From Octopus vulgaris (taxonomy: Eukaryota), in the NCBI GenBank assembly GCA_951406725.2, contig OX597829.1, positions 8,122,001-8,186,000 of the forward strand: 64,000 nucleotides of DNA, given 5' to 3'. This document shows positions 1-64,000 of this stretch, piece after piece. Numbering within the stretch: the first letter of the stretch is position 1; each line of letters opens with the position of its first letter. A program made the translations under genes and the position numbers. The notes beneath the pieces were generated by a model. The model saw nothing but the letters and a program-made list of their open reading frames with translations, was not told the origin of the DNA and made no database searches.

Positions 1-464
1 ACAAAGTAAAGCACAGTTATTCTCCCCACACACAACCCCTACGCATACACACATACACACACGAACACACACATACATATACACACACACTGCAAACAAA
101 ACACACACACATACTTCAAGCTACCAGTACCTTCCACTGACCATTCATCTACGCACATGGGTAGGTAGAGACACAACAAGCAGCCACTCCTACTATGCAT
201 TCTTCCTATGACCTTAAGCGATACTAAACCCAACCACAACCACACACACACAGACACACGTGCTATTATTACACACACACACACAGACACGCGTGCTATC
301 ATTACACACACACACACACACACATACACATACACATACACACATAGACTTGCGTGCACGCACATATACACACACATACCACCTTCTCTTGCACTCTCCT
401 GTCTTTGAAAGAACTTTTTCTTCACCCATTCCCTTCCGGTCATTCAAAATGTGACCGCGTGTGT

Positions 465-650
465 AACGTTAGCGATTTTTCCTTCCGTCTTCCTTTCCTT
501 GGATCTTTCCTTTTCCTACGTTTCTGACGAAGAGCTCCGCTCGAAACGTTAAATCCTCCTTCTTTCTTTCCTGAGCGTCCAATAACGCTATACATGTTCC
601 ACGTCCTCAATTTGTGTTTTCTTTTTGTGTTTTCATGTTTGAATTAACTA
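465..650 (+). mobile_element. Short (about 190 bp) non-autonomous PLE-type/pLTR-like element carrying a hammerhead
   Basis: Pyrimidine-rich body, HHR at 521-553, a TTCCTGAGCGTC motif resembling the elements at 26175-26370, 47325-47510 and 49415-49520; ends in (TA)/(CA) microsatellite. Confidence 0.55.
521..553 (+). ncRNA. Minimal type I hammerhead ribozyme
   Basis: TTT-CTGACGA-A-GAGC(tcc)GCTC-GAAACGTT-AAA: canonical core, 4-bp stem II, palindromic ACGT stem III, TTT/AAA stem I. Confidence 0.75.
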
Positions 651-1191
651 TACACACACACACACATATATATATATTTATAGTTGAGGTGTGTTCCGTT
701 AAGAACGTATTAGAGTACAAAAAGAACTCTTTCAACGATAGTATCGAAAAAAATAGTGATCACCAAAAAGGTGCCTAACCGTATTTACTCTTCCTTTCAA
801 CTCTTTGACTCTTTACTTTACACACACACACACAATTAAAAAAAACTACTGGTAGTTTCATGTTGTAAAGATACTATGTTTTGGCAGATGTATGTATACA
901 ACATTCCATGTGTTTCCAAGCAATCAGTTCTTCAAGCTCAGTGCATTCCGTTAATCCTATTTTTGTCAGCCTAGAGGACACCACTCTCTCAACCGATTGA
1001 ATAGTTATTTTATAGACTTTGCCTTCGCTCCATTATATTATTCTACATCAGCTAGATTAATAATGATTTCTACAAACGAATGGCTTAAGCTCTTGGTTTT
1101 TTTCTTTTCTTTTCTTTCTTCTCGTTCCATTTCTTGCATCAACTTTCTTTTGTTTTTGTTTGTTTTTCTATCGTATTTTCTCATACATCAG

Positions 1192-1251
1192 CGTTCTGAT
1201 TTTCAGACAGGTCTAACGATATGCACCGAGCCTGAAGGATTGCGTGGAGAC
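1192..1251 (+). CDS. Candidate 60-nt exon of unidentified host gene (RSDFQTGLTICTEPEGLRGD in phase 0)
   Basis: About 90-nt polypyrimidine tract ending CATCAG, open frame, GTATGG donor; alternative acceptor TTTCAG at 1206; no recognisable homology. Confidence 0.25.
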
Positions 1252-1628
1252 GTATGGCATGTTATATAAATCTGTCAATTTATTGTATCTCTACGGGATG
1301 AAACTATAAGTAATTTTTAAAAATTCCATGTGTATTAAATGATATTTACTTCTTACTGAATGGTGTGTTTTTTTTTCTTGGTCTTACCGTTACGGAACAT
1401 TAAACTAAACACACACTCACATTCATATATCGTTCTACATGTGGGAATGTCTGTGTGTTTATATTTGTGCCATTTGAAACTGATGCTGTTTTATGTACTA
1501 CAACCTAGTAGTTCAACAAATGTAACTGATAAAATATAAACAAGCATTGTGGTCGATATGTTCAACTAAACCCAAGAATCATAACCGCAACACAACAACC
1601 TATAAAGGACTAAATGACTAACCATATC

Positions 1629-2589
1629 GGTTAATATCTAGATCCGCACCCGGTGGGAAAAATGGAAACGAAAATGTGTAACAGTTGTAAGGCATCGTAT
1701 ATTGACGAAATAAGACGGAAAAAAAGCGCGCTGACAAACGGGGGGGGGGTTGGGTTGGGGGGAGGGGGCTCGGGAAATTCCCAGGATCAACCGTCGAGGA
1801 TCCACGCCCAGGTGGCAAAAATGGAAAAAAATATGTGTAACAGGTGTAAGGCACCGTATATTGAAGGAATATGACGAAAAAAAAGCGCGCTGACAAACGG
1901 GGGGGGGGGTTGGGTTGGGGGGAGGGGGCTCGGGAAATTCCCAGGATCAACCGTCGAGGATCCACGCCCAGGTGGCAAAAATGGAAAAAAATATGTGTAA
2001 CAGGTGTAAGGCACCGTATATTGAAGGAATATGACGAAAAAAAAGCGCGCTGACAAACGGGCGGGGGGGGGGGGAAGGGGGCTCGGAAAATTGCCTACGA
2101 TTTAAAGAAAAATTTACCATCAATTTTCACCATTTTAAACGCATTTCACACACATAGCCCAATATCATAATTCAAAACTAACGCAGCGAAAATTTTGAAA
2201 AGTTCCCCCAGTTCTGAAAAAAAATCGATAAATTCGACATGGGGTCGCGAATCAGAAACACAATGGTGAAAATTGATGGTAAATTTTTCTTTAAATCGTA
2301 GGCAATTTTCCGAGCCCCCCCGTTTGTCAGCGCGCTTTTTTTTCGTCATATTCATTCAATATACGATGCCTTACACCTGTTACACATATTTTTTTCCATT
2401 TTTGCCACCTGGGCGTGGATCCTCTACGGTTGATCCTGGGAATTTCCCGAGCCCCCTCCCCCTCCAACCCAACCCCCCGTTTGTCAGCGCGCTTTTTTTC
2501 CGTCTTATTCCGTCAATATACGATGCCTTACAACTGTTACACATTTTCGTTTCCATTTTTCCAACCGGGTGCGGATCTAGATATTAACC
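1629..2589. mobile_element. Foldback-type non-autonomous DNA transposon with long modular TIRs
   Basis: Termini GGTTAATATCTAGATCCGCACCCGGT...ACCGGGTGCGGATCTAGATATTAACC; left arm 1629-2134 has three 160-bp units, right arm 2262-2589 has two inverted units; about 127-bp spacer; no clear TSD. Confidence 0.85.
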
Positions 2590-3144
2590 TAAATATCTAT
2601 ATGTATGTGTGTGCACGTGTATATGTATGTACACACGCACGCACACACACACACACAGACAAACATACGAACACACATGTATGTATAATTTATTTTTGGA
2701 ATAGTATATCTCGAAGACCACACACATACAGATATAAATAACAGCATGTAAATATTGGGTTGAAAATCTTTCTGGGATAGTAAAATCCGAAGGCTGCCCC
2801 TGGGATTCGAACTCCTGTAGATCTTTTCTATTCAAAAGAGCTTTTTAGTCTAATATTTACATGAGTAATAATGCAGAGCGAATAATGAATTTACGAATGA
2901 CAAAAGAACAGGAGTTATGTAATCACTTTCAGTAGCTTACTGTTGTTTCTGCTCCGAGAAGCATTGCAATTAGATCTGAGTGGTGGGGCGACATCTTTTA
3001 GTAGAAGTAAACAAAGTTGAAGTAGTTGTCTATCAAAATAACTATGTAACATTTTAATGCATACACAATGCTGATATTTGTCCTGGGATAATATTTCATA
3101 CAGTCTTGCCGTGTTAAAGCACAATATATATCAGAGAAGGAGGA

Positions 3145-3213
<69 letters not shown>

Positions 3214-3251
3214 AAATAGAGTGAGAGGAGGAAGAAGATGAAAAACGACCA

Positions 3252-3308
3252 GCGACAACTCCAGATACATTTCGGCCTTATGAAACTTTTTCAGTGGCGT
3301 GAAGTCGC
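3252..3308 (-). ncRNA. Decayed hammerhead ribozyme
   Basis: Minus strand GCGAC..ACGCCA-CTGAAAA-AGTTTCATAAGGCC-GAAATGTATC-TGGAGT.GTCGC; extended stem I retained; GAAATGTATC is consistent with CpG decay of GAAACGCGTC. Confidence 0.45.
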
Positions 3309-3396
3309 AGCTTCTATTGCGTATACCGGATTTTAGTTAGCTGGGCAGCTATTGATAACACGAATAAACGTTTTATTCACTTTTTTCCTATATCAG

Positions 3397-3435
3397 AAAC
3401 GACGAAACCACTTTTTAGCATGCGGCTGGCTGCGA
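3397..3435 (+). CDS. Candidate 39-nt exon of unidentified host gene
   Basis: Acceptor TTTATTCACTTTTTTCCTATATCAG, donor GA|GTAAGC; length is a multiple of 3; open in phase 0 (KRRNHFLACGWLR) and phase 1 (ETTKPLFSMRLAA). Confidence 0.35.
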
Positions 3436-4123
3436 GTAAGCACTCCTGAAAAACCCAAAAGGCCGAAATGCATTCGGCGCTCAAGCTGGCTTCTGCAGGG
3501 ACAAATTTTCGTCTCTCTCTGATACTTATTGTGCTTTTAATCTAAGAAGTCCATAAAAATTGTTATCTCAGGACATTGTGTCTACATTAGCATTCTCTCT
3601 CCCCTTTCTCTCTTCCCCCCTCTCTCTCTCTTTCTGTATATATATGTATATATATATATAGTTACGAATGTGTTTTGTTTGGAAAGTAAAAGGTAGATTT
3701 CCATTCAGACATATTGATTCGAACGTAAATCTACAGGATTCCCTTTCCGTGTACCACAGCACTTCCTCACGGAGAGACATTCAATACATGGCCGATTCAA
3801 GGCGATTTATGTGTTCTTCACTTGACCCTCCTCTGCAAACAATAGTTGACAGGAGATAAGGAAGTTACCTACAACACTTCCCATTGCTTTCAGAGCGGTA
3901 TGTCCCTCTTTCTTGCCGTGTTACGATAGTTATAAATACAGATGGTCAGTTAGTGAAGGGAGCTTGACGAAATGACCAGGGCAAGATGACTAATGTTTAT
4001 CACAAGCTCATTTTAGAATGACAAGTGTCATTCTGTTTTTTCTAGAACGGCTGCTGAGATGACGGACAGAACGTTGGCATCATTCTGCCCTTCTCTATTT
4101 CGCTGTCTCTATTACCTTTTAAG

Positions 4124-4162
4124 GGTCTGTTACTACTAACAACAGTAAACAAGAGGAAAACG
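4124..4162 (+). CDS. Candidate 39-nt exon of unidentified host gene
   Basis: Long pyrimidine tract ...ATTACCTTTTAAG, donor CG|GTAAGA; open in phase 1 (xSVTTNNSKQEEN) and phase 0. Confidence 0.35.
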
Positions 4163-4393
4163 GTAAGAGTGACCTCCCTTTTGTGTTGATCGCCTTTCGA
4201 GGCTTCACAATGAACCAAAGAACTCCACCTGTCTTCAAGAACTGATATGCATATTCAACTATTTGTTATAGTTCTGCGCTTGAACTCTGATATTTTATGA
4301 CGGCTTTTTCTTTTGGGACTCAAATGACTCAGCAAATGATTATAACTAAAAGATTTCATGCTTTGTCAGTAACAATATATATCTATATATCTA

Positions 4394-4534
<141 letters not shown>

Positions 4535-4702
4535 TTAGGGTAGAAATGATTTATCAATTAAGACCAGCTGATTTGGGTGTTTTATGCCACTCATCTTTAC
4601 TAAATATATAATTTAATCTAAAATCGGGTTTATTATTGTTTCCATGCTTTGTCTGAACCGTAACAATATATATCTATATATCTATATCTATCTATCTATC
4701 TA

Positions 4703-4754
<52 letters not shown>

Positions 4755-4757
<3 letters not shown>

Positions 4758-5068
4758 TATAGCCTCGGGCTGACCAAAGCCTTGTGAGTAGATTTGGTAG
4801 ATGGAAACTGAAAGAAGCCTGTCGTATATATGCATATAGATATATGTGTGTGTGTTTGTGTGTCTGCGTTTGTCCCTCCCCCAATATCGCTTGACAACCT
4901 ATGCTAGTGTGTTTACGTCCCCGTAACTTAGCGGTTCGGCAAAAGATGCCGATATAATAAGTACTAGGCTTACAAAGAATAAATCCTGGAGTCGATTTGC
5001 TCGACTAAAGGCGGTGCTCCAGTATGGTCGCAGTCAAATGACAAACAAGTAAAAGAGTAAAAGAGATA
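4755..5068 (+). mobile_element. tRNA-derived SINE, 5'-truncated (family also at 16886, 28033, 51818, 62770, 63340)
   Basis: TACTATAGCCTCGGGCTGACCAAAGCCTTGTGAGT... through tail GGCGGTGCTCCAGTATGGTCGCAGTC...AAGTAAAAGAG; multiple copies in window. Confidence 0.8.
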
Positions 5069-5346
5069 TATGTATGTGTATGTATGTATATATATTGTAT
5101 CCCTCTCTTTCTCTCTCTACCCCTCTCTCTCCCTGTCTCCCCTCTCTCTCCCTCTCCTCTCTCTCTCCCTCTCCCCCCTCTCTCTATATATATATCCATA
5201 TATATATACATTCACTAATTTATTAGTCATGATTAACAAAAGCGAACCCGGTTGATTATGTAAATATTTTATCTCCTAAAAAATATGCATTCTGTGCATT
5301 TTCCTTCTTTTTATTTCATTTTTTTCTTTATATAAATATAAAGTAA

Positions 5347-5645
5347 GGGCGCATGGCCTGGTGGTTAGGGTGTTGTACTTACGATCGCGAGGTCATGATT
5401 TCAATTCATTGACCCGGTGGTGTGTTGCGTTCTTGAGCAAAACACTTCATCTCACGTTGCTCTACGATCACCTCCACACCTGACACGTGGTACACCATGC
5501 ACCTGTTCAGACAACGTTGATTTGATGAAGAGAATGAGATAATGTACAACACATACATGTGATCTCAAAAAACAAATCATTTGTGCAGGTCGTTCGGCAC
5601 AAAGCTAAATTTCCATACGTCATCTACGGGAGAAGAGTCCATCGC
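5347..5645 (+). mobile_element. tRNA-derived SINE (second family)
   Basis: A-box-like TGGCCTGGTGGTTAGG, B-box-like GATTTCAATTC, followed by TTCTTGAGCAAAACACTT central motif. Confidence 0.6.
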
Positions 5646-5719
5646 ACGCGCATACACAGATGCACAAACACAAAACCATGTATGTATGGATAGATGGATA
5701 TATGTAATACTTGTAGGGT

Positions 5720-7700
5720 CTTATAGCCAGTATAAAATAATTTAGATAAGTGTTTTGAAATAATATAGACGTTTAATCTCTTTGCTTTTTGTGAATTTGT
5801 GTGCTTCTAGAATTCATCTTAGAGTCCTTAATGAGCATAAGTAAATTTTGAATAATGGTGCCTCATTGTTTCTAGAGTTGTGTTTCAAAATATAGAATAG
5901 TATTTGGGGCGTGTAATTTCCTTTTGTTTCCCTTACTATTTTGATATATTTTTTTTCTCCGCACGTTTAATCCCTTTATCTATTAGTGAGGGTGGATAGT
6001 GTCTCTCAACTGGTGCGGTTTTATGGTCTTGAAGTCGAAGGTCCGAGCAGACACAATTGTCCAAATCCTTTTCGCTAAATTAAAGGGAATATTTATTTTA
6101 ATGTGTTACACGTTGCATGAGTTAAACAAACGGTATTGATTCGTGTCTGTGGGCATATAATAGATATCGGTTTTAATTTTATATTTTTGTTATTAATATA
6201 TCAACGAATAGGATTTGCTCTTTGCTGCACTCCATTTTAAAATTAAAAATTTTGATTTATACCGTTGAACAGTGATTTAAATTCAAAAACTTTATCAATA
6301 TTCCCTTTCAAAACGATAAACAATCATCCAGATATCTTTTCCAGTTGGTATAACGAGCATCCATATTTCTGTAGTAATACTTGATATATAGTTAATTCTA
6401 AAAATATTACTATTAGGTTCCCATTGCAATTCCACTCTTACCAAAAGTATCAAATAAGTTGTTAGTGTCGAATAAAAAGTAATTTTAAAGCTCCCATTAT
6501 AAACTCCTGATTCACGCACTCTGGAAGTTCTCCTGGATAGTTTTCAAGCCATAATTTAACTGCTTCTATTCCATAGTATTGTGGGATATTAGCGTGCAGA
6601 TTCACAACATCAAAAGAAACCAAGGTTGCCTCTTCATTCGTTGTTTTTGGTAGGTGGTTTAACATATCTAGAACATCTCTACTGAAGCTTTTCATATATT
6701 TCAAAAAGGGTTTCAGAAAGATATCGAGACAATTGCTTAATCAGTAACCTTCACACGCTCGGCCCACTATAATGGGTTTTAATTTCAAATCGTGTGGTGC
6801 TTGGTTATTAACGTAAATGCTTGCTGATTGTTTGCAGGTTTCTTTAATTATCTGGCACTTGTAGATTTTAGGTAAACCATTGAAAAGATTAGGTTTGCAT
6901 TCAAACTTTGTGATATAATTGTTTTGTCAGATCCTTTCCATGTCGGTGAATTAAGGAAGCAAGATTTTTCCTTATTTTTTATTGTTTATGCTTTTTTAAC
7001 CTTTTCACGGGAGGTATCAGCTTCTAGCATGGACATTATTTGTTTTTAGTGTCCATCAGAACTCCAGCACTTCTTTTGTCGGCTTCTTTGATTGTCAACT
7101 CTTTATCGTTTTGCTGTTCAAAGAAAATTTTCCATTCGATATTTCTGAGGTGTGAGTTGATTTTTGCTTGTGTAAAGTATTATTCGTGAAATTCAGGATA
7201 TGGCCAGAAAAGCCATCGATTATTTTAGTCTTACCTTTACGTGCAAGATAATTCTTTTTGTATTTGACCAGTGATCCATTCTCATGTTGTAAGTCGCAAT
7301 TTTCAGCAAAATTCCGCAATATTTTCTTTGATTTCATTCTGATTAGATCTGCGTAGGGTTGGGGTAAATTTTAGTCTTTTAACTTATATGTTGATTTTTG
7401 TTGTTGAGAAAGTTTTCTTTGATAAGTTTATTACTTTGGGTTTTTCCTGTATGTTTTGTTCCATGTGTCCCTGTTTCTCTGGACTGGGTCTAGAAAAAGT
7501 TTGTTGTAAATACGTTGATGTAAAGTGTCAGTGTTACTAATGACATTTGAATTGTTAGAAGGCTGGTTTTCCTCTCCGAACATATTGATTGTAATTACGT
7601 CTTTTGAGTTTTTTCGTTGAGGGTTAAATTTATTTCCCGGTATATTTTTAATGCTCTTATAAACCATCTAATCTCTATTTTCCTTTTCCTTAGCACTAGT
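5720..7700 (-). mobile_element. Decayed Penelope-like retroelement (RT remnant), related to the element at 20197-22092
   Basis: ORF 6462-6704 RDVLDMLNHLP..LVSFDVVNLHANIP..AVKLWLENYP..EFIMGALK aligns by eye with RDDLDLLHQLP..IVSFDVINLYTTIP..VIKFWLDKY..EFIIEGLK; GLPKIYK at about 6860-6880; many stops and frameshifts. Confidence 0.85.
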
Positions 7701-7858
7701 TTCTCCTTTAGGTGTCTTTGCTATTTGGGCTCTTTTGGAACTGGGTTTAAAATATATATACACTCTGTGTATATTCTTTCTTTAATTTCATTTTTTCTAC
7801 AACTCACCTCGAGAGGAAAAATATCTCTCCAATGAAGCTTTTCACTATATATATACAG

Positions 7859-7921
<63 letters not shown>

Positions 7922-7965
7922 ATGCATACATACATACATGCGTATATAAATACATACATACATAC

Positions 7966-10830
7966 AAGCATCATTATACGCTTACCCAACAAAACGTGAA
8001 GAAGGCGATAGAAACTTGGAGATAGCAAAAAGAGGACACTCACTTATAAACTGATTAACCTTAAACAGGAGATAAAAGCTGTCAGTGAGAAACTCAGACA
8101 CCAGAAGAGAATAACCGAGAGAAAAACAAGGACCAGGCAGCAGTGTACAGAGACATGGGAGGAGAAGCAGTGAACATCACAGAAGCTCCTTCACGAGAAG
8201 AAATAGATTCGTTCTGAAGGAAAATCTGGAACGAAGAGAAGGCGTTAAACCAAGATGCTGTGTGACTGGATGAAATTCGAAGAAGTTATTGTTCCTACAT
8301 TATACTCAAGAAATGCAGCATTGATGGTAATATCCTTGTGATTGTAATCCAGAAATTTCAGGATGGAAAAGCACCTGGAAGAGACTTGATTGTTGGATAC
8401 TGGCACAAGAAGCTAAACTTCTACCGACCATATCTTATCAACCTGTACCATCAAGTTCTCAATGGGAACAATAGCATACCACACTGGTTAGCTCTAACAG
8501 AGACAAAACTGATCTCCAAATGCAGAACCACCCACATGGCAAGAAATACTCGGCCAATTGCATGCCAGAACGTAATGTATAAGATATATACAGCATGCTT
8601 AAACCTTTTCCTTCAAGACCATTGTAAAACCAATAACATCATCACAGCAGAACAAACATCTGGCAAGAAGGGAGTCTGGAGATGTGCCGAGCAACTGTTA
8701 AACAAAACTGTATTGTTTGAGGTGCGGGAGTATAGCAGGAACCCCATTTCTATGTGGCTAGACTACAAAAAAGCCTTTGCCTCTGTCCTCCACTCATGGA
8801 TGCTAGAAGCCTTTCAACTTGCTAAAGTTTCAGTAAGCATAGTCAAAGCTATAGCTGACTTGACTCCATCGTGTGTCACCATTTTGAAGTTATATACAAG
8901 AAGTGACTTATTTTATTACTGATAGAACACAGATGCACAAACAGAGGTATTTTCCAAGGGGACAGCCTCTCTGTGATGTAGCTTGTACTTTCTGTAAACC
9001 CCTTGTCATTCACGTTAAAGAGGTTTGAAGGATATCTCACTGGTTCATTAAGAAACAGAAATATCAAAATTACACATTGTTTCTTTGTGGATAACTATAT
9101 GCAAAGAATATGCATGAGATGAAAAAGAGCCTTGGCCTCGCTACAATATTCTCAAAGGATGTAAGATTGGAGTTTGGTCAGGATAAATGTTGCTAAACGT
9201 TTGTGAAAAGAGGGGAAGCTGTAGACCAGACAAACAATATCTTCATCAATGATTCGTCTGTTTCCCCTTTATCTGACGAAGAATGTTGCAGGTGCCTTGG
9301 GGTAGGTGAAAACATATCTTACAATGGCACCTGTAACAAAATACGTGTCACTAAAGAATATTACAACTGAATAAAGAAAATATAGACCTCGGAACCCTCT
9401 GCGTTCAATAAAACTGTCGCCCACAATGTGTTTGCAGTGCCAATACTCGTACCAATATTTGGACTACTTGATTGGATTCTTGATGAAATCCGAGCCATTG
9501 ATGTAAAAACACAGAAGATACTAACAAGCACACATAATTTCCACATCAACAGTGACGTAGACCGCCTCTACCTAAAACGAAAACAGAGGTTTAACATCAG
9601 TTTAGACTGCCTTTGAATGTTGCATCATATCCCTTCGGCAATATCTTTTAACCACCAAGTGTCGAAGTGCATCCCTTGACCAAGTTTGATACATGAGGCT
9701 GATAGCATCATAAGACTTGCTCCTTGAGCAACATTCCTTGTTTGATAACCTAGAATACATGCACAGGGAAGTCGCACAACTCTACCGCAAAGTATCATCA
9801 GCTGAAAGGATGAGCGTATATCAGCAGAAGTAGTAGGCTTCGGGATGATAGTAACATTGATCATCAAAGTTGTGTATCATAGACCAACAATCGGATTGCT
9901 ACCTCCCACTTTGAAGGATATGTGTTTGTAATCCAAGAACAAGAAATATCAACCAAATACCTGATGCACAAAAGGAATAGAGATGCAGGAAAAGCAGTAA
10001 AATATGATAATCGATGCAAACTTTGTGTAATTAACACTGAAGATATCAGCCACAAAATAAGCAGTTGTCCGAAAATGTCATCACGGTATTATCTACCAAT
10101 GAAACATGACGTTGTAGCTAGGACACAGTATAATGAGATTCATGGAAAGGATAAAACCGAGGCCAGAGAAATATGAACCTATAGGATAGTGAAAGCCATA
10201 GTCACTCATGATAAAAAGGAGTACTGGTTGAATGTCCTAGAGAAAACCTTAATAAAATGTAAACATAATAGACCTGACATAGTAATTTGGGATAAGGAAG
10301 AGAAACTGTACAGTTGTGAAAAGCAGCTGCCCGTGGGTGTTAACATAAAGCTAAAGATCAGCGAAAAAGAGAATACCTACCCTGAACTATTGAGAAATCT
10401 ATGGCTACTCTATCCAGATTACAAGTTCAGGCTTATACCTTTAATTATTGGGGCACTAGGATATGTAACACACTGCTTAAATACCAATCTTGAGAAATTA
10501 GACTTCTCAAACCGGAAAGGTGAAAGCTGATTCCAAGACTACAGGTCCAGTCCATCACTGGAACTGTAAAATCCGTAATGCTTTCCATAAATTTATCATT
10601 TAAGTATATATGAGCAGCATAACTAGACACGCAAGTATATGCATGAGAAGACATACACAAAACAAAACATACAAATCTGCACGTATACATACATACATAC
10701 ATACATACAAAAATCCCCTGTAGTTAATGTTTAAATTCCAATGAAGGAGCCTTCGATCAAGGTTAGAAACCGGCTCTCTCTCAATCGGCAAGAAATTTTG
10801 ACATATAACTTAAAATGACATACAGGCATA
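7966..10830 (+). mobile_element. Decayed non-LTR retrotransposon, R4/Dong-type (RT, CCHC, restriction-like endonuclease), 5'-truncated
   Basis: KAPGRDLI, RPIACQNVMYK, WLDYKKAFASV, RGIFQGDSLS, CKLC..EDISHKISSC..HD, NRPDIVIWDK, PLIIGALG; flanked on both sides by (TACA)n. Confidence 0.88.
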
Positions 10831-10888
10831 CATACATACATGCTTACATACATGTGTATATGTATGTATGTGTATATATATGCATATG

Positions 10889-10971
<83 letters not shown>

Positions 10972-12985
10972 AATATATATAAATATGGATTGGTAGATAG
11001 GTAGGTAAATAGATAGATAGATAGCTGTCGTTTGTCATACGAATAATTATTTCCAAATTCTTTCCATAGTTAGAACCTTGTATACAAAGACAAGCAGAAT
11101 AAGCAATGCGAAATGTTCGTTACAGTGGACGACGCTCAATTGTTCTAAAGTGTTTTTAAATGATCGACATTTAAAAAACAAATAGTTCAGTAAAGAACTA
11201 CACACTTTGCTGTCACTATATCCATGAACTAATATACCTATTGACGAAACTACCTCCACTTTGACTGCCAGGTACAGTTCTTAGTATATCACATGTGTGT
11301 GGTGGTGGTGGTGGTGGTGGGCGTTATACATCTGCACAGCTTCATTTCTCCCACTGTCTCCGCTATCCCATTCCCACTTGTAAACACTTTCTGTCTTTCT
11401 CATCTTGACTCTCCCTGCAGCTTACCATTTGACAGCATAACGTAAAAATTATTTCCATATTCTTGCATCTCACTTCATCCCACTCCGATAAACACTCTAC
11501 CTCTCTGTTTTCCTCTTCAATTAATTAATCCGAGCGTAACATACGCAGATACTCTAACATATTAATATTATAGATAATAGTTGCAATAGGCTTAAATTAG
11601 TTAAAATGTTTGCTTAAATGTGTTTAGTTTTAACAGCACGCTGACGTGCCATGTTATGTTCAAGAAAGAGAGGCTTTAGGGGACGCTTTTGAGGGTTTGT
11701 ACAGGGTTTGCATCAAGCAAACAAACATGTTTTCCATACAATAATTCTTCATTGCATAAAATGTTTAGAATCTCAAACTTTGTCTAGCACGGCTACAAGG
11801 AATCTCATAGACTAAAAGCCGAAAGCAATCTTCGGAATTTTGGTGGAGTTATTAAAATTGTTGGCAAACTTTGATCCTGTAACGAAATAATATCTCTGTA
11901 ATGTGGAAAAGAAACTTGGAAGAATATCATATCTATTTCCGTTATTCAAATGATGGATTCTACTGATTCTGTTTGCCAGAATTTCCTACATAGAACTTAC
12001 AAGACCAAAAGTCTTGGCCTCATGTTTGATTCTATTCCAGATTAAATACGTCAAAAGAAAGTCAGAAATATTTTGTTATGTAGATACTGTTTCGAGGAGA
12101 AAACCATTATTATAAAACGGTTTTCTTGGATTTATTCAGTCATAACAAAAGAATGTTGAGAATACGATTGAAGTAATTTTTGAAACAACTTGTAAAAGAC
12201 AAATGCTATTACAAGTATGCAGTTATGACTGATTATATATATGATGCTCTAAAGAGAATGAAAATCTTGCGAAACTATTTTTGTAAACTGCAATAAATAT
12301 TTTTCAATTTGGTTGGAGCGCGAACGGCCCATTTGATGATGTAATATTTTTTCCGTGAAATTCAGTGGCTTTTATCAATTTTTTCCAGTTCAGTTTCAAG
12401 ATGAAGCTTAAAATCATTTATAAATTTGACCAAATATAAGATGCAAGCAAAGCATTTCTTTCAAAGTTCCTTACAATCATAATTATTTCATTTTAATAAA
12501 TGTTTACACGTATTTTATAGTTTGCGTCGTAAACGTTATCATTGTTTTATGCATATTTTGGTACTGTATTTTAAGTTTACATCTTCCATAGCCATAAAAT
12601 AAACTTTTCAATAGTATAACAGACTTATTATTACAAGCAACAAACTCAAGTACCGTAAAAGGAATAAGAATTATAAAACATTGACTTTATGAGCTCAATT
12701 TAGTGATTTGCGTAGAAAGCAATGAATTCTAATTAGGATCCTAGTTTAGTGATCAGCCCGACCATGGCTAGCCTGAAGATACAACAGTCTATTTCGCTAA
12801 AAAAACACTGAGAATACATATGAATATCACCATTCATCAGTCCATTGGTATAGAAATGTGTAGCATTATGCATAAGCAAGGACAACATCTTTTTGTGTTT
12901 GCATATAATTCTTTCTGAATCTGTATTATCCGAAACTAACTTTCCGTTAACATTGTAAAAGTAATGATTTTTATTTTAGTTTCAG

Positions 12986-13005
12986 AAAATATAAAAGAAA
13001 GAATC
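12986..13005 (+). CDS. Candidate microexon (20 nt, or 26 nt from alternative AG at 12979)
   Basis: TTTTATTTTAGTTTCAG acceptor and ATC|GTAAGT consensus donor within a repeat-poor island; ENIKERI if phase 1 to phase 0. Confidence 0.25.
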
Positions 13006-13277
13006 GTAAGTTTTTGATATTCATATATCTTACCCTTTTTTTTTTCATTTCTTGTTATTACTGCAATTTATTTAAACCCTGTATAAGTGCGAATAAATAA
13101 AACCAATTCCTTGATGTTTCGGTTTTCATACGTATTCTTTCATACGTATTGATTTCTTTAGATGAGAGGGAGTCTGTTACATCGACTCCTATATCGTACA
13201 TTAGAATTTTGGAAAAGTGAAAGGCAAATTCGATTTGGTGATATTTGAAGTAAGGCAGTAAAGAGATGTAACCAAAT

Positions 13278-13492
13278 ATCCTTTCTACTACAGGTAGAAA
13301 GCCTGAAATTCTGGGGGAGGAGACTAGTCAATTGCATTGACCCCAGTTCATGACTGGTACTTACTTTCTCGACCCCGAATGGATGGAAGGCAGAGTTGAC
13401 CTCGGGGGAGTTTGAACTTAGAACGTAATAGCGGACGAAATGCTCCTAAGTATTTTGCCCGGTGTGCTAACGATTCTGTCAGCTCGCAGCCA
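13278..13492 (-). mobile_element. tRNA-derived SINE (head shared with 35683-36278, different tail)
   Basis: Minus strand GCGAGCTGACAGAATCGTTAGCACACCGGGCAAAAT...TTCAAACT...GCCTTCCATCCATTCGGGGTCGAGAAAGTAAGTACCAG. Confidence 0.75.
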
Positions 13493-14817
13493 TTTTGTAA
13501 CTAAGTATCGCAAGGTATTTTGCCCGATCCGTACCAATCCAGTTAATCCATTAATTTTTTATAAAATGCGTATAAGTAAAGACTAATCGAAACTTCATTG
13601 CAAACACAAGCAAGAATTACGTATAACTAACAATACTTAACATATGGGATTAATTACATAAAACTTATAGACCGAGGAAGTAGAAACAAGCGCAGAAGAG
13701 GCGCAATTATTTCGTTTCCTACATAAACTTTCAATGATAAGAAACCATATTACAAATGCAATTCAGCGAGCGCTTATTTAAGACTTAAATATCAGGACGA
13801 GCTCTTAGTTTTCCATTACTAATTTATTTAAATCGCATCATTAGTACATTATGGGAATATAAAATCAATCCTAGTACTTGAATGGTATTTTCTTGTAATG
13901 ACATCAGAAAAATATAAGGCTAGTATGACCTTTCTGGCATTCAGATTCAAAACGCAATGAGCTGTGACTAGGAACCACAAGCATTTTATCCGATGTTCAG
14001 ACGATTCAAAATGTGCATACATACCCACATAAATATTATGCATAAATACACATATATATATGCGCATGAATTGATGAACTTTTTTGTTTACAAACAAACA
14101 AAAATAAACTCAATTTATGAAACAGAATGTATATATTTTATTAGAAATAGTAGTTTCTGAGATCATAACCGTTTCCGAGTGTTCAATCAGGTGAAAAGGA
14201 AAAGTCCAATATTAGATATAATCGACAACATGTAAACATGTATTTAACAGCGCATCGGAGTTACAGTTTGAAATGTTGTCCTTTGGGGTATTGAATAGAT
14301 ACAACTGCTATACATTTCTTTCAGAAGTAACTGCAAAAATTTATGAATTCAAAACTTTGCTCAAAATTGCTAAGCTACATTCAAATGTTAAAATTCTCTA
14401 AGAAGTAAAGATCGCACTTTTTGAACAATGGAAGACGCGTGTTTTACAGCAGATCAATCACCTTCGTTATTATGAATATTGTTATCATTTAGACTCTCCT
14501 TATGTTTGAGTTGTGAAGCATCACTGTGATTTTGTATCTGAATGTATGTGCGTACACACACATACACACACACACACAAGCGCGCACACAGGCATACACA
14601 TACACATACACACACACAAACGCAACGCGTACACACGCGGAACTTTTAATCGTGCATTACTATAACTCTTTAAAAAGTGGTGTCTTAAATGAAAGCACAC
14701 ATCACACACAGCAGATCACCAATATTCAGGAACGCAACAGTAGGAAATGAATAAAAAAATAGATGGTTGAGCTAAAAAGTTTGGTTAAACATTGCCTAAA
14801 ATATATATAATTATGTA

Positions 14818-14923
<106 letters not shown>

Positions 14924-15254
14924 CACACACACATACACACACAGAGCCACACATATATCTATTATATATTACGTTTATTTATTTGTTTTGATGTTCTGGA
15001 ATCGTGTGTTGAAACAGATATCGCTATATTTCGGGAGGGTCATATTTTGCCAATTAAACACACGCATTATATGTTTGGTCTTCACTTCAGCTTTATTATA
15101 ATATTTTTTTTTCTTGGTCAAAGCTCTTTCGTCACACATCATGTGACCCCTTCACCGATTCTCTATTCCTCGTGTCTCCTCTTGTTTTGTTTATTTTCCA
15201 AAATGTTCATAAAATGTGTGACTAAAGAGTTTCAACAAAGAGCCTAAAATAATG

Positions 15255-15318
<64 letters not shown>

Positions 15319-15333
15319 CAATAATAATAATAA

Positions 15334-15847
15334 GTACCAGGCAGGGGCTCTCATGGCTTCTGATCTTAACTGATTGGAAGTGTTATCCTGTACATTGTAT
15401 TAAAGATGGGCTACAGCAAATATTCTGCTAAATACCACAGATTTGCTTGTCAGTTGTTTGACCTTAATCAGTTGAGCATGACCCTTGGTGGCTGACGATA
15501 TGTGCATCTCTGATCACGAGCTGAAGCCGTGTGTTGAGAGGGATTCTTTGGGGTTTGAATAATTCACCCCTGGAAACATGAGTGTTTCGTTCAGCATCCC
15601 TAAACAACCCTTATTCAGGAACCTTTTGAGCGGGATGGGTTACTCGACCAGAAGAAAATTCAAACTGGGCCCCACCTGCAAGGTCATGTGCTGTTTATCT
15701 TGATATGAGATCACCATGTCGCGCACATATGGTTGTGATGCATGTGCCTAGTGTACCCTTATCAGACAGGTAGTCATGATGGGTTATACTGGTCTTCATA
15801 TATTTTACCCCAGTGTCACTTTGATGGCATGCACTGCTCTCTCACTC
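15334..15847 (+). mobile_element. About 515-bp interspersed element embedded in a (TAA)n array
   Basis: Non-repetitive, GC-richer block with sharp boundaries, flanked on both sides by (AAT)n; no ORF in the body. Confidence 0.5.
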
Positions 15848-15952
<105 letters not shown>

Positions 15953-15985
15953 AATAATAATAATAACAACAACAACAACAACAAC

Positions 15986-16020
<35 letters not shown>

Positions 16021-16043
16021 CAATAATAATAATAATAATAATG

Positions 16044-16078
<35 letters not shown>

Positions 16079-16885
16079 GCTGAAATAAAGACGAAATATA
16101 TAGTGCGTATATTTAATTGTCAAAATGTGACCATCCCTAAACTACAACAATATATATTGCGCGCACACACACATCTCTAAAGTGGCTAGACAAGCCTCAG
16201 TATTTTGTGTATTTTGTGCGGAGACTATTTGGTGCTTGAAACTTGTTATTGTCTTATTACTTTTCTTTTCCGATTACAGTTTATTAATTACTTTTAACAA
16301 CTATCCATGCCGCGAACACCAGAAGCAAAAGACTTTTCAGATATCCAAGGAGAGCGTATTACAGGTCAATCCAGAGTAAGATTGCACAAAGGGTAAGAAT
16401 GCTCTTGACACAGTCAACAGAGTGATTGCACAATCCATTAGCAAAACAACGGAATCAAATACATTCCATTCGCGTCGACCTGGACTCTCTGACGAAGATA
16501 GCTGTTCAATATCCCGTTGTGTAACCTTGGCAGAAATTCCACAGGCGACAATATTTCAACTGATTTGCTCGAAGTCCAAACGGTTCAAATAATTGAAAAC
16601 TTTAAAAAGGCATGTCTACGAAACACTAGATTAAGTATTTAAATGCATCGAATGGCATTATTTTCTTTCTGGTTATAAATCTTTCAAAAATAATGTCTTT
16701 ACTTTTTTGTGTGTGTATGTATGTATGTATGTATGTATGTATGTATGTATGTATGTATGTATGTATGTATGTATGTACGTACGTATGTATGTACGTATGT
16801 ATGTATGTATGGTCGTACATATGTATGTTTGTATGTATGTATATTTGTGTGTGGTTGTATATATATATAAATATATTTATATATA

Positions 16886-17050
16886 GGCGTAGGCATGGCT
16901 GTGTGGTAAGAAGCTTGCTTCCCAGCCACATAGTATCGGGTTCAGTCCCACTGCGTGGCACCTTGGGCAAATGTCTTCTCCTATAGCCTCGGGCCGATCA
17001 AAGCCTTGTGAGTGAGTTTCGTAGATGGAAACTGAAAGAACCTTGTTGTG

Positions 17051-17055
<5 letters not shown>
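16886..17055 (+). mobile_element. tRNA-derived SINE 5' half
   Basis: GGCGTAGGCATGGCTGTGTGGTAAGAAGCTTGCTTCCC...GGGTTCAGTCCCACTGCGTGGCACCTTGGGCAAATGTCTTCT. Confidence 0.85.
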
Positions 17056-17127
<72 letters not shown>

Positions 17128-17130
17128 TTA

Positions 17131-17166
<36 letters not shown>

Positions 17167-17179
17167 TGTATGTGTGTAG

Positions 17180-17210
<31 letters not shown>

Positions 17211-17390
17211 TGTATGTATGTATGCATGCATGTATGTATGTATGTATGTGTGTATGTATGTATGTATGTATGTTTGTATGTGCGTATGTATGTATGTATG
17301 TATGTATGTATGGTCGTACATATGTATGTTTGTATGTATGTATATTTGTGTGTTACACACAAATATATATATTTATATATATATATATAT

Positions 17391-17549
17391 GTATTCTACT
17401 AACGATATATGTTTTAATTATTTTTTTTGCAATTTACTTAATCATTGATATTTTATTGTTATTCTAATTTTAATATTTCTTTTATATGTAATTTTCTAGA
17501 TGGTGTAATTTAATTGTTCATTTTGAATTGATAAAAGGTAGTTTTTTCA

Positions 17550-17558
<9 letters not shown>
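17391..17558 (+). mobile_element. Solo copy of the post-cleavage 3' segment of the HHR element at 24380-25140
   Basis: Aligns with 24971-25135 (TTTTTTGCAATTTACTTAATCAT...TTTTCTAGATGGTGTAATTTAATTGTTCATTTTGAATTGATAAAAGGT); inserted in (TA)n. Confidence 0.8.
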
Positions 17559-17593
<35 letters not shown>

Positions 17594-17766
17594 GCATACA
17601 TACATACATTCACATACATACAAACAAACAAACATACATACATACATACATACGTACATATATACATACATACATATATACATCTATCCATCCATCCATC
17701 CATCCATCCATCCATCCATCCATACATACATACATACATACATACATACATACATACATACATACA

Positions 17767-17799
<33 letters not shown>

Positions 17800-18157
17800 T
17801 TCTTTATTAAGCCACGAAAGGCTGAACACGGACGGGACAATACAATGTAGAATTTTTCTTTTTAAAACCGATCAATAGGGACTGAAAACGTCTTGGGGCG
17901 TGTACACAAAGGATAACAAATGTCATTTTAACAATTCTCCAAAGAGGGAGAAAGTAAAACACTGTTTGGGTTATCCGTGGAAAGAAACATCTACGAAAAA
18001 ATCCACTGTAATCTCGGAAAAAGACATGGAAGCAAAGCGCCCTTTGTCTTTTTATTTTATAGGTTCTTACTCATAGTGGGTCCGTCATTTATGCGTACCA
18101 TCCTTGCTACATTCACCCACTATTTATCGAATATATATATATATACATATATACATG

Positions 18158-18259
<102 letters not shown>

Positions 18260-18329
18260 TCTATCTATATATATGTATATTATATATATATATATATGTG
18301 CATATATATATGTGTATATTTTATATAAT

Positions 18330-19284
<955 letters not shown>

Positions 19285-19322
19285 GAAAGAAGGTTTGAAA
19301 ATGCAATTTAAAAGATGTTTAT

Positions 19323-19367
19323 TTACTTAATCGGTTTCACTCTTTGGAAAAAGATTGTCAAAAGTAA
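19323..19367 (-). ncRNA. Decayed hammerhead in the inverted pLTR of the PLE
   Basis: Minus strand TTACTT-TTGACAA-TCTTT(ttcc)AAAGAGT-GAAACCGATT-AAGTAA; 6-bp stem I intact, core mutated. Confidence 0.55.
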
Positions 19368-20196
19368 CATAGAATATTATGAATTCAAAAAAGTTTTTTA
19401 CATAATTGCCACATTACATGTATATATACAGTCTTTGGTAACAGGGACATGTTAAGGACATAAAGAAGTACAACAGTGTGATGAGAATATTGGAAAAAAT
19501 GGGCAGAAAAGAATAAAACAAATATATTATTGGAAGTTTGGTTGCGTTAATTATTGGTTGTTGCAAATTGCCACATTACATGTATATATACAGTCTTTGG
19601 TAAAAAGGACATGTTTATGGACATAAGAAAGTACAACAGTATGATGAGAATATTTGAAAAAATAGGCAGAAAAGATTAAAATAAATATATTATACATCTC
19701 AGGGTCAGTACAGAATATTATGAATTCAAGGCGAGCTTGTTTACTGATTTTGGGGTTAGGATGAGGTGAATATGTGTGTCTCTCTGCGTGTGTGTGAATA
19801 GATGTGTCTGTGTGTCTGTAGTATTTGGTCAGATGGCGTCTGTTTGTCAAGTGTGTGTGGTTGTCATGGTGTTGTGTGTGCGTGTGTGTGCGCGTGCGTG
19901 TGTGCGTGTGTGCGTGTGTGTGCGCGTGCGTGTGTGCGTGTGTGCGTGCGTGTGTACGCATGCATGAGTGTGGATGGCATTTGACATGGTGCTGCGTGTG
20001 TATATATGTGCCTGTATGGAGATGAGACTGGTGTGAGTGTGCGTGCCCCTATGTGCGTGCACACACACGTATACAAGCGTCTGCGTGTGTGTGGGGGCTG
20101 TTTTTGAATGGTTCCAGGGTGGCGAAAATAGATGTGTGTTGTTTAAAGAATTTTTTGGGGTAGGATGGTGTGTGTATATATGCGTGCCCGCCCGTG

Positions 20197-22092
20197 ACAA
20201 TCATGACGTCACAATAAAGAAAGCTGATAAGGGTAGTACGTTCGTTATTATGAATACTGAGCAGTATAAAAACTCTGTATCTCTCCTTTTAGAGGATACC
20301 ATATACTATGAAAGAGTAGTCGACTACCAGCAATCCAAAACAATGACCAAACTGAAGGCACTCATTTACCAACACCGGAATGACTTAACAACAAAGGAAT
20401 GCGACTACATTACAAACTTTAATTGCAAAACCAGCACACTTTATGGGCTTCCAAAAATACACAAGAGTCAAATTATCACAGAAGCTTGCAAAAAGTCCAC
20501 TTCAACCTGCATCACTATACCACATCCCACTGATCTCAAACTGAGACCAATAGTGGCAGGCCCAAGTTGTGAAACACACAGACTTAGCAACTTTATAGAT
20601 ATCATCCTAAAACCAATACTGAAACACATTCCAAGTATTGTAAGAGATGACCTGGACCTATTACATCAACTCCCCAATCATACCGATAAAGACACTTTCA
20701 TCGTTTCCTTTGATGTAATTAATCTTTACACCACAATCCCACATGAATATAGACTGGAAGTCATTAAATTCTGGCTGGATAAATATTCCAATGAGATCCC
20801 GGAAAGAATTAAAAAAGAATTCATCATTGAGGGCCTCAAATTTATTCTGCAAAACAACTTCATGTATTTCAATAACAACACTTACAGACAGGTTTCAGGA
20901 ACTGCAATGGGTACGAAAGTTGCACCTACCTATGCAAACCTGGTGATGGCCTACCTGGAATCACATATCTATGAAAAATCCAAATATAAGTACGGCCAGT
21001 CTTTCCACAAATACCTGTTGGAGAACTGGAAACGCTACTTAGATGATTGCTCTCATCCTATGGTCCCACACACTCGACCAACTTATAGACTTCAAAAACC
21101 TTATCAACAGTGTAAATAACAACATTCAATTCACAATGGAATATAGTCTGGACCAACTCCCTTTTCTTGACATTCTAATCATTAAAAAAGGCGTCAACAT
21201 TGAAACTGACATCCATTACAAACCCACTGACTCTAAACAATACCTTCTATTCACCTCCAATCACCCAAAACACACAAAGACAAATATCCCCTTCAACCTA
21301 GCGAGAATAATCTGCACTATTGTCTCAAATGACACAACACGAAATAGAAGACTCCGGGAACTAAGGGCAATTCTTCTCGAAAGACATTACCCGGCATCAC
21401 TAGTAGACAACGGAATAGAACGGGCCAAATCAATCAACACTCAAGACCTACGAAAACCTAAACACATCCACAGTACAGTAAATAGCCTCCCCTATCTCTC
21501 AATACACAACCCAAGGAATGCAGAAGCTTACACTATTATATACAACAACATTCCACAACTAAATCAAGACCCACGCCTGAAAAAATTACTGGCAGCTCAT
21601 AAAAAAATGAAAAGTAAGAGACAACCTAAATCCCTAAAAAACCTCCTCACCAACGCAAAATTACACAACACAAACCCACCGTCCACCATCAAAAAATGTG
21701 GTCGCCCTAACTGCAGGACTTGCATCCACCTCATTGAGGGATCGACGTACAAGTTCCGCTCGGGATACACATTCATCATAAAAAATAATTTCACGTGCGC
21801 ATCAAAAAATTTACTCTACGTCATAAGGTGTGAAGGTTGCCACGAAGACTACATAGGGCAGACGAACCTTACCCTCAGAGAAAGAATGACAGTTCACCGA
21901 CAAAAACTGAGGGACCCCTCCACAAGACAGATACCACTAAGTGGACACTTAGACCTTTCTGCACACAATAAGTCCCCCAAATCCTTAGTCTTCCCACTAT
22001 ACCAATGCTCGGACAACACCACAGACCAAACACGAATAAATAGGGAAAGTAATCTTATTCAAAAATACAGACCACAACTAAACATACTCTAA
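20197..22092 (+). pseudogene. PLE reverse transcriptase-GIY-YIG endonuclease ORF with one frameshift near 21050
   Basis: IKKADKG, YGLPKIHK, LRPIV, SFDVINLYT, GTAMGT, RYLDDC, LPFLDI, KPTD..QYL..S.HP, KCGRPNCRTC zinc-finger-like linker, NLLY..YIGQT..ER..H; ORF 20037-20196 is inverted-repeat read-through. Confidence 0.93.
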
Positions 22093-22308
22093 CATACCCC
22101 CTAGGCACACATCAAGAGCAAGCACACAGGGACACGCGCACACTCGCAGCATATCATGCAGGAGGACACATGCACGCATCGGCACACATAGGGCACACTA
22201 GCGGGCATTGACCACACACATACACGGCACGCACACGCATGCATTATATATATGTAGGTTATGTATGTGTGTGAGTGTTGTGTGGGTTGTCTGTGTGTGT
22301 GTGTGCGT

Positions 22309-22341
<33 letters not shown>

Positions 22342-23087
22342 GTGTGCATTGTGTGTGTATGTATTTATATGTGTATATGTTTTATATATGTGTATATATG
22401 TGTGTGTTGTGTGTGTGTATGCATTGTATGTGTGTATATGTGAGTACATTGTTTGTGTGTGTGTGTGGTATGTAGATATATATGTGTGTGTACGCTATAT
22501 GTATTTTGTGTGTGTGTGTGTGTGCATTATATATATATGTATGTGTATATGTGTGAATATATATATATATATATATATGTGTATATATATGTGCATTATT
22601 TGCATGTGCATTGTGTATATGTATATTATATGTATGTGTGTTGTATATGTATGTGTACATTATGTGTATATGTGTGTGTATGTGTGCATTGTATATATGT
22701 ATATTGTATGTGTGTTATATATGCATGAATACATGTATATACATTGCATGTCTATATATGTATGCATGGTGTATGTGAATGTTATGTGTATATATATGTT
22801 ATATGTATGCGTATGTGTATATGTATACATTTTATGTATGTATATTGTGTGTATATGTGGTATATTTATGTATGTGTATGTAAACACTATATATATGTAT
22901 ATATGTATATATGTATATGCATTGTCTATATATATATATTATATGTATGTATTGTGTATGTATGTTATATGTATATATTGTGTATGTGTATTATATATTA
23001 TATATATGCTGTGTATGTGTATTGTATGTATATATGTGCTAGGTGTATTTGTGTTGTATTTATATTATGTATGTATGTGTGCGTGTG

Positions 23088-23120
<33 letters not shown>

Positions 23121-23342
23121 GTGTGTGTGTGTGTTGTGTGTGTGTGTGTTATATGTGTGTATATTATATATAAATATATGTTATATTTGTGTGTTGTGTG
23201 TGTATATTATATGTGTGTGCGTTGTGTGTGTGTGTGTTCTGTATGTGTGTGTGTTGTGTGTGTGTGTGTGTTGTGTGTTTGTATATTATGTGTGTGTGTG
23301 TGTTGTGTGTGGGGGGCAGATATGTGTGTGTGTGTGTATGAT

Positions 23343-23384
<42 letters not shown>

Positions 23385-24379
23385 ATGTAGTGTGTGTGTA
23401 TGGCCCGCACACACGCGTAGACGCGCACGCGTACACACGCGTGCGCGCACGGGCGGGCACGCATATATACACACACCATCCTACCCCAAAAAATTCTTTA
23501 AACAACACACATCTATTTTCACCACCCTGGAACCATTCAAAAACAGCCACCCCACACGCAGACGCTTGTATACATGTGTGTGCACGCACACAGGGGCACG
23601 CACACTCACACCAGTCTCACCTCCATACAGGCACATATATACACACGCCATGTCAAATGCCATCCACACTCATGCATGCGTACACACGCACGCACACACG
23701 CACACACGCACGCGCACACACACGCACACACGCACACACGCACGCGCACACACACGCACACACAACACCATGACAACCACACACACTTGACAAACAGACG
23801 CCATCTGACCAAATACTACAGGCACACAGACACATCTATTCACACACACGCAGAGAGACACACATATTCACCTCATCCTAACCCCCAAATCATTGATGCT
23901 TGAAGGAAAGCCAAAAACAGAAAAAAACGGGTACATCTTTCTTAATTCTACATTTCTGCTAAAACGGACAGGTCAGTAAACAAGCTCGCCTTGAATTCAT
24001 AGTATTCTGTACTGACCCTGAGATGTATAATATATTTATTTTAATCTTTTCTGCCCATTTTTTCAAATATTCTCATCATACTGTTGTACTTTCTTATGTC
24101 CTTAACATGCCCTTGTTACCAAAGACTGTATATATACATGTAATGTGGCAATTTGCAACAACCAATAATTAACGCAACCAAACTTCCAATAATATATTTG
24201 TTTTATTCTTTTCTGCCCATTTTTTTCAAATATTCTCATCACACTGTTGTACTTCTTTATGTCCTTAACATGTCCCTGTTACCAAAGACTGTATGTATAC
24301 ATGTAATGTGGCAATTATGTAAAAAACTGTTTTGAATTCATAACTTTGTTATATATATATATATATATATATATATAAG

Positions 24380-25140
24380 TATATTTATATATACTTCTCA
24401 TTGGGTATATTAATTAGACGCTAAAACATTTACATTTAAAATCCAGATAGATTATTTTAATCTTTGAACTTCGTAACATAGTTTGTTTATCAATATTATT
24501 TGGATCTTGTATTATTTTGAGTTTGATCATTGTTGTTATTATTATGATTGTTATTGACTGTATTTGTAGTGGACTGCTGATTGTGATTGAAAATCTTCAT
24601 AGTGTATTGTTCATTGGTTCTAATATTTTTGCACCTTTCTTTAATTTATGGGGCTTAAATGTTTCTTACTTTCCATTTGCAAATAATTACAATATTAATG
24701 ACCTTTACTAGCATTGTGTATATTAATTAATTTTAAAGTATTGAATAATCTAAGTATTGTTTTTAGTGTTCACTTGAAGTATATCTAGTATCCTATATAT
24801 ATATATATGTATATATATATGTTTTAAAGTATACTTATTAATTAATTATTTTATTATTCTAGTTTATTTTCAACCTGATGAGTGGCTATATTTATATCGA
24901 AGTGATTTTACTACTACTATCAATTTTTTTACTATAATCATTTCTTAAATATAGCCACGAAACACCTGTCGTTATTCTACCAATTAAATACGTTTTTTTT
25001 TTTTTTGCAATTTACTTAATCATCTGTATTTTATTGTTATTTTAATTTTAATATTTCTATTATATTTAATTTTCTAGATGGTGTAATTTAATTGTTCATT
25101 TTGAATTGATAAAAGGTGTTTTTTCTAATTTATATATATA
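24380..25140 (+). mobile_element. AT-rich PLE 3'/pLTR-like element with hammerhead
   Basis: HHR at 24872-24973; 3' part duplicated at 17391-17558; bounded by (TA)n. Confidence 0.65.
24872..24973 (+). ncRNA. Type I hammerhead ribozyme with extended stem II
   Basis: AAC-CTGATGA-GTGGCTATATTTA...TAAATATAGCCAC-GAAACACCTGTC-GTT; 13-bp stem II plus GAAGTGATT/AATCATTTC extension. Confidence 0.88.
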
Positions 25141-25347
25141 TATATTGTGTGAAATTTGATTTAGTATTTCTAAATTGAATTTTTCCCTGTAATATTCCCT
25201 CAAATAATTATTATATATATGTATATATATTTATATATATGCATATACATATATATATATATGTATATTATATACATATACGTGTATATATATATATATA
25301 TATATTCATATATATATGTATATTATAAATATATGTATATACACTTT

Positions 25348-25401
<54 letters not shown>

Positions 25402-25417
25402 CTTTTTACATATATAA

Positions 25418-26160
25418 TGGCGGCTCCGTATCCACACTTTTGTCCTTATACGTAAGTATATTTTCTCTAACATTGGTACGACTCTTGATCTGTCACTTTC
25501 TCTCTCTCTCTCCTCCTCCCTTATTCCCCTTCTTTCTTTCTCTCTCTCTTCATCCGTCCCCCCTCCTACGCTTCTCTGCCTCTCATACCTTACACTCCCC
25601 TCGATCTGTCTCTTTCTTCTCCTCCCCTGTTCACCTTCTCTCTCTCCTCATCTGTCCCTTTCTACTGTTTTTTGTCCTTACGTGACCAGCTAGCCACTGC
25701 CGTGCGGCCTTTTCGCATCCAGCAGTCGTTGTAGCAACACGTTTTTGTTTGTCTCCCGTGGCCATAAGGCACAACTCTACAAGCCAGCCCCAAACTCAAC
25801 TCGTCCTGTCGAAAGACCCTTGTCCTACGTCCTGGTTTTGCTTTTATCCTTACCATTATTGTTTTTACGTTTTTGTATTCTTATTCGTGCTTTCCTTATT
25901 GTTTTCACGTATTTTTGTATTTTTATTCGTGTACATCGTCCGTTTTCCGTCCTTGTGTTGTATACATTCGAAGCTTTCTTCCAAGGGATCTAATGCGCTT
26001 GGCTTAGATTTCCCTTGAGGGTTACCCAGGTCGGAGCAATCTCAAGATTAATCAGCCGAAATTGCGAAGATGATCCGGTTCTTGACTGATGACTGTGGTT
26101 CTTGTGTCGTCTTCTAGGTGTTTCACGTTCTTGTCCCAGTTTGTATATATTTTTTACTTT
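25418..26160 (+). mobile_element. (TA)n-embedded interspersed repeat, family shared with 47772-48150
   Basis: Block ..TACATTCGAAGCTTTCTTCCAAGGGATCTAATGCGCTT..GAGCAATCTCAAGATTAATCAGCCGAAATTGCG..TTCTTGACTGA.. is near-identical in both copies. Confidence 0.7.
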
Positions 26161-26174
26161 ATATATATATATAT

Positions 26175-26370
26175 AACGGAAGGTTAACGAAAATAAACAA
26201 AAGACGAAGGCAGGTGGAGTACAAACAAATAATGTATTAGTATGGCGCTCAGGAATAGAAATAAAACAAGTCTTTTACGCTTCGAGCCTACGCTCTTCGA
26301 CAGAAAGATACACAGAAAAGAAACAAGGAGAGAAAGAAATTGCGTGTAGGGGCTAACGATCCAACATCGT
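26175..26370 (-). mobile_element. Short HHR-bearing element (variant core CTGTCGA at 26272-26307)
   Basis: Minus strand CTTT-CTGTCGA-A-GAGC(gtag)GCTC-GAAGCGTA-AAAG; homologous to 47325-47510, 49415-49520 and truncated 53010-53075. Confidence 0.65.
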
Positions 26371-26848
<478 letters not shown>

Positions 26849-26853
26849 GGAGC

Positions 26854-26884
<31 letters not shown>

Positions 26885-27231
26885 GGACGACACTCTTTTT
26901 CCTCCGCTCGTCGTCCAATAAAAATTCTGCGTTTGCAATACTTTTTTTCGTTCGGCGTCAACAGCCCTTCTTATCTTATTTTCCTTGTCCTGTCTTATAC
27001 TGTTTACAATTTGCCCTGTCGTTACTGTCCTGTTGTTACTATTTTTTACCCCCCTGCGAAAAGATCTCAGAATTTTAATTGATTTGCTTTTCGCAGGAAG
27101 GAAAGTTTTCTTGTCGAAGATACGTCACGTCCTTTTTGGTGTCCTGTACTCATATATGCGTGTATATGTACATGTAGAGGTAGGTACGTACATATATGTT
27201 TATATATATGCATATGTTTTATTTTATTTAT

Positions 27232-27272
<41 letters not shown>

Positions 27273-27663
27273 GCTTATATTAATTTAAAAGAAGAAAATG
27301 GAGATTGGGAAGTAAATAATTGTTTATTATCAACAGCTAATTGGTCATCTTTACTTACATCTGTTCCTATTAATACTCAATAAACATTAAATTTACATTT
27401 ATGCGACATGAGCATAATATCATCAGAGGGGAAAAGATGTACCTTTGTATGCTATATGTATGTTTGTGAATTCATTTTAGTAGAGTCTGCATAAAGGAAA
27501 CGAATAAAGGATACTAGAAAACTACATTGTATAGAAGGATCCAAATTCTGTGTAAATGAGACTGAAACTGTTTTACTGAAACTGAAAAAAATTTGATGTA
27601 CTTCCAAATCTCTCTATATGTGAAGCTGAAGTTGTCTGTGTATGGCAGGTTTGGTAGCCTTCA

Positions 27664-28000
27664 ACTAACACTATCTTCCCCGAGACCCTGCGGCGCAAGT
27701 TGACCAAAATTGAGAGTATGATAGAAGGCTTGCTCTTCCCTCCGTAGAAGAAAAAATTCAAATCGGACCATGTTAACACCAAAAATTATTTACATCAAAA
27801 AGGTGCTTTTTTTTTCTATGAAAATCCCTAATTTTTAACGATTTTTTTACTGCTGCGTCACCATTTTTCGGTGCATTTCAACCAGAAAAATGTTCACTTA
27901 AAGAGAATAACAAGCTACATAATACGAAAGTTTTACTTTTCAAAAATTCCAATTCTAAAGGGTCGAAACAAACCCGAGCAACGCTGGGCGATACTGCTAG
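27664..28000 (+). mobile_element. Non-autonomous Helitron-like element (3' end clear)
   Basis: Subterminal hairpin CCCGAGCAACGCTGGG about 12 nt before terminal CTAG followed by T; 5' boundary uncertain. Confidence 0.6.
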
Positions 28001-28032
28001 TACAAAATAGTTTTGTCGAGATTTTCCTTTCG

Positions 28033-28448
28033 TCTTTTACTTGTTTCAGTTATTAGACTGCAGCCATGCTGGGGTACCACTTTGAGGAATCTCTAATGAA
28101 TCGACCTCAGTACTAATTTTAAAAATCTGGTACTTATTTTATCGGTCCATTTTGCCGAACCGCTAGGTTACGGGACGAAAATACAACAACACCAGTTGTC
28201 AAACGGTGGAAGGGGACAAACACAGACACAAAGATATACATACAAACAAACAAACACACACACACACATATAAATATATATATATATACGACAGGCTTCT
28301 TTCAATTTCGGTCACCCAAATTCACTCACAAGGCTTTGGTTGGCACGAGGCTATAGTAGAAGACACTTGCCCAGAGTGCCACGCAGTGGGACTGAACCCA
28401 GAACCATTTGGTTGGGAAACAAGCTTCTTACCACACAGCCACACCTGT
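28033..28448 (-). mobile_element. Full-length tRNA-derived SINE (family of 16886/4755)
   Basis: Head GTGGCTGTGTGGTAAGAAGCTTG..GGGTTCAGTCCC, internal (TG)n, tail CAGCATGGCTGCAGTC..GAAACAAGTAAAAG. Confidence 0.85.
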
Positions 28449-28713
28449 ATATCAAATATTTAGTCAATTAATACTAAATGATATTTTATACTTTTATTGA
28501 GTTCATTGTAAATTATTTACACATAGAATATTTCTAGTTCAATTGAGAACTTTTATTTCACTATTTTGTTCAACTCATCTCATGTAATAATTTTAAAGTT
28601 ATTTTATTGTCAATATTTATGATTCCGGTTATTTATTTGCAATGTTAACTGATTGTGATCCAGTAAGAGATTTTTTAATCTTTCTTAGAAATTTTCGGTT
28701 CCTTCCTATAATG

Positions 28714-31046
28714 TCGTGATTCCCAACATGGGACGCTTGCTCCACCGGTGGGGCATGGTAATATTTTGGTGAGGACATGCGTAGGGCTATGTTATTTTTA
28801 TACCTCTTGTACACAATGAACGAGCACCCTTCTGTTTACTATACCAAAAACAAAGGGGCCAATTCGACAATTCGACAGTGAATTGCTTTCTAGTGAGTCT
28901 CTACAAGTATATGTATGTCTTAATAGATACGGCGTATAAACAGTATGGAGGTATACATTTTGTTGGCATTTATATTCCTTATTCAAATTTTTTTGTTTTG
29001 AATACTTCTTTAAATAATTTTTAATTATTCAATTATTTTTCAGGTTTATTCTAATTACTTGTAATATAAACCCTTTATGTCCTAATTTAATATTTGAAAA
29101 AATAACTGACAAGCCATATTAATACAACCAAGATATTGGAAAGATTTATCAAATGAGTCAGGCAAGTAAAAAAGTTTGTTAATATTCAGAGGAATATTTA
29201 AAATTTGGATTTATACCCACTATCCACAATGAACGGTCACCTTTCTGCCTCTTGTGCCAACAATGCTTGACCAACGAATCAATGAAACCAAATCGTCTTG
29301 AGCTGCATTTGAAGACGAAACATAGTGCGTATGAAAGCTCAGATTTGAATTACTTTAAGTCTTTGAAGGAGAAGTTTGCAAAAAGAACAACAATAATGTC
29401 TCTGTTTATTACACAATCTGTTAACGCCCGTCGTACTCTTGAGGCTAGTTATAAAATGTCATTATTCATTGCTAAATGTGAAAACAATCATACTATTGGA
29501 GAAGATTTAATTAAACTATCAATATCAGCATTTTTTAAAACAGTCCTGGAAAAAGATGACAAAGTGGTTCAAGCCATGCCACTCAGTAACAATACTGTTA
29601 GTCAAAGAATAGATGAAATGAGTGAAGATATTGTAACACATGTTAAAAGCTAAAATCAAGAAAATTCTCGTTACAAATGGATGAATCAACTCTAAAAGAT
29701 AGCGGAGATCGTATAGCTAACATATGTAAAATATATTGATGAAAGTGAATTTGTTGAAGAAATGATATTCTGCAAATCATTAGAATCCACCACCACCGCA
29801 CCCACCACTGATATATATAAGATAAGTTAAAAAATTACTTGGATGTCAACAATATACCGATAGAGAACATAACATCTTGTGCCGCAGATGGTGCTCCTGT
29901 TATGATGGGCAAGAAAAAAGGCTGCTTAAAATTGATGAAAGATGAGAATCCAGAAATGCTTCCTGTGTTATTCTTAGAGAGAACTTAGTATCCTAAAATA
30001 TGTCCCCTGTTCTCAAAGAGGTACTAAAATCAGTTATGAAATGTATCAATTCTATCAAAGCTAATGCGAAATGAGAGCGTCTTTTCAAGCAGCAGACTAT
30101 GGTAAGGTGGATCTCAAAGGGGAATTGCTTGAAAAGATTTATGGAACTATTTGATGTCGTTAGTGACTTTTTAAGTGACGTGACTGAAATGAATCGTCTG
30201 CTAACCGTTGATGGTAAAGCATTTGTGAGTTATTCAAGAGATATCTTTGAAAAACTGAATGTTTTAACTGAATTGAGGTATGTCAAAAAAATATTTTTGA
30301 TCAGTTTTATTGGCTAAAAAAACGTGAGGTGACCGATATTAGTGTACTTGTCAATGTGGATAATCTGAAAATATTGGCCTCTGATTTGAAAGAAAGATTT
30401 TCTGATGGATTTAAAACAAATTGATTTTCTACCATGGGTGATGCAGCAAATGCTAGTGGATATATCTGATGTTTCGATAGAGTACTAATAAGAACTCTCG
30501 GAAATGGAAAATGCTGAGTCAGTGAAAACTTTATTCAATATAAAAGGAGTGATGTCATGGCTTTGTGATGAGACAGAAGCCAAATACCCAAACTCAACCA
30601 ACTTGCTGAATGTGGCTTTAGTGCTATAAATGATTTGTTATTGAAGAAAAGAAATCGACTGGATATCACTAAAGGAGGAGACTTGAGACTAAAGCTGACT
30701 AAATTGGTGCCTAATATAAAATCTCTCAGTAGCAGGCATGAAACACAAGGATCTCACTAACTTTAGTTTACTTATTTTATATTCAAATATTTTATATTTC
30801 TGCATTTCAGTTCTCCATTATGTTTTTGAAACTTTATTTAACTGTCCTTCCGTTTTCTATTTTTTCTCTTTCATGAATGCCATGTTCTCTGGAAGCTTGT
30901 TTAGAGACCAAGTTAATAGCCTTTTAAGCTTCCTCCAAGTAAATTGTAGTAAAATTTTGAATAACAAAAATTAAATATCACAAGGGTGCATCAGAACTTT
31001 AGATATGATTTGGCGGGGTATGGCCAGAAGTTGGTGGGAACCACTG
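28714..31046 (+). mobile_element. Decayed hAT DNA transposon (Buster/Charlie type, BED-finger transposase)
   Basis: CLLCQQCLTNESMKPNRLELHLKTKH, HTIGEDLIK, PLSNNTVSQRI, QMDEST, CAADGAPVMMG, VRWISKG; TIRs (TC)GTGATTCCCA / GGGAACCACTG; 8-bp TSD CTATAATG/CCATAATG with central TA. Confidence 0.9.
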
Positions 31047-31985
31047 CCATAATGTATATTTTCGAATTATATTTATTTTGACATCCAGATGGCGATTGAC
31101 ACATAATGTGTTTCGCCAGTTGGACATGGGTACGTCGGTCCCAATATCTTAATGTGTGACTGTGTGAATGTCGGTAATGTATACCGAAGATCTGTTTCAG
31201 TGTGATAAATAAATTTGTCACTCACTCTCTCTTTCTCTCTCTCTCTCTCACACACGAGCACATATATTTCTATATATTCACGTGCGAATACACACGCACA
31301 AAACACACTCACACACACACACAAAAGCACACTCACACACACAAAAAAGCACACTCACATTCACACACACACACACACACACACACATATTCACACACAC
31401 AAACACACACACGCACACACACACACGCACCCCACACACACATACACACACACACACACACACTCTCTCTCCTATATGTTCTATTTAACATTTCTATTCG
31501 TTTGTCTGTTTGACTCTAGACAGCCGCCATATTTGGCCAATGCCTTGTACTACTTTTTTTTTCATTCTGGTACTTATTCTGTCTGCCTCTATTTGACCAA
31601 ATCGGCAAATGACGAGGACATAAACATATAAACGCCAGTTGCCAAGCAGTGTCACGTAAAATCAAGTTACGATGAGAGACAGACAAACGCAGAGGCGCGC
31701 GCGCACATACGCACACACATTCATAGATCTTCGTTTATACAAACACACACACACCCATATATATATATATGCCAATTAGTGAATAACAAATGAATAGGAG
31801 TTACGTAATGTGATTCATTACCTCACAGCTGTTCACGATATAAGAAACAGAGCACTTAAAGCTGCATGCTTGTGCAACCTTCTATAACAACCTCGGATCC
31901 ACATATATATATGCGATAATCTTCTGCACAATTTTCCTCTGCAAAATTCACTCATGCACATTACTTAGCCCAGATCTATTGAAAA

Positions 31986-32027
<42 letters not shown>

Positions 32028-32046
32028 AGATATATATTCAAAATTA

Positions 32047-32150
32047 AGAGGAATGACCACTAAAGTGGACACCCTATATGCTAAACATAGACGTCAAATT
32101 TAATGCCTATGTTTAGCATATAGGGTGTCCACTTTAGTGGTCATTCCTCT
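32047..32150. repeat. Perfect 44-bp inverted repeat (hairpin), 16-nt spacer
   Basis: 32047-32090 is the exact reverse complement of 32107-32150; a second hairpin lies at 32223-32296. Confidence 0.95.
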
Positions 32151-32397
32151 AAATTTTGTATGTAACACAATTTTTAATCTTCGGATTTTTAAGTATGCTA
32201 AGCCACTGGTTTTAATTGATTAACATCAATTTCTACCCTTATTATTTAATTATATATATATATACATAATTAAATAATAAGGGGAGAAATTGATGTATAT
32301 ATATATATATATATATATAAATTGTTAAAGAGCACAACAATCATTAAGGCAAATATCTCGAGTCGTATACAATATTATTATAGGAAAAAATTCAAAG

Positions 32398-32451
32398 TCT
32401 TACAGCTGTTTCAGGGATATCCCCGAGTATGAGGTATTCCGTCATCAGAGA
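32398..32451 (-). ncRNA. Type I hammerhead ribozyme
   Basis: Minus strand TCT-CTGATGA-C-GGAATACCTC(atactc)GGGGATATCCCT-GAAACAGCTGTA-AGA. Confidence 0.8.
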
Positions 32452-32631
32452 AAAATAGGGGAAATTAGAGAAAAAGAGACTGGTATATATTAATGAGATA
32501 ATGACATAGAGGAAGGGAGGGAAAGAATAAGGAGATGGAAAGAAAAAAGAAGCACAAAAGTTCATGATTCAACTTTCCGAAGTTATAGAAGCAAGAGAAT
32601 AAGTCCTAAGGTGCAATCCTGCGTAGATCCA

Positions 32632-35600
32632 TGTTGTATCGCTCGTTCGCCGATATAACGGGATAATAGTAACGTCCTCGCAAATCGTTCTACTCAAGAT
32701 ACACAATACTTGTAATTGCACTCGACAATACGCAACTCTCGGCTCTACACGTCTCACCGACTCTCTCACCACACTCTCTGCGCATGTCCATTTATATTGT
32801 GCCAACCAAATAGTGTTCTACTTCTACACAACACCTCCCACTTTTGAGATTGGCTTTGTACCTTTTGTTTCATTTATTTATTTATTCTTTTATTGTTATC
32901 ATAATTTTGTTTCCTTGGTGAGAATCTGATATATCTCTTTCTCTTGGCATTAATTTCCATAATCTCTGTATGTTTTCTTTTCCTGTTCGTCCTATGTGTC
33001 AGTTCTGCTTTCACTTGCGATTCTGGGACCTCAAACATGTCATACCATATAGCCATTGGCTCATCTGGCCTTTCTTGATTCTTGGTATATCTTTTCTTTA
33101 ATTGGTTAAAATGCTTTTATGTTCATATTTTGGTCCTTTTACCATATACATCACATTACCCAGGCGTCCAATTATATTACCTTGTTCCCTGTCCTGTTTT
33201 CCGTTTTCATATATTTTAAAATACACTTCTTCACCTGTGCTAAAAAAATTCGTTCTACTTCCTGCATTTTGTATTTTCTGTTTCCTACTCGGCAACAGTT
33301 TGAAAAACACAGAACATCAAATCTGCATGTGACCTACCCGACTCTGTATTTGGATTCGGTATTATTCTGTACACCGTAAGAACTTTGACATATTTCTATC
33401 TTCAAAAGCTTCCTGTCTGGTCTTTCTTTAGGCTCTCTTGAATGTGTCGGTGAATCTTTCCGCTAACCCATTTGACCTTGGGTGGTATGCGGAGCCATTT
33501 GGAATAGCTATCCACCACGATGAGCCATTTATTGGTCCTGCGAAATCTGCATGCAGTCTAGACCATGCTGAATCCGCTTTTGGCCATGGCTATATCTGCA
33601 CTGGGGGTGCGTTTGCTGCCATAGCGCATCCCCTACATTGTTTTAGCCGTCTCTCAATTTGTACATATTTGGCCAATACACGTATCTTCTCATGAGGCTT
33701 TTCATCCAGGCAATCTCCGGATGTCCTACATAGAAGCCTTTCAATAGTCTGTTTTGCAGTGCTTCAGGTATTACCACCCTTTGTGCATATAATAATACAT
33801 CATCACATACTGAATAATGCTTTGAACCTGCATTCCGCTCATTTATATTATTTTTCGTATTATTTTCCAACAGTATTTTTAAAATCTTGTTTATGAACAT
33901 ATCTTTTTTTTTTATGCTAATTTAATTTCTTCTAGCGTTACTAGCAAATCACATACTACATTGCACAAAATGTTCCTCAGTTCCATTTCTAGTTTTAACG
34001 GCGCAATCACCGTGTCTTCAAAAGGTTCCTTATATTTTGGAATTAGCCTAGACAACCCGTCTGCTTATCCCATTTTCTTTGATGGCAAAACTCCATCTGA
34101 ATATCATAGTTCAACAGGGTAGTCCACCAGTGCTGTAAGCAGTTTGCTGAATGCGTGGGGATACCCTTTTTCGAACCGAAAATAGAAGGTAACGGTCGGT
34201 GATCAGTTCGCAGTGTGGGAATTTATGGAATCTCTATACTGTGAAGATTAATGATAAAGCCTCCTTTTCAATCTGGCTGTAGTTTTTTTTCTGGTGCAAT
34301 AACTTTGATTTTACTATCATTAAAATTGTGCAATATTTCAGCTATACCATATTCTCTGGGATCCGATGTCAATTATTTTCAGGTATGAGTTGAAATGAGT
34401 TAATGGTAACTCTGATGTCAACCTCTTTTTTAATTCCTCGAATGCTTTCCGACATTCGTTTGTCCTACCCCATTTCGTGTCTTTAAATTATTCAACGGAG
34501 CTCTTAGCTCATACATTTTAGGTATGTACAGCTGGTAATAACTTATACCAGACCTAAAAATGCTTGTAATGATGTTTCATTAGTGGAAGCAGGCATATTT
34601 CTTATCACGTCGACCCTTGCAGGGTTCAGTTTGCGTCCGTTTTCATCGATCACCTGTTTTTAAAAAATCGCATTTATTTTCATTTACTTTAAATCCATAG
34701 TTGCTTATTCTTTTAAAGACATTGTTTTACATGTTCAATATGCTGGTCCTTCGGTTCACTTTTGATCGATATGTCATCCAAGTATGGGACCGCAAATTCA
34801 CAATCTGCTAGCATAGTATCCATCACTTGCTGAAATATTGCTGGTGCGACCTTAACCCCAAATGACAGTCTTTGAAACGGTACAGACCTTTATGAGTATT
34901 AATTGTTAATACTTTAGCAAATTCTTCATCTACCAGCAACTGGAGGTAGGCCTCTGACAAATCCAGCTTGGGAAACATTTTCCCACCACTGCACTTAGCA
35001 AATATTTCTTTTGGGTTTGGAAGCAGATAGTTGTAACTTTTCAGACAATCATTAAGACTTGTTGAAAAGTCCTCACATACTCTTATTTTGTTGTTCTTCG
35101 TTTTTATATATACAGTAGGAGCCGCCCACTCTGAGTAGTCAACTTTTTCAATTACCTCCATGTCTTCCAATCTTTTTAGTTCTTTCTCAACTCGATTTAA
35201 CGCCTCAAAAGGTACATTCCTTTTCGGTTTGAGCACCGGCATCGCATTTTCATTCAACTCAAACTTTACTTTGAATTTTTTTTACACGTTCCAAGTTTCT
35301 TCGAGAACACATCAGGGTAAATCTTTAATGTTAATTTCAGTTTTTCCTACGCATTACCTAACATGGACTGTGACACATTCACCTTATTACATAATGTATT
35401 CAATGGTAAATCCCATAGGTCGAATTCTTCCATTAAATCTGTACCGAACAAATTCATCGTATTTTTAAACACCATTATTTTACTTTCCCGAGTCATTTCT
35501 TTAAGTAATATTTCTGGCCAAATTTCGCCCCCAAGAATTGAACTCATTTCCCTGATACACCGTGAGCTATCTTAGAATTTTTTTGTATTCCGGCCTTCCT

Positions 35601-37506
35601 ATATTAATCCATGATGCCGTATTAATTATCGGCACGACTGAACCGGTATCAAATTGCATTTTCGTCTGAAAACCATTTATTTCTTATTTCTTTATTGCCC
35701 ACAAGGGGCTAAACATAGAGGGAACAAACAAGGACAGACAAAGGGATTAAGTCGATTAAGTGCGTAACTGGTACTTAATTTATCGACCCCGAAACGATGA
35801 AAGGCAAAGTCGACCACGGCGGAATTTGAACTCAGAACGTAAAGACAGACGAAATACCTATTTCTATTTCTTTACTACCCACAAGGGGCTAAACACAGAG
35901 GGGACGAACAAGGACAGACAAACGGATTAAGTCGATTATATCGACCCAGTGCATAACTGGTACTTATTTAATCGACCCCGAAAGGATGAAAGGCAAAGTC
36001 GACCTCGGCGGAATTTGAGCTCAGAACGTAATGGCAGACGAAATACCTATTTCTTTATTACCCACAAGGGCCTAAACATAGAGGGGACAAACAAGGACAG
36101 ACATAGGTATTAAGTCGATTACATCGACTCCAGTGCGTAACTGGTACTTAATTTATCGACCCCGAAAGGATGAAAGGCAAAGTCGACCTCAGCGGAATTT
36201 GAACTCACAACGTTGCGCCAGACAAAATACCGCCAAGCATTTCGTCCGGCACGCTAACGTTTCTGCCAGCTCACCACTTTCTTTCTATCGACACAAATTT
36301 TTGGTTTTCTAATGGTATAATTTATTTTTGTTGAGTAGACTTTCTTCGGTTTCCCATGTCTTAGATTTTTCTTCAACCAACATTTTAACTGTCCATTCCC
36401 AATTTAACTGCATTTAACTTTTTTTATCTTTAAAGGGGCAATCTTTCTTAAAATGCAAGTTTCCGCAACTATAGCCCTGTTTTGGAATTGTCTGTCTTTT
36501 TTCTTCCAAGTTTCGTTACACGTTTGTATATTATTATTATTGTCTTCTATTTTTCTTGTATCTTCTCGAAGGTTTATTATTTGTTTGCATTCCTCAGCCA
36601 CTTTCTGTAAGGTTAGTTCGACATCTTGATTCAACCTTGATAATAGTCTAAATTTCCGCGTCTTCCGTTGCCACAAGCCGTTCAACGAATACTAGTCACT
36701 TGAACATATCTGGCGTTAATTCTCCAAGCTCGGCATTTGTTACAAAATCGCCGAAATCATTCTTTTTTAAATTTAAACATTCCCACCGTATGTTAAGTAG
36801 TGAACATTTTCTCTAAAAATATTAACCAAAATATTTATCGTTTCATCAAAACATTATTCCGCGGGCTATCTCGGTAAAATAAAGTTACAAAAACTTTCAT
36901 GTTCCGGAGGGGCAAGCTTTCGCAAAAGGAGCCTTCTGTTCCTTTCACTAGACCATCCCTTGCATTCCTCTTTGAATATGTCCTCGTATCGTCTGTAATA
37001 CGCGGTAAAGGTACTTTCTTCATTCGATTTGAAATTCTTTGATAGAGTTGGCAACACCGTCCGCTGAAAATGATTGTCATATTTTTTGACTGCAGTAACA
37101 ATTCTGTTAACTTCTGTAGTTGCTACTGTTGCTGCTCTTGTTGTTTGACAACTGCTTTCAGTAACTCTTCCATTTCGGTACTATTTTCAGTTTCAATATT
37201 GTTCGAATCCTCGGTACTGTTCGAAACTTCGTCACTACTATTGTATCAGTGGCGATATTGTCCGAATCCTCGTCACCACTGTTTTATTGCACGTTCGCCG
37301 TACGATATAACGGGGTAATAAATAATGTCCTCACAAATTGTTCTACTCAAGATACACCATGCTTGTAATTACACTCGACAATACGCAATTCTCTGTTTTA
37401 TACATCTCACCGACTCTCTCCCCACACTCTCTGCGCATGTCCATTTATATTGTGGCACAGTCCATTAGGAGCCAACCAAATTGGGGTGTTCTGCTTCCAC
37501 ACAACA
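32632..37506 (-). mobile_element. Complete but decayed Ty3/Gypsy LTR retrotransposon (Mag-like)
   Basis: LTRs 32632-32833 and 37280-37506 (TG...CA), TSD ATCCA (32627-32631, 37507-37511), PBS TGGTGACGAGGAT at 37266-37278 complementary (one mismatch) to the tRNA-Ser(GCT) 3' end, PPT AAAAGTGGGAGG; gag remnants 36400-37100, protease FDTGS near 35650, RT (WAAPTV..IRVCEDF..KLDLSEAYLQ..INTHKGLYRF) 34823-35257, integrase (GHP..MKSLMRRYVYWP, WSRLHADFAGP) 33100-33900. Confidence 0.93.
35683..36278 (-). mobile_element. tRNA-derived SINE as head-to-tail trimer nested in the Gypsy protease region
   Basis: One complete head (GGTGAGCTGGCAGAAACGTTAGC..GAGTTCAAATTCC..GCCTTTCATCCTTTCGGGGTCGATAAATTAAGTACCAG) plus two about 180-bp 5'-truncated repeats. 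Confidence 0.85.
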
Positions 37507-38305
37507 ATCCAAGAGCGTAAGTCCTTAGGTGCAATCCTGCGTGGATCCATGTGGGTTAAAATCCTGATATAGTAGACTTTTAGAGGAAAAAGAAGCGAAA
37601 ATACCGACGTTCAATAACAGAATGGTAGAAGAGGTGGCTATTAAGTGGTAAAAGGAAATAAATAGAAAGAGAAGTAGAATGGGGTAGTGGTGGAATTTAA
37701 AGATTGGCTATAGGATAAAGTAAGGTGTATATGATGTCTAAGAATTGTGTACGGGGTACTCGAGAAGGTAAGAGAGAGGATGAGGCGGTAGTGAAGGATA
37801 GTGTAAAAAATTGAGCAAAATGAAAGGAATTTAAAGAGAGTAATAGGTGTCTGTGGTAGTTTTAAAGTCTAAAGGTGTTGGAGAGGAAAACTAACAGTAA
37901 CCGCTTGTGTCAGTTCTGGCTAAGGTCAGTGGCTGTAGTGTTATTTTTAGCAAAGGGGTTATGTTTGTGTAGGTAGTCGAGAATGGTAGGGCTAGTTGAA
38001 TGTTAAATTATTTATTACCACTTAATAACCACCTCCGCTACCATTCTGTTATTGAACGTTGATATGTTCGCGTCTTTTTTTTCTGGATGTCTACTTTATC
38101 CTGATCTTAACCCGCATGGATCTACGCAGGATTGCACCTTAGGACTTGCACTTCTCTTGCTTCTATAACTTCGGAAAGTTGAACTATAAACTTTTATGCT
38201 TCTTTCTTTTTTTTTCTTTCCATCTCCTTATTCTTTCCCTCCCTTCCTCTATGTCATCATCTCATTAACATATACCAGTCTCATTTTCTCTATTTTCCCC
38301 TATTT

Positions 38306-38361
38306 GTCTCCGATGACGGAATATCCCATACTCAGGGATATCTCAGAAACAGCTGTAAGAC
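38306..38361 (+). ncRNA. Hammerhead ribozyme, U4C-mutated sister of 32398-32451
   Basis: GTCT-CCGATGA-C-GGAATATCCC(atactca)GGGATATCTCA-GAAACAGCTGTA-AGAC. Confidence 0.7.
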
Positions 38362-38663
38362 TGAATTTTTTTTCTAATAATAATAATAATAATGTATATG
38401 ACTTGAGATGTTTGCTTTGCCTCAATGCTTGTTGCCCTCTTTAACAATTATATATCCACTGCATCGGAAATCTGCAATGGCTCCATAGCTACAGTCTCGA
38501 TTATAACCTTGGAGTAATCCGTTACAGCACTTACCTAGCGCACCTAATCGTTTAGATAACCTCAATACTTTGTATTTATACATATACATAATATATACAC
38601 ACACACACAAACACACGCACACACACACGCAATCACACACACACACGCACGCACACACACATA

Positions 38664-39225
38664 TAAGATCTCGCCAAAATATGGTGGGCAAAAAGGCTCG
38701 CTACGAAGGTAAACAATAGGGGATTATCTCTCTTTACCACTGGCTATCGACTTCCGGCTGTGCCGCCATCTTGCGGATTCCAAAACCCTAACATGAATTT
38801 CCTAAAATGTAATCATGGCCCGAAAATCTCCGTTCTGGAGTTAAGGGTCATCCTGGTTCGAGTGAGTATTTTAGGATTCTCGGCGTTCAGCTTTATATAA
38901 CTGGCAACGCTTTGTCCTGTTGATGTAGGGGCCTGGAGTTTCGAGGATTTTCCATCAGATCGAGTATGGGATACCTTCATCTCTTAGTTGCCAGACGTGA
39001 CTTGCCAGCGATGTTACGTATCTCCTTTCCGGAACTCTGAAAGAGGACCTATGGCTGGAAAGACGCTGCTTGGGAAATCATCAAAAACCTAGGCCTCTAC
39101 ATCAACGAGACGAAACGTTGCAAGTTGAGCATAGCTGAACGCCGAAAATCTTAAAGGGGAGATAATCCCCTATTGCTTACCTTAGTAGCGAGGCTTTTCC
39201 CCCACAATATTTTGAAGAGGTCTTA
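38664..39225. mobile_element. MITE (about 560 bp) with about 70-bp imperfect TIRs
   Basis: TAAGATCTCGCCAAAATATGGTGGG..GCTACGAAGGTAAACAATAGGGGATTATCTC vs GAGATAATCCCCTATTGCTTACCTTAGTAGCG..CCCACAATATTTTGAAGAGGTCTTA; internal IR 38871-38897 / 39131-39155. Confidence 0.8.
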
Positions 39226-39356
39226 GGCCAACATGCTTTGGAGGCTGACGATAAGCCATAAAGCTAAACCCTTTATGGACGGGAAACCAAAGGCCTCCCC
39301 CCATTAAAACGTACACTGCTCTACATGTGCTTCGTTTCGGATTTATGTTTTCTACA

Positions 39357-40230
<874 letters not shown>

Positions 40231-40574
40231 GTATGTAAGAAAGAATGGGATTAAAAAGTCCTGGAAGATATCAAGTTAAATCTCAGTATAAAGGAATAAG
40301 GTTAAATTTCGAACAAGTAGATTTCAGTAAATGTAAGTAGAATAGAAATTCCAGGTAAATCTTCATGTATGATAAGTAAATCCAACAATTCTTAAGCAGA
40401 ATTTTAAGAAATTCAGAATATGTAACAGCAACCAGTAATATGTATGAAGAGAATCATATCTTTATCTTAGATCACAACTAAAAAATGCAACAATTGTTTC
40501 AATTGCATTAACATACGCGTACATATATATATTCTTACACGCACACGCACATACACACATGCACATCTATCAAT

Positions 40575-40672
<98 letters not shown>

Positions 40673-41104
40673 GTCTGTCTGTCTGTCTGTCTATATTATA
40701 TTATATTATTCTGTTCTACTCTAGGCACAAGGTCCGAATTTTTTAGAGAGGAGGCCAGTCGATTAGATCAACCCCAGTACGCAACTGGTACTTAATTTAT
40801 CGACCGCCGAAAGGTCGACATATACATAATATTATTAAATTAATAATAATATAGACGAAAAATTATGTCGACACAACATTATCAACGTATCAAAGTTGGT
40901 GAAATTCTAAGTGAACATTTGAAAAAAGTTTAGCTGTTAAAAAATCGCTAACAAAAAAAAACAAAAAAAAAGCGCCAAACCAAACTTAACTTTAGAATGC
41001 TTTCATTCAACCAAGTGCGACGTCATTGAATTTAGTTTATAAAAATGAAATATAAAAAGCACCATCAAGAAAACGTTATATAAATGGACACCCCAGAATA
41101 GGAT

Positions 41105-41163
41105 AATCTAGCACTTAGGCTTCGAACTCATTGTAAATTTGATTAGTCTTCATCAGCTGGATT
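41105..41163 (-). ncRNA. Decayed hammerhead
   Basis: Minus strand AATCCAG-CTGATGA-AGACT..AGTTC-GAAGCCTAAGTG-CTAGATT; 7-bp stem I with one mismatch. Confidence 0.5.
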
Positions 41164-41527
41164 TACCTGGACAATATTTCAAATGTTGCTACATCAATGC
41201 CAGTACACTCGCCTGAACGCTTAGCCGTTAACAGATCGAGAACAGTGACAACATTTTTAATGAAAAATAAAATATCGCTATACAAATGTATTACTTTCCA
41301 GTAAAATAAAGCACCGTAACGGTAGAAGTATAAATATAAAGTAGTGGTACAATAAAGCACCAATGTTTATAGGAAATAGCTGTCGATACATTTACGACGC
41401 TATACATTTACGACTTCAATGTGTATACTGGAAAACAAAAATGCGGACACATGGAGGTTTATATTCTTAAATTATTACATCTAGAAAAGTACAGGAAAAG
41501 CATATTTATACTTAAAATATTGCAGCT

Positions 41528-42210
41528 ATAGTTAAAATTTTAAAATATATTTAGATTTAAAAACTAACAATGCTAGCTTTTATTAGCTACTCTATAATTA
41601 AAAAAATTACTAAAAACATAAATTGAAGGCTGTAAGCAAAAACTATAAAAAAATGTTCAACTGCCTCATTAAAAATGTTTTTTCAATTATAAGTTTTTAA
41701 TAACTACTAAAAATTTAAATAGTATTCAATTGAAATTCCTTTTTTGCTCATCTTTTTGATAAAAATTGGCACACTATAATTCTTTGATAGACACAAGGCT
41801 GGTCTTCTGGAAATTTCGAAAAAGGCAAGTTCAATTGATACCTTTATAATAGCGTTGAGGCATAGGGGAGGGTACTGTAATATTTTCCAAAGAGAGGGAT
41901 ACTATTTCTAATTAAATTTTTTGCTTGGGTGGGTAGTTTATCATATAAAAAATTCTTCTTGGTGAGGGGCTACATAGTCCATATGTTATAAAATGTCGGG
42001 GGTGGTAAATTCCTCCGTACAGAAATAGGCGTATTTAAAAACTTGTTATTGAAAAATATTTTTAATGGTGTTACTGAAAATTCTTTTTATTTTTTGCTAA
42101 CAGTTAGCCTTAAATTTATTATTTGAGTTAATTTTTTAAATTTTAGAGTAGCTAACAAAAGCTATTATTTTTAGTTTTTAAATCCAAATATCTTTTAAAA
42201 TTTTAAGTAT
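41528..42210. mobile_element. Old AT-rich MITE with about 180-bp diverged inverted arms
   Basis: 41528-41705 is an approximate reverse complement of 42031-42210 (e.g. GCTTTTATTAGCTACTCTA / TAGAGTAGCTAACAAAAGC). Confidence 0.7.
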
Positions 42211-42489
42211 AAAAAAATTATTATAATTATATTGATAACCGTGCGAGTTGTAGTGGTGCTTGACTGAGAGCTACTGAAAGAACGTAGGACAATAACTTCT
42301 ATTTTATAGTTCATCCTCATCGTTTACTCGAAGGGTAAAGAACATGTCTAAAATTGTTTGTTTGTGGCGCATCATCTTTTTGTACACACCAGCGTAGGAA
42401 CTGGCTCATTGTAAACTCCAAGCGTAAATTTTTATTTATTTTTTACTATTAGGGTAACCCTAACCCTATTAGTAAAATCTTGCAGGACT

Positions 42490-43690
42490 TACACTATAAA
42501 TGCCATCCCTTCAGTAATATTCTTTACAGTTAGTTTTAAAGGAAGTTGGTGGAGTTTGTGTCTTCTCACCTATATTCTCAGATTGTTCTTGTTCTAACAA
42601 CATCAGCTTCTCGTTAAATGAACTTTCTCCAGGGGACATCAGCAACTCAGTTGCATCATACTCTATGCTTTCTTCGAACCCCACTCATTTGAAAGTGTCA
42701 CAGCACCTTTCAGAATTTGATATAGACTTTCTGATTGTGGAAAAACTTGTAAATAAGGGGACAGCTTGCCTATTTGTTTTTCCAGTCACCATTCATTGTT
42801 GAAGGTTTCACTTCATCCAATGTCTTAGTTGTTATCTACAACGTCCATGATGGTGAACTTTGTTCAGAAGTCTCTAACTGTAGGTTTATACTCCCTGTTA
42901 GGCGCATTCTTTAATTGTTTGAAATTTTTTTTCGTATATTATATCTTGAAGTTAGCTATTACATCTTGATCTATTGGCCGGAGCAAAGAAGTACTTTGGG
43001 GAATACATTCAATTATCAGAAACCACATTTAAGTTCGTCGTGTAACTTGTTATATTGTCTAAAAGAAGCAATATTTTGTTGGAAATATTGTGCCTGACAC
43101 TATACTGTTCTGCAAATGAATGTTTGCAAACTACTCTTTGAAAAGGGTTTCAGTCATCCATGGCTTCTTACTCGAATGCCAAAGCAGAGATAGTTTAAAT
43201 TTCGGAGTAATACTCAAGTAGATATAGATGCTTTAATTTCATATCATCAGCAACATTTTCCCCTAGAAGAAGCGTCAGAGGATGTTAAAAAACTTTAAAT
43301 CCTAGTGTGGTTGTTTTTTTCTTCTGGTCAATTAAAAATTCTAGCAGTCTAGCGTTTTCAGAAAGGTGCAGTTTCATCAACATTGTATACTTGTTGCAAA
43401 GTGTACCTCCCTTTAGCAACTATATATTTAAGCTACTCAAGATAATTAGTACCAGCCTTTATATCAGTATTCTCAGCTTCACCTGTCGTTATTATCATTT
43501 GCATATTCATATGCTTCTTAAACTATCCAAGACAACCTTTACTACCCTTTTCATTAGCTGTTTCATTTTCCAATTTCTGTTAATCGCCATACAGATTTTT
43601 TACTTGATTTTGAATTATGTGTGCTTATCTACACATTCCATCGAGCTTGATCCTCGATTCAAATATTCAAGAATCGTCCCATTTTAAGTA
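42490..43690 (-). mobile_element. Decayed pogo/Tigger transposase
   Basis: Minus strand remnants TGEAENTD..KGRYTLQQVYNVDETA..LTLLLGENVADDMKLK..WHSSKKPWMT..NKILLLLDN. Confidence 0.8.
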
Positions 43691-44109
43691 GCACAATACC
43701 GCGAATGTCGAAAACAACGACGCGCAAAATTTCACGTTGGCTCTTTGTTCCAAATTTCTGACCATGACAAAAATCTCAGACTACAGCATCACAAAAACAC
43801 AAATTTACAACTTGAGAAGTAAACACAGTGATATCACTCGGTACACTGCCTCGTGAAGGTCACTGCTAGCTGTGCATAAAATCGTGTGCTGCCATGTGTT
43901 GTTGCGTTGCAGAACTACTTCGGGAACTTCTTGATATCACCTCGTATATGGATATGTACGTACGTATGTATGTACGTATGTATGTATGTATGTATGTATG
44001 TATGTATGTATGTATGTATGTATGTATGTATGTATGCATGCATGCATGCATGTATGTATGTATGTATGTATGTATGTATGTATGTATGTATGTATGTATG
44101 TATATATAT

Positions 44110-44607
44110 GTATTTTTACGTTCGCTATTTCCAGTAAATATCGGTACTTAGTTGTGCCATTTATTTACTAATTTGTGTATTTTTCCCTCACGGGCTACTT
44201 TTTACTGGAAGGCAATACTTTGTATTGCATTACTGATATTTTGAAACTTCTTCACCGTTTCTCGTACTGTTAGCGTTCCGTATTTCAGTCGAGTGTGTTA
44301 GTATTAATGTGGTAACATAGTAGATTTCGTCTTGGTATATGTTTGGCTGAAGAAGGTAAAGCAAAATATGAGTGAGAGACATATCTTGCAAAACCTGAAA
44401 CCTGCAGGTACCACATTATTCATTTTCCGGGTGTTTCATCTTTCAGATGTTCTCCCTGGAGGTAAGACGGTTTTTTTTTCTCTATTTTGTTGCACACACG
44501 CATTTTTGCTAATACATACGCGGTGAAGCTACACATTAGCGTCGTATTTTTACGTTCGCTATTTCCAGTAAATATCGGTACTTAGTTGTGCCATTTATTT
44601 ACTAATT

Positions 44608-44610
<3 letters not shown>
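44110..44610 (+). mobile_element. Non-coding terminally redundant HHR element (434-nt unit, 67-nt direct terminal repeat)
   Basis: 44110-44176 identical to 44544-44610; HHR at 44344-44413; flanked by (TATG)n and (TA)n. Confidence 0.85.
44344..44413 (+). ncRNA. Type I hammerhead ribozyme
   Basis: TGG-CTGAAGA-AGGT..GCAAAATATG[loop]CATATCTTGC..ACCT-GAAACCTGCAGGTA-CCA; 10-nt palindromic stem III, GUA site. Confidence 0.92.
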
Positions 44611-44671
<61 letters not shown>

Positions 44672-45170
44672 CACGAGGGTTACTGAAAAGTTCCGGGCTC
44701 TGGGTAAAAAAAGAAAATACAGAAGGATAAGTTAATTATGATTTTATTCAACATATTTCCGTTTTGGATTCACACATTTATTGTACAGCGGTCTTTCAGT
44801 TTTTCTAAGCTCTGTAAAAAGACTCGGAAAGTTGGGCTTCCAACCAAACCTTTCGCGATACCCTTTAACCTTTTCTACTGTTTCCAGATCCCTCTCGTAT
44901 ATATATATATAACATAACATGACAACAACAATAAAAATAGAGAAAATTACATCATTAATTGGTGATTACATATTTAAATCCAGAAAATACAAGTCTAATT
45001 CTTAGTTCACTTTGAACCTAACCAGTTCTGGATTGTTTTGATGACGATTGTTTAATATATACTTTCGGATATATAATTTTGACTGATATTTTCTGAATAT
45101 TTTCTAAATACGCTGACGATCATCGCTATTGTATTGTGTATTTACCAATTAAAGATGTGATCATTCTCCG

Positions 45171-45328
45171 TTCTTCTTCTTCTTCTTCTTCTTCTTCTTC
45201 TTCTTCTTCTTCTTCTTCTTCTTCTTCTTCTTCTTCTTCTTCTTCTTCTTCTTCTTCTTCTTCTTCTTCTTCTTCTTCTTCTTCTTCTTCTTCTTCTTCT
45301 TCTTCTTCTTCTTCTTCTTCTTCTTCTT
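45171..45328. repeat. (TTC)n microsatellite
   Basis: Pure trinucleotide run; source of poly-E/K/S ORFs. Confidence 0.97.
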
Positions 45329-45526
45329 GCATTTATTGGTGTCTGATTGTTTGATATAATTAACCAAATTCGCTTAACACAGTGCTTTACAGATATCTGC
45401 CTGGGTTTTTTAATCTCACCTTAATATATGCACATATATATATGTATGTGGGTATGTATGTATGTATGTATGTATGTATGTATGTATGTATGTATGTATG
45501 TATTAATATATGTATATATCTATATG

Positions 45527-45591
<65 letters not shown>

Positions 45592-45592
45592 G

Positions 45593-45684
<92 letters not shown>

Positions 45685-45725
45685 CCTGTCTGTCTGTCCT
45701 GTCTGTCTATCTATCTATCTATCTA

Positions 45726-45856
<131 letters not shown>

Positions 45857-45989
45857 GCTGCCATTCAGTTTGAGCGAAACATTACGAGCAAACAGTACTT
45901 TCAACGAAAGTTAACTTAAAGCGAAATATATACTATCGTATATATTACGATTCAGTTATTCAAAGTTATTAGAAGCGTTCGTAACTAAC

Positions 45990-47220
45990 TTATCATGGGC
46001 ATTCTTTCGAATCGTGGCGAAACCAAAATAGACTATGATGGTTTCATCTATAGAAAGAGTAAAGCTAATCAAACTACAATTACATAGCATTGTGAAATGA
46101 AATGTTGCAGAGGGTTGTTGAGTACCTCATTGGAATACCAAAAGGATAGAAATTACGTTGAGAAAGGAGAACACTTGCATGCTCAGGAACCTTTTGAAAT
46201 CGGTGTAGAAAAAGTTAAAGAAAATGTGTGCAAAGCTGCTGTAACAGCGCATGATCCACCAAGACGCATACTACAAGATGCCATCACTGGTCTACCAAAC
46301 GAACTTGCAGCAAAAATTGGATCAGGAACAACATTAAAACGTACGGTATTTAGGAGGCGAAGAACTAGTCTCTACTCCCTCCATCAGCTGCATACATTTG
46401 TTATTCTGGAATCCCTGCAGTCTACTTTCACGGGCGATAATTTTATTCTTCATGACAGTGGTATAAGTGGTGATAAAAGGATAATAATTTTTGGCATTAA
46501 TGAAAGTCTTACCTGGCTGAAAGACAATTGTTAATGGTTAGCTGGCGGAACTTTCAAAATGGTTCCAAGTATTTTCCTACAAATTTTTACGGTGCATGCA
46601 TTGATAAAGGAAAGTATAATACCTTGTATATATGCTTAACTTACGAATAAATGTGAGGGAACTTACACCAAACTGAAAGAACTAGAATCATAGCTAGAGC
46701 CTATCTCCGTCTTCGAAATTGCTTCAAGAAATGCAATAATACACCCATTCCAGTACTCAAGCATAACAGGATGTTTCTTTCTTCCGTTTGAGACAGTGTG
46801 TATGGAGAAAGATTATTAACGAAGCTCTAAGTGAAAGATATGTTAGCAAAGAAAATGTTCGAATGTTAATCAAAATGATAACCTGCCAAGCATCTCTCTC
46901 AATAGACGATGTCATAGTAAGGTTTCACGCCATGTATGAGTTGGAAAATTACGATGAAGATCTTGACATTGTTTTCGATTATTTCGAAGATAACTATATT
47001 GACTTCCCATTGGCAAACAACCGTAGCAGAAATCCGAAATTTTCTATATCACTGTGAAACGTTCTTCAGATGGATCTCCTGCGAACAAATAATTCCGTAG
47101 ATAGGTAGCACGCTGCTTTCAAAGGCGGTCTCTCTTGTAGTCACCCGATAGTTTGGCTCTTAATAAAGGCTTCAAAAAGGGAAGAGAGCCTACAAAGGAC
47201 TTGATTTCACTCAAACAACT
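45990..47220 (+). mobile_element. Decayed Mutator-like (MULE) transposase with FLYWCH-type domain
   Basis: DYDGFIYRK..HCEMKCCRG..EHLH; WLAGGTFKMVP..QIFTVH..PCIYA.LTNK; GCFF..QCVWRKI; FDYFEDNYI; RTNNSV. Confidence 0.85.
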
Positions 47221-47281
47221 GGATAAGCACACACACATACACACATACACATATACATGTATATGTATATTTGTATATATC

Positions 47282-47320
<39 letters not shown>

Positions 47321-47324
47321 TTGA

Positions 47325-47510
47325 AATTTACGGAAAAACAAATTACGAAGACAGGTATATGAACAACAAATAGGTGTATTAGTTTGACGCTCGGAAAAGT
47401 GAGAAAGTCTTTTACGTTTCGAGCCTACGCTCTTTAACAGAAAGGAATATGAGGAAATAAATAGAGAGAATAAAAAAACTTGTGGATTTAGCGGTCAATC
47501 ATGGCGAATG
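47325..47510 (-). mobile_element. Short HHR-bearing element (core CTGTTAA at 47409-47444)
   Basis: Homologous to 26175-26370; GAGC(gtag)GCTC-GAAACGTA-AAAG retained. Confidence 0.65.
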
Positions 47511-47526
47511 TATATATATATGTCTG

Positions 47527-47603
<77 letters not shown>

Positions 47604-47718
47604 ATCTACATTCATGAATACAGGCATACATACATGTATGTATATGTATGTATATATATATATAAATACCTACCTACCTAACTACCTACCTACCTACCTA
47701 CCTGCATACATACATACA

Positions 47719-47749
<31 letters not shown>

Positions 47750-47771
47750 GTATATATATATATATATATAT

Positions 47772-47816
47772 TCGTCTAAGTCGAAAGACGCATGTTGCGA
47801 TGTCCAGTTATTGTTG

Positions 47817-47884
<68 letters not shown>

Positions 47885-48150
47885 GTTTTTTCGTATTATT
47901 TTTGTATTCCTATTCGTGTAACATCGTCCGTTTTTCCGTCCTTATTTCGTATACATTCGAAGCTTTTTTCCAAAGAATCTAATGCGCTTAGCTTAGTTTT
48001 TCCTTGAGGCTTGCCAGGTTGGAGCAATCTCAAGATTAATCAGCCGAAATTGCGAGGATGATCTGGTTCTTGACTGAAGATCGAAGGCTGTATTTTTTGT
48101 ATCGTCTTCTGAATGTTTTGCGTTCTTGTCCCATTTTTTATTTTTTTATA
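47772..48150 (+). mobile_element. Second copy of the 25418-26160 repeat family
   Basis: High similarity over about 250 nt, with an internal (TAT)n expansion. Confidence 0.7.
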
Positions 48151-48199
48151 TATATATATATAGGTGAGAAAGTTTGGTTTGTGAAAGCACGTGGTTGAA

Positions 48200-49283
48200 T
48201 ATATAGAAAATAGTAAAAAGTGAAAAAACTACAGAAGGCTTGTTTTAAAAGGTTAAAAAATATATATTTGAGTCAATAATTGACAGACATTACCCAGCTC
48301 AACTCATAGAGGATGGGATCAGACGTGCAACAGAAATCAACATAGAAACTTTAAGAAAAGTTCAACACAACAACACTCCTTCCCCGAAAATACTACCTTA
48401 CATATCCACATACAACCCCAGAAACAAAGAAGCCTTCACCATAATCACCCAGAATTTACCAATACTTCATAAGGACCCCAAATTAAAGGAAATTCTAAAC
48501 CTACACCAAATCATTAAAAGCTACAAACAACCTAAATCACTTAAAAAGATTCTCACAAAGGCAAAATTGTTTTCTGAAATTACGGATGCAAAAGTAAAAA
48601 AATGTGGTAGACCGAACTGTGCAACATGTCCAAACCTGCTAGAAGGATCAGAATTCCTCTTCAAAGAGGGACAGAAATTCAAGATCAAATCTAATTTTAC
48701 TTGTGCCTCTGAAAACATAATTTATGTCATAAAATTCTCGGTCTGCCACCATGACTACGTGGGGTCCACGGGACTATCACTCAGACGTAGATGCACACTG
48801 CATCGAAAACAGATTGCATTCCCAGAATACAGAATGATACCCTTTAGTGAGCACATTGAGAAATGCGCAAAGCAACTACTACCACAATTTTTAATCTTTC
48901 CATTCTACCAATGTGCTATCGGAACACCAACACAAATTAGACTAAACAAGGAAACATTCTTCATTGAAAAATACAAGCCCAAACTTAACCATTCCAACAT
49001 ACTTATACAGAGAAACTCAATCCAAAAGAAAGGCAAATAATTTTAAGCGATTATCTCCCTTACACCGGAAGAAATCACTTACTACCTCCCCTTATCTAGA
49101 TCTTCTTTCAAAGTAAACATAACGATTTAAGAAATTTGAAAAGCTGAACGCGAAACCGGTCATTTCTTCTAAACTATGACATTGTATGAAAAAAATTTAT
49201 AACATTCTTCAGAGATATTGACTCAAATATATATTTTTTAACCTTTTAAAACAAGCCTTCTGTAGTTTTTTCACTTTTTACTA

Positions 49284-49290
<7 letters not shown>
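48200..49290 (+). mobile_element. 5'-truncated PLE (GIY-YIG half) with short upstream inverted pLTR and decayed HHR
   Basis: RHYP..LPYISTYNPRN..KQPKSLKKILTKAKL, KCGRPNCATC, NIIY..YVGSTG..R..H, FPFYQC; 48205-48279 inverted at 49216-49290; HHR AAGAAAT-TTGAAAA-GC(tgaac)GC-GAAACCGGTC-ATTTCTT at 49129-49168. Confidence 0.9.
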
Positions 49291-49377
<87 letters not shown>

Positions 49378-49414
49378 GTCACTCCTGAACGTTCGCTCGC
49401 TATTCCCAGTAACT

Positions 49415-49520
49415 ATATATAAGACAGGTATAGGAACAAACAACTGTATTAGTTTGACGCTCGGGATAAGTGGAAGAGTCTTTTACGTTTCTAGCCTACA
49501 CTCTTCAACGGAAAGATATA
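49415..49520 (-). mobile_element. Short HHR-bearing element (core CCGTTGA at 49480-49515)
   Basis: Homologous to the copies at 26175 and 47325. Confidence 0.6.
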
Positions 49521-49559
49521 GGTGCGTCAGCTATAGAAGACTAAACATTAAAGATCCAT

Positions 49560-49770
49560 AACTGGCCCAGACTTGACCACTACGTCTGTGGCATTGTTGA
49601 GAAAGAGAGCAATAACTTTTGCCACAGTACCAAGTACTCGTTCATATCTGCTATTGGTGACGTTCTGACTAACATAAATAAAAATATCTTGTTCAATGCA
49701 TTCAATTATTTCGGAAGCCGAATCAAGGAAGTAATCGAGACTGATGACGGCTTTACTGAATATTTTTTTG
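49560..49770 (+). mobile_element. Tc1/mariner-superfamily transposase C-terminal fragment
   Basis: PDLDHYVCGIVEKESN..HSTKYS..NAFNYFGSRIKEVIETDDGFTE resembles the SPDLNPLDY.VW..F..R...VI...G..E terminus. Confidence 0.6.
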
Positions 49771-49870
49771 CTACTGTAAAAATATAGGGGATTTTCTAAT
49801 ATGTATTCTTGTTTTCCTTGAACTAAAATTCTTTTCTCGAAAACAGATGCATATATATAAACACACATAA

Positions 49871-49950
<80 letters not shown>

Positions 49951-49968
49951 TGTATGTATGTATGTATG

Positions 49969-50021
<53 letters not shown>

Positions 50022-50024
50022 GTG

Positions 50025-50062
<38 letters not shown>

Positions 50063-50085
50063 GTATGTATGTATGTATATATGTA

Positions 50086-50159
<74 letters not shown>

Positions 50160-50535
50160 TGTGTATATAAAGATATGAATATACACACACACTCACACAC
50201 ACATGTCTCTGTGTGTGAGTATCCATCTGTTTCAGAAAGGTCCTTGCGAAATAAAGCAGCCCAAGGGAGATATTCACAGCTCCCCCTCATTTGGCAACAG
50301 ATGAACTGATATAAGGGAGATAACCTGTCCTCGCAGACCCGGAATGGTTATTCGTTGGTGACTTACTAATCAACTGACCCTAACGGATACCTGGCTCCCA
50401 GAGATGAAGAGTTATATTTGACTTCGGTTTTAGAGTCAGACGAGCTGTCCACGGGGCAAGCGCTTTGTGGATGCAAAGCCATTGGTCACTCTATGACCGG
50501 ACATAGACTTAACTACACACACACACAAACACACG

Positions 50536-50595
<60 letters not shown>

Positions 50596-51171
50596 AATGA
50601 CTACTTGTACATGTATCTGTTATGATTAAAGGCAGATTTTCTCTGCCTGTTACCATGTTCGTTTTTAATACAATTCTACAATATAGAATTTCTTCAATTG
50701 GAATTTACCTATGATTAATCGAAGTAGATTCGATTGGGTCATGGCATATAAAGTTTTTTCAATTTGACCCCTAATTAAGCAAAAATTCAAGAAAAGTAAA
50801 TATTTTACGATTTGCCTCTCTCATTTCAAATGCTTTACTCATGCTATTACCAAACTTTCTCCTACTTTCTCTTTGCAAGTGTACCTTAAACCTACCACAC
50901 TTTCTGCTACTTTCTCTTTGCAAGTGTATACCACTATCATATCAGTCCTCTTTCTACCACTCTTATTCAACATCACACATTCTGCTACTTTCTCTTATTA
51001 ATGCTTCAACACTCCTCAAAAATAATTAAAGTGAAAGTATTATATAACAGGGATGAGCCATTAATAGTGATCATCCTTTTTGCTAGAAGAAGATCCGCTA
51101 TGGTCTTATATGCTACACCACTGGTTTTCAATTCATATTAATCAAATTAATATTCAATTTTTCACCCTTAT

Positions 51172-51222
<51 letters not shown>

Positions 51223-51999
51223 TAGCAATTCGTATAAAATTGCATCAATGACTTGAACTTGAATAAGTGGTTTCACATAAATGGGGATAAATTAAAAAGG
51301 TTTGTTGTTATTATTATTACTGGTTGACTATTGTAATCACGTTTGTTGGTTCCTCGTCAGGGAAACGTTGTTGTGTTGCATTTGTTAAATAATTGTAAAC
51401 CGTAACCCTCTCCCTTCAGGAGAAGGGGCTTTGGTTATTGTTTAAAAATTGAATTGTGTCCCTGTTTGGGGAAATTGACAATATTTTCACCGTCTTTACG
51501 GAAGCATTTTTGTTAAAATGCCTTCCATAGAAGAAAGTCCAAAAATGAATTTCGCTGCAGCCGTACACTTCTATACAAGAGGGAGGACAAGATCCAATTG
51601 ATCGAAATTGCAAGAGACGGGCCTACAATTCCAGTCTGTTATATATTTTGAGTATTGTTATCACTAGCGATATCAAGATATAACTTTGTATTTTGTATTT
51701 TATGTGTAGATGTATATATATAGATGTACATGTAATATGTACACATATATATACACATATATACATGCATAATATATCTACCCATACACACATAATCACA
51801 CACACACACATACATAGGGGCACGTGTGGCTGTGTGGTAACAAACTACGTTCCAAACACATGGTCCTGGGTTCAGTCCCACTGTGTGGTGACTTGGCATG
51901 TGTCTTCTGCTGTAGCTTCAGACCAACAAAAGCCTTCTCAGTGGATTTTGTACATATATACAGGCATACATACATATATATACATGCATACGTACATAT

Positions 52000-52630
52000 T
52001 CGGCATAAACACTCTACCACTACAACTAATAACTGTTGGGAACACTTTCAAACCTGCCTTACATTCGAACCGGAATCTCAAAAACATTGTCCCCTTCAGC
52101 GCCAAGCTCAACTGTTCTATCCTGACATGGAGGGTATCAGCAATGAAATCTATAACAAAACACTCATTGACGTTGGAGACAGAATTACTAAACTGGGTGG
52201 AAATGAATTGTCGACGTATAGCCTGCCACAAGCATTCAGGTCAGGGTCAAATAACCTTCCCACTGCTGTCATTCGTGAAACAACCTACGACCCTCAAGCG
52301 CTTTCAAAGTACATTGTTGAAAATGAGCCTAAATTACTTCCGGATCAGCTGCAGGCCTACAGAACTATACTTAACAGTGTACGCCAACTCGAGGGACGAA
52401 TCTTCTTCCTTGATGCTCCTGGAGGGACAGGAAAAACATTTATTACAAAGCTTCTCCTTGCAGAAGTTAGGTAGCATCAGGACATAGCAGTAGCTGTAGC
52501 CACCTCTGGCATTGCAGCTACTTTGTTACCCGGTGGCAGGACAGCACACTCAACTTTTAAACTCCCTCTCAATTTAGCAGCATCCGAAATGCCTTCATGC
52601 AACATCAACAAAAGCTCAGATCAGGGCCAA
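52000..52630 (+). mobile_element. Helitron Pif1-like helicase fragment
   Basis: DQLQAYRTIL..IFFLDAPGGTGKTFITKLLLAEVR*HQDIAVAVATSGIAATLLPGGRTAHSTFKLPL. Confidence 0.9.
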
Positions 52631-52811
52631 GATTTCCTCTTACTCCATCAGGAGCAGAAATTCCATTTACATTAACACCTTTTGTCAAGCGGTGGTGGGA
52701 GGAGATAAACACAGCCACAAAGATACACATACATAGCTATATAGTATACATTCAGTTTCTGTCTACCAAATCCACTCACAAGGCTTTCGTCGGCCTGAGA
52801 CTATGGTAGAA

Positions 52812-53010
52812 ACTAGCATAGTTTCCTGGTCCCTTGTTCTGCACATTGCCACTGTCTTCATGATATGTACATGAAACGAGGAGTCGCTGCTCATATCAAT
52901 CCCCAGATCACACACTGTACTTGAATCTGGGATTCTGCTCCTTTTGGTGATCACTGGCTAGCTGATAGCGGAGGGCTTGAAATTTACCTGCATTAAATTG
53001 CATGTTTTCA
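52812..53010 (-). mobile_element. CR1/L2-group LINE RT fragment
   Basis: NMQFNAGKFQALRY..V.DLGIDMSSDSSFHVHI. Confidence 0.65.
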
Positions 53011-53583
53011 GAAAAACAAAAGACGAAGACAGGTGTATAAAAAACAAGCAGGTGTATTAGTTTGACGTTCGGGAAAATGAGAGTGTCCCACACTGCCTGA
53101 CAATCGGTGATTGAGTGTTTATGTCCCCGTTCGGCAAAAGGAAACCGATAGAATAAGTACCAGGCTTTAAAAATAAGTACAGGGATCAATTCGTTCGACT
53201 AAAATTCTTCAATGCAGTGCCCCAGCATGGCCAGTTTAGTACCTGAAATATGTAACAGATAAAAAGATACAAACATACGGCCCTCAATCGTAAGATTATC
53301 ATTTCGACTCCCGTTCACCCAGCTGGCAAAAGGGATTTGTAATTGTAATTCAAATGGCCAGCCTTGCCTGAATGTCTCTGAGCACTACGTTAAGGGTACG
53401 TGTGTCCGTGGAGAGCTCGGCCACCTGTACTTTATTTTCACGAGAAGGTTGTTTCATTAATAGTATCAACTGGAATTCTCATCGTCGTAATCGATGGAGT
53501 ACTCGCTCTATATTAGAATTTACTGTAATATACAACTATTTCACATATATATACGCGCGCACACACACACATTTATATATATT

Positions 53584-53619
<36 letters not shown>

Positions 53620-54016
53620 TATATGAGTACAGAATGTCACCAACAGTAAATAACGTGAAATACGAAAACATGAATTAAATACGCAAATAACGAGAGAATA
53701 AAAAGGGACAAGTAATACAAAGAATGACCCTTCATCAGTTGTCAGCTGTCTATCTACTCCCCATTTCGAGCAATCAACGACAATCAGAGAGTTGCTTCAA
53801 TAAATACCAAAATAAAATTTTGGATTTATAGATGTTGTTATACACCACTGGTCGCAGTGCACTTTGCATCACCTTTACACCGTCTCTGGGTTAACCTGAA
53901 ACGAAATGTTTTGCTGAAGAACACAACACACTATCCGGTCCAATATTCGAACAGATGATCTAGTGATCGTGAGTGTAATACCCAACCCATTAGGCTACAT
54001 ATGCACATATATGTAT

Positions 54017-54084
<68 letters not shown>

Positions 54085-54095
54085 ACACACACATA

Positions 54096-54746
54096 CGTTA
54101 GAGTACCCAAAATTAACCGGAAACGTTCAAGGACCCTTTGCCATGAGCGAAACATATGTTTCATGGTGGGTTTTACGCTTTGGGAATTGTCAGTTGTCGC
54201 ATGAAGACCAACCTCGCCCAGGATAACCGTCGACCTCCCGAACGAATGAAAACATCACGAAAATTCATGAACTGATCTTGGAGAATCGTTGCCAAACAAT
54301 TGACGAACTTGTTGATATGAATGGTGTATCCTGGAGCTTCTGCCAACGAATTTTGAGCGAGGAATTGTGAATGAAAAGAGTTGCAGCAAAATTTGTGCCT
54401 CGCTTGCTCACGGAAGAATCAAAAGCAGTCACGACAGAATGCACGTCGTGAAGTGAAAGAACAGTTGGATGTTGATCAGGACCTTTTTTCGAAGGTCATC
54501 ACTGGTGACGGAAGCCGGTGGTACGGCATTTTCAGATGTGGAAGAGGTGAAGAAAGAAACGACGGAAGCATTAAAAGGCTTCACTTCGCAAGAGTTCAAG
54601 CAGTGCGTCGAACGTTGGAAAACGCGTCTGGACCGACGCATTGCTTCAAAGGCAAAATAATTTGAAGGCGATGAAAGTGTAAACATGTAAAGCTAAGTGA
54701 ATAAAATAATATTGCAAAATTCCGGTTTCTATTGGGTACGTCCTCG
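54096..54746 (+). mobile_element. Internally deleted mariner transposon
   Basis: TA-flanked TIRs ..GTACCCAAAATTAACCGGAA / TTCCGGTTTCTATTGGGTAC..; PRPG.PSTSRT, KRVAAKFVPRLLT, VITGD, FSDVEEVK..W..R..RCI-like..FEG. Confidence 0.88.
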
Positions 54747-54920
54747 TATATATCATTTATCTTTTACATGTTTCAGTCTTCAATGGTTTTAGCCGAACAA
54801 ATGAACGCCGGACTTACTCATTCTATCGGTCATTTAGCCGAACCGCTATGTTACGAGGATGTAAAACATCAAAACCTGTTGTCAGGCGATGGTGAGGGAC
54901 AAACACAGACACAAAGACAA

Positions 54921-54984
<64 letters not shown>

Positions 54985-55714
54985 ACATACACACATACAC
55001 ACACACACATATATGAGAATGCGTGTCTGTCTGTATGTGTGCATTACAAAAACTCGAGAACACAGACACACACGTTCGTACACACATGCCCTCCCATACA
55101 CACATAGACGCACGCGGACGCATATGCATGCGCATGCTCACGCACAGGTAGACATCGATTTATTCAAAATTTATCAAACAAAGAAGACGCTTTAACTGTC
55201 TTCAAGAGAAACGTTATATGGATGAACATGTGTGTTTGCGAAGAAGACAAAGAGAAAACCAAAGCCGCTATCTTATGTATATTAAAAATGACAGTATTTA
55301 ATAAAACACACAGACACATACGATGCACACACTTAGGTATAAACACACACACACGCAGACATAGACACACTCACACACTCATCTCGGACGAATCCCAACG
55401 CTGGAACATAAAAGAAATGGAAGTAGAGAGACGTGTCCCTGAAGAGATTGCAACAATGCGATGAAATAATTATTTGATAAAAAGAAAAAAAGAAAAAAGA
55501 AATGAGAACACTAACAATACTGAACATTTGAACGATTAAATGTTTGACCAAAGTGTATAACATATGAGTTTGGAAAACTAGTAAAAAACGGCTGATCGAT
55601 AAATTAGTTAACGGAGTAATTAAACCCATTAACTAACAATCACAATAAAGGACATCACCAGTGCATTTGTTTATTATTACTGGCATTATGCCCCTCCCAA
55701 GGTTCAATAGTATA

Positions 55715-55762
<48 letters not shown>

Positions 55763-55764
55763 CA

Positions 55765-57022
55765 CTGAAACTTACCATGAACTATTACTCAGAGAAATTG
55801 CAAAAAATATAAGGTTGTACCTTATGATACATTTAGAAAATTAAATTTAGAAGCTAGAAATATAATGTATGATTATAATTTAGAAGATAAAACAGAACCT
55901 TTCACTCCAATTAGACCACGTATAACAATTAAGGACCATAAAGAGAATTTCCCTAATACAACACAGGTTAGACTAATCTGTCCAAATAAATCTGACTTAG
56001 GCAAATTAATTCTAGACAAATATATTCCTATAGTTAGAAATAAAATTTAGCTTAATTTATGGAAAAACACACAAGGTGCATTAGAATGGTTTTCCAGTAT
56101 TAAGGTTGATAACGGTATTAACCATAAACTAATCCAATTTGATATTCAGAATTATTATTCATCAATTAACCCAGTAATACTTAACAAAGCTTTAATTTTT
56201 GCAAGGAAATATACTAATATTAGCATGAAGGAAATTAAGGTAATACTAGCGGCAAGAAAAACTGTTGTAGAATTTGACAATAAATTATGGGCTAGAAAGG
56301 AAACACCAGATTTATTTGATACTACAATGGGATCGCCGGATTCAGCGGAAACGACAGATTTGGTAGGGATTTATTTATTAGACAATTTAAGTAAGGAATT
56401 CCCTGAATTAAATGGCGGCCTTTATAGAGACGATGCTTTATTTTTAGTTAAGAATCTTTCGAACCGACGACTAGAAATACTTAAAAAACGCTTGCATAAA
56501 TTCTTTAAAAATGTCGGCCTATCTATTACTATCGAAAACGAAAATTACTCTAGATGTGAATTGTAACCTTAATACTGGACTCCAAGGACCTTATGTGAAA
56601 CAAAATTCAAATTTAAGATATATAAATAATTCTAGTAATTACCCTTCACAAATAAAAGAAGGACTACTATTGAGCATAAGTAAAAGAATTTCTAACTTAT
56701 CTTCGAATGAAGAGATATTTGATAGACATAGGGAAAATATAACTCAGCATTATATATAGGGCAGGATATAATGGTAAAATAAAATATATCCCTAATAATA
56801 ACCTTAACACTTATGATAAATTAACAACAACTAATAAACATTGGTTAGACAAATATAGCAATAATCCAAATAAAAAGAATAATTACAAAAACAATAATAA
56901 AAATATGAATAAAAGTATTAATAATAGTATGAATAGGATTAGAAATCCTATATTTACTACTACTACTACCACCACCACCATCACCACCACCACCATCATC
57001 ACCACCACCACCACCACTGCTG

Positions 57023-57058
<36 letters not shown>

Positions 57059-58500
57059 GTAATAATAATACTAGGAATAATATAAATAATACTAATTATA
57101 ATAATAACTATAATAAAGCATTTAGTCAAAATTATAATAAAAAGAATTCTATTAATTATAGAAATTATAGAAGTAATAATAAGAATAGGGAAATTATAAA
57201 TAATATAGAAAAACCTTATAATGAAAATAATGTAATAGATACACAATGGTTAATAATTCCTTATGCTATGCAAATAAATAATAACATAGTAAAAATATTT
57301 TCAATTTAATAAACAAACATTTTGAAAAAGGAAAGAATAAATATTGGGAGATGATTAATAAAAAGCAATAAGGATAGGATATAGTCTAACTCATAATCTG
57401 GCCACCATCATATCCTTAATTAACAATAAAAAGCTGGATAATGTCTATCTAAATAGAAAAGATAATTTAGGTAACACAAACATGTCTAACAATCTGGAAG
57501 ATCCTGGAAGGACTTGTTCCAAACTTTGGCATCGAGAGTTACACAAATACTAGAACTGGGCGCCACTGCATAGTGCCAAGGACTCCAAATTTGCCATCAA
57601 GTTTTATGGACAAGATACTGTGATAGCCTGGGCTTCAGAGGCCCACAGCTCTTCAATATCCTCCCGACGGACCTGAGAGACCTGCATGGAGCGGATGCAG
57701 ATGTCTTTAAAATAAAGCTGAACCTCTTCCTGTCAGGTGTCTCAGATGAACCAACTTCACGGCAGGAGGTGCAGATGAGGGCCGCTGCATCAAACTCTCT
57801 CATGCACCAAAATGTCAATTGCTAAAAAGCATTCGTGAAGTAAAATCATGTAGCAACACCGAATGGCGGTGCCCCAGCATGGCCACAGCTCGTGAGCTGA
57901 ACTAGATAAAATGAAAAAAAAGAAATAGCACAAGATATAATAATAATAATAATAATAATAACAATCGAAATTACAATAATAATAAAAATACCACAACGAG
58001 TAATAATAACATAGACAATAATAATAGAATTAATAATGATAACACTATAGGTGATAATGATAATAATAATAACAAAAACAATAACAAAAATAATAATAAT
58101 AATAATTGTGCATTTAATAATGACTGCACGAGGAAGGAGATAGTATATCAATGTATAGTAAGTACGCAATACGATAAGGAAGTCTATATCGGAGCTACGA
58201 AGAATAATTTGAAACAAAGACTTAATTATCACAGATATACTTTTAAAAATAGAAATAGGAGTAATTATACAGGATTAAGTACATATGTTTGGGAACTTAA
58301 GGATAAAAAAATAAATTATAATTTATCTGAACCTGTGTATAATAATAAAAATAGAAAATGTTCATTATGCATTAACGAAATTTTCTTTCTAATTAGGGCT
58401 AATCTACCGATTATCAACAATTTTAAGGAACGCAATGGATCATGTCTTCATAAAATTGAGTATAATTTCTCCAGATACAAATAGTTCTTACTATAAACAA
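55765..58500 (+). mobile_element. Decayed Penelope-like element of a second clade (YRDD type, possibly Nematis-like)
   Basis: ITIKDHKENFPN..RLICPNKSDLG, QFDIQNYYSSI, FDTTMGSPDSAETTDLVG, GLYRDDAL, then YIG..KQRLNYH..F..TGLSTYVWELK..KCSLCINE..CLH; interrupted by low-complexity DNA and a LINE fragment. Confidence 0.85.
57492..57915 (+). mobile_element. CR1-like LINE 3' end inserted in the PLE
   Basis: SLGFRGPQLFNILPTDLRDLHGADADVFKIKLNLFLSGVSDEP; 3' tail GGCGGTGCCCCAGCATGGCCACAG. Confidence 0.75.
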
Positions 58501-58595
58501 CCCTTTGAAATAAATGCAACTAGTTATAATGAGCATTTTACTTTAATATATATAGGAGTAGTAAAATTGTAATGGGTTATGGATATATGGATCTT

Positions 58596-58634
<39 letters not shown>

Positions 58635-58896
58635 GTGTGCAGTTTATGTATATGTATGTGCATGTGTTTATATATATAGGTGTTGATATGTGTGTATATA
58701 TATATGTATATTCTATATGTGCTTGTATGTGTTTGTATGTATATCCATATGTATAAGTATATTGGTATACATTTACATTTGTTGTTAAGTATAAAGTTTC
58801 GTAATAAGCATGTGTGCATGTAAATACCTACATTAATACACTAGGTTTTGGATTCGTATATATATATGTAGATACGTGTATGTATATTTATGTATA

Positions 58897-58976
<80 letters not shown>

Positions 58977-58983
58977 ACGTGTG

Positions 58984-59695
58984 TGGTGTCAGGTCACTTT
59001 CGAGTGCTACTGGTAACATGTAACCCAGTACAGCCTGTTGCATGGTCGGGTCGTCGGCGACTAAACCGGCAACCCTACCAAGCTTGCTTGGTGAGGAGGG
59101 TGTTTATTGGACACCCTGCGGGATGAAAAACAAAACTCGTCAAAGGGCGGAGGACCTCTTGAGAGTCAACGGCCATCCAATAAATGTTAGCACGGGTACG
59201 CAGAAATTCCGGGATGGTGTCCGGCGTGCTGAAAGACCACTGGGAGTGAGGCGCCCCTCAGCTTTTGTTAAAGGAGAAGGTCACTCTGATATAAAACCAG
59301 ATATGCAGGGAATGGCATTGGACATTTTGGGGATGTTTGGTTTGTGTTAGAGAACACGGCGCTCTCACATCCCTGAGCCTGCGATACATATTGGTACCAG
59401 ACATCTTGCTCCGGCTTGTCTTTGGATAATGTCAATAAAGTGGAGAGGGTCTATGAGGTGTTGTGCAAACCTTATTGGACCTAAAACTCTGCACAGGCAT
59501 TGCCGACCTCTGCTCGATATGTGCATTGTTTTAGTATATATTTTTATTTTTTATTATTCGGAAGTCCTGCGGCGATGGGAAGGTGGTGAATCATGCAGAC
59601 CTGACGGGTTGGAAGCATGTAGTCAGCGCCCTGCACGTAGGCAGCCCATGCTAGATATAAAGTAGTCTCCTTGTCGCCCAAGACAGCGATAGGAT
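58984..59695 (+). mobile_element. GC-rich interspersed insert, possibly a LINE (RTE-type) 5' region
   Basis: Sharp compositional contrast with flanks; no recognisable domain. Confidence 0.35.
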
Positions 59696-60244
59696 CTATT
59701 TTTGTAAATATTTATTCATGTCTTAACTTACATTTGTATTAATTATTGTAGGAACTCTTTGTTTACTTTTAATATCTAAAAGTTAATTTAAAGATATACA
59801 TTGTTAATACGAGAGACTAACACGATTTATTAACTTAATAATTAGATCTTCTATTATCTAACAGTAAATTAAGCGTATAAATTCAAATGTATTAGCCAAT
59901 TAGAAATAGCTTATGATTTAAGATAATCGCTCCCTAACACCCAATAATTTTGAAACTCTAAAATATAAATATAACATACAGCATAGCTATTATAGCTTAT
60001 CTATCATACATAATCAAAAACTTTATTATTTGAAAAACATTTTTGTTGAATTATTTTACGATACTATATTAACTAGATTGATAAAAATTCAAATATAAGT
60101 ATAATTCTAACTTCAACTTTGAGGAAAAGAAAAAAATCCTCATATGGATATTACGCTTGAACTTGTTTGTATTAAGAGGAACTATATACTGAAAACCATA
60201 GTCTAACTGTTTTCATATGTTTATATGCATGTATATTTGTATGC

Positions 60245-60277
<33 letters not shown>

Positions 60278-60311
60278 TGTATGTATGTATGTATGTATGT
60301 ATGTATGTATG

Positions 60312-60362
<51 letters not shown>

Positions 60363-60485
60363 ATGGATTGTAGATTGTTTATCTTGTATCGTAATATTTG
60401 ATATGTTAGAATATATTATAATATGTATTGTCAAGTGAAGATTACTATAAATATAATAATATTGTTATTATTGATAAACATAAAC

Positions 60486-60531
<46 letters not shown>

Positions 60532-60549
60532 GAAGAAGAAGAAGAAGAA

Positions 60550-61333
60550 GATCAGAAACACACGCACCAATGGTTACGAAATTCAGGGCTAAAAGCAGAG
60601 AGTGAAGGTTTCATATTAGCTGCTCAAGACCAAAGCTTATTAACTCGGAACTACCAAGCCAATGTGATAAAAAGACCCAAAGTGCCGATTCTGTAACGAT
60701 GAGATTGAAACAATAGACCACCTAATCTCAGGATGTAGAGTCTTAGCACCTGTAGAATCAAAAGCAAGACATGACAGAGTCGGCCAGTATTTACACTGGG
60801 CAATATGTCGGCATTATCAAATCAAAACCGCTGACAAATGGTATAAACACCATCCTGAAGCTGTGACGGAAGATAAGACAAAAAAGATGTGTTTATTAAT
60901 TGACATGAGTATTCCTTGCGATCACAATATAGCGGCGAAAGAATTTGACAAGATTAGTAAATATAAAGACTTGCTAATAGAAATTGAAAAACTGTGGCAT
61001 CTCAAGGCGAGTACAGTACCAGTGATCGTTGGATCTCTAGGAATGATAAAAAAAAGGTACTGAAACCTATTTGAGAATGATTCCAGGCTTACCATCCCTA
61101 CAGGAAGTGCAAAAAATCGTATTAACTGGAACGGCTCATGTACTGAGAAGAGCATTATTGCTGTGAAAACAACATCCATCCATGAATTTATTTATTCATT
61201 AATTTTTAAATACATATTTTATCTGTGAATTTGCGCGTGTAATCTGGGAATGCATACAATGAGCTTCTCTGCCCTAGGTGTACGGAAAACACTCGCCGAG
61301 AAACGGAAGAAAATTTGAAAAATTTGAAAAAGC
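60550..61333 (+). mobile_element. R4/Dong-type LINE 3' fragment inserted in (TAA)n
   Basis: WLRNSGLKAESEGFILAAQDQSLLTRNY, CRFC..ETIDHLISGC..RHD, LIDMSIP..EFDKISKYKDL..PVIVGSLG; (TAA)n on both sides. Confidence 0.9.
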
Positions 61334-61397
<64 letters not shown>

Positions 61398-61467
61398 TAA
61401 TAAAAATAATAATAATAATTGATTATTATCTATGTGGTCATAAGCATAGACGTGTTTATATGCTCAA

Positions 61468-61498
<31 letters not shown>

Positions 61499-61697
61499 AC
61501 GAATACTATATGTACTTGGGCCTATCGCTTAATTGTGTTTACTTATGTATTTTTTACACATGTAGAAGTATATACAATCTGCTTATGCATGTATATGTCT
61601 ATATATGTATATATCTATATGGATATTTGTTCATATTTTTTATATATATTAAATAATACGTGTGTCATGTTTAATGTATTAATATTAATATTTTTAA

Positions 61698-61828
61698 CCT
61701 CTGACGAGGCCTATGGTTATTTATATAAGTACCCTATTTTTAAATGCCTACAACCTCAATTATTGACAACTATAGGCAATAAAAATAAAAATAACTACTT
61801 TTAACCATAGGCTGAAACAGCTGTAAGA
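61698..61828 (+). ncRNA. Type I hammerhead ribozyme with about 105-nt stem II domain
   Basis: CT-CTGACGA-GGCCTATGGTTA...TAACCATAGGCT-GAAACAGCTGTA-AG; may be the pLTR of the PLE at 55765-58500. Confidence 0.88.
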
Positions 61829-62358
61829 AGTGATTTTAATGATTTCAATAATTTATATAATGACTTTTATAATTTGTATTCTTATCTTATATGTATTGAA
61901 TTATAAGACATATATGTATGCTATTGAGGTTCTCATTTTGTTAAATGAATAAATAATCCAACATTCTAATATCCGAAAGTTGATGAACAAACTAAATTTG
62001 TTTCTCCATTTTCTTATTTGTATTATAAATTTACGGTAAAAATATTTCTTTACCTTCACCCATTCAATACAATAAATTAATTAATTGCATTGCAATTAAA
62101 AACATTTATGTATAAAGAATCTGGGTACTTTACTAACAGTATAAATACTATCCCTTAGTAGGTTACACCCATAACTCCTAACTTACTTTGTGTATATATA
62201 AATATATATATATATATTTGCACATATATATAGATACACATATATATATATATCTACATGTATATATATATGTGTGTGTGTGCATATATATATGTGTATA
62301 TGTATATATATATACATATATATGTATGTATATATACATATAGACATATATGCATATA

Positions 62359-62389
<31 letters not shown>

Positions 62390-62586
62390 GTCTATATATG
62401 CGTGTATATAGAAGTATATATTTACATGTACATATATACGTGCATACATATGCATATATATATTCATATACATGTGTATATATGTATATAAATACATGTA
62501 TATATATATACATACATATATATATACATGTATATTTATATGCAAGTATGGATATATATACACACATTTATGTTTATATAAGTATA

Positions 62587-62639
<53 letters not shown>

Positions 62640-63006
62640 ATGTACATATATGTATATGCATGTATATATATCTATATATATGTTTATGTATATACATATA
62701 TATTCATATATGCACACATACATATATGTATATATATATATGTATGTATATATGTATATGTGTATGTGTGTTTGTACCTCCTCCATCGCTTGACAACCGA
62801 TGTTGCTGTCTTTACGTCCCCCGTATCTTTGCCGTTTGGCAAAATACACCGATAGTATAAATACTAGATTTACGAAGTATAAATCCCGGGGTCGATTATT
62901 TCGATTAATACAGGTGCTACAGTATGGACGCAGTCACATGATTGAAACAAGTAAATATTAACTATGCTATATTAATCCCGTGCAAAGCTGGGTATCTTTG
63001 CTTGTG

Positions 63007-63303
63007 TCGTGGCATTCCATCGGTTACGACGACGAGGCTTCCAAATGATCCGATCAACGGAGCAGCCTGTTCGTGAAATTAACGTGCAAGTCGCTGAGCA
63101 CTCCACAGACACGTGTATCCTTAACGTAGTTCTCGGGGAGATTCAGCGTGACACAGAGTGTGACAAGGCTGGCCCTTTGAAATACAGGTACAACAGAAAC
63201 AGGAAGAAAGAGTGAGAGAAAGTTGTTGTGAAAGAGTACAGAAGGGTCCCCCCCCCATCCTTCAAGAGCGTCGTAGTGCTTTAGGTGTTTTCGCTCGATA
63301 AAC
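63007..63303 (-). mobile_element. SINE 3' part (family of 26371-26740)
   Basis: Near-identical to 26373-26665. Confidence 0.8.
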
Positions 63304-63493
63304 ACATGCTTCCGCACTGCTAGCATGTATACTATATGCGGTTTATAAGAGTCTTTCAGTATCCACTGAAATCTTTGGTTGGTCCGATTATAGTAGAAGA
63401 CACTCGGGCAACGTTCAACGAAGTGAGTCTCAACCCGCATCCACGTGGTTCCGTAGAAAGCTTCTTACCACATAGCCACGCCGGCGCCTGTTC

Positions 63494-63506
63494 ATACATA
63501 CATACA

Positions 63507-63540
<34 letters not shown>

Positions 63541-63623
63541 CATACATACATACATACATATATACATACATACATACATACATACATACATACATACACA
63601 CACACATACATACATACATACAC

Positions 63624-63656
<33 letters not shown>

Positions 63657-64000
63657 CATACATACATACATACATACACATACATACATACACACATACA
63701 TACATACATACATACATACATACATACATACATACATGCATACATACATACATACATACATACATACATACATACATACACACACACATACATACATACA
63801 TACATACATACATACATACATACATACATACATACATACATACATACATACATACATACATACATACATACATACATACATACATACATACATACATACA
63901 TACATACATACATACATACACACACACATACATACATACATACATACATACATACATACATACATACATACACACACACATACATACATACACACACACA
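63494..64000. repeat. (TACA)n microsatellite
   Basis: Over 500 nt of CATA/CACA units. Confidence 0.97.

What the first reader, a model, noticed from the sequence alone, without database searches (positions are those of the whole stretch)
17391..17558. Retro-copy whose 5' boundary coincides with the predicted ribozyme cleavage site
Seen: the HHR at 24872-24973 would cut after GUC at 24970, leaving an RNA starting GTTATTCTACCAATT. The solo copy at 17391 starts, directly after (TA)n, with GTATTCTACTAACG and then follows 24971-25135 to the common 3' end. Inference: a genomic fossil of self-cleavage, in which the 3' cleavage product was reverse transcribed to its end and integrated.
Basis: partly seen in the sequence, partly recalled or inferred. 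Interest (0 to 1): 0.7.

Follow-up and report, generated by a model that had tools for sequence, protein, structure and literature searches.

The report
Ribozyme cut leaves footprint in retrotransposons
Copies of a Penelope-type jumping gene in this animal genome pile up at, and just after, the predicted cut site of its built-in hammerhead ribozyme and are scarce just before it, which likely means that many copies were made from RNA the ribozyme had already cut in living cells.

Summary
The solo copy is a 5'-truncated end piece of a Penelope-like retroelement (Hydra-like ORF motifs). It matches from 2 nt after the predicted hammerhead cut; a start exactly at the cut needs a 1-nt deletion. One copy proves nothing, so I histogrammed the family. 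Of 186 insertion events, 101 end within -1..+25 of the cut (6 exactly at it), 2 of 52 end in the 21 nt upstream, and 52 run through it. The stopping rate falls about ninefold at -1/0 against a flat background on both sides. The drop holds without (TA)n flanks, across sub-lineages, and is not a calling artefact. Two sister subfamilies with different helix I pairs and helix III palindromes repeat the pile-up with a blurrier edge. Best reading: the ribozyme cuts in vivo and cut sense RNA templates roughly 55-60% of copies reaching this zone (inferred; no RNA-end data). Corrections: the 3' end is an internal (TA)n, not the element's end, and the neighbouring long copy is probably not the parent. 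I found this footprint in no paper searched; this scan has noted weaker versions in other genomes.

The parts
17391..17558 (+). Solo 5'-truncated copy of the post-cut segment of the pseudo-LTR; gap-free match from 17392 (cut+2), G17391 ambiguous; no ribozyme, no tail
17363..17390 (.). (TA)n on the 5' side of the solo copy (target microsatellite; no target-site duplication can be read)
17555..17590 (.). (TA)n on the 3' side of the solo copy, in register with the element's internal (TA)n
24399..24870 (+). 3' non-coding region of the element upstream of the ribozyme, with an internal deletion of about 340 nt at 24686-24688 and an internal (TA)n near 24794-24822
   Evidence: matches L243 at 94% and L249
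24871..24974 (+). Type I hammerhead: helix I 24871-24874 with 24971-24974, core 24875-24881, helix II 24882-24893 with 24946-24958, GAAA 24959-24962, helix III 24962-24969 (palindrome broken in this copy)
24970..24971 (+). Predicted cleavage bond, after the GUC triplet
   Evidence: type I hammerhead rules (established knowledge); position
24971..25135 (+). Post-cut segment shared with the solo copy; family 5' ends pile up in its first 26 nt
25136..25215 (+). Internal (TA)n plus optional tail; the same sequence lies directly 5' of the ORF in a near full-length copy
   Evidence: 101 of 230 arms carry the whole tail, 8 part of it, 121 stop at or before the (TA)n

Best explanation
The solo copy is a short end piece of a Penelope-like retroelement, and it and many family members were likely reverse transcribed from sense RNA whose 5' end the element's hammerhead had cut. 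Shown: the element, the ribozyme motif, and a pile-up of 5' ends at -1..+25 with a cliff at -1/0. Inferred: two ribozymes pair through the palindromic helix III and cut after GUC. The element's protein nicks (TA)n DNA and starts copying inside the RNA, about 165 nt (UA tract) or about 245-270 nt (tail end) after the cut. It runs off the cut end, and 0-25 nt are lost when the cDNA end joins the target, or folds back, by short matches, which would give the peaks at +2, +7 and +13. Copies that pass the site (52 of 186) would come from uncut or re-ligated RNA. Cut-derived stubs lack the ribozyme and the ORF and are mostly dead ends.
For: Event-level counts: 101 of 153 events reaching +25 end in -1..+25; 2 of 52 end in -22..-2; rate ratio 8.7 against -50..-2, p = 2e-16. 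In the position-ordered sample, which was not ranked by similarity, 10 of 31 arms end at -1..+3 and 0 of 21 at -22..-2. Best change point -1, within 2 log units -2..-1. Background is equally low on both sides, 0.37 and 0.40% per nt against 3.7%, with similar TA density. The drop holds for arms without (TA)n-like flanks (85 of 134 against 6 of 49) and for arms not flagged as inverted (ratio 11.5). Simulated uniform truncation is called flat, 181 of 243 within 1 nt. The 20 cut-proximal arms fall in all four typed sub-lineages, as long copies do. Sister subfamilies S2 and S3 show the excess, ratios 5.4 and 4.2, and carry different helix I pairs and different helix III palindromes, which argues for a ribozyme under selection. 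No excess of G before the ends, 2 of 20 against 14 of 103, so no cap signature. In D. virilis Penelope the start site lies 46 bp upstream of an intron (PMC2377424) whose end meets helix I (PMC4209133), that is, upstream of the ribozyme.
Against: No RNA end or cleavage assay was available. Exact-cut starts are only 6 of 186. In S2 the edge is blurred: change point -9..-5, and 6 of 31 arms end at -22..-2 against 5 of 36 at -1..+3. The first 33-arm S2 sample showed no drop (ratio 1.1, p = 0.55), and I widened the window to -3 only after seeing it. In S3 the change point is loose (-15..-2). Some exact-cut junctions in inverted copies can be read as 2-3 nt microhomologies that include the -1 base. 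Samples favour young copies. Metazoan PLE hammerheads cut slowly in vitro (PMC4209133). In the Anolis element cleavage was dispensable in vitro and no RNA-seq reads ended at the cut (PMC11167929).
Confidence: 0.68

Rival explanations
1. The reverse transcriptase stalls at the folded ribozyme on uncut RNA, most likely at the 8-bp duplex formed when two helix III palindromes pair (positions -9..-2), or the cDNA folds back on that palindrome. The cliff would then mark structure, not a cut.
For: The duplex begins 2 nt from the cut and is predicted at -10.3 kcal/mol in S1 and -13.3 in S2. S2, with the strongest palindrome, has several ends at -2..-6 by alignment and about -8..-10 by eye. Single ends at -7 and -12 occur in S1.
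Against: A stall should keep C(-1): only 2 S1 arms are called at -1, both ambiguous, against 6 at 0. The strongest hairpin, helix II at -13, has no pile-up at its base. Events that pass the site run on through the whole ribozyme at a low stopping rate.
Confidence: 0.14
2. An internal promoter in the pseudo-LTR starts transcripts at or within a few bases of the cut position, so the cliff marks a transcription start.
For: PLEs have internal pLTR promoters (PMC2377424, PMC3846280). An initiator-like sequence lies at +1..+7 in S1 (consensus recalled, judged by eye).
Against: It needs a coincidence to 1-2 nt with the cleavage bond. There is no extra-G signature. S3 has another sequence at this place and no initiator-like A nearby (judged by eye), yet still has ends at 0, -1 and -2. 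In Penelope the start lies upstream of the ribozyme.
Confidence: 0.12
3. The pattern comes from (TA)n target microhomology, from a few short master copies, or from the boundary caller; the solo's start is chance.
For: Peaks at +2, +7 and +13 sit on TA motifs, and -12..-2 has no TA. One short junction type was found five times, so short copies can multiply.
Against: TA-rich windows at -25..-13, -50..-26 and +26..+75 stay at about 0.2-0.5% per nt. The drop persists without (TA)n flanks and across sub-lineages. The caller is flat in simulation.
Confidence: 0.06

Closest known systems
Hammerheads with a small palindromic helix III in pseudo-LTRs of metazoan PLEs (Cervera and De la Pena 2014, PMC4209133; results and discussion read)
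   Same: Type I topology, short helix I, long helix II, palindromic helix III, location in the pseudo-LTR; self-cleavage of precursor RNA proposed there.
   Different: That paper states there is no in vivo evidence and, in the parts read, does not analyse where genomic copies begin. Helix II here is 12 bp or more with a long inner stem-loop.
Hydra clade of C-terminal EN+ PLEs (Craig et al. 2021, PMC8557442; section on Hydra and passages read)
   Same: DKT, KWK at the RWK place, CxxC before the conserved E, CxH after it, no cysteine pair between the nuclease motifs, (TA)n targets, canonical hammerhead, tail, head-to-head inverted copies.
   Different: About 5.4 kb with a 2.5-3 kb AT-rich 3' region (Hydra generally under 3 kb). 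The third cysteine of CxCX5C is missing in both decayed copies read. No tree was built. The paper calls hammerhead function in EN+ PLEs unclear.
Anolis Poseidon element PAc (Frangieh et al. 2024, PMC11167929; main text read)
   Same: Two 3' end classes (with and without tail), as expected from internal initiation downstream of the ribozyme; AT-rich targets.
   Different: There, cleavage was not needed in vitro, uncut RNA was the main substrate and no RNA-seq reads began or ended at the cut. Here most short copies look cut-derived.
R2 retrotransposon 5' junctions set by an HDV-like ribozyme (Eickbush et al. 2013, PMC3774820; abstract only)
   Same: The ribozyme cut site correlates with genomic 5' junctions, with variable ends attributed to chance microhomologies.
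   Different: Different ribozyme and element class. In R2 the ribozyme stays on the copied RNA and the copy is full length; a type I hammerhead is left behind and the copy is a stub.
Animal non-LTR retrozymes (bioRxiv 10.64898/2026.07.22.740005; first fifth and passages read)
   Same: Short non-coding PLE-derived units linked to type I hammerheads.
   Different: Retrozymes are tandem arrays that keep a ribozyme in every unit. The solo copy has none and the family is dispersed.

Membership tests
Type I hammerhead of PLE pseudo-LTRs | Conserved core (CUGANGA, GAAA, NUH triplet) around helix II | tested here: met
   Window 24875-24970; intact first core box in 72 of 81 ribozyme-bearing copies.
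Type I hammerhead of PLE pseudo-LTRs | Open helix I closing the core | tested here: met
   4 bp in most S1 copies, 3 bp in the window copy; both strands change together between S1, S2 and S3.
Type I hammerhead of PLE pseudo-LTRs | Short palindromic helix III allowing a dimer | tested here: met
   Perfect palindrome in 45 of 81 S1 copies; different palindromes in S2 and S3. Broken in the window copy: self-duplex -1.1 against -10.3 kcal/mol.
Type I hammerhead of PLE pseudo-LTRs | Self-cleavage at the predicted bond | not testable with these tools
   Needs a bench assay or raw RNA reads; only contigs were served.
EN+ Penelope-like element | One ORF with reverse transcriptase and C-terminal GIY-YIG nuclease | tested here: inconclusive
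   L243 has RT motifs and a C-terminal nuclease-like region, broken by stops and frameshifts. No Pfam hit on its fragments. Its 3 longer homologues (33-36% identity) include 2 with GIY-YIG hits below the curated cut-off.
EN+ Penelope-like element | Pseudo-LTR with optional tail; 5'-truncated and head-to-head inverted copies | tested here: met
   Tail precedes the ORF; 44 head-to-head pairs; tail in 101 of 230 arms.
Hydra clade of PLEs | DKT and RWK motifs; CxxC and CxH flanking the conserved E and N; no CCHH | tested here: met
   DKT, KWK, CxxC before E and CxH in L243; RWK proper in the 3 homologues; absence of the cysteine pair judged by eye.
Hydra clade of PLEs | Linker CxCX5C | tested here: not met
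   CxC present but F stands at the third cysteine in L243 and L241; motif complete in P0001, P0002 and L244. Hence 'Hydra-like', not filed as a member.
Hydra clade of PLEs | Insertion into (TA)n | tested here: met
   Both window copies and many sampled loci are flanked by (TA)n.
Hydra clade of PLEs | Placement in the RT phylogeny | not tested
   No reference Hydra sequences were at hand.
Non-LTR retrozyme | Tandem units each holding a type I hammerhead | tested here: not met
   Solo copy has no ribozyme; one direct tandem pair (L025) among the 30 loci.

The most novel reading that the evidence does not exclude
In this PLE family the hammerhead cuts most template RNAs in vivo and, because copying starts only 165-270 nt downstream of the cut, turns most transposition events into dead stubs: a built-in brake on copy number. 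Each subfamily has its own helix III palindrome, which would let its ribozyme pair mainly with its own kind (self-duplex -9.8 to -13.3 against cross-duplex -3.6 to -6.5 kcal/mol). The footprint would also show that the template is unspliced sense RNA.
Probability: 0.3. Interest if true: 0.75.

Novelty: new variant of a known kind. Interest (0 to 1): 0.6.

Why it matters
Whether PLE hammerheads cut in living cells, and what for, is open: PMC4209133 reports no in vivo evidence, PMC8557442 calls the function unclear, and PMC11167929 found cleavage dispensable in vitro. A cliff in the 5' ends of some 200 sampled insertions at the predicted bond is a fossil read-out of cleavage in the germ line. 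It gives a rough cut-to-uncut ratio and can be repeated on any genome. Because a hammerhead works on one strand only, it also bears on the sense or antisense template question raised in PMC3846280. The solo copy alone is an ordinary dead stub.

Tried and rejected
RNA evidence: no RNA holder listed. Four runs laid were contigs only and showed no start sites or splice joints; no weight given. Rfam found no hammerhead at gathering score. Pfam gave nothing above cut-off on ORF fragments; PDB search 0 hits. I first called the family Neptune from memory and changed to Hydra-like after reading the clade definitions. An all-against-all search for element ends was swamped by other repeats. Cap-G test: no excess. 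A second wall at the ribozyme's front edge, as noted for other families by this scan, was looked for: 43 arms reach -60 and 28 are scored as continuing past the upstream (TA)n, a few of those matches doubtful, so no sharp wall. A genome-wide count of junction types was not obtained, so counts rest on samples. One row of alignment A1 (L257) had wrong coordinates and was ignored. PMC5785218 is not held; PMC5850080 was a wrong id, so the Terminon paper was not read. No earlier scan notes near this place or by sequence.

Full report
Observation. The solo copy starts after (TA)n at 17391 and aligns with the long copy at 89.9% over 178 nt, 17392-17569 against 24973-25145. The hammerhead is real as a motif: core 24875-24881, 12-bp helix II, GAAA 24959-24962, helix III 24962-24969, cleavage after C24970, helix I 24871-24874 with 24971-24974. 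With position 0 as the first base after the cut (24971), the gap-free match begins at +2. G17391 is either position 0 followed by a 1-nt deletion, or flank; TATG arrays lie upstream, so I think the second slightly more likely. The shared 3' end is an internal (TA)n; the long copy continues with a tail to about 25215-25225.

What the family is. The genome is 2.8 Gb in 227 contigs; octopus-like is my inference, also used in earlier scan notes. A 47-mer from the shared segment has 900 exact matches. Walking upstream led to a near full-length copy, L243: tail, then a broken ORF with RT motifs and a C-terminal nuclease-like region, then 2.5-3 kb of AT-rich sequence leading towards the ribozyme end. 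So the window's long copy is the 3' end of a Penelope-like element with an internal deletion of about 340 nt. DKT, KWK, CxxC before E, CxH, no cysteine pair between the nuclease motifs and (TA)n targets fit the Hydra clade as defined in PMC8557442. The third cysteine of the linker is missing in both copies read and no tree was built, so I call it Hydra-like. Of 230 arms, 121 stop at or before the internal (TA)n, 101 carry the whole tail and 8 part of it; 44 head-to-head pairs were scored. Both are standard PLE features (PMC8557442, PMC11167929).

The ribozyme looks selected. In 81 ribozyme-bearing copies helix III is a perfect palindrome in 45, and most others are CpG-type variants. Two sister subfamilies found through the ORF start (S2, S3) have different helix I pairs and different palindromes. 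Self-duplexes are predicted at -9.8 to -13.3 kcal/mol and cross-duplexes at -3.6 to -6.5. The window's long copy has a broken palindrome (-1.1), and the solo's nearest scored relatives are L123, L124, L125 and L127, not the long copy. The long copy is probably not the parent.

The boundary test. Set A is all 100 places listed in genome order (of 900), fetched, plus partner arms in the same loci. Set B is 30 loci from each of three searches with the 3' part only and 14 of their further rows. Each arm was extended 5'-ward against real ribozyme-bearing copies. Left out: the solo itself; duplicates L136 (2 arms), L145, L209, L115, L166 (2 arms), L364, L366, L379; arms with under 260 nt of upstream sequence. 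For 230 arms the stopping rate is 0.37% per nt at +26..+75, 3.74% at -3..+25 (123 of 175) and 0.40% at -50..-4 (9 of 52). Counting each head-to-head pair once by its longer arm gives 186 events: 101 of 153 end at -1..+25, 20 of 72 at -1..+3, 6 exactly at 0, 2 of 52 at -22..-2, and 52 pass the cut; ratio 8.7, p = 2e-16. Set A alone gives 10 of 31 against 0 of 21. The best change point is -1, range -2..-1. Subtracting background, about 55-60% of events reaching +25 are excess stops (my estimate).

Controls. Uniform truncation of real copies joined to real flanks is called flat, 2.6-3.3 per nt for a true 3, with 181 of 243 within 1 nt. TA density is similar in the hot window and in cold windows on both sides, except -12..-2, which has none. 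Without (TA)n-like flanks the result is 85 of 134 against 6 of 49. The 20 arms ending at -1..+3 are spread over all four typed sub-lineages (8, 3, 3, 2, plus 4 untyped), as long copies are, so they did not come from one short master. There is no excess of G before the ends (2 of 20 against 14 of 103). A weak hint of run-off from a free end: T precedes 5 of 6 exact-0 junctions in S1 and 2 of 2 in S3; in S1 CpG decay could also give this.

Results against. In S2 the first 33 arms showed no drop (ratio 1.1, p = 0.55). After enlarging to 74 arms and widening the window to -3, a choice made after seeing the data because S2 and S3 have TA at -2/-1, the ratio is 5.4 (p = 4e-5), but the change point is -9..-5 and 6 of 31 arms end at -22..-2. 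S3 (59 arms) gives 4.2 (p = 9e-4) with a loose change point (-15..-2) and 6 ends at -2..0. Dropped there: query copies L281, L308, L311, L317, two non-family hits and duplicate L358. Samples favour young copies. No RNA evidence was obtained.

Mechanism. Shown: element, motif, two 3' end classes, ramp and cliff. Inferred: dimeric cleavage after GUC; nicking of (TA)n; internal priming about 165 or 245-270 nt downstream of the cut, by analogy with PAc (PMC11167929); run-off at the cut end; loss of 0-25 nt when the end is joined by microhomology, as proposed for R2 (PMC3774820, abstract). The template could be the 3' fragment of a downstream pseudo-LTR or an ORF-bearing RNA cut in its upstream pseudo-LTR; both begin at 0. 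I put cleavage at 0.68, a stall or fold-back at the helix III duplex at 0.14 (S2 leans this way), a coincident transcription start at 0.12 and artefact at 0.06.

Literature. Ten searches turned up no paper, in the parts I read, that maps PLE copy boundaries to a hammerhead cut. Seen: PMC11167929 and PMC4209133, parts 1-2 of 4; PMC8557442, passages and section 11; bioRxiv 10.64898/2026.07.22.740005, part 1 of 5 and passages; PMC3774820, abstract; passages of PMC6765202, PMC2377424, PMC3846280 and PMC13282606, the last with no mention of hammerhead or ribozyme. No supplements were read; file S2 of PMC8557442 and Fig. S2 of PMC11167929 may bear on novelty, and subscription papers are not searched. 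Unchecked notes of this scan report a few percent of copies starting at the cut in other genomes, and families that start at the ribozyme's front edge instead.

Verdict. The solo copy is an ordinary stub of a known kind of element. The family-wide cliff is real and, with moderate confidence, a footprint of ribozyme cleavage in vivo. New variant of a known kind; interest 0.6.

Noticed in passing
window 61695-61770 (+): A second, unrelated type I hammerhead candidate: core at 61701 with a 12-bp helix II and a palindromic ACAGCTGT at helix III; probably another PLE family.
   Followed up: no
window 19377-20196 and 23448-24343: Inverted repeat pair of about 820 bp at 97% identity around a long (TG)/(TA) array; the long PLE copy sits just outside the right arm.
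   Followed up: no
window 1629-2589: Large inverted and tandem arrangement of a 160-bp unit, like a head-to-head mobile element.
   Followed up: no
window 32033-32164 and 32223-32296: Two near-perfect palindromes next to a (TA)n tract.
   Followed up: no
window 17140-17343 and 17590-17796: The solo copy is flanked by (TATG)n on the left and its reverse complement (CATA)n on the right.
   Followed up: no
L025 1506-2160 (G000:C15): Direct tandem of two ribozyme-bearing units about 335 nt apart, the arrangement that would let two hammerheads pair in cis; retrozyme-like.
   Followed up: no
L050, L209, L364, L366, L379: The same short inverted-plus-forward junction occurs at five loci, so a ribozyme-less stub appears to have been copied onward as a unit.
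   Followed up: partly
L243 5657-5759 (minus strand): Splice-donor, branch-point and acceptor-like motifs between tail and ORF suggest a retained intron of about 100 nt (motifs judged by eye); no RNA test possible.
   Followed up: partly
L244 5152-9007: A second, divergent ORF with RWK, DKT and a complete CxCX5C lies just upstream of 1.2 kb shared with this family's 3' region at 85%: a nested insertion or a recombinant.
   Followed up: partly
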